NCBI GenBank assembly: GCA_951406725.2
Contig: OX597816.1
Location: 83,700,001 to 83,764,000 of the forward strand
Source of the DNA: Octopus vulgaris
Taxonomy: Eukaryota
Reading direction: 5' to 3'
DNA length: 64,000 bases
The translations under genes were made by a program, and so were the position numbers. The notes beneath the pieces were generated by a model that worked only from the letters and a program-made list of their open reading frames with translations, was not told the origin of the DNA and made no database searches. Below are positions 1-64,000 of this stretch, piece after piece. Position 1 is the first letter of the stretch, and each line of letters begins with the position of its first letter.

Positions 1-135
1 GGCTGATGATGCACCAAAGTTCAATGAAATTTCATTTTATAAGTCCTTCACGTCTTTAATCTGTATTATAGCAGCACTTTTTGAGACTGGGGGCAAACAC
101 AGACATATGCGAACGTGCGCAGAAATATACGCATA

Positions 136-138
<3 letters not shown>

Positions 139-218
<80 letters not shown>
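139..218. repeat. (AG)n microsatellite
   Basis: Pure AG dinucleotide run of ~80 bp; it produces the spurious ERER/LSLS ORFs. Confidence 0.98.
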
Positions 219-221
<3 letters not shown>

Positions 222-566
222 GAGACAGACATTGTTTATAATTCGAACAATGCTGGCAAACAATTTCCCTCTCTTCATAAAGAGAAAGAATATGCTCACA
301 CACATAAAAAGAGATAGAGAAAAAGAGAAAGAGAGAGAGAGAGAGAAAGGGAGAGAAAGTGGGTAGAACATGAAAACGAAAGAAACAAAACGTCAGCGTC
401 GAATTAGCGATACCAACTAGGCGGCGGTGGCAAACGGCTGTGCCAAAACGTCTCAAAGACATGCGAAGATGCATACGGTCAAAGATTGACGATATATGTT
501 CTCTGTAAATCCAAAACCTTTCCCTTTTTCTTTTAAGAATTACTGTTTTTATATACAGACATCGTG

Positions 567-598
<32 letters not shown>

Positions 599-762
599 AA
601 TACAAGAAGCTGCAGGGAAACCAAATACTTTTTAATTACTAACATTTTAAAAACCATTACGTTCCCCTGTTAATAAGAGATGTCTGTGTACGCGCGTATG
701 GATATGTGTTTATAGATATATACAAAAATACACATGCTCACCATATATATATATATATATAT

Positions 763-885
<123 letters not shown>

Positions 886-1432
886 TGTATATGTATATTT
901 GAAATTAGCGAAATTGTTTAAACACCGTATTTAACTATATTTAATTTAAATGTCTCCGAAAATTTCTTCCCCAATTTTTTTTATCTACCATAATCATTAA
1001 TCATTTACGCTATCTCAATTTGTGCGTGACTATACATGCATGCACATATACACCTTCTTATACACACACATACTTACACATACATATCTATATATATTTA
1101 TATAAATATATACAAGCATACATATGTATATACATACACTCATGCACATACATGCATACATATACAAATACACACACGCATTCACAGACACACACATATG
1201 TATAATATATATATTGCCCCACTTATATACACTTATATACACATACATAAAAACATACTTAGAGTGAAATTAAAGGAATTCTTGAAAAACTTTCTCTCTT
1301 AAAATGTAAAATTTATTAAATTTAAATGTCTTCCAATAATTCTTTATCTTCTATCTTTACCACCCATTATTAACTGACTGCATCTTCGTATGAGTGCACA
1401 CACGCACACACGCACGCGTGCACACACACACA

Positions 1433-1479
<47 letters not shown>

Positions 1480-1553
1480 AAAGATATAAGTATATAGACA
1501 CACTGGCATATAATTCCTAGATTTATTACGTATGTATGTGTGTGTACATATAC

Positions 1554-1600
<47 letters not shown>

Positions 1601-1730
1601 TACACATGAATATAATGATATATACATACACACACACTCATATCTATCTATCTATCCATATATATATATATATATATATACATACACACATATATGTATG
1701 TATATAATTATATTGATGTATATATGTAAT

Positions 1731-1786
<56 letters not shown>

Positions 1787-2226
1787 TATATAAATATACA
1801 TATGTATACATACATACATGCATACATACATACATACATACATACATACATACATACATACATACATACATACATTTGTGTTTCTGTGTATATGTTTTAA
1901 TCTATTCCGAGATTTGCAAAATTTTTAATATAATTTTTAAGAGAGATGATGTAAATAATTTCATATTTAGTATATTATTGATGTAGGAGGAAGTCCTTAA
2001 ATCATCTCAAGATAAAAATATAAGACTGATAGAGAGAAGAAGAGGAGGTAAGGAAATGAGATGGCGTAGGAGGCTTTGAGGAGGAGTGAGAAAGGGATAC
2101 TAAATATTAAAATAGAATTTTATTATTTATTCTGAAATTAGCTTTTGCTAATAATTTTCTTAGAAATTTAGGAGTTGAAAAATGGAAGTGAAGGTAAAAC
2201 GAATAGCTTTTAACGTCTATAAGCAC

Positions 2227-2304
<78 letters not shown>

Positions 2305-2363
2305 TGCATATATATACACACACATATATATATACATACATACATGCATATACATATATATAA

Positions 2364-2398
<35 letters not shown>

Positions 2399-2609
2399 CA
2401 TATCTGCATATCTATGTATATATTTGATTGAGTACACACACATGCGCACACACGTGCACACAGACATATGCAAATAAGTGTGTATATACGAATATGCAAT
2501 CATCCAAATATCTATTCATCTAACTATCCACCCATCCATTCATCCACCATCCAGTCATCGACCCATCCATCAATATATACACACATACATACAGAGATAA
2601 AAACAAAAT

Positions 2610-2861
2610 AAATGCGCCCTTTTTAAAGCCTAGCCAGGTTCATGGGTCCGGTTACCCGGTTTCTATGGCGTATGTGTTTCCCAGTTGGACAAGACGCCAG
2701 TCCATCGCAGCGTTACTCACTTTTGCCAGCTGAGTCTACTGGAGCAACTTGAAATGAAGTGTTTTGCTGAAGAATACAACGCGTCGCCCGGTTCAGGAAT
2801 CGAAACCACAATTTTATGATCATGGTGCTGACACCCTAACCACTAAGCCATGCGACTCCAC
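2610..2861 (-). mobile_element. tRNA-derived CORE-type SINE (family C)
   Basis: The reverse complement has A box TGGCTTAGTGG, B box GGTTTCGATTCC and a CORE-like TTCTTCAGCAAAACACTTCA segment. Its tail GCGATGGACTGGCGTC...GAAACCGGGTAACCGG is shared with 52710-52872 and 54752-55001. Confidence 0.85.
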
Positions 2862-3534
2862 ACATACATACATACATACATACATACATACATACATACA
2901 TACATACATACATGCATGCATGCATACATACATACATACATACGTACGTACGTACGTACGTACATACATACATACATACATACATACATACATACATACA
3001 TGCATGCATGCATACATACATACATACGTACGTACGTACATACATACATACATACATACATACATACATACATGCATGCATACATACATACATACACACA
3101 TACAAGTTACAGCTCGGCAATAACTTGTTCTAGAGTTTGGGAGTCAAGTTCTTGGCGTTTCGAGAATACTTACACGACATCGCCATAGCACAATCAACAG
3201 CAACAAGAACAACAATAACAATAACGATCTAGATTAATATTAGTATAAGTATGGAATGTCTTTATCTACAGATTGTATCACTACCCAGTAATATATGCAT
3301 GGTGTGTGTGTGTGCTCGTGTATATGCGTTCATGCTTATATATTAACGTATGTGTTTAATGCTTGCTAACGAGAAAGCATAATAAATATTTCGCACCGAC
3401 GGGGATAATTAAAATAACAACACGAGGAAATATTTGGAGGATGGGGGGCGGGGGCGGGGTAACATGTGAAAATGTAAATACAATTTCCAATAAAGGATCA
3501 ACAATGTTCCTAATAATAAAAAATAATGATGAAG

Positions 3535-3602
<68 letters not shown>

Positions 3603-3604
3603 AA

Positions 3605-3635
<31 letters not shown>

Positions 3636-3650
3636 AAGAAAAAAAAACTC

Positions 3651-3706
<56 letters not shown>
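3535..3706. repeat. Compound (AAT)n-(AAG)n-(AAT)n microsatellite
   Basis: Directly visible trinucleotide runs. Confidence 0.95.
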
Positions 3707-3707
<1 letters not shown>

Positions 3708-3920
3708 GTTACAACAACAGCAACAACAGTAACAACCACAGTATTAATTTTAATAAGTATAACGTCCACGAAAATAACTTCTGTATGCGTGCATACATAA
3801 TTATATGTATATATATATTCGTGTTTATATACATATACATACGTATGTATACATATAGACATACATGTATATGTATACTTATATATGTATGTGTGTGTAC
3901 ATATACATATGCATATGTAA

Positions 3921-3960
<40 letters not shown>

Positions 3961-3974
3961 CATATATGCATGTG

Positions 3975-4014
<40 letters not shown>

Positions 4015-4293
4015 CAGACACATTTTTGAATTTTGTTCGGCTTAAAAATTAATTGCTTACTTTTTGCCTAAAATTAATTGGGCTTTCATATCTGATGAGT
4101 TTCCAAAATTTGTTAGCGCTCACCAACGCACCAAACATATCTATCCATTTCTAGAATTGTCTCCCCGCCGCAACCCACCAATTTGTAATTTCTGAACGTC
4201 AAAATTACAATTTGATAGAAGCCAAAGAAAAAGAGATATATAAATAAAACTATATTTTTAAAATTGAAATTAAAAAGAAAGAAAAAAAAACTC

Positions 4294-4338
<45 letters not shown>

Positions 4339-4985
4339 TCCGTAATGAATCTTGTGAAAAATTGGAAATGGAAAATTGAAAAATTAACAAAATTAAAATT
4401 AGAATGAAAAAAAAAAAAATTTAGTTACTTAACTAATCTAATTCTTTTGTAATTGAAATAGCAAAATATTCTTAAAGGTGCGAGATTTTGGTAATTATTT
4501 GAAGTTTTTCACACATGCACACTTGTATACATGTATATATGTGTAGCTATGTGTATATGCATGTATTTATAAAGACAGATAGGTAGGGAGATGAGCAATG
4601 CTTAATCTATCTCGCTATCTAACTAAATGTACACACACAGACATATACACACGCGCACGTACACACACACACACACACACATACAAACACACGTGTATAT
4701 ATCGAGAGAAAGAGAAAGAAAAACAGAATGAAACAGTTAAAAATGAAAGACATGCAGAGTGAGTGCAAAAGAAACGAGTGAAAGGTGAAAAGTAGAGTCC
4801 TTTCTCGTCTCTAAAGGGTTCTATATATAATATATGATTTTTGCAAAGAAAATATGAAAACTTTTGGAGGCTTTTCATAAAATCGCAAAACTTCACACAA
4901 GGAAGAAAGCTTTGAATCAGAAATTAGCGCACACACAGTCGTACGTACTGGCGTCATAACTGACCTGAAGATCCTGGGCTGTGAC

Positions 4986-5036
<51 letters not shown>

Positions 5037-5177
5037 CTTATCAGCTTTATCAGCTATATATATATATCGACTTATACAGCTTTATCAGTGCAGACTCTAC
5101 TTGGTGCTTTTTGCATTTTATGTATTATTATTATTCATTTCAGATTGTAGTATATTAATTGTTTATAGCAATTATCC

Positions 5178-5592
5178 ATGCTATAGCAACGACCACGAAA
5201 ATCAGAAGCGAGAGAGTTGTTTGATTTTAAAAGAGGGTATATTGTGGGTCACTGTGAGGGTGGACTTAGCCAACGTAAGATTACACAAAACCTCCGGATT
5301 CCTCTGGACTCAATGAGCAGAGTGTCTGTACAATTTGTCAGCAAAGGAAAAGAATGCACAATATCCCTCTCAGGTCAACCTGAGAGGTGTCTACGAACTG
5401 TCAAGCGGATTGTTGGAAATAATTCTTCATTGTAAGACAGATGATGTTGCAGAATGACGCCAATTTGGAGTACTACTGTGTCGTATCTCCAATTTGGAGT
5501 ACTTCAGTAAGGTGTCTCCATAAACTCGGCTACTATGTCAGAGCAACTAGAAGGAAATCTCTTCATCGTCCATTAAATATTCAGTAAAGGAG
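5178..5592 (+). pseudogene. Tc1-family transposase N-terminal remnant (paired-like HTH domains)
   Basis: Translation PRKSEARELFDFKRGYIVGHCEGGLSQRKITQNLRIPLDSMSRV... and, after disruptions, LHKLGYYVRATRRKSL match the Tc1 motifs 'LsdfeRg.IvG..e.G.s.r.Ia..l' and 'Lh..G...r.arrKp'. Stops are present, plus a 15-bp internal duplication (CCAATTTGGAGTACT). Confidence 0.8.
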
Positions 5593-5699
5593 AAATAATT
5601 TTTTAAAAACGATGGTGTCTGTTTACTTTCACGACATTTGTATAAACATACTCGCGTGCGCACAGACACACTCATACGTACAATATATATTTAATCAAC

Positions 5700-5885
5700 T
5701 CAAATAAACGGATAAACAAATTGAGAAAAAGGAAAAAAGAGAAAACACGACGAAAGTGAGGGTGTGCACAAGAAGTATATTAGCTTGACGCTCAGTGAAA
5801 GGAGAGAGTTTAACGTTTCGAGCACAACTCTTCGTCGGAAAGTAGAAAGGGAAGAGTTCAACGAAGGAGAAAAGAGGTAACGTGT
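5700..5885 (-). mobile_element. Short Penelope-like terminal-repeat element with minimal hammerhead-like motif
   Basis: The minus strand reads ttt-CCGACGA-A-GAGT-tgt-GCTC-GAAACGTT-aaa, then CTGAGCGTCAAGCTAATA, a downstream motif shared with 21754-21937 and 61900-62099. It abuts (TA)n. Confidence 0.6.
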
Positions 5886-5903
5886 AGTTACATACATACA
5901 TAC

Positions 5904-5982
<79 letters not shown>

Positions 5983-5997
5983 TATATATATATACAT

Positions 5998-6270
5998 GTA
6001 CATACATATATATGTATATAGGTATGCATATGTGGGTACAGGACATCATAGAACGTAAACAACATGAAATACGAAAATAAAGTTGGGTACGCAAAGAACG
6101 AGACAGCCGACAACTGATGAAGGGTCGTGTTTTATGTTACTTGTCTTGTTTTCCAGTTGTTTCTCTCGTTATTTGCTTACCCAGCTTTATTTCCGTATTT
6201 CACGTTGTTTACGTTTTATGGCGTCCTGTACCCATATATGCACACCTATATACATATATATGTATGTATG
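5998..6270. repeat. Long fold-back inverted repeat (~100-bp arms)
   Basis: 6001-6103 is the imperfect reverse complement of 6164-6266, and the spacer contains CTGATGAAGGG. The arm sequence (GTACAGGACA...) is related to 40241-40400. Confidence 0.9.
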
Positions 6271-7487
6271 TAGATATATGTATATATATATAAGCATATA
6301 TATATTATTTATATTATTATTTGATTGAACGCCACTTTTCCATTTCCAAGTATATTTATAAATATATATATCTTTTAAATTCGATATTATTAATATATAT
6401 ATATTAATGTATGTGTATGTGTATACAGCACCAATACTTGGTGTCTTTCGTATATTTCACTTTGTGGGTTGCATTTAAAGCGAGTCTCCAGTTTGAAAAT
6501 ATCTCCCTCCTACCGACCTGTTTTGAAGCTCTACATCACTCCAGGCTAAAAGAGAAAATGGGAAAATCTGCAAATATAAGGCATAAGTACTTACTACAGT
6601 TTATCAAATGTTTAGATAAAGTGTTTGCTTATTTTCATTTTTCTATTTTATTTTGGAGATTTGAAACACGTGACGTGGTACCCCCAGGCATATGACAAAG
6701 TAACGCACCGAGAGTATGCCCACTTTGCTGGTACCCTTTAACCGAAGTAACCAACGACAGTTTACTAAATAGTTAGTTCTTTAAACCGATTAGTACAGTG
6801 CCCTAAATTTATAAATTGAATTAAACATACAAATTAATGTATATACTTTATAATTGAATATGCAAATTAAATTTGATGTATTAATTGATATATAAATATA
6901 GTCTTTTTAATCATTGTATGTTTTATTTCATATTATTTTAGCTTTTCACGTAAAACTATATACAGCACATACTTATATTAATTTTTAAATATTTTCAGGT
7001 TTTGAGAATACGTATGCCAGTAAGTTTTATTTTAAATCTAATTTTAAATGATTTTGAGCTGTAATAAACCGAAGAATGGGTCATTGAATTCCCCTTCATT
7101 GAATTAAGTAAACCATTTAATATATATTTTACAAAATCATTACTAACCAAGTTCACAATAATCTGCTTATCACATTACGCTGACTAAATCCTTTATAATT
7201 ATTAATCATAGTCTTGATTATTTGGCTAATTCACTATCATTTGCAGAGACTGACAATCTTACGTTACTTCTATTCGTTCAAGGACTAATAGACCTTTTAT
7301 CGAAATCCCCGCTTAATTCCATCTGTTCCGTTTCGCTAGGCAGTAAATAGGCATGTCATATTATCAACAGCAGTGGCGGTGGGAGTTGCGTTAGTTGTGT
7401 TAGACGAGGGTATGAACATTTGTTAGTGAAAAATTGCGGTGCTTTTGACCTTAAGTCAACAAATTCTTCCCAATTAATATGCAATCG

Positions 7488-7700
7488 TATTCTTGTTTCA
7501 GTCATTCGACAGTGGCCATGTTGGGGTACCACCTTGAAGGGTTTAGTCGAATAAATTCACCCCTAGTGCCTTTACTTTTATTAAAGTCTACTACATACTT
7601 TATTCATCACATGCTTACCAATTGCTTCTGAAGAAGTAAACAAACAAACAGCGGTTGTCAAGTAGTGTGGATATAAACACAAATACTCAAGCACATACAG
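7488..7700 (-). mobile_element. SINE family A, 3' half
   Basis: TTGTTTCAGTCATTCGACAGTGGCCATGTTGGGGTACCACCTTGAAGGG...GGTTGTCAAG matches the family-A tail and body and runs into (TATC)n. Confidence 0.75.
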
Positions 7701-7707
7701 ATACCTA

Positions 7708-7803
<96 letters not shown>

Positions 7804-8899
7804 CAGCAATGGGCCGAGAGGAAACTGTCCCTAAAAGGTCGGGCGGAGGTGGTGAACGCGTACATCGCGCCCATCATCTACTACCGCCTGACCGTCGTAC
7901 CTTGTCCCGACCCTACCATCACCAAACTAGAACGCATCCTCTTCCGCTTCTTGTGGAAAGGATGCGTCCCGATGGTCAGGCGATCCATTTGCTGTCAACA
8001 CCCGTTAAAAGGAGGGCTGGGCATGCCGTGGTTGATGATGCGCAGACACGCGCTGAGACTGCGACATCTCCGGCTCTATGTAGACGACGGTGAACAGGTG
8101 TGGTCGCCGTTTGTGAGGCACGCATTCCCGCAACTCGTCTCCATGACCGAACTACAGTCGTGGATCAAAAAGAGGCCGAAGAAGGGCGAATGGCACCGCG
8201 AGTGTCGCGTTGCTCTCAAGCAACTCTGCCGTCCCGGGTCGACCTTGAGTGACTTCAACACAACCAAAGCATTCTATAGGGGATTAGTGGAGGGGAGGTA
8301 CGACGACGAGCTCGGGGCAAACCTGGGCGTCGACGAGGAATACCTGACCCGCCTGTTTCAAACGACTTTCGGCCCGGGACCTATGGACAACTTCCAGAGA
8401 TCCCTGGCCTGGCGGTGCTACCGAGAAGCGCTACCCGTTCGGGATAAGCTCTATAGGCATGGCTCGAGAAACACGGGGCCGACCTGCCCGAGATGCGGGC
8501 AGAGCGACGAAACCGCTCTGCACGCAATAGTGTCCAACAATTTCCCACCTGTGGGCTTATGTCGAACGACTGCTGTCACGTGTGGGACGTGTCGGTTTAT
8601 CCGCCGAGTCTATCGTTAATATCGTCACGCCTCCTTCCTTCAAACGGGAAGGAAGAGCTATTTTTATCATACTTGTGGCTATGGCGAAAGAATGTATCTG
8701 GTGGACGCGTCTGAAAGGATTAGAGACAAACACTTTCCTCTCTGGTCAATCTCTCATCAACTTCTTCAAGTATCACTTGAAGAAAAAAGTGAGAGTAGAG
8801 AGGCAAGTTTTGTCTAGTGAATGTTTTAAAAAAAGATGGGTGAATGTAGCAAGGATGGCACGTATGAATGACGAAGCCACCTTGACTATGATTCTATGA
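7804..8899 (+). pseudogene. Tx1/L1 ORF2 C-terminal fragment, frameshifted
   Basis: ORFs 7849..8619 and 8582..8899 join across a +1 shift at ETALHAIV/(QC)PTI. The paralogue at ~17870 reads ETLLHSLVECPGI continuously through this point. Confidence 0.9.
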
Positions 8900-9298
8900 A
8901 CCGTAAAAATTAATACAGAGAGTTGCTTATTTGCAAAAAAAAAAAAAAATATAACATGTGACTTCATTGACCGAGGTTACCGTGGTCTTTTCCGTAGGCT
9001 TTTATTTCCACGGGTAAACCTCACCTGTCCTCCCCTTTACACTTCATATTGACATTTCTGTGATAACGATCCCTATTGATCAATTTTTTTCCTCCCCCTT
9101 TTTTTTTAACCCCCCCCCTTTTTTTGTCCTCTTTCTCTCCTTTTACGATCCCTTTTGATCGACCCCCCCTTTTTATTTTATTTTATTTTTTATTTTATTA
9201 TTATTATTATTATTATTTTTTTTTAAACCTTCAAAAGAAAAGCTCTACCTTGTTTTTGTTCTATCTGTGTGCAGCCCTGTGTGGCTAATAAAGAAACA
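7804..9298 (+). mobile_element. 5'-truncated Tx1/L1-clade non-LTR retrotransposon (ORF2 C-terminus plus 3' UTR)
   Basis: The frame from 7804 reads QQWAERKLSLKGRAEVVNAYIAPIIYY...FRFLWKG...GGLGMP (L1/Tx1 post-RT motifs) and zf-RVT LAWRCYREALPVRDKL...CPRCGQSDETALH. There is one frameshift near 8532 and a stop at 8897-8899. The 3' UTR is pyrimidine-rich with AATAAA at 9287-9292, and (TATC)n lies on both sides. Confidence 0.93.
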
Positions 9299-9636
9299 TA
9301 TCTATCTATCTATCTGTCTATCTAACTAGCTGGTTACATAGTTTTATCATTTACAAATTACAACCAGAGTCTGAGGCCATGCTGGTGCGCTGCCTTTCAG
9401 TGCGATTGGTTCTTTTTGTGTGTTGTTTCTGGTAAAGTAGCGAATTAGACGGAGCTGCACTTCTTTGTGTCTCCTGCTGTAATGTGGGTCACATGATATC
9501 TCGGATAAAAATGTTTCCAGACGTTCTCTGAAGACCGCCATTCGAATAGTACTTGAATAGCAAGTTGTTTTCGACTTTAATGAAATGCTCTCTTTCTCTC
9601 CTTCTTCTTCTCTCTCTCTTTCCCTCTCTCTCTCTG

Positions 9637-9691
<55 letters not shown>

Positions 9692-9744
9692 GAGAGAGAG
9701 AGAAAGAGAGAGGGGAGAGAGAGGAGAGCGAGACAGAAGACAGA

Positions 9745-9895
9745 GAAGGGCTTCCATAGTTGCTGCAGCTGAAGTTCACCACACTTATAATTGGCCAACT
9801 GCAGGCTATGGAAGACGCTGGTTCTAAGTACCATGCAGTGGGAATGATCGAGGAACAAGATGGTTTCGGAAAAGAATCTCTTCACTACATGACCA
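9745..9895 (-). mobile_element. SINE family A, degenerate 5' half
   Basis: GAAGGGCTTC...GGCTATGGAAGACGC...ATGCAGTGGGA... resembles the family-A head region seen at 26584-26734. Confidence 0.55.
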
Positions 9896-10364
9896 TATAT
9901 GTAACATAGACATACACAAACTTACAGAAACACACTGAATAGCGAGAAATTTGCGCTTAGTTATAAAACATGGTACGTTTCCAATTTTCTACCCAAAAAT
10001 TAAAAAAAATAATGAAAAACAAAAAGAAAAGAACTTCTGCCTAGATCAAGTAACGCCGGCAATATGGAAAAGAACAATAACACCAGTTTAAAAAACTGTA
10101 ATAACAAATATAAACGTTGTAATGACCAACAACATCTTCATCGCACATGAAGGAAAAAATAACGTCAAGAATATGGGCATAATAACAACGAGGCAAACAA
10201 AATACCAACAACAGCAGCCATATTATATGAAGGAAAGGAATGCAAAGTGTGATAGGAGACAATGCCGCTTTGTAGAAAACTATATAAAGATAATAACTCC
10301 CTACAAGGTAGATAAATATGAACATTAAATAAACAATCCAATACCATAATTAGCTATACTACGC

Positions 10365-10439
<75 letters not shown>

Positions 10440-10502
10440 TATATATATACATATATATATATATACACACGCACACACATATATATATACACATACACAT
10501 AT

Positions 10503-10570
<68 letters not shown>

Positions 10571-10763
10571 ATACACGCAGACGTATATAAGTATATATTC
10601 GCGTGACTTTGTGTATGCGCGCTTGTATACCTGTATACGGACATGGATAGATAAATGCTAGAGTATTATTTTGTTTATTTTTTTGGGTTTAGATTTTTGA
10701 TTTACATCGTGTGACAATCGTATCGCACACAACACACGCAAATGCGAACATCAAACATACACA

Positions 10764-10802
<39 letters not shown>

Positions 10803-10822
10803 GTGAGTATACACACACACAC

Positions 10823-10866
<44 letters not shown>

Positions 10867-10942
10867 GTATGCATGTATGTCTGGTTGAGTGGGGTGTGTA
10901 TTGATGTTGCATATCAATCTTTTTCTGCTGTAATTACGCGTG

Positions 10943-10974
<32 letters not shown>

Positions 10975-11254
10975 GACATACATGCTTAAATATGTGCATA
11001 CACACACAGATATTTATAGGGAGGGGGCTAAAGAAGAAAAAAGACAGAGAGAGAGAAAGAGAGAAAGAGAGGGGGGACTGATTGAAATGGGGAGATTACT
11101 CTATGCACACACCTCTAATTGATTCACACCTTATCCAGAATCAGTTATTTGTTCACTGCAAGCTGTTTTTTCTACACAATTGTCTTTTCTCCACTTGCAA
11201 TCAAATTATCTTCACACACACACACACATTCACGTACGCACATACACACACACA

Positions 11255-11310
<56 letters not shown>

Positions 11311-11369
11311 TCCGCGCGCGCACACACACACACATGCACATGCTGCATCTTGTATTCTGTCGTGATAGT

Positions 11370-11745
11370 AACGGCAGCTGTAGTGATTGTAGCTGCGTCG
11401 GTGGGCAAGGAGATAGCGCCGGTAGCGGCGGGGCCAGTGGCGGCGGCAGCAACAGCAGTGAAGGGGGCGGCGGTAGCAGCGGTGGTGGTGACAGCGGTGG
11501 TGGTGGTGGTGGTTGTGGTGGTGGCGGCGGTGGTGATTGTACTCGCGGATTTGATGTTGGTGGGCGTTAATGGTTGTGAGAATAACGGTGGTGATGGTGG
11601 CGCTGATAGTCTTGGTTAAGATGATGGTGCTAGGTGGTGGTCGTGGCGGTGTTCGTTATGGTAAGTGCTGGTGGAGCTAATGGTGCATGTGTTGGGATTT
11701 ACGTGGTGGTCGTGACTGTAATGTCTGTGATAGTGGTTGTGGTGT
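11370..11745. repeat. Degenerate (GGT/GGC)n low-complexity tract
   Basis: Imperfect GGT/GGC/AGC triplets; similar tracts occur at 45580-45915, 58195-58330 and 59460-59640. Confidence 0.85.
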
Positions 11746-14700
11746 GTGATAAATTATTTTCTTCCTCTTATGACTAAGAAAAATGTCCATGATGGAGTGT
11801 AAACGACTAGGAATTGGTACACACACAAACCCGCATATGCACTGCACCCCATACATACGTACATACGTACACACACACAGACACACACACACACGCACAC
11901 TGACGAAAGCGCGTGTGACTTGCATATGTATATCCATGTATACATGGGCGCACAAAACTCTTACATTATACATTTATAAAGATATTGTTTCTTCCGTATG
12001 CGTATGTGTGTTTGAGTGTGTGTGTGTGTGTGTGTGTGAGCGCGAGCGTGCATGCATGTATGTGTGTATTTGTGTGCACGCGCACATACATTGATGAACT
12101 TAGATGGACATTATACGTTCAGGTATTCCCACCACTCACACAAATACACGTAATCATAGACACACGCATACAAACACGTATACATGTTCAGAAAGATATA
12201 CACAATATATTCTCTCCTTCTCTTTCTCTCTCCTTTTCTCTCTCTTCCTCCTCCTCTCTCACTCTCTCTCTCCCTTTCTCTGACACATACACACACACTT
12301 AGAAATATATATAAGGACACACATACAAGCATTTATCATATGCATTCCCATTCTCTTAGTAACTGATTGCTACATTGACATATATATCCATACGCGCTTA
12401 CAAGTTATACATATAGGCCTACAAGGATGTGTATGGGGACGCATATACGAGTACAAAAAATATTGATTTATTTAAATCATGCGTAAGACGAGACATTTGT
12501 AAGAGTCCGGAATGTTAGTGTTTTGGCTACCATACCTTTGTACATAGTTACTGATAATATTAAGTAAATTAGGCTTGGAAACGACTGATTTGACAGTCTT
12601 GAAGCTGTCCTCCATTTTATGAACAGACGTTCACTCTACAATGTTGACTTCCATCTTATAGAACTGGAATATAAACTAAGAAGATGAAGTTGGCCTCTTT
12701 TTGGCATTAGAGAAATTAAATTTCTTTTGATTGAACGAAAAATAATTTCTCCTTTATGTCGGGATGAAAATGGCGTATTGTAACAAGTGACTCAAATAAA
12801 ATATATTCCTGGTTCTATTAGTTCCAGAATAACCAGAGGTAATTTCCGGCACAATCATAATCTTTAACAATTCAAAAGTACCTGGAATTGATAGTCCCCT
12901 ATTTCTGGTTACAGTACTTAACCAGTTGATATAAAGCTGAAAGTCTTCAGAGTTCATAAAGTCCTCAAGTTTTGGTTAAAGTCCTTAAGATGTAGATATG
13001 AAACTACTGTAGTTAATTTACAAAATAAAGAAAAAAAGAAAAACGTAAAAACCAACAAAAAATGACTGGTTAGTAAAGTTGAACATTATATATATTATAT
13101 ATATTGACGTCTACACTCTCTAGCGGGGCGGTTGATGATACGGAAAACACTAGATTAAAGGAAATATTGTAAGAAAAGGAAAATGAAGGATGGAAATAAC
13201 AGTTATTGGTAACGCGAGCAATAATTGAAGACATGAGAAAAAACAAATGTCTAAGTATGACAGGCTAAAATTGATTTCAGAAAAAAACATTCGACATTAT
13301 TTTATACTTCTGGATAACAAAGACACTATACAGATATAAAGCAGCCCGATATTGAAAAAAATATATTAGCAGTATTATATAAAAATAGAAATACAAAAAG
13401 AAAAGACAGCATAAATCAAACTTATTTCTACATGAAGAATTTTTCAAGCTTATTTCTTACACCTGCAGTCTAGCTCTAACTCTAATCTAATTTTCAATTG
13501 TGACAAATATCACAGAGAAGCTTATAGATCATCTCCTCTAAATATACGGGTGCTTTTAAAACATACAGAAGTTGCCTATTGTAAAAGAAACACATGTCAA
13601 CAGCTGTCCTGTTTTCTCCAAACAATCATATGTTTTTCTTAATGGTGTGTAAATTTGAGAGAATTCTTGTTATTTGAAATTATCTCCCCTTCTCATCTGT
13701 AGTTGGTCACCATTTTCGAGGATAATTTCGTCCGTTGTTGCCTTTGGAGATCCTGAAAAGAGTCAGTGGGTGCTGCCTTTATTCCTCTGAATTCTGTACG
13801 AACTGAACAAGAGTAAACCAATTTGAAAGCAAACAATGATGAAAATCTCTAAAGTAAAAGTATAAACGGAAGATCCGATTTTAGTTTCACAAGATCAATG
13901 CTGAACTACATAATGGCCTTCTAACCTTCCCATAGTAAATGCATTAAATAAAAACAAAAACAAAATAAAATAAAACAAGAGACTAACACCAACTGCGGAC
14001 TATGTAATCAACACAAAGAAACATACGATACGTCATTTCCGGCTACCTAGTCCATACAAACAAATTATACAAGCATACATGACTAAGTGGATAGTTATAT
14101 CCATTGGTTAATTGGTTAACACTTATTTATTAAAACTGAAAATAAATGGTAGAAATAAACGTCTAATCCATTATGTGACAATATCGATACTATGGAGTAT
14201 GTCTATTCAAGATCAAAGCAAATCCCCCACGCATCCTAATAAATATAAAGTAAAACCTATGAACTTCAATAGATAATGTGATCATTTCCGAACGAAACTT
14301 CTCCAATAAAGGAAGTTGAAACGCTATGTACGAGGGAATTAATACAATGTAATTTATAAACGGTATGGACAAAAACCTGCATTCGGGGATATTAAGACAT
14401 GAATAGGAACAAAACCTTAAAACCCATATTAGATTTTCCATATTTACGCATTCACCATAAATGTGTTATTCTAAGTACAAATTTCACGAAGACTCAATTC
14501 TATAGCACAATTTAAATATCACATTCTACACAATCAATTGACAATATTTTAAAAAGGTTTTACGAAAGAACGCTAAAATAACAAAGCAAGAAATATCAAG
14601 AAAATCCCCAGCAACACGGCACATTCAATATCATAATATAACTTCTTCCCTCTTGAGCATAAAAGAAAAACAGCAAAGAAAGAGGAAAACAAAAACACAG

Positions 14701-15020
14701 TATAAACCTGGTATTGTAGCAAACAACTTACATAAAATTTCTGAGAACTACAAAGGCAACGACGATAACAGCGAAAACATTAGCACCTCATGCTAGAATT
14801 CGTATCACACGCATACATATGCACTCAGACAATTCTACAGAGACGTACATGATGAAAGAGAATATAACTTGTGAAAATAGAATCCCCAACATCCAAGAAA
14901 AATGGAAGACAAAAGCTACAGAGGCAATAACAGCAAGAACAACAACAGCGACAATTTCATAATCTCATATATGTAAAATCAAAAACATTAACATGTCAAA
15001 AAACAAAGGCAAAAATTAAA

Positions 15021-15076
15021 CCCCAGCATGGCCACAGCTCATGAGCTGAAACTGGAAAAATAAAAAAAATAAAAAA
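15021..15076 (+). mobile_element. Retroposon 3' tail (family-A/5S-SINE-type stem-loop tail plus A-rich end)
   Basis: CCCCAGCATGGCCACAGCTCATGAGCTGAAACT is 30/33 identical to the tail of the 5S chimera at ~34141-34174 and is followed by an A-rich tail. Confidence 0.8.
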
Positions 15077-15112
15077 CCGCGTATTTATGTGCGTGTATGT
15101 ACACAGACATGA

Positions 15113-15177
<65 letters not shown>

Positions 15178-15723
15178 TATGTATATGTATTATAATATTT
15201 TATTCTTCGATTTGAAGCGTCAATTGATAACTGCAACAAATGATTAAAAAAGAATGAGCTAACCCCAACCAGAATCCAAACCACAAATCAACGCTAACAT
15301 GGCTCCTTGCGCATCCGATTCGGTCAAATGCTCACACATCTATTTCAGTCAAATTTACTTAATACATTCTTAAACTGTCTAATAATACATATAGTATTTC
15401 TAAACAAATATGTATACTAAGAGCCTTCCATAGTAGCTTTCTCTCTGTAACTTACAAAGCCTTCTGCGTTTATTTACAAATATATATATAAATATATGTG
15501 TGTATGTGTGTGTGTGTGCGTGTGGTGTGTGTGTGTGTGTTCTTTATATACATACATATATATATATATATAAATTATTAAGGTGGCTATTCGTTATTTA
15601 GAACCGAGAGGCAACAAGTATAAGCAAAAGGTTTTGTTAGAAACAAGAATCAAAACAAGTGTTAGCCACGTAAGAGCACTTTTTTAACGACTGATCAAGG
15701 AGACTTAACTGGACATGGAATAT

Positions 15724-15814
<91 letters not shown>

Positions 15815-17771
15815 CATATACATGTGTGTGTGTGTGTTTGTTTTATGTCCAGTTAAGTAAAAACAATTTAAATGTAACCTACAGAATTACTCAACACTTA
15901 TCAAACTAGTTAATTCTACTTCGGCTATATATTAATAAAAATATGCATATGCTTATATTTTTACTTCTATCTTCTCTGTTTGCATCAAGATACCTATATA
16001 TATATATAAACATATACACACACATGCCTGTATTGAGGCCTATACTATGTATTTTCAACAGACTATCAGTATTTTTGAAATAGTTCACATGTTTGCGTAT
16101 ATATATGTCACACATGTATGTATAAATGTATGTATGTGTGTATATGCATGTGTGCTTCTGGTATTGTATTCTAAGTATGAGGGTGTGTGTATGTGTCTGT
16201 GCCTGTATATGCGAGTGTGTTATACAATAATTCTCTTTCTTTCTGTGACTTTACACATCTCTTTCTCACTGTCGTCATTCGTTGGTATGTCTGTCCGTCT
16301 GTCCATCTGTCTGTCTGTCTCTTTTTCTCACCCATTTTTCTTTCTATATCTCTCTTATTTTCTCCTTCCTCCTCTCTTTCTCCCCCCCCCCCCACATATT
16401 TATACATTACTCAAGCTGTTGTATCATAAAAATCAAACAAAAATGATGCAAAACAACAACAAAAACAACCAATAAACAAGCAAATAAACAAGAATCTAAG
16501 AAAAAAAAAACTAATAACAACACTCACAACAGCAACGGGGATAAAGAATACAAAGACAACAACTACAAAAAAACAAAATAAAACAAAAATCTACAATATC
16601 TATATATATATATATATAATACTGGTAACAGCAGCAATAAACAGAATCGTATTTTACGGCACTAAAATATATGAAGGATTCATTTTTATTTCATGTTATT
16701 CGGAGGTTTTTGCAATATGGCTGTCAAGATTTTCGCTTTCTCTCATTATACATGAATTATATGTGTATGGGTATATATATATAATAACATATTCTAGGCT
16801 ATTTCTTGCTTATCTATAGCTTTTTTTTTCGCCATGTCGTTCTCGTATTTGTTTTATTTCTATATCGCTTCATATACACATGTATACATGCGTACACAAT
16901 CACACGGAGACTGATGTACATAGACCGACATAGGTATAGACACAAATAGGCATACGTTTGAGAAAGCTAACGTACACACATACGCATACAGACAAGCACA
17001 TACAGATTCATATACATTTATTGGTAAAAACATACATAATATACATACATGCACACATACATACGTCACATACATAACATGCATGTACACATACATTCAT
17101 GCATACATTCATACATACATACATACATACAAAACATACCTAACATACATTCACACATACATGCATACATACATGCATGTTTATAATACAATACTTAGTG
17201 TCGTTATACTGCGGTGCTGTCGAAACGTGAAGTTAAGTAATGACATTACTATACACACACGCGCGCAATCGCATATTGATGTATGTCCATCCTGATCATA
17301 ATGTATAGGTGTTTGCAAATCAAAAATCTCAGTGCATTTTCATAGCAATGACTGTTATTTTACATTTCGGTGTTTAGTTATCGCTGTAACATGTTTCATC
17401 ACATGGAACATGGTTCTTGAAACATCATTTAGACATACATACATACAAACATACATACATACAAACATACATACATACATACATAAATACATACATATCG
17501 CTGTGTAGGGGAGGGTGCTGTGTCTAGCGGGACGGCTGCCACTGAGAAGCTGAAAGAAGGGCGAAATCATTGGCGACGGTAGCGAACGGGTATCGCCCGT
17601 AAGCAATATAAACACGAGTGCTTTTCTGCATCGCTGGTTCATATGAGAGGCCCTCTCATAGTAATTAACGCAATGTCCTGTCTTTTAACACAACATCCAC
17701 TTTTACTGGAAGATAAATAACACCTTTTGGTAATAATACTGCTTCTGAGGCTATTCATTATTATTATTATT

Positions 17772-18453
17772 CGAACGGGGGGGTGCTACCGGTTCGAGAT
17801 AAACTTTACAGGCACAGATGTGGTATCAGACGGACTTCTCCGATGCGTACGCAGATTGAGGAAACCCTTTTGCACTCCCTCGTAGAGTGTCCGGGCATTG
17901 CTGACTTGTGAGGTTATGTCGAACAGCTGCTGTCACGTGTGGGACGGTTCTGTCTACCGGCTGAGTCTGTAGTGATGATCGCACCGCAGCTTTCCTTCAA
18001 TCGATCAGGCAAAGCAGTTTTTCTCTGCCTGGTGGCTGTGGCGAAAGAGGTTGTTTGGTGGGCAAAGCTGAAACGTATGAGGATGATATATTCCTCTTTA
18101 GTAGAGCTCTCATTGACTTCAAGTTTGAAAAGGAAATTGAGAGTGGAGAGGGAAGTGCTCTCCTCGAATGAGTTTTATTGAAAGGTGGGTGAAAGTTGCA
18201 AAAATGGCAAGAATGGATGGTACGTCTCTAATTGTAGACCTGTGAGTTGGAGAGGGTGAATTGGAGAGGGTATTTGCTCGTGGGGTTTCAGGAAATCTCG
18301 GACAGTAGGATTCCTGGATTGTCCCTATAGGCCTTCCTGCATCAGGAGGACCGCATCTCTATCATCCTTCCCGCCACATTTTTAAAAACATTTGTATGCT
18401 ATGCATACAAAGGCATTAAGTGTACAACATGAATACTAATTTTCTTTCTTTCC

Positions 18454-18456
<3 letters not shown>
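17772..18456 (+). mobile_element. Older, degenerate Tx1/L1-clade 3' fragment related to 7804-9298
   Basis: GVLPVRDKLYRH...EETLLHSLVECPGIADL*GYVEQLLSRVGRFCLPAESVV...AVFLCLVAVAKEVVWW aligns with the 8.4-8.9 kb protein. It carries stops and frameshifts and is flanked by (TTA)n. Confidence 0.88.
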
Positions 18457-18522
<66 letters not shown>

Positions 18523-18844
18523 GCTTCTTTTTGTTTTTCAGAGAACGGAGTGGCTTTGTAAGGAGAAGATAGAGAAGGCATTGGGTGATATCCGATGGAA
18601 TTGTACTTCATCGCCACATGTTTAGAATTTGAGACCGGGAATCTGAAGACAAGACACGTAGGGCAGATGCGACACACTCCTGTTCAACACTCTGGTGCCA
18701 CAGTTTCTGTAAGTCAGCAATATTAGGATCATGGTATTCATCGAGACATTAACCCGAAGCTTTTTGTTACCTGCAATCAACGATATAGATATATACATGA
18801 AATGCGCAGCATGTGAACGGATGGATTACAAAGTTATGGCGACC

Positions 18845-18879
<35 letters not shown>

Positions 18880-19137
18880 GATTTGGCTCAGGTTCGGTCT
18901 TATTTCTGGCTGGATTTATAGTCGTAGCGGGTTATTATCTGTAACCTTAGGCATCCAGTCGCTTTCAACAGCCTTTCAAGTACTTAGAACTCTCCTGATA
19001 ATCATTCCTCTCCTTAAGAGGCGAACTTTCTGTTGAAGCTCTACCGGACTTTCTATTCTAATCAACTTCAACCATTTGTCTACATCTTCGCTTATAGTTT
19101 CCAAGGCACCAATTATTGCAGATACAACATTTACAAT
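18880..19137 (-). mobile_element. R4/Dong-clade LINE 3' remnant
   Basis: The minus strand gives VNVVSAIIGALETISEDVDKWLKLIRIESPVELQQKVRLLRRGMIIRRVLST*, the typical 'vpiviGALG...lQK..LlgTa.IlRkvL' terminus, followed by a short 3' UTR and (AAT)n. Confidence 0.8.
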
Positions 19138-19165
19138 TTTAATTAATTAATATCATTATTATTAA

Positions 19166-19380
19166 TGGCGGTGAGCCGACGAAATCCTTAGGATGCCCGG
19201 CAAAATGCTTAGCAGTATTTCGTCCGTTCTTACATTCCGAGTTCAAATTCCGCCGAGGTCGACTTTGCCATTCATTCTTTCGGGTTCAAGAAAAGTACCA
19301 GTGAAACACTGGAGTCAATGTAATTGACCTCTTCCCTTCCACTATATTCCAGGTCCTGTGCCTTTAGTAGAAAGGATATT
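19166..19380 (+). mobile_element. SINE family B, monomer
   Basis: GGCGGTGAGCCGAC...GAGTTCAAATTCCGCCGAGGTCGACTTTGCC...TGTGCCTTTAGTAGAAAGGATATT. Confidence 0.85.
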
Positions 19381-19459
19381 ATTATTATTATTAGTAGTAG
19401 TAGTAGTAGTATTAGCAGCAGTAGTAGTATTAATAGTAGTAGTAGTAGTAGTAGTAGTG

Positions 19460-19517
<58 letters not shown>

Positions 19518-19942
19518 GGTGTGATAGATTTATTATGCAACAGATATTTGTAATATCTTTACACCGATTACACTGTAAAAAAATATTTAATTTTTCTACT
19601 ACGGTATTCACACCTGCAATAGAAATGCATCGGTTGCATTCCCAGACGGTTTGTTACATATATTTCATTCACCCTTTCCAAATCTATCCATTTATTCACA
19701 TACATACTTACCTACATACATATATACACAGATACACACTTTTTTACCAAATATTCCTAGTGAATTCGGTGCTACTCTATGTACACACACACACACACAC
19801 ACACACACTGACACACACACACACACGAATACAGCACACATTTTTTTCTCCTGTTTGAATATTCAGCTGTAAATTAAAAGAAAACAATTTTTAATATTGG
19901 TTTTCCTTTAATCTATTTAAGTTGCTGATAACGTCAACAGTG

Positions 19943-19973
<31 letters not shown>

Positions 19974-19975
19974 AG

Positions 19976-20051
<76 letters not shown>

Positions 20052-20734
20052 TATAAACATATACACCACACCTTACACAACTCATATGTTAGGTGTATAA
20101 AACAGGATAAGTAGAACGCAATACATAGATGCATACATGTGGGTGTCTATGTATGTATTTAACGAATGGCTAAGTCTGCAAGAATGAGAGACGTCACATA
20201 TAGTTTATTCATCCAAGCCTATATGCTTATATATATATATATATATATACATATTACACACACACACCCACAGATACACACACCCACACACACACAGATA
20301 CACACACCCACACACACACACACGCGCGCGGTCACCCACATATACATACTGACATTGGAAAATTTTCCGAGGGAGTCTTCTGTATGAAGAACATTTATTT
20401 AAGTGCAAGCTACCATACTTGAATGTTGCGTCGATATTAATTTTCAACTTAGAATTTTAACCGGGATAACCAAAAAAATACCCTTAGTGTTAATGAAGAC
20501 ACTCTCAAAATAGGCAAGGGAGAGAACCCCGAAATCCTATTTCAATAAACGTTCAGCAACACATTTGAGATATCTCTAATAAAAAAAAATGCTATGGTAA
20601 ATACCATCGCAAGGTCTATATATGCATACATATAATTAAGATAATCTGTTTTCTTAGCGTTACGTTGGTTCCACCTAACGTTTTGAGTAAAAATGTCTTT
20701 GGAATAATCTCCCCACCATTTCCGCTGATTCAAT

Positions 20735-21100
20735 GGTCCAGGAGTGGCTGTGTGGTTAGTAGCTTGCTTACCAATCACATGGTTCTGGGTTCATTCTCAC
20801 TGCGTGGCACCTTGGGCAAGTATCTTCTACTATAGCCTCGGGCCGACCAAAGCCTTATGAGTGGATTTGGCAGACGGAAACTGAAAGACGACCGTCGCAT
20901 ATATGTATATATATATATTTACATGTATGTGTGTGTATATGTTTGTGTGTCTGTGCTTGTCCCTCCAGCATCGCTTGACAACCGATGGTGGTGTGTTTAC
21001 GTCCCCGTAACTTAGCGGTTCGGCAAAAGAGACCGATAGAATTAGTACTAGGCTTCCAAAGTATTAGTCCTGGGGTCTTATGACTGAAACAAGTAACAGA
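20735..21100 (+). mobile_element. tRNA-derived CORE-type SINE family A, near full length
   Basis: A box TGGCTGTGTGG, B box GGTTCATTCTC, CORE-like CCTTGGGCAAGT, an internal (TA/TG)n tract and tail ...TGACTGAAACAAGTAA. Confidence 0.9.
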
Positions 21101-21553
21101 GTAACTTATGAACTGGAATAATCCACTTCGGAATCGAATAATGATCCAACTTGTAGACCTCACCGTTGCCTGGGTGTATATCTTGTAAAAGAAAACTTTG
21201 TAGCTTATGTAACTTATTAATTTGATACTTTCTATAAATTCCCTTGCTATTTTCTAAATATCTGTGAAATATAAATAGAAATCCTAACCATCAGACGGAA
21301 TCAAACCTGGCAGTCTCCGTTACGGTGGCAGATTTATACATCCAATTAAATCTATCCATTAAATATAAATTAATTAAGGAGTCACTTAATACAAGGAAAC
21401 AAGTAATCTGTTATACAGAATAGAAGCATACTGTTTAAGTAAAAACACACTCACATACACACATACACACACAGTCACTCATGTACTCACACATACATAG
21501 ATTTATACAAATAGATTAATACAAACACCCATACACATATACACACACATACC

Positions 21554-21602
<49 letters not shown>

Positions 21603-21668
21603 ACACATATTTATGCATGAAAAAATATTCATATACGATAAACTCTTTCACACACACACACACACACG

Positions 21669-21753
<85 letters not shown>

Positions 21754-21754
<1 letters not shown>

Positions 21755-21937
21755 GGGAGAATTCACGGAAAAAAGCAAAAGACGAAGACAGGTGGTGTAG
21801 AAAATTTAGAGATGTATTAGTATAACGCTCAGGATTGAAAAAGTCTTTTACGTTTCGAGCCTACGCTCTTCTATAGAAAGGTACACAGAAAGAAACAAGG
21901 AGAGAAAAGAAAATGTGTGTAGTGACTATCATGGCGA
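21754..21937 (-). mobile_element. ~190-bp short element with hammerhead-like motif (copy 1)
   Basis: It is the reverse complement of 61900-62099 over its whole length and ends in (TA)n. Confidence 0.85.
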
Positions 21938-22254
21938 CTCATATATATATGTATATAAACAAAAGGCAAAATGAGAGTAAACACTATATGATGCTTAGGT
22001 TATAGGAACTGGGAACCAGGTAACGATTCATTCCTCAGCTACACTGTTACTCGGAGTTTCTCACATATTCATTACATATACATGATTAATCATACGATAT
22101 ACAATAGATATATTACATAAGGAAAAATAAAAGCGAGGGGAAATAATCTCAAGAGCTCGTATGGCATGAATTCAGATAAGTCTGAGAGACGATAATGGCA
22201 AAAAATACACTATCGATTGCTATCCGCCCATATTACATAAATAACACTCGCATC

Positions 22255-22505
22255 TCATAACAATAATACCACAATTATTTCATCTCAATTGGCCCCGCTC
22301 TCTTTAATATTACACCAAAACACATTAAAGCAGAAACAGACTCCGTAAAGTTACCGGATAAACCACCTACACCCAGATATATCTCCGTAAACAATAACTC
22401 TCTTCTCAATATGGGCCATGTTCCCCGAATCCTGATTTGAATGATTCGCCAGGTGGTGCTATGGCCTGGGTCTATACTGGCCCAAAACCTATTAAAGCAT
22501 CAATC
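22255..22505 (+). mobile_element. CR1-like LINE extreme 3' remnant
   Basis: HNYFISIGPALFNITPKHIKAETDSVK/LPDKPPTPRYISVNNNSLL resembles the 'GP.LFN.lP..i.....FK..LD.fl..vPD.P......NSL' terminus, followed by a short 3' UTR with the stem-loop GGGTC-tatact-GGCCC. Confidence 0.7.
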
Positions 22506-24333
22506 TATATATAAATATATATGCGTCCTCACTTGTTGAATATATATTTGTATTTGCGATTTCCAATGATAATATTTAAGTGTAATTTCATTAGGATCTC
22601 AGTTTGTATATTCATCGTTGATACTTCTATGTGAATGTGTGTGTGTGCTTGCGTGTATATATGAGTGTATATGTCAACTGATGCATACGTGTGTCCGAGT
22701 TTCTATATGTATGTATGTACGCATGTATGTATGTCTGTGTGTATTCGCATAGCTATCACACACACACACACATATATATACATGTATATATAAACACGTC
22801 TATCTATATGTATATGCATGCACGCGCACGTGTGCGTGTGGTTAAGAATTCTTGAGCACCTGAGAATATATTACATTCACGAATATGCAAAAAGCACACA
22901 CGCGCGCACACACACGGTTAAAGAAAGACAGAGTGCAAGAATACATACATACACACACATATACATACATACATACATATATACATATATATGTATGTGT
23001 GTGTGTATGTGCATGCGTGTATGTCTGTGCGTGCGCAGTTCTGTATTTATGTTCTCTTTGTCTTTATGTGTGCAATAGTATATGTATGTATATACGCTGT
23101 GTGTATGCAAACAACGGGTGTTTGGCAAGTACACTTCTGTGTTTACTGAACGAACATGTTGAGCAAGAGGTGCAGGGATGGAGAAGGAAGAGGAGAGAGA
23201 AAGAGAGAAAGAAAGAAAGAGAGAGGAGTAAAGTGGTGGTATAAGTGACGGAAGGAGGGTGGGGGGTAAGCAATAGAAAGAGGATGAGGATGAGGAAGGG
23301 CAAAGTGGGCGGCGGAGGCGGTGGTAGGTGGGATCAAATTAGTGGCACTCAAGTGTAGCACTTATATTTGATATATTGACGTGGGGAAGGAAATGGGGGT
23401 GGCGATGGTGGATGTGGTGGTGGTAGCGGAGGTGGTGGTGCCCTTCTTGAATGATTTAAAGTAATAGTGTGAGGTAGGAGTTTGTGAGGCTCATAGAGAG
23501 AGAGAGGGGGGCAAGTATGGCGTATTTTGTTGTTGGTACGTTTACACATACGCACGCACACACACACGCGCGCACATATATTGTGTGTGCGTGCGTGTGT
23601 GTTACATATGGTGGAATTAAGTAGTTGATATATTATCCCTGCATCTATCTGTTTGTCTGGCGATCTGTCTGCTTCTTGGTGAAATTGTCTGACTACATAT
23701 CTATCTACATCAATTTATCTGTATGTCGCTAGGTCTGTCTATCAGTATACCTGTTTTATTTTCTCAGTCTCTCACATTTGTGCTACACACACACACATAC
23801 ATATATCTGTGAATATATGGCAGTACACACGATCGCGCGCGCGAACATTTCTACGTATACATATGTATGTTGAGAAACATATCGTACTTATGTATGTACA
23901 CACACTCTCACCGCACTTTTCTGGTTTTCTACGGTATATGCACGTTAAGTAAGGTATACAGAATGCTATTTTGATCTGATACAGCCTCCGTCGCTAATAA
24001 TTGACTCTTTCTCACTCTTTTTCTCTCCGCCCTTTCCTTGTCTCTCTCTCGCACACTCACACACACACACACACACATCTACATACATTTGTGTGTATAT
24101 GTGTGTGATCGTGTGCATAACTCGCTCTACCAGCATCCCTATCTATCTATCCATCCATGTATGTATGTATGTATGTATGTATGTATGTATGTATGTATCT
24201 ATCTGTCTGTCTGTCTGCCTGCCTGCCTGTCTGTCTGTCAGTCTTCTTTTCTGTCTGTCTGTCTATCTCTCTGTCTGCCTTCCTGTCTGCCTTCCTGTCA
24301 GCCTGTCTGTTTGCCCGGCTATCTATCTATATG

Positions 24334-24421
<88 letters not shown>

Positions 24422-24774
24422 CTTCGTCTTGTTAACCTTTCAATCACTTAATTTTCCCGTGCTTTTCTCTGAGATCATAACGCTGAAAGCAATATAGTCG
24501 TGAATGTGCATATGTGCATTCATTTTCCACACTTTTGCCTCTACTATTTCTACAACTTTTCTTCTACTTTATCTTTTCCCACTCAGTTCCCACTCAGAGA
24601 CTTCATCGTTCAATAGAGGCAGATTTGGCTGCTGTTTCGAGGGTGCACGCAAATGCCTCCTGCTTCGTTAAATGAAATGCCTACTATAGCACTAGGTCAC
24701 CAATAGTCACGAACATTTTTGATTTTATATCTCTGCTTACCTCTATCGTCACAAAAACGCTAGTATACAGCCAA

Positions 24775-24870
24775 GCGTGGCTGTGTGATAAGAAGTTTGC
24801 TTCTTAACCACATTGTTCTGGGTTCAGTATCACTATGCGGTATCTTGGGCAGGTGTTTTCTACTATAGGA
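24775..24870 (+). mobile_element. SINE family A head fragment
   Basis: GTGGCTGTGTGATAAGAAGTTTGCTTC...GGGTTCAGTATCAC...CTTGGGCAGGTGTTTTCTACTATAG. Confidence 0.75.
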
Positions 24871-25114
24871 CCCCTCCCCCACCACATATTGACTTCATAA
24901 GAATTCAGAAACTTTTCAGAGACCGTCCGAAAAATTTTGTTTTGGAACTGGATCTTGAAGCACATAATATGTATTAGCATGCAAATATTATATATATATA
25001 TTTATATAATACTTGTTTCAGTCATTAGACTGCAGCCATGCTGGAGCATATATATGTATATATATATACATATATAATAATAATAATAATGATAATAATA
25101 ATAATAATTATAAT

Positions 25115-25166
<52 letters not shown>

Positions 25167-25167
25167 T

Positions 25168-25608
25168 CTGCTCAATACCACAGATTTGCTTGTCAGTTGT
25201 TTGACCTTAACCAGTTGAGGATGTCCCTTAGTGGCTGACAATACGTGCATCTCTGATCATGAGCAGAAGTAGTGGGGGAGCATCATAGCCATGTGTTGAG
25301 AGGGATTCTTTGGAGTTTGAATAATTCACCTCTGGAAACATGGGTGTTTCGTTCAACATCCTAAAGCGACCCTTATTCAGGGACCTTTTGAGCAGGATGG
25401 GCTACTCGACCTGAAAAAAATTCTAACTGGGCCCCACCTGCAAGGTCATGTGCTGTTTATCTTGATATGAGATCACCATGTCGCGCACATATGGTTGTGA
25501 TGCATGTGCCTGGTGTACCCTTATCAGACGGGTAGTCATGATGGGTTTGCTGGGCTTCGTATATTTGACCCCAGTGTCACTTTGATGGCATGCACTGCTC
25601 TCTCACTC
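25168..25608 (+). mobile_element. Non-coding retroposon embedded in (AAT)n
   Basis: ~440 bp of complex sequence flanked on both sides by long (AAT)n. Its 3' end ...GCTCTCTCACTC-AATAAT recurs on the minus strand at 63781-63853 with the same junction. Confidence 0.75.
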
Positions 25609-25672
<64 letters not shown>

Positions 25673-25828
25673 GGGAATATGATTCCAAACTTACAAGGAA
25701 AAATTCAATTTAGTAATACTGAATCAAATTTCACGATATATAATACATGTATATAAATTGCTTCATGGTGGTTCCTCTCTAATTTATATATATATATATA
25801 CACATACATACATACATGCATACATACA

Positions 25829-25896
<68 letters not shown>

Positions 25897-26274
25897 CACA
25901 CACACACATATATATATATGTATTCACACAAGCACAAAGAAACGTGAGTTACATATGTAGACGTGTGGGACAAAAGGAAAGTTTATGCGGTTCTGGGGAT
26001 CAGCTGGTCTGCATGTGTGGAGATTTCTATCGAAATCAGTAAGAAAGAAAATATTTTCGGACAGACGCTCAACAGCCTACAGTTGCTCAACCCGTATTGT
26101 AAATTCACATTTTTAATGAATGCTGAATTTTGATTATTAAATATTTATGCGATATTTTCGAAGAGCTGAGTGTCTGAAGCAACGAAAAAATGAAAAAAAA
26201 AAAAAATTTTTTTTTAAATAAAAAAATCATCGGCTGAAAATCAGTTTAAAAATACAATCTTATTCGTCTATTCC

Positions 26275-26551
26275 TTTTATTCTTTTACTTCGGGCATGCT
26301 GGAGCACAGTCTTGACTGCAGCCATGCTGGAGCACAGCCTTGAAGGGTTTTAGTCGAACAAAATTATCCCAGGACTTATTTAAGACTAGTACTTATTTTA
26401 TCGGTCTCTTTTGCCGAGCCGCTACGTTACGGGGACATAAACACACCAACACCGGTTGTCAAGCGGTGAAGGAGAGGGGAAAACACATATATACATATAT
26501 ACATAGATACATATATTGAAATATATACATATGTATATCAAGAATAACGTC

Positions 26552-26583
<32 letters not shown>

Positions 26584-26734
26584 GAAGGGTTTCTTCCAGT
26601 TTCCGTCTACAAATCTACTCACAAGGCCTGAGGGTATAGTAGAAGACACTTGTCCAAGATGCCAAGCTGTCGGACTGAACCCGAAACCATGCGGTTTGGA
26701 AGCAAGCTTCTTACCACACACCTACGCTTGCACC
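26275..26734 (-). mobile_element. SINE family A, full length
   Basis: Head, internal (TA)n and tail are collinear with 20735-21100; there is a small duplication of CATGCTGGAGCACAG in the tail. Confidence 0.9.
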
Positions 26735-27789
26735 TAGCTGTAAAAAGAAAAAAAAATCTGATTTTCCTAATTTGTAATAGGTAATATTTCCTCATTGCCG
26801 TTATCTAAATTCCAGTGATGGAACTGTTTCTTTGTTAGGAACCAGCTCTTTCTACGTAGGCTGAATTGAAATAATCAAAAAAGTAAAACAACATACGTAT
26901 GTAATATATATTTATGTATACACGGCGTAATATAACACACGCATGTATTTGTATAATACACACACACGCACACATACATATATGTGTATATATACATATG
27001 CATATATGTATACATGTATATATGTAAATATATATATATCCATGTATGTATACATATACATAGGTATATGTCTACATACATATTTATAAATGTGTATGCA
27101 TATATGTATATATGTGTATATATGTATATATGTGTATATATGTATATATATATGTATATAATTATATACTTATATAAATGTATATACATATATAAAATAT
27201 ATATAAGTATATAATACACATATGTATATATATATATATATATACATAAATACAAATATACATATATAGGTATATACATCATTGCATACATTGGTGTATA
27301 TATATATATATATACATCACACATGAGATTATGCACACACGTAAACGCAAGCACATAAGGAACACACAACCGCACACACAAGCAAACACACACACACACA
27401 GACGCACTCACATAGCTTCCAGTCTCTTCTGGGAGTGTAGGATGAGTGAAAATGTGTCTTAATCTGAAAATCTGTCTTTGTGATACATCTAATGTAGAAA
27501 TTTCAGTATGGTATTGTCATTTGGGCTTCTGTTTCAAGCTGGCTTCCTATCTTCAAACGAATAAAATTCTTAGAAACGGCTATCATAATAGTAATGATGA
27601 TAATAATGATAATAATAGGTCTGAACATAAGAATGGTAATATTAATAATAGCAATAAAATTAAGTAATAACATCAACAATAATGACAATAGCAAGAAAAG
27701 TAATAATAATGATTTATTGTTTTTTTTGCTATTGTTGTTGTGCAAGGAATCATCATCATCTCCTTTACCCCCTCCTCTTCCTCCTCCTC

Positions 27790-27860
<71 letters not shown>

Positions 27861-27862
27861 GT

Positions 27863-28082
27863 AAGGCGGTGAGTTGGCAGAGTCGTTAGCAGACTGGACG
27901 AAATGCATACTGGTATTTCGCCCGTCGCTACGTTCTGAGTTCAAATGCTGCCGAGGTCGACTTTGCCTTTCAGCTTTTCAGGTTCAATTAAATAAGTGTG
28001 TATCAGTTACGCACTGGGGTCGATGTAATCGTCTAAATCTCTGCCCCCAAATTTCAGGCCTTGTGCTATCAGTAAAAGATTA
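27863..28082 (+). mobile_element. SINE family B, monomer
   Basis: AAGGCGGTGAGTTGGCAGAGTCGTTAGC...GGTATTTCG...GAGTTCAAAT...CCCCAAATTTCAGGCCTTGTGC. Confidence 0.88.
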
Positions 28083-28084
28083 TC

Positions 28085-28392
28085 ATTATTCTATTTCAAT
28101 TTTCCTCAGCCAGTTGTCAATGTCTTGGCTCCAAATTCCTATTTCAAACATTAAGGAACTGTGTTTTTTTGTTTTTGTCCTCTTTCTTTACGATTCTAGA
28201 ATCAAACGAGCGCGATTGGTTAATTGTTAGCAACTTCGCTTTCCCTATCAATAATTGTTATGTCCGGTTTATTATTTATATCTTCTTATCCGTTTGAATA
28301 GGGAAGTCCTGCTAAATCTTACATTTCTCCAACTCCGAGACTCTTTCGATTCCATGATTTTACCATGTGTTTCTAACTTCAAATCCCCATTA
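28085..28392 (-). mobile_element. Degenerate R4/Dong LINE fragment (RLE domain)
   Basis: The minus strand gives W*NH..ERVSELEKCKI*QDFPIQTDKKI/NKPDITIIDRE.../FDSRIVKKEDK.../LMFEIGIW, the 'WDf.iqTD..i.hnrPDi' restriction-like endonuclease motif, with stops and frameshifts. Confidence 0.75.
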
Positions 28393-28400
28393 TTATCCCC

Positions 28401-28432
<32 letters not shown>

Positions 28433-28446
28433 TATTATTATTATTA

Positions 28447-28980
28447 TGTTTGAGTTTTGCTTTGTATTTGTACAAGTTGACTTCAAGTCTCACCCAGAGA
28501 CCTCAAGAAACAACAAGTTAGAAGTTCAAGTTTGTGTTATGACTAGGGTGCCATATATTTGGTTTTACACAGAGTATTGTTCAAGAGAATGTTTAAAAAA
28601 GCACATGATAATTATATGTTTGTTTTAAAATTTGAGATTATATAGACAGTATTTTACGTAGGATATGGGCAGTTCCCATGAGCACTGTTTTTCTTTTTTG
28701 AATTTCTGCCATTTGGGGGTTCCTGGTACCTGAGCTAGGTAGGAATAGGCCTCTTTTGCTATCATGCCTAGGACACTTATGACAACAGGTATTGTTTTAG
28801 TTTTGAGGTTCCACATTTTGTCAATTTCTATTTCAAGATCTTCATACTCGTTCAGTTTTTGATAGGCCTGGGCAGATACATTTATGTCGATTGGGACAGT
28901 CATATCAATAAAGAGGCATGATTTTTGTCTGAAGTCCTTCAATGTAATAACTGGCCTATTCGCATCTATCTTTCTGTCAT
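28447..28980 (-). mobile_element. 5'-truncated R4/Dong-clade LINE (RLE domain plus 3' UTR)
   Basis: DRKIDANRPVITLKDFRQKSCLFIDMTVPIDINVSAQAYQKLNEYEDLEIEIDKMWNLKTKTIPVVISVLG.../VLMGTAHILRKILS*; (TAA)n lies on both sides. Confidence 0.9.
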
Positions 28981-29002
28981 ATTGTTATTATTATTATTAT
29001 TA

Positions 29003-29057
<55 letters not shown>

Positions 29058-29755
29058 GCATTTTATTCATCATGTACGAGTGCGTATGTATTCAATTTTA
29101 GAAAGATTGAAACATGTCTTTCACAATCCGGAGCGTATTAACCTTATTTTGTGTCTGATTTATTAAGGCACACGCTGTATTATTCAGGCACTGTATATCC
29201 GGGACTATGGTATCAAATGCGTGCTACAGCTTTTTAAAATTTTCAGAGATTGCAGGGTGTTTTGGTGGGGTTAAATTTAGTTGTTATTCCAATGACAAAA
29301 TGGAACTCCTGTCGTAGAACCGCAGAAATATATACAGCCGTAGAGAAGAAGAACAAAAATCTCAAGATAGAAAACGAAGAAAGAGAAACAAATACATCAT
29401 CAAAAAAAAAAAAAAAACTTGAGCAACATGAACAATAAGAAGAACATCATCACATCATCACCAGCATCATGATCATTATCATCATCAACAGTATGAAGGC
29501 ATACATAAAGCAATTTAGTGCAAAGATCAACCAGAAAGTTGACACAAGCTCAAGTGATGTGAAATGTATATAAACAAACGACAATATTACTCATAGAATG
29601 TAAGCATTATATTATATTATGTTATATTATATTATATCTAGTAATGAAATGCAAACATAACAAATATTTGCAGTCAGATTCTATACGTCAGTCAAACGCA
29701 CACACACAATATACACAGACAGATATGGAACACGAATTTTCAAGACACATACACA

Positions 29756-29847
<92 letters not shown>

Positions 29848-30416
29848 GAGAGAGAGCACAGTTTTTCTTTTTTTTCTGAACACAATCCTTCAACAGAGTC
29901 CACAAGCATACACACATACACACTATCTCTCCCTCCCTCTCTCCCTTCATATTTCTCCCTCTCTCTCATACACACATACTTACAAACACACACACACACA
30001 CACACACACACATCTTTTAGTGTGTATGTGTACGTGTTAAAGGATTGTGTTCACAAAGGAAAGAAATTGTGCTCAATAAATTAAGTAGACACCTCATATT
30101 CTTCAATTATATATATGCATGTGTGTGTGTTTGTGTGTGTGTGTGTATTTGTGTGTATGTGTGTGTGTGTGTATGTGTGCGTGTGTGCGTGTGTGTAGAA
30201 GCACTTTGTTCATAAACAAGAGGAAGTGTATTGCAAACATATTGTACCGCACATATATTTATAGGAAACTGGTGATTCACTCAGTCGCTACACGAAAAGT
30301 TCCCCGCCCCTCCCCTCAACGCGATATGTTGTGGCTGGCAATAATTGACACGAATATTAGTATGAGCATGTGTGTGTGTATCATGCATATAAATATTTTT
30401 TATATATGTATGTATG

Positions 30417-30481
<65 letters not shown>

Positions 30482-30523
30482 ATATACATACGTATATATA
30501 CATACATATATATATATATATAT

Positions 30524-30594
<71 letters not shown>

Positions 30595-31119
30595 TTCATA
30601 TATATATTTACATATATATTTATGCACACATACGTGTACAGTTGCACATAGAATCACATACATACGTACATGCATTTATATATATACATACATACATACA
30701 TATGCGTATGTATGTATGGCTGTACACAAATACATACAGAGCATATATGTAAGCGTATATCTGTATATATACACGCACATATATATATATTATTTATTTA
30801 TAGATTTACTCGTGTATACGCACTTGTATTTTGGCCATAACATAAATATGTAGGACGCTACAGTAGTGCCAAGGGAGGCGCGAACACAATATACTAGCGC
30901 CCTCTGCCTCCCACACTTCAAACGGCCTCCTCATGTACGTATAATAAACTATAAACATTTCTCTGCCAGTATAATAGAATATATTGTGTAACTTGAAATA
31001 TTAGACTTGTATTTCATATTACGTCAGAAATAATGAGCTACATTTAGGAGCGAGTGAGTTGGAGTAAGAGAATACGAGAGAGTAAGAGGGATGGAGTATG
31101 TATGAGAGATATAGAGAAA

Positions 31120-31170
<51 letters not shown>

Positions 31171-31507
31171 AATGAAGGATAGAGAATGTGGGTAAGAGAG
31201 AGAAAGGAAGATATCTATGAATGGCAGTGAGAGAGAGAGTATGCGACGGATAGCGGTGCTGAGAGTGGCATGTAGATGAGAATGAGAAAGATTGATGAGG
31301 TGAGTGCGAAGAAAATATAACATTTAGTAGAGAGGGAAAAAAAAAAGTGAAGTGATGGCGTTGGTAGTTGTGTGGGTTGTGGAGATTAATAGAGTAGGCG
31401 TATGAACGACAATTTTACTACCTATAGACTAAAAACAGGTCTACGGAAGGTAAAAACTAATGCAAGATGAAAAGCAGGAATAAAATAGGAATGAGTATAT
31501 ATATATA

Positions 31508-31530
31508 TATATTCCCTACTATTAATAATT

Positions 31531-31625
<95 letters not shown>

Positions 31626-31663
31626 TGTATGTATGTATATAATTATTAATAGTAGGGAATATA
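31508..31663. repeat. Palindrome centred on a (TACA)n-(TA)n-(TGTA)n tract
   Basis: ATTCCCTACTATTAATAATTATA (31511-31533) is mirrored exactly at 31638-31660, and the internal microsatellites are also mirrored. Confidence 0.92.
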
Positions 31664-31983
31664 AAATTCCAAGGCAACAAGAGTAAACAAACTCAATTGT
31701 CGTCGGTTTAATGTGTATTATGCAGTATAGTAATTTTAATGTGTATTATTTAGTATAGTAATTTTTAATGCAATATCAATAATATATTTGATTTTATATT
31801 TTATAATAGCTTATAGGTAATATCTTTCATTATTAATTGAATTACTTTATGTAAGCATATATATATAAACACATATATATGTATATATGTATACGTATAT
31901 ATCAATATATATATATAGAGAGAGAGACAGAGAGAAAATATACTTACGTATAAGGATAGAGGTATGGATACAGAAGCCACCAT

Positions 31984-32188
31984 TATATATGTAGAAAGTA
32001 AAAAATATATACAAACTGGGACAAGAACGTGAAACACCTAGGAGACGACACAAGAACCACCGAAATTGCGAAGATGATCTGGTTCTTGACTGATGACTGA
32101 GGGCTTCGAATGTCCCGTCCTGTGGTTCTTGTGTCGTCTCCTAGGTGTTTCACGTTCTTGCCCCAGTTTGTATATATTTTTTACTTTT

Positions 32189-32198
<10 letters not shown>
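31984..32198. repeat. Near-perfect fold-back element (77-bp arms, 61-bp spacer)
   Basis: 31984-32060 versus the reverse complement of 32122-32198 shows 2 mismatches by eye; (TA)n follows the right arm. Confidence 0.95.
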
Positions 32199-32240
<42 letters not shown>

Positions 32241-32856
32241 TATATATATATATGTATATATATATATGTATGTATATGTATATATATGCATATGTATATA
32301 TATATTTATATATATATGTTATATCATATAATATTTATTATATGTATTGTATGTTATATACGTGTATAGGTATGGAGAGGAAAGAAACTGTGAATGAGAT
32401 AGGTGAGAAAGTTAGAGTATACAGGAGGGAGAGTTTTTCTCTGTGCACGTATATGTGTGTGTGTGTGTGAGTGTGTGCGTACGTGCACTCGTACGACTGC
32501 AAAAGACCGATGAGAGAGAGAAAGAGAGAGAAAGAGAGAAAGTGAAAGAGAAACAGGGATAGACAGATAGGCAGACAGATAGATAGACAGAGAGAGAAAA
32601 GAGAGAATGAGCAAAATGCATAACGTACGTACAATTATGTAGTCAGGCTAAGGGACGGCCGAGTACATACATATCAGCTTAACTAATATATATGTGTGTG
32701 TCTTTGTGTGCGCGTGCCTGTGTGTATGCATATGCGCATATATTCGTAGATATGTATGTATATATGACGCTAATCAAAGTGAGTGTATGTTTGTGTGTGT
32801 GTCTTTTATCGTTTTTAACTGGTTTTAGCCAGCGGTTGAGGCCATGATGGACACCG

Positions 32857-32941
<85 letters not shown>

Positions 32942-33061
32942 CGTCTTCTAATACTTTGCACGTATCACGTCCACGCGTTATTGTTTTTTCTTTTTTTTTC
33001 GTTTTTGGGGATTAATTGTATATATGTATATCGTTTATCAGGATGTTTTGTTGTCCCTTTT

Positions 33062-33129
<68 letters not shown>

Positions 33130-34128
33130 AAGACAGAAAAAGTGAGAGAGAGAGAGTGAGAGGTGTAATGATTTTACTAATATGCATAAATTCATGTATT
33201 CACGTATGTACGTAAGTTTGCATGAATATACGCAGATAGAAAAGAAGGATGAAGAAAGGAGTGGTGAAAAGATAGAATAGCATAAAAGGAAAAAAGTTGT
33301 GTATAAATATATGGCTGAGGAACTTGTCTCGTATTAAAAATATCATAAAATGCATAAACGAAAGACGAATGAGAAGTTACAGCAAAAATAAATTTAAATG
33401 CACTTTCACACACACAAACAAAAGAATGAGAAGAATGTTAAACATATGGTTTTCTTACAAAGGCACTGAACCAAAAAATTCGAATGAGGTACCATTGATT
33501 TCTTTACCTTGTCTTGTGTCCTCAACATGTTGATGGAGTCTTAAAACACGGAGTGGCTTGTGTACCTTTAACCCTCGAGAAACCTAACTCATTCTAGATC
33601 AGACCAAAGCTGGTTCCTTGCAGAGAGGGAGGGAGTAGTAGAAAAAAAAATGAGTAAAGGGAAGATTTGACCCACATGAGATTGGTACTTTATTTGTCTA
33701 CCCCCAAAAGGGTGAATGGTAAAGCTGACGTTGACAAGAATTATGCTCTGAACGTAGGGAGCCATCACGGCTAAAAGAAAGCAATCTATCCAACATTCTC
33801 TCGACTCTCCTAGTTGGCTGCTTAGCATCGATTATATATCAAAGGCAAGACTTTACTCACCTCCAAGGTGACTGGGCTAGATAGAGCAAGGCATTATACC
33901 AGTCTGCTAGGAATACCAACATTATCTCTTTTTATGTGTTGAATTATCCAAATTGTTAGAACACAAGATTCTTCGTATACTCATTTCCTATAGGTAGAAA
34001 ATGTCTGCCAGTTATTCAAAGCAGGAAAGAGTAGACTATGCTAGCTTGATGAAGTACAATAAATCCAAAGCATGTTTAGAGTTATTCACTTTCCTGCGAA
34101 TAAAACATAGATTTCCTTATCAGTATGG

Positions 34129-34313
34129 TTTGATTTGATCTAGTTTCAGCTCATGAGCTACGGCCAAGCTGGGGCACCGCCATTAAAGTGTGTGACTGTA
34201 AAGTACCAAGGTTTCCTAAGTGGTCACCCATCTAAGTACTAACTAGGCTCGACGTTGCTTAACTTCGGTGATCGGACAAGAATCGGTGCTTTCAACGTGA
34301 TATGGCCGTAAGC
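34129..34313 (-). mobile_element. Candidate 5S-derived SINE (SINE3-like)
   Basis: The 5S head continues directly into ...TTTAATGGCGGTGCCCCAGCTTGGCCGTAGCTCATGAGCTGAAACTAGATCAAATCAAA, a retroposon tail seen elsewhere in the window. Confidence 0.7.
34198..34313 (-). pseudogene. 5S rRNA-derived sequence
   Basis: The minus strand reads GCTTACGGCCATATCACGTTGAAAGCACCGATTCTTGTCCGATCACCGAAGTTAAGCAACGTCGAGCCTAGTTAGTACTTAGATGGGTGACC..., an invertebrate 5S with box A and box C. The 3' strand of helix I is disrupted and there is no T4 terminator. Confidence 0.93.
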
Positions 34314-35681
34314 CTTATAAACTGATTTTGTGAAATTATTTCCTAATTTCTTGAATTTATCTTTTTTCTTTGACAGTTGTTAACAATTAATTATAAGATT
34401 TTGTTTCCTTTCTCCTTCCCCCACCAAAAAAAAAAAAAAAGAGGTAAATTTCAATTAGACAATTATATTTTAGTATATATCATCCACTACAACACTTCTG
34501 AACTTAAATTCATGCGATTGCCTTACTTGGCTTATTTCCCTTAACTCTGTTTCCTTATTTAGTTCTTATTTATGCATGATCTCTAATATTTTGAGTGGGA
34601 AGAGAGAACGTCAGATCAATTGACCCCCGTACAATGAGTCAAATCCGTCCAGATATGAACATAGAACGTAAAGAGACGTAAATAAATGACACGTGGCATT
34701 AGCTCTGATATTTTGTTGTTTCATCAATCCAATCCCTTAAGTAATAACAACGACAACAATAAAAATGATGATCATGATGATAATGGTGATGACAGTTTTT
34801 TTTTTTATAAGCTGCTAGGCTGTCCGATGAAGGTGATGTTGCAATGACAGTTTACAACGGGATATTTACAAAAAAAAAAAATAAGTAAAAGATAAACGAG
34901 AACGGGAGAGACAGAAATGGGATAAAAAAAAAAAGAAACGAATTCATAGTATACAAAATACACGAATGTACAGTCATCCTAATTCCGGAGAGCCTCCAAC
35001 TGGGCTAATCAAGGAATTTCCTAAATCTAGGCTCACCCTGACTACCAAAGCCACAACGCCTCACTCTAATATTATTTCCCATCCTCTAGGCGTACGTTTT
35101 AAACAGCTCCATTCAAAATGTCTAACTATTTCTATTACACTCCCTTATGTTTTGACAAATTCGGAGGAGGAGAGTATTTCCCTCTCCAACACCGGTTTGT
35201 TGTTTCTAACTTAGGAACAGTTTTGAGGGATGGGGATTAGTTGATACCATCAATCCGAGTGCTTGACTGGTATTGTAATTTATTGACGTTGGAGGATGAA
35301 TGGTAAAGTTGAACTTAGCAGTAATTGAACCCTGAATGTAATTATCGCAAAATATTTTATCCGACAAAACTAAATTTTAGAAATGCGGGTTATCGACTCA
35401 TCGATAACATCACTTGATTGGTGATTTATTTCTCGTTAGCGTGAGGAGGAGGAAACACAAGGGTGATTTTGACGAGAATCGAACCGAGAATGCATAGTGA
35501 CCGCAATACATTTACTCTGTCACCTATCGAATATAAAACTAATGTTCGAAATCTGATGGAATAATTCCTTTTAATGACGAACAATGAATACCAATGCCAG
35601 GGAATTATAGAAGGAGGGTACCAAATGTTGTTTTGATGTAAATTTGTAAATTTCGGCTAGGATCAAAATATCAAGAAATAT

Positions 35682-35889
35682 CCTTTCTACTATAGGCCTA
35701 AAATTTGAGAGAAGGGACTCTAGTCGATTACTTCGACCCCAGTGCTCATCTGGTACTTATTTCATTGATCGCGAAAGGATGGAAAGCAAAGTCGACCTCG
35801 GTGGAATTTGAACTCAGAACGTAAAGACAGACGAAATGCTGCTAAGCACTTTCTCCGGCGGGTTAACGATTCTACCAACTCGTCGCCTT
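35682..35889 (-). mobile_element. SINE family B monomer with 17-bp TSD
   Basis: Complete head to tail, flanked by AAAATATCAAGAAATAT (35665-35681) and AAAGTATCAAGAAATAT (35891-35907). Confidence 0.9.
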
Positions 35890-36475
35890 AAAAGTATCAA
35901 GAAATATGACATTAATTTCAGTGTTGAGTCTCTTTTCTTTTTGTTCACACTCAAGTGTTTAGGCATATACACACACACTTACACATATACACGCACACTT
36001 ACACATATACAAACACACTTACACATACACATACACACTTACATAAATACACTCACACACTCATTCGCATATGCACACTCTCCTATATAATATTAAATTC
36101 CTCCTTAAAATTCACCGATAGACAAGAAAGGACTACAAGTGGATCCCTCCTTATTTTATAGCCCTAAGCGATGTTCTTCAAGTGATCATCTACTTTAGAG
36201 AGGGAAATTTTCAAACACCGTTAGGAGTTTATCTCAGAGTAGAAAAGATAAGCATCCAGCAAGTTCAGGCCTTGACCTCGTTTTCAATCACCATTTGTAT
36301 ATCTTCATTTCTGTTCTCTTATATGAATAACGTGTCCTCAAATTAAGCATGAACACCACATAATCACATATGCCCCCTACTTTACGTTATCGTTTCTGAG
36401 CCGAAATAATGTTTTATATTCACTTAAATCCAGAAATTTTGAAGGATCATCGTTGATGGCAGCATTTACGTAGAT

Positions 36476-36729
36476 CAGTAGTTCTCAACTAATTTCTTTT
36501 GCCTTGGAACTCCTTTGATTCCTATTTTATTGTACTGGACCCCAATAGCAATTCAAAGTTTATATATATATATAAACCTTACTATAGTTTTATAATAAGA
36601 TATTATTAGGAGTCGTAAACATTTTAAATTTCTTTGTGTATTGTAGAAGTTTAACCAATTTATTGCACATAAATTTTAACAATAAAATGAACCGACAAGG
36701 TCCATATGGACTCCGGTTAAGAACTGCTA
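36476..36729. mobile_element. hAT (Charlie-type) MITE
   Basis: Imperfect TIRs CAGTAGTTCTCAACT / GGTTAAGAACTGCTA; the 8-bp flanks ACGTAGAT / ACTTAAAT match at 6/8 positions and have a central TA. Confidence 0.65.
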
Positions 36730-37343
36730 ACTTAAATTATAAAAATTTCAAGGGAAGGGAATAAAAAGTTGAACTTGATGTTATGTGAACCCAGAATGTA
36801 CTGGTACATAACTATAATCCCAAAGAATTTAACTCGATACTATTCAGTTTTTTTTATTAACTCAGTGACATTTGCCAGTAAATAACAGAACATATGGAGA
36901 ACTATACTGGGTATACGAGTAAATAATACATCCACCGTCACATTGTGAAGAAATGTACTACCCAATACAGCTTCGAGTTCAAACACAAGAACAAGGTCAC
37001 ACATTTGGAGGAAGTGGGTAGAATAGATTATATCGAATGCAGTATTTGACTAATTTCGATATTTTACCAAGCCTAAAAGTACTAAAGCAGAAATATAATA
37101 ATTTTAAACATTCGACAGAATTTAAACGAAGTTGACTTGGTAGTACCGAGCTAATTTATACGGTGCCCTACTTATTTTGCAACCAACCGTATTCTTTTAT
37201 CTATTCATTTTTTCATCTTTTAGTCAAGAATAAAGGCAGTGCCCGTGGCTCTTTGTTGTGCACTGGCCCGAATCTTTGCAACAGATTTAATAGAAAAAAT
37301 ATATTTCTAATCAGTGTTTGTATCCTATATTTATCATAAATTT

Positions 37344-37562
37344 AAGGCGGTGAGCTGGCCAGAATCATTAGCACGCTTAATGCACATCGTTTGTCTTAAC
37401 GCACCGAGTTTAAATTCCGCCGAGGCCGACTTTGCCATTTATCATTTCAGGGTCGATAAAATAAATATCTGTTCGATAAAATATGTACTGTGGTCGATGC
37501 AATCGACTTATCCCGTCCCACCATCACGAACCTGCTGGCCTTGTATCAGAATTTTGGAACCA
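37344..37562 (+). mobile_element. SINE family B, diverged monomer
   Basis: AAGGCGGTGAGCTGGCCAGAATCATTAGC...AAATTCCGCCGAGGCCGACTTTGCC...GGTCGATGCAATCGACT. Confidence 0.8.
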
Positions 37563-39359
37563 ATATTTATCATATAATTTTTAATTCAGTTACAAGGCCC
37601 ACCCCACGCATCTTAATGAAAGCGTGTACTTGTCCATTTCAACTATACTATATAAATAGTAGCTATTCAATATATAGCCACGAAAATCTAACAGAACAAA
37701 AATAAATGCTGTCTCTTTCTCTAATTAAACCTTGAGTAATAAAAAAATTAACAAGGGCGCACCATCAGCTGGTTCTTAGGTGCCTACATCGGAGTTCACC
37801 CTGTTGCAAGCAATCGGGGTAGGTTACCAGTTTGAGGATAATTTCCGCCTTTTTATCTCCGATGGAGTGAGAAAACAAATGATCATGAGTGTGATCCTTC
37901 TCTTTTTGACTAAACGGTAAATAAATATCATTACAAATGCGCCATGGTAGAAAAATAGATAAGAGTGTCACATCTGAATTTCTGTGGATCGTACGTGAAC
38001 TCGATCGGGGCTGACTTATCTCATATCTCCTATGTCCAATGAGTGTAATATTTTCGCCAAGAGGCTATTGATTTCTTATATCAATATATGGCCTGACATC
38101 TGGATGGAGTGAGGAAACAGTCACTTACATCGACTCCAGTATTTCACTGGTACTTAAGTTTATTACCAAGAATATATTAAAGCGCAGATGATAAAAAATT
38201 TATAATCCTTGCATTAAGATATGAGAAGTAGCTTAATGTCTGTTCGTCTAGCTGTCTGGCTTTTGTTTCACACCCCCTACACACATACATAAAATCTCAT
38301 ATACACATGCATACACACATAGGTGATACCAGACACACGCATATACACTCAGGCTTCTCTCTTTCTCTCATCTTCTGTTTGCATGGCTGTCTATACGACT
38401 CCCTCTACTCACCTCTCAACCTTTCTCTCTCTCTCTCTCTCAAACACACACACACAAACACACACGCATCGTTACACTCCACCCCACACACACACATATA
38501 TAAACAGAAATATGTTAACAAAGTGTGTCTAATATCACGATGAAATTAAACCCCGAATATAGCAGAATCCCCATATGTTCAGAATGTGTTTATTGACGTC
38601 TCGCAGCATCTCAGAAGACCTAACCAGGATGATGATGATGATAATTACGACGATGATGATGATGATGATCATCATCATCACCATCATCATTATCGTCATT
38701 AATATACATAGCCACACCAACCAGTATGTACCCTTACCATCTCACATCATAATTCTCATCATCTCATCATCCGCCTCCTCCTCCCCCTCCTCCTCCACAT
38801 CATCATCATCATCATCACCAGCTGCAGCAGCATCAGCAGTGTCATCGTCCGTGTCGCGGGCTTCGTTTGTTACTTCTTCAGTATATTATATTTCTATATT
38901 AGTTATATATTCTTTTCAAATACGTTAAAACTTGTCTGTCGGGTTTTGGGGGCCTACGTGCCCCGTGTATTGCGACGGTAGATCGGGGAGCCAAAGTGTG
39001 ACCCCACCCCACCCTCACTATTGCAGATATTGTCAACAGTCAGTGTTCATCTAGCGGTTTTATACGCACATACACAGTCGCGTATGTATAATTATTTCGA
39101 TAACTCGCTATATGAGTACATACATAGACATATATGCGAGTGTGTAAACATTATGTAAATAAATATAAATACACACAAATATGCATGCGTGTATGCATAT
39201 ATATCCACACACACACACACTCGCATACACACATATATGTATACATACACACATGTATATACATACATATACACGTACACGCATGTATATACAAATATAC
39301 ATATAAACTGCACATATACACACATATATATATGTGGGTGTGTGTATGTGTGTGTGAAT

Positions 39360-39403
<44 letters not shown>

Positions 39404-39818
39404 CATATACATATATGTATATGTGCATGCATACACACAAAAACTGTAGGTGCCCCTACTGTCTTATCTAACCTACTTCCCCACCAACACCTAATGTCTG
39501 AACCGCTCTCCTGTGTTCTCTTGTCTTCGCCTATATCATCGCCACCGCCTTTCTCCACTTACACGACCCGTTCTCCACCCGAACCCTTACCCTGACATGT
39601 TTTTATTTCTCATACCCGAAATCCACGAACGAAGAATTCAAGAGGCTCTTCTCCTCAGCGGTAGCTTTAAGTAGTCATTTTTTTTCTTCTTTTACACGCA
39701 TGCAGTTACATAGAAACACTCAAAAAAAACACTCTCACACACACATTCCTACATGCTTGTGTGTGTATCCACAAACTTAGAACTGTTATGCGTGTATGAA
39801 TACACAGACACACATATG

Positions 39819-39849
<31 letters not shown>

Positions 39850-39950
39850 CCATATATATATATATATATATATTTATATTTACACACATACATAGATATA
39901 AATATAAATATATATCTACATAAGAATCAATTTCTCTCACCCTCTCAGTC

Positions 39951-39991
<41 letters not shown>

Positions 39992-40124
39992 GCACGCGCG
40001 TGTGTATATGTGTGTGTGTGTGTGCATACATATATTCTTTTATTTTTTACTTATTAGTTTCAGACAAAGATTGTGGCCATACTGGGACCCCACCATTATA
40101 TAATTATATGTATATATATATATG

Positions 40125-40166
<42 letters not shown>

Positions 40167-40240
40167 AATAAAATATATGCATATATATAAACATATATGT
40201 ACGTACCTACCTCTACATGTACATATACACGCATATATGT

Positions 40241-40400
40241 GTACAGGACACCAAAAAGACGTCGAACACATAGAGAGACGAAAAACATAGACACAAACCA
40301 AGGAACAAGACAAGCAAAAAAAAGGAGATACAGGACAATAAGCACAACGAAAAATCCCCTTCTTCAGTCGCTAAAGTTTCATCTACTAAACGTTTCGATG
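40241..40400 (-). mobile_element. Relative of the 6.0-6.3 kb fold-back element (single arm)
   Basis: It begins GTACAGGACAC and carries (minus strand) GACTGAAGAAGGGG, like CAACTGATGAAGGG at 6111; it is embedded in TA-rich repeats. Confidence 0.55.
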
Positions 40401-40847
40401 TATATAGATACATAGATAGATAGACAGATAGATAGATATACACATCTCTCACTATATATTCATATATATGCATATATTAAATATATACACGCATATATAT
40501 ACGTAAATGTATGCGTTCGTAGTTATATATATGTATATATATATGTACAAACATGCATACATACATGCACGCAAGTATGTATATAGAAGTTTCAGATTTC
40601 ATTCTCTCTTCCCAGCTCTATATGCCGATAAAGAAAGAGAGAGACGACAGCAAAAGGGAGGGAATGAAAGATGATCGGTTGAGAGACAGAGGGAGATAGG
40701 TGTAGAAACAGAGAAGTGAGAGATTGGGAGAGATTTAAAGTAACAGAGAAAGAGAGAGAATGAACGAACTACAAGGAAAGAAATTTAGATGATTAAATAA
40801 GTATGTATAAGCTCTTATTTCAGTAATAGCATCTATTAGGCTGAGAA

Positions 40848-40850
40848 AAG

Positions 40851-40906
<56 letters not shown>

Positions 40907-40983
40907 GGGAGAGAGAGAGAGAGAGAGTCAGACAGATATACAGATAGACAGAAAGAGATTCAGAAAACCAGACAGACAGAGAA

Positions 40984-41040
<57 letters not shown>

Positions 41041-41047
41041 CAGAGAA

Positions 41048-41141
<94 letters not shown>

Positions 41142-41199
41142 GGATGGATGGATGGATAGATAGATAGATAGATAGATAGATATATAGATAGATAGATAA

Positions 41200-41252
<53 letters not shown>

Positions 41253-41267
41253 TAGTTAGATAGATAG
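40848..41267. repeat. Compound (GATA)n/(GA)n microsatellite
   Basis: Directly visible. Confidence 0.95.
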
Positions 41268-42821
41268 TAAGAATAATATAAACTTCTAGATAGAAAGTTA
41301 CAATAATTGATACCTTAATAGATATGAATGTTTATGTGTATGAATATATATATACATACATATTTAATGTTTCATGTCGACCCAGTAGTTATACCAATCT
41401 GATGCCACACAATTTATTGCGCTCTGTTTCTCGCACCGTTAGGTTACGGGATATAAAAATGATACAAAATGACAGACACGTGCACGTGTATAAGAGAGAG
41501 ATAGAGAGAGAAAGAGAAAGAGAGAGAAAGAGGAGAGGGAGAAGGAGAGAGAGTCTATATAGCGCAACTAAGTGAGCGAATGTGTACAGCATATTAGTGC
41601 AAAACAAGTTGTGTGTTAAGTTATAAGTCCTCTTAGTGATACTGTAACTGTAACTGGTGATGTGCATTGTCGCAGGGGGGAGGCGTGATTTGAACCAGTA
41701 TACTACAACTATTTAATTTATCATTCTATGAATGGAGAGCATCAAAGGCACCTGAAGGTACTGAAAAAGTAGTAAAACCCAGATAGACGAAATATATATA
41801 TATTTTTTTTCATTTCATAGAAGATTAATCAGTGGTTTGATTTTTGCACTTCTTCGAACTCACTCCCCGATTGGCGATATTGTTGCGGTTGATATTCAGT
41901 TTGAACATTGCTGGATCGAAATAAACAAAAAAAACAAACAAACAAACAAACAAAAAAACACCAAAAAAAAACGGTGTTAGATGTTTGGATTTTGAGAACA
42001 ACGACTGGGAAACGACAGGTTTATCGCGGAATCTATGGAGTCATAACAGAAATAGTTAAATTGAGAAAGTGGATTGGAGAAATGAAGTTAGTTCAAATAA
42101 GCATAGGATGTTGCAGTAAGGATAGAACACACAGGGTCAGTTCGATTTTGAAGCCAGCTGATGATTAAATCGTTGCCAAGTGATATCGTGCAGTCCCAGT
42201 TGAAATAATTATCAAAAAATGTCGAAATCCGTATTCCCTGAATGCAAGAGTGTGGCTAGAGAGAGTGAAAGAACTCATTTAGGGTATGACATATTTTTCT
42301 TTGGAGTTTAGAGTAAATTAGGGTGTCAGGACTCTTAGGGATAGGAAGGTTGATAGGGCCGGTAGGTCACAGAAACTTTTGAAGCCACAATTCTTGGACA
42401 TTTGTGTGTGTGAGTGTGTAGTGGCCTGTCCAATAGACTGAGTACGATATAATAGTATGGCACATATTCGAGTTTTGCAGAGATCTGGCTTAAATTATTT
42501 TCTGAAACCAAAAACGGATTGTATTATTGTAATGATTTTAAGAGGCACCGTAATGTATTACAGATTGCGTGAACCGATTAAGGATACACTACGTGACCCA
42601 CCTACTGGAAATAACAACCACATTTCCTCAAATCGCATCCTAGTGTCTTAGGAAAAATCACACGTTTGTTTGTGTTGTTCTGGGTATCCTCAACAGGATG
42701 GCCAGGAATGGGATATGCTTGATCAATATTGCAGAACAGTTTCAGCACCAGCATCACAGATCGTGGAACTGAACATTTTATAACGAACGTGAGATGGTGG
42801 TTCATGCATATTACAGTGGTT

Positions 42822-43305
42822 CTCCGTCGGTAAAGCCAACGAACATTCTAGTTGATCCGATCAACAGAACAGCTTGCTCGTAAAACTAACGTGCAAATGG
42901 CTGAGCACTCCACAAACATCCGTTTTGCCGTTCAAGAATATGGACCTGGAGATCTCCATTTCCAGCGACTTCGAGGGGGACCTCCCAGTGGTGTCGGGTG
43001 TCAACAAAGAGACCTCGACTACAACAAGACGACCAAAGTTTTTTTTTTCCCAAGGTCTGGGGTGTCGCACCCCTAAGCCTTAGACCATCACCTAGTCACC
43101 CTTACCCGTCTTGTTGCTTAACAACAACAACAAACATCCGTTACCTTAAAGTAGGAAGATTCAGCGTGAAAAAAGAGAGACAAAGCTGGTCTTTTGAAAT
43201 ACAGACACAACTCATTTTGTGATGAGCAACATAAAATAAAGTGTTTCCTTCAAGAAGCGCTTCGCTTCGTCAGGAATCGAACACATAGCTTTATGATCGT
43301 AAGCC
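42822..43305 (-). mobile_element. SINE family C variant interrupted by a nested insertion
   Basis: 42822-42924 and 43143-43305 are the reverse complement of parts of 58339-58660. Confidence 0.75.
42925..43129 (+). mobile_element. ~205-bp retroposed insertion with (ACA)n tail and 13-bp TSD
   Basis: ACAAACATCCGTT is duplicated at 42912-42924 and 43130-43142; the tail is ACAACAACA. Confidence 0.85.
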
Positions 43306-43634
43306 TTCATGTATATTATTTATGACTAAAATTACATTTAAATAAATATTTTATCGATCCTGCCAAGGATACAAGTAAACGTACACAAACAAAACTCAGT
43401 ATTGCAAGCCATTTAGTTCGGCGCCCTGCCGTTTCTGCCGTCGCGATGAATATAATCGTAAAAATTGAAGTATGGTGATGCGACGGGTGCAGAGCTTCGG
43501 GATGGATGCTGGGTGCATCACGATTGTTTCTCAGCGGTTGGTGGTCTCAGTGATGAGTAGATTCTGGGTGGAGGAATGTATGAGCAAGGGTAGAGTAAGG
43601 TAGGGGTAGGAAACGAAAATAAAGTCAAAACAGG

Positions 43635-43695
43635 ATATATATATGTATGTGTGTGTGTGTGTATGTTTATATAAAGATACAATTCTCTCTCAATG

Positions 43696-43765
<70 letters not shown>

Positions 43766-43786
43766 CACACACACACAACATGCATG

Positions 43787-43844
<58 letters not shown>

Positions 43845-43954
43845 TATATACATACATATACACACACACACACACACACATATATATCTACATGCATGTA
43901 CGCATGTCGATATATATATGTGTGTGTGTATGGATTTATCTGTGTGTGTATATA

Positions 43955-43989
<35 letters not shown>

Positions 43990-44052
43990 GTAAATATATA
44001 TATGTATATATATATATGTATATATGTATATGTATATATGTATATATATGTA

Positions 44053-44114
<62 letters not shown>

Positions 44115-44281
44115 CGCATATATATATACACACTCGCGCGCTAACAAACACTTTCAAAATAACTTTTTCAACGCTATTTGATATCTTAAGTGTTTCTATC
44201 CTACTAACATTGTATGCATGTGTGTGTGTGCGTGTGTATGTTTACAGAAAAGCATACGCAAAAACACTCACTCGCATGTAC

Positions 44282-44326
<45 letters not shown>

Positions 44327-44401
44327 CATATATATATATACATACACATACATACAAACATACATATATACATACATACATATGTGTGCGTTTATGTATG
44401 T

Positions 44402-44446
<45 letters not shown>

Positions 44447-44455
44447 ATTATATAT
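43635..44455. repeat. Large compound (TA)n/(CA)n/(TG)n field
   Basis: Directly visible; it is the source of many YI/CV/HT ORFs. Confidence 0.95.
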
Positions 44456-44642
44456 ATAGGTAGGTCATATTATCCGTTTGTTGTCTTTATATTTAATCCT
44501 GAATATATATATATATATATGTCCATAAACTACATGTGATGCACATGTAAATATATGCATAGATACGTGTATTACACGTAGTTTATAAATATATACGTTT
44601 ATTTGTGACTGTAAACGCAGTGCGTATAAAGGAACGGTTGAA

Positions 44643-44675
<33 letters not shown>

Positions 44676-44814
44676 TATTTGTGTGTGTGTGTGTATATAA
44701 ATATATATATATTCCTTTCTTATTTTTATTCTAGTACATGTTTCAGTCCTGAGTCGGTGGCCATGATATGACAGAAGCGAATAAAAGTTATGTACTATAT
44801 ATGTATGGTACATA

Positions 44815-44903
44815 TTATCTTTTATTCGTTTTAAGCCGTAGCCCGGATACGCTGGGCACCACTTGAAGAATTCTTGCCGAACTAGAATTCTTTCTGCCGC
44901 TCA

Positions 44904-44980
<77 letters not shown>

Positions 44981-45155
44981 AGAGGCATACATGCATATTC
45001 TATTATGGTGCTTCCCTACTAGTTTCCCGTCTACTAGTCTCACCGACAGGACTTTGTTCGATCCGAGGCTGTAGTAGACGACACCTGCCCTAGGTGCCAC
45101 GCGAAAACATGAGGATGGGACGCAATCTTCTGACCACACACCCACGCCAGCACCT
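44815..45155 (-). mobile_element. SINE family A, degenerate, with internal (CA)n
   Basis: Tail-like GCTGGGCACCACTTGAAG, then (CA)n, then AGTTTCCCGTCTAC...GAGGCTGTAGTAGACGACACCTGCCCTAGGTGCCACGC. Confidence 0.65.
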
Positions 45156-46313
45156 ATATATAAGTACACATTCATAAACAAACACACACACACACACATG
45201 CATACACATGCACTGATATGCAACAGTGAGAATGTGTGTTCAGTACCGCATTGGTGAAAAGATATTCTCTATTTATGAGTTAACAGAGCTACCAATGGTT
45301 TCATGCAGCGAGAAATCTCTCGACAGTTATCAAGCTTTCTACATGAGAACATTGGTGCTCGTCTCCATCTAGCCATTGTGTTCATAGTAGTATGGTGCTG
45401 ATGGTAATAGTTCGACGTGGTATTTGTGTATTGGAATGTGTATTAATAGTGGCTTAGCAATAGAGTTGGTTGACATAATGGCGAGGGTTACTTGTAAATT
45501 CAAAGAGTGTGGTAGAAGTGTTTGCGTCCGTGTTGGAGCTAGCGAAGCCATAGTGTTCGTTGTAATTAGTGTTGTTGTTACGGTGGTGGTAGCGTTGGTG
45601 GTAGTGGTGGTTGCAGTAGTGTTGTTGTTAGTGGTGGTATTGGTGGTGGCATTGGTAGCGGTGGTGGTGGTGATGGTGGTGGCTGTAATAGTAATGGTAT
45701 TGTCGTTGGTAGTGGTAGCAGTCATGTGTTCGCGTCCGTGTTGGAGCTAGTGATGCTTTGGCGTTGCTGTAAGTGTTGTTGTTACGGTAGTGGTAGTGGT
45801 AGTTGTGGTGGTGGTTGTGGTGTTGGTGATAATGGTGGTGACTGTAGTAGTAGTGTTGGTGGAGGTGGCAGTTGTGGTGGTGGTGGTGGTGGCGGCGGCG
45901 GCGGCGGCGGTGGTGATAATTTTATGGGAATGGTGGTTGGAACACAGCAGTGTTGTGACAGAGTGACAGAGGAGTCGAGACAAAACAAAACAAAGAAGAA
46001 AAATATACAAAAATAAAGCAACAAATAAAAATACGTGACGGGACAAAAGAAAAAAAAATAAAGCGTTTCAAATAGGATGAAACAGAGGTGCTTGGGGGGG
46101 TGGAAAGGAAGGAGGAGGAAGGTGGAGATAATATTTGGAGGATGGAGGTTATATGATGTGGAGCAACATACGAAATTTTAAGTAATTTTACAGCAGAACA
46201 CAGCAGAGACGATTTGTCTGTCTGTTTGTCTGTTTGTCTGTTCATTCGGTAATATGTCTGTTTTTATCTGTCTCACTGACAGTAATATACGTGTGTGTGT
46301 AAGCATGTGTGCG

Positions 46314-46346
<33 letters not shown>

Positions 46347-46411
46347 TTCTGTCTGGCTCACCCGGTCCATCTATAATAACTGTTTATATTCTAAAACAAC
46401 TGTATGTATGC

Positions 46412-46482
<71 letters not shown>

Positions 46483-46489
46483 CAAAATT

Positions 46490-46866
46490 CTTTTATTCTT
46501 TTATTTGTTTCAGTCATTTGAGTGCGGCCATGCTGGAGCACTACCTTCATTCGAACTAATCGAACCCAGGACTTAGTCTTAGGACTAAGCCTAGTACTAA
46601 TTCTATCGGTCTCTTTTACCAAACCGTGAAGTTACGGGGACTAAACACACCAACATCGGTTGTCAAGCGATGGTGGGACGACAAAGAAACAAATAAGAAA
46701 GACAGACAGACAGACAGACACAGACACATATATATATACGAAGGGCTTCTTTCAGTTTCCGTTTACCAAATCCACTCACAAGGCTTTAGTTACCCAAGGT
46801 GTCACGCAGTGGGACTGAACCCGGAACCATGTGGTTGGGAAGCAAGCTTCTTAATGCACAACCAAA
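46490..46866 (-). mobile_element. SINE family A
   Basis: From tail TTGTTTCAGTCATTTGAGTGCGGCCATGCTGGAGCAC to head GCAGTGGGACTGAACCCGGAACCATGTGG. Confidence 0.9.
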
Positions 46867-46892
46867 CATATAATGATAGATAGATAGACATT

Positions 46893-47301
46893 CTTTTCTT
46901 TTCTACTCTAGACACAAGGCCCGAAATTTTGGGGAAGGGGAGCAGTCGATTAGATCGACCCCAGTTCGCAACTGGTACTCAATTTATTGACCCCGAAAGG
47001 ATGATAGGTAAAGTCGACCTCGGCAGAATTTGAACTTAGAACGTAAAGACAGCCGAAATACCTATTTCTATTTCTTTACTATCCACAAGGAGCTAAACAC
47101 AGAGGGGACACACAAGGACAGACACACGAATTAAGTCGATTACATCGACCCCAGTGCGTAACTGGTACGTAATTTATCGACCCCGAAAGGATGAAAGGCA
47201 AAGTCGACCTCGGCGGAATTTGAACTCAGCACGTAGCGGCAGACGAAATACCGCTAAGCATTTCGCCCGGCGTGCTAACGTTTCTGCCAGATTATCGCCT
47301 T
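46893..47301 (-). mobile_element. SINE family B dimer with 15-bp TSD
   Basis: Two body units joined by the Tx1-like linker; TSD AGATAGATAGA(C/T)ATT at 46878-46892 and 47302-47316. Confidence 0.92.
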
Positions 47302-49177
47302 AGATAGATAGATATTAATAAATAGACATGGCTGTTGTGCAAGTGATAGGATATGTATTTGATGCATGTTTGTGAGTGTCTGTCTCTATCACAGATGTGC
47401 GAGTGTCTAATTATCATGAAATTTATGCGGATACACTTTGGTCTCTTATATGTAAGTATGTATATATATATATAGCTACACTGGCACGCACGTGTACAAA
47501 CATATATCAGTTATACACACTATGACAGACATACGCGATCACTGGTGTATGTGTTTCTTAATTCTGTTGCTTGCATAAAAGTACAATGCATGACACCCCA
47601 CTAGAAAAAGGAAAGAAAAAAGTCAAAAGGAAAATACTATCAAAATATATACAAGTGATTACGCGCGTGCGTGAATGTGCGTGTATGTTTGTGAAAAATA
47701 AAATGAAGTCTGGATCTCTGCTCTATTTACAATGTATGAAGTCACGTGGTGCAAAGAAAAGAATGGGTTGCGTAATAAATAAGGTCATGTGATGTGTCTC
47801 AGCGACAGACCAATTAATATTACGAATACTCTGTAGACATGTATATTTTTATAGGTAAGTGGAGGTGAATCTGAATGGAGTCTGTGAATATATGGTATAG
47901 ATGGTGACCAATATTATTTTACCTTTTATTTTCTAGAATGCTCTTGTTTTGCTTGGTGTCATTAGCTTGGTGTACAACCTTTCCGTATACTGTTGAATTG
48001 TCAAAGAAGGAATTTCTAGTGACTTTACGAAAATCTATATTTGATTAACAGAAGTGTATATCTGTTAGTGTAAAAAGATGAATTTATCAAATTATAAAAT
48101 AATTTTGACACATCGATCTTCACTCTTTCGCATATTCCATTTATTTTCTCTGTTTCCCTCATTTTTTGTATTCTTCATCCCTATTTTCATTCAACCTCTC
48201 TTTGCCTGCAATGAACAGTCAACGATATTTTCTGTAACTTTGTCTTACAATATTAAAGCAAAAAACTTCGAGGAAACTTCCTTGTTTGTTATTTATTTGA
48301 TTTTGAAAGAATTACTCTTGTCCTCAATCATTACAGATCCTTCCAAAACCGGTAAGTTCTATGTGGCTAACGTTCATAAAGATATTCTGAAATTAGTGAT
48401 ATACATAGTACAAACAGTAGAGTCAGCTGAGTTCAATGTGCTTCGCCGAGGACATTGAATTGGAGCGAAACATGTTCATAACTGCCACCTGTTGATTTTC
48501 AAGGCATATACTGCACTAATCTACATCTTTATTTTCCAAAATCGCAATGAGCTGATATTACCAGAGTTAGTTCCTTTTATTTTGTGTCTTTGTGTCTTAG
48601 AGGGAAATTTATTTCTACTAATTTTATAGCTATCAGTTAACAGAAGTTTTTGAACAATGTGTATTACAGACGTGTGTCTTCTACGGAATATGCATTCGTA
48701 TAATATGAATTAAACTCACCTGAGAATATTATTCCCTCAGTTCTAATGCTATGCAGTGAAGTGGAAGAGAAATAAATTCTTCAAAACCATTTAAATTTTC
48801 CCTCGCTCTTCTCACTCGCCCACACTTTCGACGAAAGATTTTATCCGAAACGTTACTATTCTCTGCTTCTTCAAACATAGCACTCATTCCAGCGTTTGGC
48901 GTCCTATCTCGTGGAGTATAGGTAAGTATGGTGATATATCTTCCCGTTCCGTCCTTACTACCTCTTTACTCATTAACTATTCCCAGCAATATTCCTTCCA
49001 GCCCATGTTTCTACTATGCCTTCCGTTGCATCTTCCTCAGTTCACTACTTTCGTTATTCCAGACACTCTTCCTCATTTATCTCTATATTTTAACGTATTA
49101 GTTTATGTGGTAGCAGCAGTTGTTGTTGTGCTGGTGGTGGCGGCTGAGGTAGTAGTAGTAGTAGTAGTAGTAGTAGC

Positions 49178-49217
<40 letters not shown>

Positions 49218-50130
49218 GTATCATTTACATTTTTGTGCCTAATTGGAAATCGAAACCCAATCACTTGCTTCCTGTATACCTTTTGTCGTTATTCTTCATG
49301 TTGCCTGTCATTCTCTCTCCCTCCTTCTTCCCGCCTCTTTCAGTCTACCTACCTGTCTCTATCTGCGTGTATGTGTCTCAGTCTGTCTGTCTGTCGGTCC
49401 CCGTTTCTCTTTTATTAAATGAAACATTAAACCTGACATCTAACGTAAGAATGCATTGTTGCGTATGTCCACATACAAATTTTTGTGTATACGTGTATAT
49501 ATGTGTGTGTGTTGGTTTATCCATGTATGAATGCACGCGTGGGTCGTTGTGTGTGCGTGTGCTTTGTGCGTGCAAGTGTATGCGTGCGTGCGTGTGTGTG
49601 TGTGTGTGTGCGCGCGCGTGCGTGCAAGTGTATGCGTGTGTGTTTGGAATTGACTCCAAACTGAAACTAAATCTGTTGGTGTCAGTTTTGGGTCAATTGT
49701 CCAGCAGGTTTTCAAACAAGATTTTAATTTCACATGTCATCGAGTTAAGTATTACATTATATACCCACGATGCGTGCAGCCGTTGTTGTTGTTGCTGTTG
49801 TTATTGCTGATAATATTTTTGTTGTTGTTGCTGCTTGTTACTGCTTTTATACTGACTGATGAAGTTGCGTTGTGGATGTTTCTTATCTTCACTTTCGCCA
49901 TTTTGTTGTCGTTTTTGTGATTTACTCCCCAAACAGACCTAATTGTGAAGATTTTGAATCAAAATCGTTCTAGTCCTGTCAAGCCCCCCCCCACATCCGA
50001 CACACACGTGACAAGTTTTGTAAAAGCTGTTCAGAATGTAATCTAAGAGAAATTTGGCTGCTATTACTTGCAGGTCAAGCGTCAAATAAGGATATCCTTT
50101 ATTGCTATTCAAATAAGAATATCCTTTATA

Positions 50131-50440
50131 GGCGCAGGAGTAGCTGTGTGGTAAGTAGCTTGCTTACCAACCACATGGTTCCGGATTCAGTTCCACTACA
50201 GCCTTGGGCCGACCAAAGCCTTGTGAGTGGATTTGATGGAAGGAAACTGAAAGAAGCCCGTCGTATATATGTATATATGTATATATGTATATATGTATGT
50301 GTGTGTATATGTTTGTGTCTGTGTTTGTCCCCCTATGAGACCGATAGAATACGTACTGGGCTTACAATGAATAAGTCCCGGGGTCGATTTGCTCGACTAA
50401 AGGTGGTGTTCCAGCATGACCGCAGTCAAATGACTGAAAC

Positions 50441-50443
<3 letters not shown>
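50131..50443 (+). mobile_element. SINE family A with internal deletions
   Basis: GGCGCAGGAGTAGCTGTGTGG head, internal (TA/TG)n and tail CCAGCATGACCGCAGTCAAATGACTGAAAC. Confidence 0.9.
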
Positions 50444-50483
<40 letters not shown>

Positions 50484-51104
50484 CTATAGAATACAATTAA
50501 AGGTTTTTAGCCAGCTCTATATGTAAACAAAGACAGTCAACTTGTCTGTATATAATATATCTTCGTGGAAATTGTTTCTCTATATACAACTGTCTACAAA
50601 TGTGGATCTATGTTTATAACTGTACAGAAATATTTTGTACTACATTATATCGCAATGAAACAGATAACTCCAATAATTTTTGCATATTCGCATATACTTA
50701 TTCACACATCTATACGTACACACAGTTCTGAAGAAACATTATGGATTGTAAAAAAGCTATTTAAAATATTTTGACAGGAAATAGATAAAGTAATCTAAAC
50801 AGAAATATTGATCTATCTTTCTCTTTTTATTATATTTAAGAAATAAATAAATATCCTTCTTTATTTATTGTGACTTATATGTAATAATTAATGGTGTCGT
50901 CATCATTACAGTTATTATTCCGTTTGTATAATGTTATTTTCCATGCCAGTTATTTTCTATGCCGTTATCAATTCCGTGTAAACCCAGATTTTCGTATCCC
51001 GTCCCACCCACTCCAGTATCCATTCAATCGTCGGCCCTGTGGTAAAAGATGAACTCTCCAGTCAAAGACGATTATGGGTGTCCAGCTTTTGCCGAACATG
51101 GTGT

Positions 51105-51246
51105 ACCACACGTCAGGTGTCGAAGTGATCGCAAAGCAATGTGAGATGAAGTGCTTTGCTCAAAAGCACAACGCACCCCCAGCTTAGGAGTTAAAACCAC
51201 AATCTCGCGATCATGAGAGCAACACCCTAACCCCTAGGCCATGCGT
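51105..51246 (-). mobile_element. SINE family C head and CORE fragment
   Basis: GAAGTGCTTTGCTCAAAAGCACAACGC...ACCACAATCTCGCGATCATGAG...CACCCTAACCCCTAGGCCATGCG matches 2756-2855. Confidence 0.75.
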
Positions 51247-51270
51247 GGTAAACAGAGAAACACTAATTAA

Positions 51271-51490
51271 TCCTTTCTAATAAAAGCACAAAACGTGAAA
51301 CTTTTTTGGGGAAGTGGGTAAGTCGATCACGTCGACTTTAGTGTATCACTCATACTTAATTTATCGACCCCCCAAAAAGTTGAAAGGTAAAGTCGACCTC
51401 GGCGGTATTTGAAATGAGAACATAAGGACGGTCGAAATGCCGCTAAGCATTTTGCCCAGCTTATTAACGATTCTGGCAGCTCGCCACCTT
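51271..51490 (-). mobile_element. SINE family B monomer
   Basis: From tail CCTTTCTAAT to head GCTCGCCACCTT; a degenerate + strand copy follows at ~51525-51695. Confidence 0.85.
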
Positions 51491-51724
51491 CAAAATAGTA
51501 ATTAATAATTATTGGAATGGCAGAGGTGGTGGATTGCTAGAATCATGAGAATATAAGAAAAATATTTTCTGATATTTGTTCTGACATTTTAATATTCTGA
51601 GTTCAAATTTCGTAGGGGTTAGCTTTACTTTTCCTGCTTTCCGGGTCGATAAAATAATGTGTTAGGTAAGTTCTGTGGTCAACGTAATCGAATGACACCA
51701 ATTTCTATTCAAATTACTGTACTT

Positions 51725-51942
51725 CTTTCATATTTTGCTTTTGCACTCATTAGACTGCGGCCATGCTGGGGCACCGCCTTCAAGAAGTGTTAGTCGAATG
51801 AATCGAGCCCAGTACTTATTTTCTTTAAAAAGTGCCAGACTTATTCTATTGGTATCTTAGGACGAACCACTAAGTTACAGGGACGTAAACACACCAACAC
51901 CGTTTCTCAAGCGGTGGTGGCACAAAGATTCGCGCACACATG

Positions 51943-52029
<87 letters not shown>

Positions 52030-52110
52030 AGTCTACGTCTACCAAATCAACTCACAAGACTTCTAGAATAACCCGAGGCAATTAGACTATTGTAGAAGAC
52101 ACTTGCCCAC
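51725..52110 (-). mobile_element. SINE family A (head missing) with internal (TATC)n
   Basis: Tail CATTAGACTGCGGCCATGCTGGGGCACCGCC, body, (TATC)n at 51943-52030 and GTAGAAGACACTTGCCCA. Confidence 0.85.
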
Positions 52111-52642
52111 TATATGCCAAGATTAGAAAAAAATTGCATTGGTATAATGGTAAAATTGTATGACAACACGCGCTGTGGTATTTACTTTCGGATCTCTCTT
52201 TTTTGTATCTTTTACTTGTTTCAATTATTAGACTGCGGCCATGCTAGAGATGTTTATGTTTTGAGGTCAAATCTCACGTACGAGGGCGTCAATTTTGCCT
52301 TTTCTGATTAATAAAATGAAGGTAAACTGAAGGTGATTTAACCGATTAAGACATTCTCACTACCAAAGTTCTCTTATGCCATTGTTAAATAATATTCTTC
52401 TTATCTCAGTTGTTGTTACTGAACTGATCGAGGGCCGAGATAAAACGGCTTGTAGTAATTGGATCAAATCCCATAGGGGGCATGTTAACTTCTCATCCGC
52501 TCGGGATTGATAAAATAAAGTACCACGTACAGTATTGAAGTTGATATGATCGACTGGCGTCAGTTATCAAAACTGTGCGGTAGCATTATACATACATACA
52601 TACATACAAACATACATACATACATACATACATACATACATA

Positions 52643-52685
<43 letters not shown>

Positions 52686-52709
52686 GCACACACGCATATT
52701 CATATGTTA

Positions 52710-52872
52710 ACTTCTGCTGACTCTTTCGCCACAACTTTCTCTAACTTTTTCCTCCTGCATCTTGCAGCTCACTTGGGACGGACCGGCTTCCCGTCCAGGT
52801 GGGGAATCTATACGCCAAGGAAACCGGGAAACCGGCCCTTATGACCCAGGCGTGGCTCGAAAAGAAACAAAC
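52710..52872 (+). mobile_element. SINE family C 3' part
   Basis: GCAGCTCAC...CCCGTCCAGGTGGGGAATCTATACGCCAAGGAAACCGGGAAACCGGCCCTTATGA. Confidence 0.75.
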
Positions 52873-53681
52873 ATATTCGTATGTGAGTGTGTGCGTGCAA
52901 TATAACCGATATTCGGAAGATGGTTTCTAACATAAACCACGCTTCAGCTGGCACAATAATATCCTCATAGCTTTGTACGACAAAATCGAGCGTGTACAAT
53001 ACCTCACCAGCCGATCAAATATAGCTAAATTCAAAATCTGAAAGCGCTTGTCAAGTCTAAACACACGCATGAGAAGAACGACTAGAATCTTAATACTAAA
53101 GCAATAATTTAATATAGGTTGTATATTCAAAATTTCATTGTATTTCTCTGCTGAGATGTGCCCTCTCTGATACTTATGCCTTTTCCACTTGTAATTTATT
53201 GCTGGTACTAAAAAGGTTTCTCAACCACCGCTCTGGGCTGAAATAATCGGTGTAGTCCACAAGACTATAAATGCCAAAAGTTATGTGACAGTGGCTTCTT
53301 TGGTATGATACGACCGACATAGCAACTACAAAGAATGGTATTAGCAACGAAAGTTATGTAAAGAATTGTGTCCTCACATCTTCCGTAGTGTGTCTGACAT
53401 GACATGAGAAAATAGCCCGCATTGAGACGAAGTATATTACCTCAGTATGCACTTATACGCATGAGTATGTCACACATACACACACATACTCTCATGTATA
53501 GACTATATATATATATATATATAATGTGTATACATATAAAAGTATAAATTACGTATGCGTGTGTGTGTGTGCGCGCGTGCGTGTGTGTATTCATATATAT
53601 TTATGACAAGTGTATACGTAGATATATATTTTAAATATAAGTGGTGTTTGAATATATATATATATATATATATATGCATAC

Positions 53682-53721
<40 letters not shown>

Positions 53722-54214
53722 TATTTTATTATTTCTAAGAAGCTGTTTAACGTGGGAAAGAATAAAAGATGTTGAAGAAATGATGTTGAAATAAAATATA
53801 AAAAAACTAATAAACAAGTAAACGAAGATAGAAACAAAGAAAGAAAAGAAGAAAAGAGTTATCAGAGCAGTGTCGACAACAAGATAGATAAATCATATCT
53901 GTAAGATATTAGAATGAAAATATAAAAAATAAAAAAAAAAGATAAAAAGAGGGAAGGAAAGGGAGAAAGAGAGGGAGAGAGGGGGAGGGCGGAGAGAGAG
54001 GGGAGAGAAAGGTATTAAATAAAAAGGAGAAAAAGAAAAAAAGAAAGAAAAGCAGCGAAGGAAAAGGGTATAGGAAAAAAAGAAAGGAAAACGATGTAAG
54101 GAAGTTGTAAGGAATAATTTAATAGATAACAAGTAATTGGATAAACATGCGAACAGACGATCGTTTGTGCGTGTGGGTATGTATATACGTGTGTGTGTGT
54201 GTAAGTCTTTGTGC

Positions 54215-54265
<51 letters not shown>

Positions 54266-54271
54266 TACACG

Positions 54272-54302
<31 letters not shown>

Positions 54303-54751
54303 ATGTATGTATTTGTATATGCATATATGTACTATTATATATACTAACTTGCTTGTGTGGATATGTATATGCGTATATTCATAAACACGCACGACCCAAT
54401 ATATGTACACTCAAACACACGCACATACACTAATCTACGCTTACACATATGTGTGTGTGTGTGTGTGCATGTATATAAGTACGTGTGTGTGTGTGCTTGT
54501 CACAGCAAGCTATCGTATTAAATTGAAATTGTATTAATATGAACCATATGTATAGACACTTTAACACACCCACCCACACATATATAGGCACCCACTTTAT
54601 ACACATTACAACTAACCGCGACAAAAACAAAAACAATGACAACAACGAAGGGGGTACTATACAAAGAAACAAAAAACAATGAAATTCCCAGCTAATTCCA
54701 TCATCATTATCATCAACATCATCATCACCACAACAACTAGAATAAATGTTG

Positions 54752-55001
54752 TTTGTTCCTTTTAGATCCATGCCTGGTTCATAAGGGCCACTTTTTCGGT
54801 TTCATTGGCATATAGGTTCCCAACCTGGACGGGACGCCGTTCCATCAAAGGTGAGCTGCTAAATGCCATTACCTTCTGCTGGAACCGCGTTGAGCGTAGG
54901 TGTTTCGCTCACAAATACACATATCACCCGGTCTGAGATTCGAACACGCGATCCTTCGACCGCGAGTCCGCTGCTCAAACCACTAGGTCATGTGCTTCCA
55001 C
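54752..55001 (-). mobile_element. SINE family C
   Basis: tRNA-like head (reverse complement GTGGAAGCACATGACCTAGTGG...GTGTTCGAATC); tail as at 52710-52872. Confidence 0.8.
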
Positions 55002-55025
55002 AGATTAAATACTATAATCAATATT

Positions 55026-55553
55026 CTTTTCTACTCTAAGCACAAGGCCCGAAATTTTTGGGGAGGGGACAACTGTTACTTAATTTATCGACCCCGAAAA
55101 GATGAAAGGCAAAGTCGACCTCGGCCGAATTCGAGCTCAGAACGTAGCGACGGGCGAAATACCTATTTCTTTACTACCCACAAGGGGTTAAACACAGAGA
55201 GGACAAACAAGGACAGACAAACGGATTAAGTCGATTATATCGACCACAGTGCGTAACTGGTACTTACTTAATCGACCCCGAAAGGATGAAAGGCAAAGTC
55301 GACCTCGGCGGAATTCGGGCTCAGAACGTGAAGAGAGACGAAATACCTATTTCTTTACTACCAGAGAGGACAAACACAGAAAGGACAAACAAGGACAGAC
55401 AAACAGATTAAGTCGATTGTGTCGACCCCAGTGCGTAACTGGTACTTATTTAATCGACCCCTCGGCGGAATTTGAACTCAGAACGTAGCGGCAGATGAAA
55501 TACTGCTAAGCATTTCGCCCGGCGTGCTAACGTTTCTGCCAGCTCGCCGCCTT
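55026..55553 (-). mobile_element. SINE family B trimer with perfect 18-bp TSD
   Basis: Three body units and two Tx1-like linkers; AATACTATAATCAATATT at 55008-55025 and 55554-55571. Confidence 0.93.
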
Positions 55554-55798
55554 AATACTATAATCAATATTACTTGACAACACCCACATAATCAAAACTT
55601 TACCGTGTACTACTATACTACTGCTACAGCTACTGCTACTGCTAGTGGGTGGAATTGGCTGATGTTGCCATTCATGTAACGCTTAACAACTATTGCTTCC
55701 TAGGCGAAGCCGGTGGTTTTAAACTTTTATTTGTGGCACAATTTAGATAAAATATATTTTTATGACGTACTTCCTAAATCATGTTAGAAATCAGGTTT

Positions 55799-56114
55799 TG
55801 GCTGTGTGTGTTAAAAAGGTTGCTTTCCAGCCATGTGGTTTCTGGTTCTGTTCCACTCTGCAGCACGTTGGACTAGTGCCTTCTTCTACAGCCTTAAACC
55901 ATATTGCTTTATGAGTGAAGTTGGTAGAGGGAATCTGTTTTGAGAACCCGTCATAAAATATACATGTGTGTGTGTGTGCATGTGTACGTGCGTGTGTATG
56001 TTGTATGTGTGGTCGTGTGTGTGTGCTTTCCCCTGCACTGCTTTAAAATCGGAGTCGATTTGTTCGACTAAGCCCGTTAGGACGGTGCCCAGCAAAGCCG
56101 TAGTCAAATGATGG

Positions 56115-56118
<4 letters not shown>
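55799..56118 (+). mobile_element. SINE family A, diverged
   Basis: TGGCTGTGTGTG head, (TG)n middle and tail GGTGCCCAGCAAAGCCGTAGTCAAATGA. Confidence 0.75.
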
Positions 56119-56166
<48 letters not shown>

Positions 56167-56448
56167 GGTCCCGTTCTCTTGAATGAAACAGTTCTAGTCC
56201 TGTAGAAGCTCCTTCTATATAATAAATATATATATATATATATATATATACAGCTATTATGCTTACTACCCACAAAACACCACCACGTGGATTCTGTTGA
56301 GACCAGTAAGAAACAATTATGAACTATTTTATTACACTTAACTTTAAAAAATTTTTTTGATAAGGTTCGTTCTTTCAGGAAGAACCGAAACACGTAAAAT
56401 TTCTAAGACAATTAAAATTTATCTTATATAGTGGCGTTTTCAAACTTC

Positions 56449-56542
<94 letters not shown>

Positions 56543-56552
56543 GAAAAGGGAT

Positions 56553-56583
<31 letters not shown>

Positions 56584-57097
56584 TGTAGATAGATAGATAG
56601 ATATACAACACATACTAGTGCTATTCGTAATGTGACAGGTGACTTTCGCTGTATGATGGGTAATATCAGGAAATATACCATATTTACGAGAATTTATTTG
56701 GTGCTTCTATAAAATGATGAAATGAATGCTAGATTTTGAAGGAAATGTAGTTATTACCTTAAATCAAATAAAATATTTCTCATATGTATAACTCCTTTCA
56801 TAACTACTCTCATTTAACCTCTCTCTCCTCTTCCTCTTTTGTCTCTATGATTCTTTCTCGCTTTGTGAGCGTGCGAGCGCGTGTGTAGCGTTCTTTTACT
56901 AATTGCTTGTCAGTGAAACTAGTATGTGTACTCATCCGGCACCACTCATGTCAACTGTCTTTGTATCTCTCTCTCTTTCTCCTCTCTGAGAAATCAATTA
57001 GCATATTGACTCATATATACACACAGGCAATGGCATGTCAACTTCGTAGAGTTCTTGATTTTTGGTGTAGTATACAAGTTCATTGAATCGAAATATT

Positions 57098-57496
57098 CTT
57101 TTCTACTCAAGGCACAATGCCCGAAATTTTGGGGGAGAGGGCCAGTCGTTTAGCTCGACTCCAGTACGCAACTGGTACTTAATTTATCGACCCCACAAAA
57201 GGATGAAAGGCAAAGTCAACTTCAACGGAATTTGAACTCAGAACTTAAAGACAGACGAAATACCTATTTCTTTACTACCCACAAGGTGCTAAACACAGAG
57301 AGGACAAACAAGGATAGACAAACGGATTAAGTCGATTACATCGACCTCAGTGCGTAACTGGTTCTTAATTTATCGACCCCGAAGGGTGAAAGGTAAAGTC
57401 GACCTCGGCGAAATTTGAACTCAGACCCTAACGGCAATCGAAATACGGCTACACATTTCGCCCGGCGTGCTAACGTTTCTGCCAGCTCGCCGCCTT
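57098..57496 (-). mobile_element. SINE family B dimer with perfect 16-bp TSD
   Basis: ATTGAATCGAAATATT at 57082-57097 and 57497-57512; linker at 57265-57329. Confidence 0.93.
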
Positions 57497-58338
57497 ATTG
57501 AATCGAAATATTAATAATTTAAGAACCCGATGAAAGATAGGTGGAGCGCATAAGCGAATAATTTTGATGCCAGACTTGATCGGAAGCTTTCCAAAGAGCG
57601 AGAAAATCGGCATTTTATCAACATTTGTCTAAGGCGAGAGCTCACTAGATCAAGCTTATGGGAAACCTTACTATAGTTCGTAAAGTTATTTATCATAGTA
57701 AACATTTACAAGCAAGACCATGTACTTATAGTATACTTATATGCAATTTTGGTCTTGTATTAGCAACCATTTAAAAGCGATTTCGATCCATGGCAAATGG
57801 CAACGAAAAGAAATTCTGTTTAAACATTTTCATTATAGAGTAATCACCCCCACCATCTCTCACTTTCCTTACTGCTAATGTTCCGTTTCATTCCTTTGCC
57901 TTCAACAACATCAATAATAACAACAATAACGACTACGACAACTAAAAACAACACTAACAACGACAACAGTAACAACCCACTTCAAGTGTTTTATTAAGAG
58001 CTGTGTGGTAAAGGGGTTGTCTGTATAATCGTTAGAGTTTATCAAATAATCTTTTTATACAACACGGGGGCTGTCTGACGGGAAACTTTCCCCAAACAAA
58101 CAATCAACTGCCAACTACTTGAATAACAGATCGTATCTTAACGACTAGTTAAACTGACGGCGTCCCATGTAGATTACTGGTAGATGCGGTTGATGGTGGC
58201 AGTGGCGGAAATAATTTTGATGGTGGTGGAGGTGGTGGTGGTGGTGGTGGTGGTGGTAGTGGGGGTGGGGTGATGGCGTTGGGAGTATAATTGTTGGTAG
58301 TGTTTTTGTTGTTGTTGGTAGTGATGATGGTGCTTGTA

Positions 58339-58660
58339 GTGAAAGCGCGTGGCTTGGTGGTTAGGGTATTCGGCTCACGATCGTGAGGTCGTGAGTTCAA
58401 TTCCCGGTGGCGCGTTGTGTCCTTAAGCAAGACACTTTATTTCACAGTGCTCCAGTCCGCTCAGCTGGCAAAAATGAGTAGTGTCTGTATTTCAAAGGAC
58501 CAGCCTCGTCACACTCTGTGTCACGCTGAAATCTACTTAAGTACTACATTAAGGGTACACGTGTTTGTGGAGTGCTCAGCCACTTCCACGTTAATTTCAC
58601 GAACAGGATGTTCTGCTGATCGGATCAACTTGAACCCTCATCGTCGTAACCGATGGAGTT
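58339..58660 (+). mobile_element. tRNA-derived CORE-type SINE, family C variant with a different 3' half
   Basis: A box TGGCTTGGTGG, B box GAGTTCAATTCC and CORE-like TGTCCTTAAGCAAGACACTTTA; it ends ...CGTCGTAACCGATGGAGT. Confidence 0.87.
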
Positions 58661-58838
58661 CTAGGGAGTGCTAGGGATTGCCAGGGAGTACCGAGGAGTG
58701 CCAGGAAGTGCCATGGAGTACCAGGGTGTGCCGGGGAGTGCCAGTGAGTGCCGCCAGTGAGTGCCGGGGAGTACCAGTGAGTGCCAGTGAATGCCGGGGA
58801 GTGCCAGGGAGTGGCGAGGAGTGCCAGGGAGTGCCAAG
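58655..58838 (+). repeat. Minisatellite with ~10-11-bp unit GGAGTGCCAGG
   Basis: Roughly 17 imperfect copies of (G)GAGTGCCAG(G) directly follow the SINE end. Confidence 0.9.
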
Positions 58839-59052
58839 TGATGCTAGTAGTAGTGGCGTGGTTAGAAATAATTTTGACAGCAGTGTTGTTCCTGTTGTTA
58901 TTGTGTCTTGTAGTTTTATCAACATTGGTGGTGGTAATTGCTGTGATGTTCTTGTTAGTGTTGTTCTTTGTAATGTTCGCATTAGTGCTGGTGCTGGTGC
59001 ATTTGTAAATAGTATTGCTGTTAATGGTGGTGATGATGTTGATGGTAATGAT

Positions 59053-59432
59053 AAAGCGGCGAGTTGGCAGAGTCGTTAGCACGCCGGGCGAAATGCTTAG
59101 CGGTATTTCGGCTGCCGCTACGTTCTGAGTTCAAATTCCACCGAGGTCGACTTTGCTTTTCATCCTATCGGGGTCGATTAAATAAGTGCCAGTTACGCAC
59201 TGGGATCGATATAATCGACTTAATCCGTTTGTCTGTCCTTGTCTGTCCCTTCTGTTTTTAGCCCCTTGTGGGTAGTAAACAAACAGGTATTTACGTTCTG
59301 AGTTCAAATTCCGCCGAGGTCAACTTTGCCTTTCATCCTTTCGGGGTCGATAAATTAAGCACGAGTTACGCACTGGGATCGATTTAATCAACTGCCCTTC
59401 CCCCCAAAACATTGTGCCTAGCGTAGAAAAAG
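59053..59432 (+). mobile_element. SINE family B dimer with 18-bp TSD (2 mismatches)
   Basis: GATGTTGATGGTAATGAT (59035-59052) / GATGTTCATAGTAATGAT (59433-59450); linker at 59221-59285. Confidence 0.9.
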
Positions 59433-59945
59433 GATGTTCATAGTAATGATGTTGAATCCCAGTGTTGGTGGTTGTGGTAATTTTACTAATGTTGTTCTTG
59501 GTGATGGTAATGCTGGAGCTGTTGCTGTTGTTGTTGTTGTTGTTGTTGGTGGTGGTGGTGTATATATTGTTATTGGTGCGGTTGTTGGTGGCAGTGATGC
59601 TCATCGTCATCTTAATGTTAGTGGTGGTGTTTGTTGAAGGACGAATAGTTGATGTTCTTATTAATATTAGAAGTCGTATAATTACTGAAAAATAATATTT
59701 TGTATGCGGGGCTTATCATCGTCAACGTCGACATCATCATCATCGTCACCATCATCATTATTATTATTATTGTTATAATCATCATCAACATCATCGAAAT
59801 ATACACTTGTTTCAATACATCTTTGCATCATGTCAAAGTGATGAATCATTTAGATATTTGACAAGATACAAAGATGTATTGAACTAACAGTACATTATTA
59901 AAATTTTATTATCATCATCATCATCATTATTATTATAATATTAAA

Positions 59946-59999
<54 letters not shown>

Positions 60000-60929
60000 C
60001 ATTATTATTATTATTATTATTTACAAAACTCATGCCACCACACCACCCGAAACCACCCACACCACATCACACCCACCCGACACCACCAACACCCTGGTGG
60101 CAAATAAAAGAATTTATTATTATTATTATTATGTAAATATTGGTACCTATGTATTTGAATGTACGTATGTTTAACAATTGCATAATTAAACAAATACATA
60201 CATACACAAATAATGTGCGTAAGAGTGGGAAAAAGAGAGAGAGACAGAAGAAAAGAGAGAGAGAGTCAGATAGAAGAAGAGAGAGAGAGACAGAAGAAGA
60301 GAGGGAGAGAGAGAAGGAAGGAGATGGAGAGAGAAGAAAGAGAGAGAGAGAGAAATTGTTTTAATATAAGTTGACATCTAAAAAGAGTTTTATATCCAGA
60401 TAATGCATTAAGTTTGAAGATATATCAAGACTGTTGAACACATCTGTATATCAAAATATGAATGTAATGCCATTTTATCTAATGTTTATTATTACTTTTT
60501 TCCTTAATTGTTATCTATAGACGTACCACCTCCTTTATACGTAATTATAGGAATAAATTTTTTTTGTCCCTATCTTTCTTTATATTTTTATAACAGTCTG
60601 TTCCTTTACCATCGCCCCCCTATTCCTGCAGTTTTAGAACTTGTATGTAATCAAATGTCTTGGGGAGACTCTTAAGGAGATGTCCTTTGGAAATAGATAT
60701 ATACGGATAAAAAATGAAATATTAACAGCTCGACATCTGTGGTTGACATCCTGAATTAAACATATAGCGCGTCAATATACGTCGGCATAAACATAAAAAT
60801 ACACACACAGACAAGCGTATATACATCCGAAAACGGAAATACGCACACACTTATGTGTGCGCCACGTGTGTTCGTTTGTAACAGAGAGAAAGAGTTTAGC
60901 TATGAGTGTACATGTGTGAGCGTTCGTGA

Positions 60930-60985
<56 letters not shown>

Positions 60986-60999
60986 ATATATAAATATAT

Positions 61000-61046
<47 letters not shown>

Positions 61047-61084
61047 CATATATATATATATACATATATATATACATACATACA

Positions 61085-61120
<36 letters not shown>

Positions 61121-61228
61121 CCTGTTTATGTGTATGTATGTGTATATATGGGTGTACAGAAAGAACGGCAGAGTTTATTTCAAGACACTAGTACATAAAC
61201 ACACATATGTGTGCACGCGTGCCTAATG

Positions 61229-61401
61229 TATTTGGTTGGCAACTAAGTTCCCGCTGTTTTTTTTTAAATTTTGGAATCTATTTCTTTTCGAGAATTCTAT
61301 TTTTGAATCATTTTGGAATCTATTTTCTTTTTTCTGGTTAATATTAGTTAATTTTTGTATATTTTCAGATCATTAAAATGTTATGTCAAGTTAAGAAAAA
61401 C
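61229..61401 (+). mobile_element. mariner 5' end remnant
   Basis: TA + TTTGGTTGGCAACTAAGT resembles mariner TIRs (TTGGGTTGGCAACTAAGT). An AT-rich leader and ATG-TTA-TGT-CAA-GTT-AAG-AAA-AAC follow, truncated by a SINE-B tail fragment (CCTTGTGCCTAGAGTAGAA). Confidence 0.6.
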
Positions 61402-61597
61402 CTTGTGCCTAGAGTAGAACACAAAAGGAGATTCCCTGTTTTAAGCTATTCTGATGGCTATGGAACTTGATGACTAGATGTTACGAATACATAGTCTCGT
61501 TTTACAGCACATCATACAAATCACCTTCAGCTAGTACTAAAATTTGACCTTGACTTGACCAATGAGAATCGACCTACCTAAACAGCCTGATTAAACA

Positions 61598-61899
61598 CAG
61601 TGCCAAACTAACGGCGGAGTTCGAAGCAGTCCAATGCCATTACACTAAAATGATTGAAACAGTGCAGTGGATGAGCAACAGAGATAGGCTGAGAAATCTG
61701 CAACTTTACTCCCTGGAGCGAAGGCGTGAGAGATATGCAATAATATACATATGGAGAATCCTAGAAGGGTTAGTACCTAACTTAGGCATTGAGTGTTATA
61801 CAAATGCCAAAACTGGCCGCCATTGTATTGTACCAAAGGTACCATCCACTCCATCTAAATTCAGGACCAGGTATTTCAATAGTCTAGGATTCAAAGGCC
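61598..61899 (+). pseudogene. CR1-like LINE RT C-terminal fragment
   Basis: AEFEAVQCHYTKMIETVQWMSNRDRLRNLQLYSLERRRERYAIIYIWRILEGLVPN...FNSLGFKG carries the 'lE.vQr..Tk.i......Y.eRL..L.LySLerRR' motif of CR1/L2-group ORF2. Confidence 0.85.
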
Positions 61900-62099
61900 T
61901 CGCCATGATAGACCGTTAGCCACTACACACATTTTTTCCCTCCTTGTTTCTCTCCTAGTTTTTTCTGTGTCCCTTTCTGTAGAAGAGCGTCGGCTCGAAA
62001 CGTAAAAGACTTTTTCTATTCCTGAGCGTTATACTAATACATCTGTTTGTTTTCTACACCATCTGTCTTCGTTTTGTGTCTTTTTCGTAAACTCTCCCT
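61900..62099 (+). mobile_element. ~200-bp short element with hammerhead-like motif (copy 2)
   Basis: Homologous to 21754-21937; it truncates the CR1-like ORF and is followed by (TA)n. Confidence 0.85.
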
Positions 62100-62104
62100 A
62101 TATA

Positions 62105-62150
<46 letters not shown>

Positions 62151-62462
62151 CGCGTGTGTATATGTATATGTATATATATGTATGTATATTTGTATATATT
62201 AATTAATATTCAGGACAAGCAAGTAAGTACTCAGGCTTAACCACATGCTTAAAGGAGACGTCAAATGTCTTTAAGCTACCTTAAAAATATCACAATAAAT
62301 ACGCGTCGAATTCGGGCAAATATACAAAAAAGATTCATGAAAAGGTTTAATTACGCATCAATTGATTTCGGGATTAAAGGGAACCCCACTTTTTCCCATC
62401 ATGAGTGTAATACAACCCAGTGCACATAAAAACGAACAATTATACACACCCCATATATGTAT

Positions 62463-62577
<115 letters not shown>

Positions 62578-63780
62578 TGTGTAGTATGTATTACTTATAA
62601 CGTGGACGCAGTAACTTAGCTAGCAAATTCCCGCTGAAGTCAGTCACCGCCTTAGATTCCATTATCACTTTTGTGTATTTCGCTTATTTTATAAAAGAAG
62701 GAAAAGCATCTCAAAATCATATTCTTTCATCTTTGGTTGGTATAGGATTACCAGAATGGCTATTGAGTGTACCTTGCTATTAAACTATTGAGAGTTAATT
62801 AAAATCCTATAAAGTTAAGTAAATTTCGTCCGTAATATTTGTGCCTGATTTCAATAAATATTTGCTCTCGTATAGCCGCGTGTGCTGTTTTCTTTGCGTT
62901 GCTATTTTAGTTGTTGTTGGGCTTCACCTCCACTCTGATCGCGCATATTTACCTATAGGCATTCCGGTTGTGACCAGCCCGTCTTTTAATATGAATGTTG
63001 AAATACTGAGTTAGTTTTAGTTTGAAATAATAAAATGTGATTTGATTTGATGTGGCTACTGTTTTGAGCAGGTCTCAGTATTTGTTAAATTACATCAAAA
63101 TATACGTAAAGCGGTTCCGTATTACTGAATGTGACATGTATTTCGTTAAAGGTACTAACAACTGCAGTTATACAGACATAATTATGCAGTTGCTTGAGTT
63201 TTGGTTTGGAATTATGCATGCATTTTTTAATATTTTCGAAATTCTGACTTATGTTTGACATATAATACTTGAGACACTGCGTGTAGCCTTATTAAACATA
63301 ATTTTTTTTTCTTCTTACTGTTTCTATCGTCAAATTTTGGTGACAGCTCGTAGACATAAAGAATTTTCATAACATGATATTGATACATTATCAACAGGCT
63401 AAAAATTCAACTTGAAGCAAAACCTGGTCAAGAGTAGTATGTTATCGAAATTAATCAATCAATAGATAAAGACAACAAATAAACTCGAATAAACATCGGT
63501 GCGTGCACGACGGAGAAAATATGCATTCTGATTTCAAATCCCATCAGAAGCGATTTTAATTTTCACTATACAGTATTTTAGATAATTACTACCAAGCGAG
63601 AACTGAATGGCTGATTTTTGCTATAGTATGGCCATATTTATAGAGTTATGCCTACAGTACAGATTACTATTATTATTTACTTTGCTTTCTGTCGAAACAA
63701 CCATAAATTACTGCAGTAAATATAATTTGCAATACTCCTTACACAATGCCCGTTGTTTAATACATAAGTTTATTATTATT

Positions 63781-63853
63781 GAGTGAGAGAGCAGCAAATG
63801 CCATCAAAGCAAAACTGGGATAAAATATTCGAAGTCCAATATACCCATCACGA
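63781..63853 (-). mobile_element. 3' fragment of the (AAT)n-associated retroposon
   Basis: Reverse complement of ~25535-25608, abutting (TTA)n. Confidence 0.75.
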
Positions 63854-64000
63854 ATGTTTAATTACAAAACTAAATGATGGCTTAAAAGGTCTGTATTAAG
63901 AATAGAAGCGAAACGTCATATTTTAGGTGCACATGATAGTGCTTCGCTCAAATAAATACGAGAACAAAATAATGAAATAAGAGATTACCATAAAATGCAG

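What the first reader, a model, noticed from the sequence alone, without database searches (positions are those of the whole stretch)
55026..55553. SINE-B dimers/trimers are joined by a Tx1 LINE 3' tail and always restart at one site in the SINE head: candidate self-targeting SINE multimerisation system
Seen: SINE-B occurs as monomers (19166, 27863, 35682, 37344, 51271), dimers (46893, 57098, 59053) and a trimer (this locus). Each extra unit is body plus a ~65-bp linker, and the next unit always resumes at GGTATTT(CG), a site inside the tRNA-like head between the A and B boxes. The consensus linker end CCTTGTTT--GTCCTCTCTGTGTTTAGCCCCTTGTGGGTAGTAAAGAAATA aligns with the last 51 nt of the Tx1 element (9248-9298, CCTTGTTTTTGTTCTATCTGTGTGCAGCCCTGTGTGGCTAATAAAGAAACA) at 40/49 positions plus a 2-nt gap, by hand count. 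Both carry a small terminal hairpin (AGCC/GGCT vs GCCC/GGGT). Known: SINEs borrow the 3' tail of a partner LINE, and many Tx1-clade LINEs are sequence-specific for multicopy targets (tRNA arrays, snRNA genes, microsatellites). Inference: a Tx1-tailed SINE-B variant inserts at a fixed site in other SINE-B heads and regenerates that site, so arrays can grow. The multimer keeps its promoter and the outer, different tail, and so may use two LINE machineries.
Basis: partly seen in the sequence, partly recalled or inferred. Interest (0 to 1): 0.85.

Follow-up and report, generated by a model that had tools for sequence, protein, structure and literature searches.

The report
SINE that inserts into its own head
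A short jumping repeat in this genome has many times inserted at one fixed spot inside other copies of itself, likely because its RNA pairs with that spot, and this likely seeded the tens of thousands of head-to-tail multimers now present.

Summary
The window observation holds: five monomers, three dimers and one trimer; inner units restart at GGTATTT. The 65-base linker is the ordinary 3' tail of a SINE-B subfamily and resembles Tx1-group LINE ends (p ≤ 0.0005 against shuffles). Genome-wide, 21,791 of 59,934 exact tail ends run into the site. Self-insertion is real: in 25 of 43 candidate loci (29 by eye) a full tailed copy sits at that site in another copy's head. The 13-17-base duplication carries the host's own variants on both sides (20 of 35 shared; permutation maximum 13). 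A control site gave 0 of 12.

Corrections: a second restart site exists. The window's Tx1 family targets (TATC)n and was not found at the site. Dispersed copies also land on GG-starting sites, and short RNA-target homology alone predicts about as many visible self-insertions (150-440) as estimated (~280). Arrays of four or more units mostly grew by local duplication. How seamless dimers arise, as copied read-through RNA or by in-place head replacement, is unresolved. Verdict: a real self-insertion loop, likely homology-primed rather than driven by a dedicated site-specific LINE.

The parts
55505..55553 (-). SINE-B head, first 47-49 bases with A-box-like motif; the only head of the trimer
   Evidence: box assignment by eye from recalled Pol III consensus
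55411..55504 (-). unit 1 body (about 25-base internal deletion), with B-box-like GTTCAAATTC
55348..55410 (-). Tx1-like tail 1 (the 'linker')
55229..55347 (-). unit 2 body, starting at the GGTATTT site (55341-55347); shares two rare changes with unit 3 that co-occur in no other of 491 units
55164..55228 (-). Tx1-like tail 2
55072..55163 (-). unit 3 body, starting at the GGTATTT site (55157-55163), 3' part deleted
55026..55071 (-). outer (O-type) tail, the same as in O-type monomers; partner LINE not found
55008..55025 (.). 18-base target-site duplication, copy at the element's 3' end
55554..55571 (.). 18-base target-site duplication, copy at the element's 5' end (identical)
57098..57496 (-). 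dimer: head + tailed unit + O unit; junction site 57258-57264; perfect 16-base duplication at 57082-57097 / 57497-57512
46898..47301 (-). dimer, junction with an extra GAAATA, in (TATC)n context
59053..59430 (+). dimer, short deletion after the junction site
19166..19381 (+). O-type monomer (approximate ends)
27863..28070 (+). O-type monomer (approximate ends)
35682..35889 (-). O-type monomer (approximate ends)
37344..37560 (+). monomer with a third (P-type) tail, old (approximate ends)
51271..51490 (-). O-type monomer (approximate ends)
7804..9298 (+). 5'-truncated young Tx1/L1-group LINE inserted in (TATC)n; last ~51 bases resemble the SINE tail; not shown to be the mobiliser
17783..18460 (+). 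fragment of a second, older Tx1-group family whose intact copies end in a similar tail + (ATC/ATT)n

Best explanation
A SINE-B subfamily with a Tx1-like 65-base tail has repeatedly inserted, with 13-17-base target-site duplications, at one GGTATTT site inside other copies' heads, likely because the RNA bases just past the tail pair with the nicked target, and the nested loci then likely spread as read-through RNAs and lengthened by local duplication. Steps: (1) Shown: the tail is a free 3' end of thousands of dispersed copies and resembles Tx1-group ends. Inferred: a Tx1-group protein copies the RNA starting right after AAAGAAATA. (2) Shown: the target duplication begins at that base and starts with what the RNA would read next (GG.., TATA.., AGAA..); in several loci the first bases of the 3' copy read GGTAT where the target differed. 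Inferred: priming by short RNA-target pairing. (3) Shown: full copies inserted at the head site, which stays intact. (4) Inferred: a nested locus transcribed from the inserted head reads head + tailed unit + host remainder, which is the seamless dimer. Copied from the outer tail it gives dimers; copied from the inner tail it gives monomers whose RNA continues GGUAUUU, so they again prefer that site. About a third of the genome's GGTATTT sites (20 of 62 in 254 kb) are SINE-B sites, so the loop feeds itself. Some seamless dimers may instead form in place when the new cDNA pairs with and replaces the host head. (5) Shown: arrays of four or more units are mostly local duplicates with chimeric middle units.
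For: Nested insertions: 25 of 43 distinct candidate loci by script, 29 by eye; 20 of 35 departures from consensus in the 5' duplicate recur in the 3' duplicate, 4 in the inserted unit; permutation mean 4.9, maximum 13 in 20,000. L285 repeats a host deletion on both sides; L290 and L296 have old O-type hosts. Control anchor, twice as common (29 vs 13 in 254 kb): 28 hits, 0 of 12 read are such insertions. Dispersed G-class targets: 11 of 13 start GG, 3 of 13 carry GTATTT, no shared upstream context; 3' copy shifted towards GGTAT in L016, L019, L156, L186, L192, L296. Extrapolated visible self-insertions ~280 against 150-440 expected from GTATTT homology, 67 from GGT, 1 from uniform insertion (rough). 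Many origins: last O units are more diverged than first units (143/2521 vs 83/2563, p=0.0008; CpG decay 69/273 vs 43/277, p=0.006), 552 of 595 pairs of last units share no rare variant, and last units carry O, P or T tails. Heads are donor-like (CpG decay 37/220 in O-ended multimers, 73/342 in solo tailed copies, 35/101 in O monomers); position 14 of unit 1 is donor-type in 17 of 21 elements with a host-type last unit. Local duplication: within-array distance 0.057 vs 0.110 between arrays; L262 has 10 units 0.4% apart.
Against: No RNA data: transcription, read-through and RNA 3' ends are unobserved. The mobilising LINE is not identified. Visible nested loci are about 1% of junctions, so the route to the other 99% is inferred. 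If few source loci were active, last units should share variants, and they rarely do (at least ~100 effective sources would be needed; my estimate). Outer duplications of O-ended multimers look older than those of solo tailed copies in one test (at most 1 mismatch in 12: 11 of 28 vs 36 of 48, p=0.003), which favours growth in place; another scoring shows little difference (0.073 vs 0.064 mismatches per base). The first-versus-last difference weakens to p=0.059 under the strictest column mask. 14 of 43 candidates are not insertions, 2 of the 25 (L283, L286) have mismatched duplicates, and 5' stutters are common (194 hits). The expectation rests on 13 dispersed targets. Most fetched loci come from the first 10 Mb of one contig and were picked by exact tail matches.
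Confidence: 0.6

Rival explanations
1. In-place homing dominates: most seamless junctions are separate insertions into resident copies. The RNA pairs downstream with the host body, the cDNA pairs upstream with the host head and replaces it, leaving no visible duplication (as proposed for R2 with upstream 28S sequence).
For: Last unit older than first and head; outer duplication older-looking; last units almost never share rare variants; weak excess of shared variants at body positions 3-13 between first and last unit in 19 O/P-ended dimers (4 of 13, null 0.7, p=0.003); L301 joins a nearly consensus unit to a heavily diverged remainder.
Against: Would need self-insertions to rival or outnumber dispersed G-class insertions although SINE sites are 32 of 356 GTATTT sites. 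Duplication-age test is small and compares different tails; one search shows little difference. The window's trimer and one dimer have perfect outer duplications. Position 14 is donor-type in 17 of 21, so no hidden full duplication in most.
Confidence: 0.2
2. A dedicated sequence-specific Tx1 endonuclease cuts the SINE head.
For: Fixed site, 13-17-base duplications, Tx1-like tail; Tx1-group families here are target-selective; SINEU/Tx1-Mar precedent (PMC4494074, passages).
Against: No Tx1 copy found at the site (0 of 4 hits for the young family's end; none in 30 + 30 + 30 loci of three families). The same tail lands on TATA.. and AGAA.. sites and at a second head site. Dispersed targets share no upstream context with the head. 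Counts need no extra specificity. Other Tx1 families were not surveyed.
Confidence: 0.08
3. Seamless multimers are made by reverse-transcriptase template switching between two SINE RNAs at the shared GGUAUUU, at the loop of the head hairpin.
For: Predicts donor head, varied and more diverged last units, no shared variants; the site lies just 3' of the loop in the predicted head hairpin; 5' template jumps are common in this family.
Against: Does not explain duplicate-flanked nested copies carrying host variants on both sides; predicts young outer duplications; the hairpin is no more stable than shuffles when a window copy is folded as DNA (z=-0.25).
Confidence: 0.08
4. One ancestral dimer master plus unequal crossover explains everything.
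For: Position-specific consensus differences exist; long arrays and the window's trimer show local duplication.
Against: Independent duplicate-flanked insertions at the site; last units from several subfamilies and three tail types; unequal divergence of first and last units; a second junction.
Confidence: 0.04

Closest known systems
Tandem SINE multimers TSD-(SINE)n-TSD in the clam Scapharca broughtonii (PMC11481361, sections 15 and 16 read)
   Same: First unit with full head, inner units truncated in the head at one position, last unit with complete tail, one outer duplication.
   Different: There inner units have a truncated tail, arrays are few (64 elements in arrays of 4-15 units) and unequal recombination is the suggested cause. 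Here inner units carry a distinct Tx1-like tail, junctions number at least 21,791, and duplicate-flanked self-insertions are shown.
SINEU-3 / Tx1-Mar in crocodilians (PMC4494074, passages)
   Same: SINE likely moved by Tx1-group LINEs, fixed site in an abundant repeat, about 16-base duplication, sequential insertions giving tandems.
   Different: SINEU-3 targets another element (90% of copies in Mariner-N4) and its partner LINE shares the target. Here the target is the SINE itself, many copies are dispersed, and no LINE at the site was found.
R2 3' homology priming and seamless 5' junctions (PMC10499050 and PMC3774820, passages)
   Same: RNA extending into target sequence pairs with the nicked strand; upstream homology gives seamless junctions, with a minority of upstream-duplicated ones, like the head-duplicated copies here.
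   Different: R2 is autonomous, its protein reads the target, and it does not insert into itself. Here homology appears to supply the preference (inferred).
Fixed dimeric SINEs (Alu, B1-dID; recalled, mentioned in PMC10702118 passages) and SINE-derived satellites of squamates (PMC10702118, passages)
   Same: SINE units amplified in tandem; long arrays homogenised; period 184 is near the 150-180 range noted there.
   Different: Not one fixed dimer: unit number varies from 1 to at least 11, last units vary, and junctions arose repeatedly by insertion.
Octopus SINE families OK/OR1/OR2 (Ohshima and Okada 1994; recalled, OR2 named as a CORE SINE in PMC4758252 passages)
   Same: Probably the same taxon group: the only named homologue of the LINE ORF2 is from Argonauta hians, 60% identical.
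   Different: I could not compare sequences; the family name is not established, and Repbase/Dfam entries were not available.

Membership tests
SINE (general) | short, non-coding, dispersed at high copy number with target-site duplications | tested here: met
   59,934 exact tail matches; duplications of mean 16 bases in 36 of 48 solo tailed copies
tRNA-derived SINE | tRNA-related head with A and B boxes | tested here: inconclusive
   A/B-box-like motifs by eye (recalled consensus); ARAGORN 0 genes in the window; no tRNA match in Rfam over 54900-59600 at E ≤ 5
tRNA-derived SINE | Pol III transcription | not testable with these tools
   no listed run on record as RNA
SINE with Tx1-group partner | 3' tail similar to a LINE 3' end | tested here: met
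   scores 52-69 vs shuffle means 17-23, p ≤ 0.0005 for 9 of 10 ends tried
SINE with Tx1-group partner | LINE has APE endonuclease, RT and zinc finger, and falls in the Tx1 clade | tested here: inconclusive
Target-specific SINE-LINE pair (SINEU/Tx1-Mar type) | partner LINE shares the SINE's target | tested here: not met
   three families examined end in (TATC)n, (ATC/ATT)n or varied flanks; 0 of 4 site hits are LINEs; other families not surveyed
Target-specific SINE-LINE pair (SINEU/Tx1-Mar type) | over 20% of independent insertions in one target repeat | tested here: inconclusive
   36% of exact tail ends continue into the site, but only ~280 are visibly independent insertions
Fixed dimeric SINE (Alu type) | one junction, constant unit number, arms of equal age | tested here: not met
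   1 to 11 units, two junctions, unequal divergence
SINE-derived satellite | locally homogenised tandem units | tested here: met
   for long arrays only: 8 of 10 arrays with 4 or more tailed units share rare variants among units, against 6 of 32 two-unit elements and 3.9% of random pairs
R2-like homology-assisted integration | seamless 5' junction by cDNA pairing with upstream target | tested here: inconclusive
   searches give mixed signals; contig laying could not bridge the loci

The most novel reading that the evidence does not exclude
SINE-B is a self-homing retroelement: its RNA, being homologous to resident copies on both sides of the tail, guides target-primed insertion into other copies and replaces their heads without a scar, so most of the tens of thousands of junctions are separate in-place events that rejuvenate the promoter of old copies and give each RNA two alternative tails.
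Probability: 0.2. Interest if true: 0.85.

Novelty: new variant of a known kind. Interest (0 to 1): 0.62.

Why it matters
It gives direct genomic evidence that a SINE can become its own preferred target and that the RNA just beyond the LINE-recognised tail may steer insertion. That offers a testable route from dispersed SINEs to multimers and satellites, which has been put down to recombination alone in a similar mollusc case (PMC11481361). It also matters for annotation: such chimeric multimers would split into many consensus families and distort age estimates. If short RNA extensions redirect a Tx1-group enzyme, that is a natural case of RNA-guided priming by an APE-type LINE.

Tried and rejected
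Window's Tx1 family as site-specific partner: rejected. Single dimer master: rejected. 'Linker exists only inside multimers': rejected. Nested candidates as mere 5' template jumps: rejected for the majority by the shared-variant test, true for the control site. Hidden duplication in seamless dimers: weak signal only. Head age versus first or last unit: no correlation. LINE carrying the outer tails: none among 170 and 125 tail hits in the fetched DNA, not a genome-wide test. Contigs of 4 runs (4 organism labels, 3 studies) laid on 54800-59500: flanking contigs reach into the element edges but none bridges an element, so unit-number polymorphism is untold. No RNA holder listed. Protein database search gave only 2 LINE relatives. 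DNA hairpin at the site not better than shuffles. Earlier-findings look-ups returned nothing. Literature: 10 searches found no description of this self-insertion; the library lacks most subscription papers, Repbase Reports and the 1994 octopus SINE paper, and I did not open supplements (the repeat library of PMC13282606 may hold these consensus sequences). Only 48 of the 95 nested hits and 12 of the 28 control hits could be read; the 194 hits were not read, so self-insertion at the second junction is untested.

Full report
What is in the window. The locus is a SINE trimer on the minus strand (55026-55553) inside a perfect 18-base duplication. Each inner unit is a 119-base body plus a 65-base stretch, and all five junctions resume at GGTATTT. 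The LINE at 7804-9298 is a 5'-truncated copy of a young family (150 scored hits, 98-100% identical) whose intact ORF2 has endonuclease, RT and zinc-finger domains. The genome is 2.8 Gb in 227 contigs; the only named ORF2 homologue is from Argonauta hians, so it is likely an octopod. The Tx1 label was not tested by a tree.

The linker is a tail. Its last 24 bases occur exactly 59,934 times; 21,791 continue into the head site; 10,924 continue with two non-G bases; a variant end occurs 15,800 times. Of the first 30 matches, 15 run into another unit, 13 end in a short G-starting stub, 2 end otherwise. Many are solo copies with their own duplications (36 of 48 detected, mean 16 bases). Among 90 elements in stretches not picked for SINE content, 64 lack this tail, 11 are tailed monomers, 13 dimers, 2 trimers. 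Arrays reach 11 units. A second junction resumes near head position 17 (12 against 164 among 306 fetched tail ends).

Tail origin. The tail consensus matches the window LINE's end far above dinucleotide shuffles, as it does a second family and a third group (9 of 10 ends at p ≤ 0.0005). The first family ends in (TATC)n in 30 of 30 copies, the second in (ATC/ATT)n. The best matches (64-69) are the third group, where 14 of 30 loci carry a Tx1-like ORF1 just upstream and no ORF2. So the tail is a shared Tx1-group motif and the mobiliser is not identified. The young family's exact end followed by GGTATTT occurs 4 times; all 4 are SINE tails.

Self-insertion is real. If a full tailed copy inserts at the site, one should see host head, short duplicate, new head, body, tail, duplicate again, host remainder. 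The pattern for the first half gave 95 hits, 79 distinct by my count. I read 48 rows: the first 30 and every third of the remaining distinct ones; merging 5 repeated rows leaves 43 loci. A script found tail plus host continuation in 25; four more are clear by eye (L171, L184, L190, L285); 14 are 5' fragments, head satellites or other. In the 25, the 5' duplicate departs from consensus at 35 positions; 20 recur in the 3' duplicate and 4 in the inserted unit; permuted pairings give 4.9 on average and at most 13 in 20,000. Two loci (L283, L286) mismatch. The same search at a commoner anchor further down gave 28 hits and 0 such insertions in 12 read. 5' stutters of the head are common (194 hits, unread), which is why the variant test was needed.

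Why that site. In dispersed copies the 3' duplicate starts at the first base after the tail and begins with GG, TATA or AGAA, the three continuations that the RNA can have. Of 13 dispersed G-class targets, 11 start GG and 3 carry GTATTT; upstream bases share nothing with the head. In six loci the 3' duplicate reads closer to GGTAT than the 5' one, as expected if the RNA templated those bases. SINE sites make up 20 of 62 GGTATTT and 32 of 356 GTATTT sites in 254 kb of unselected DNA. Correcting for pattern losses gives about 280 visible self-insertions, against 150-440 expected from GTATTT homology and 1 from uniform insertion. These are rough numbers on small samples, but they need no dedicated site-specific enzyme. 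R2 offers the precedent for priming on 3' homology (PMC10499050, passages).

The seamless majority. Visible nested copies are about 1% of junctions. In 35 seamless multimers ending in the outer tail, the last unit is more diverged than the first (143/2521 vs 83/2563; p 0.0008, 0.013 and 0.059 under three masks; same direction in 8 unselected elements; CpG decay p 0.006). Last units come from several subfamilies and rarely share rare variants (552 of 595 pairs share none). Heads look as young as solo tailed copies and the first unit is donor-type at position 14 in 17 of 21. This excludes one master. It fits transcription from the inserted head of a nested locus through the host remainder, provided many loci were sources. 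It also fits in-place replacement of the host head, as proposed for R2 with upstream 28S sequence (PMC3774820, passages). Outer duplications lean towards in-place growth in one test (11 of 28 vs 36 of 48) and hardly in another. Contigs from four runs did not bridge the loci. I give the read-through route the larger share, with in-place homing as the main rival.

Long arrays. Units within an array are half as far apart as between arrays (0.057 vs 0.110). L262 has 10 units 0.4% apart; L262 and L279 have middle units whose start is last-unit type and whose end is first-unit type. Eight of 10 arrays with four or more tailed units share rare variants internally, against 6 of 32 two-unit elements. 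The window's trimer fits: units 2 and 3 share two changes that co-occur in no other of 491 units, so its third unit likely came from local duplication, not from a further insertion.

Known cases. The architecture resembles clam multimers attributed to recombination (PMC11481361, sections 15-16 read). The targeting resembles SINEU-3/Tx1-Mar (PMC4494074, passages) but fails its defining test of a LINE sharing the target. Tandem SINEs and SINE satellites are known (PMC10702118, passages). From PMC13282606 I read the first third and passages, from PMC4758252 and PMC8967140 passages; none of what I saw describes these multimers. Ten searches found no report of a SINE inserting at a fixed site in its own head; the library is incomplete and supplements were not opened.

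Verdict. Observation largely right; interpretation partly right. A new variant of a known kind: interest 0.62, up to 0.85 if in-place homing proves dominant (probability about 0.2).

Noticed in passing
L203, L205, L206, L208-L210, L213, L215, L218-L220, L222, L223, L226: Elements with a Tx1-like ORF1 (25-43% identical to the young family's ORF1 over the matched stretches) followed directly by the Tx1-like 3' tail and no ORF2: likely half-L1-type non-autonomous Tx1 derivatives, with varied flanks.
   Followed up: partly
window 7804-9298; L061-L091: Young, probably active Tx1/L1-group family targeting (TATC)n; many copies have an open 1152-codon ORF2 frame; a second family targets (ATC/ATT)n.
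   Followed up: partly
L301-L304: Four SINE tails end in the same last 18 bases as the young Tx1 family, hinting at tail exchange with LINE RNA or a rare subfamily.
   Followed up: no
L195-L199: A satellite of about 20 repeats of the 67-base SINE head alone; shorter head repeats appear among the hits.
   Followed up: no
L231-L234 and other hits: 5' fragments joined in front of full copies often stop at the GACTTT run, as prematurely terminated Pol III transcripts would; likely template jumps.
   Followed up: no
L229:1-520: Two full tailed copies separated by the same 17-base duplication at a non-SINE GGTATTT site, sharing private variants: duplication between target-site copies.
   Followed up: partly
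L190: Two successive full insertions at the same head site, each with its duplicate.
   Followed up: partly
L181, L121, L304: Inverted SINE-B pieces joined inside copies, possibly twin priming or insertion in the opposite orientation.
   Followed up: no
L149: A palindromic, MITE-like element inserted in a SINE tail.
   Followed up: no
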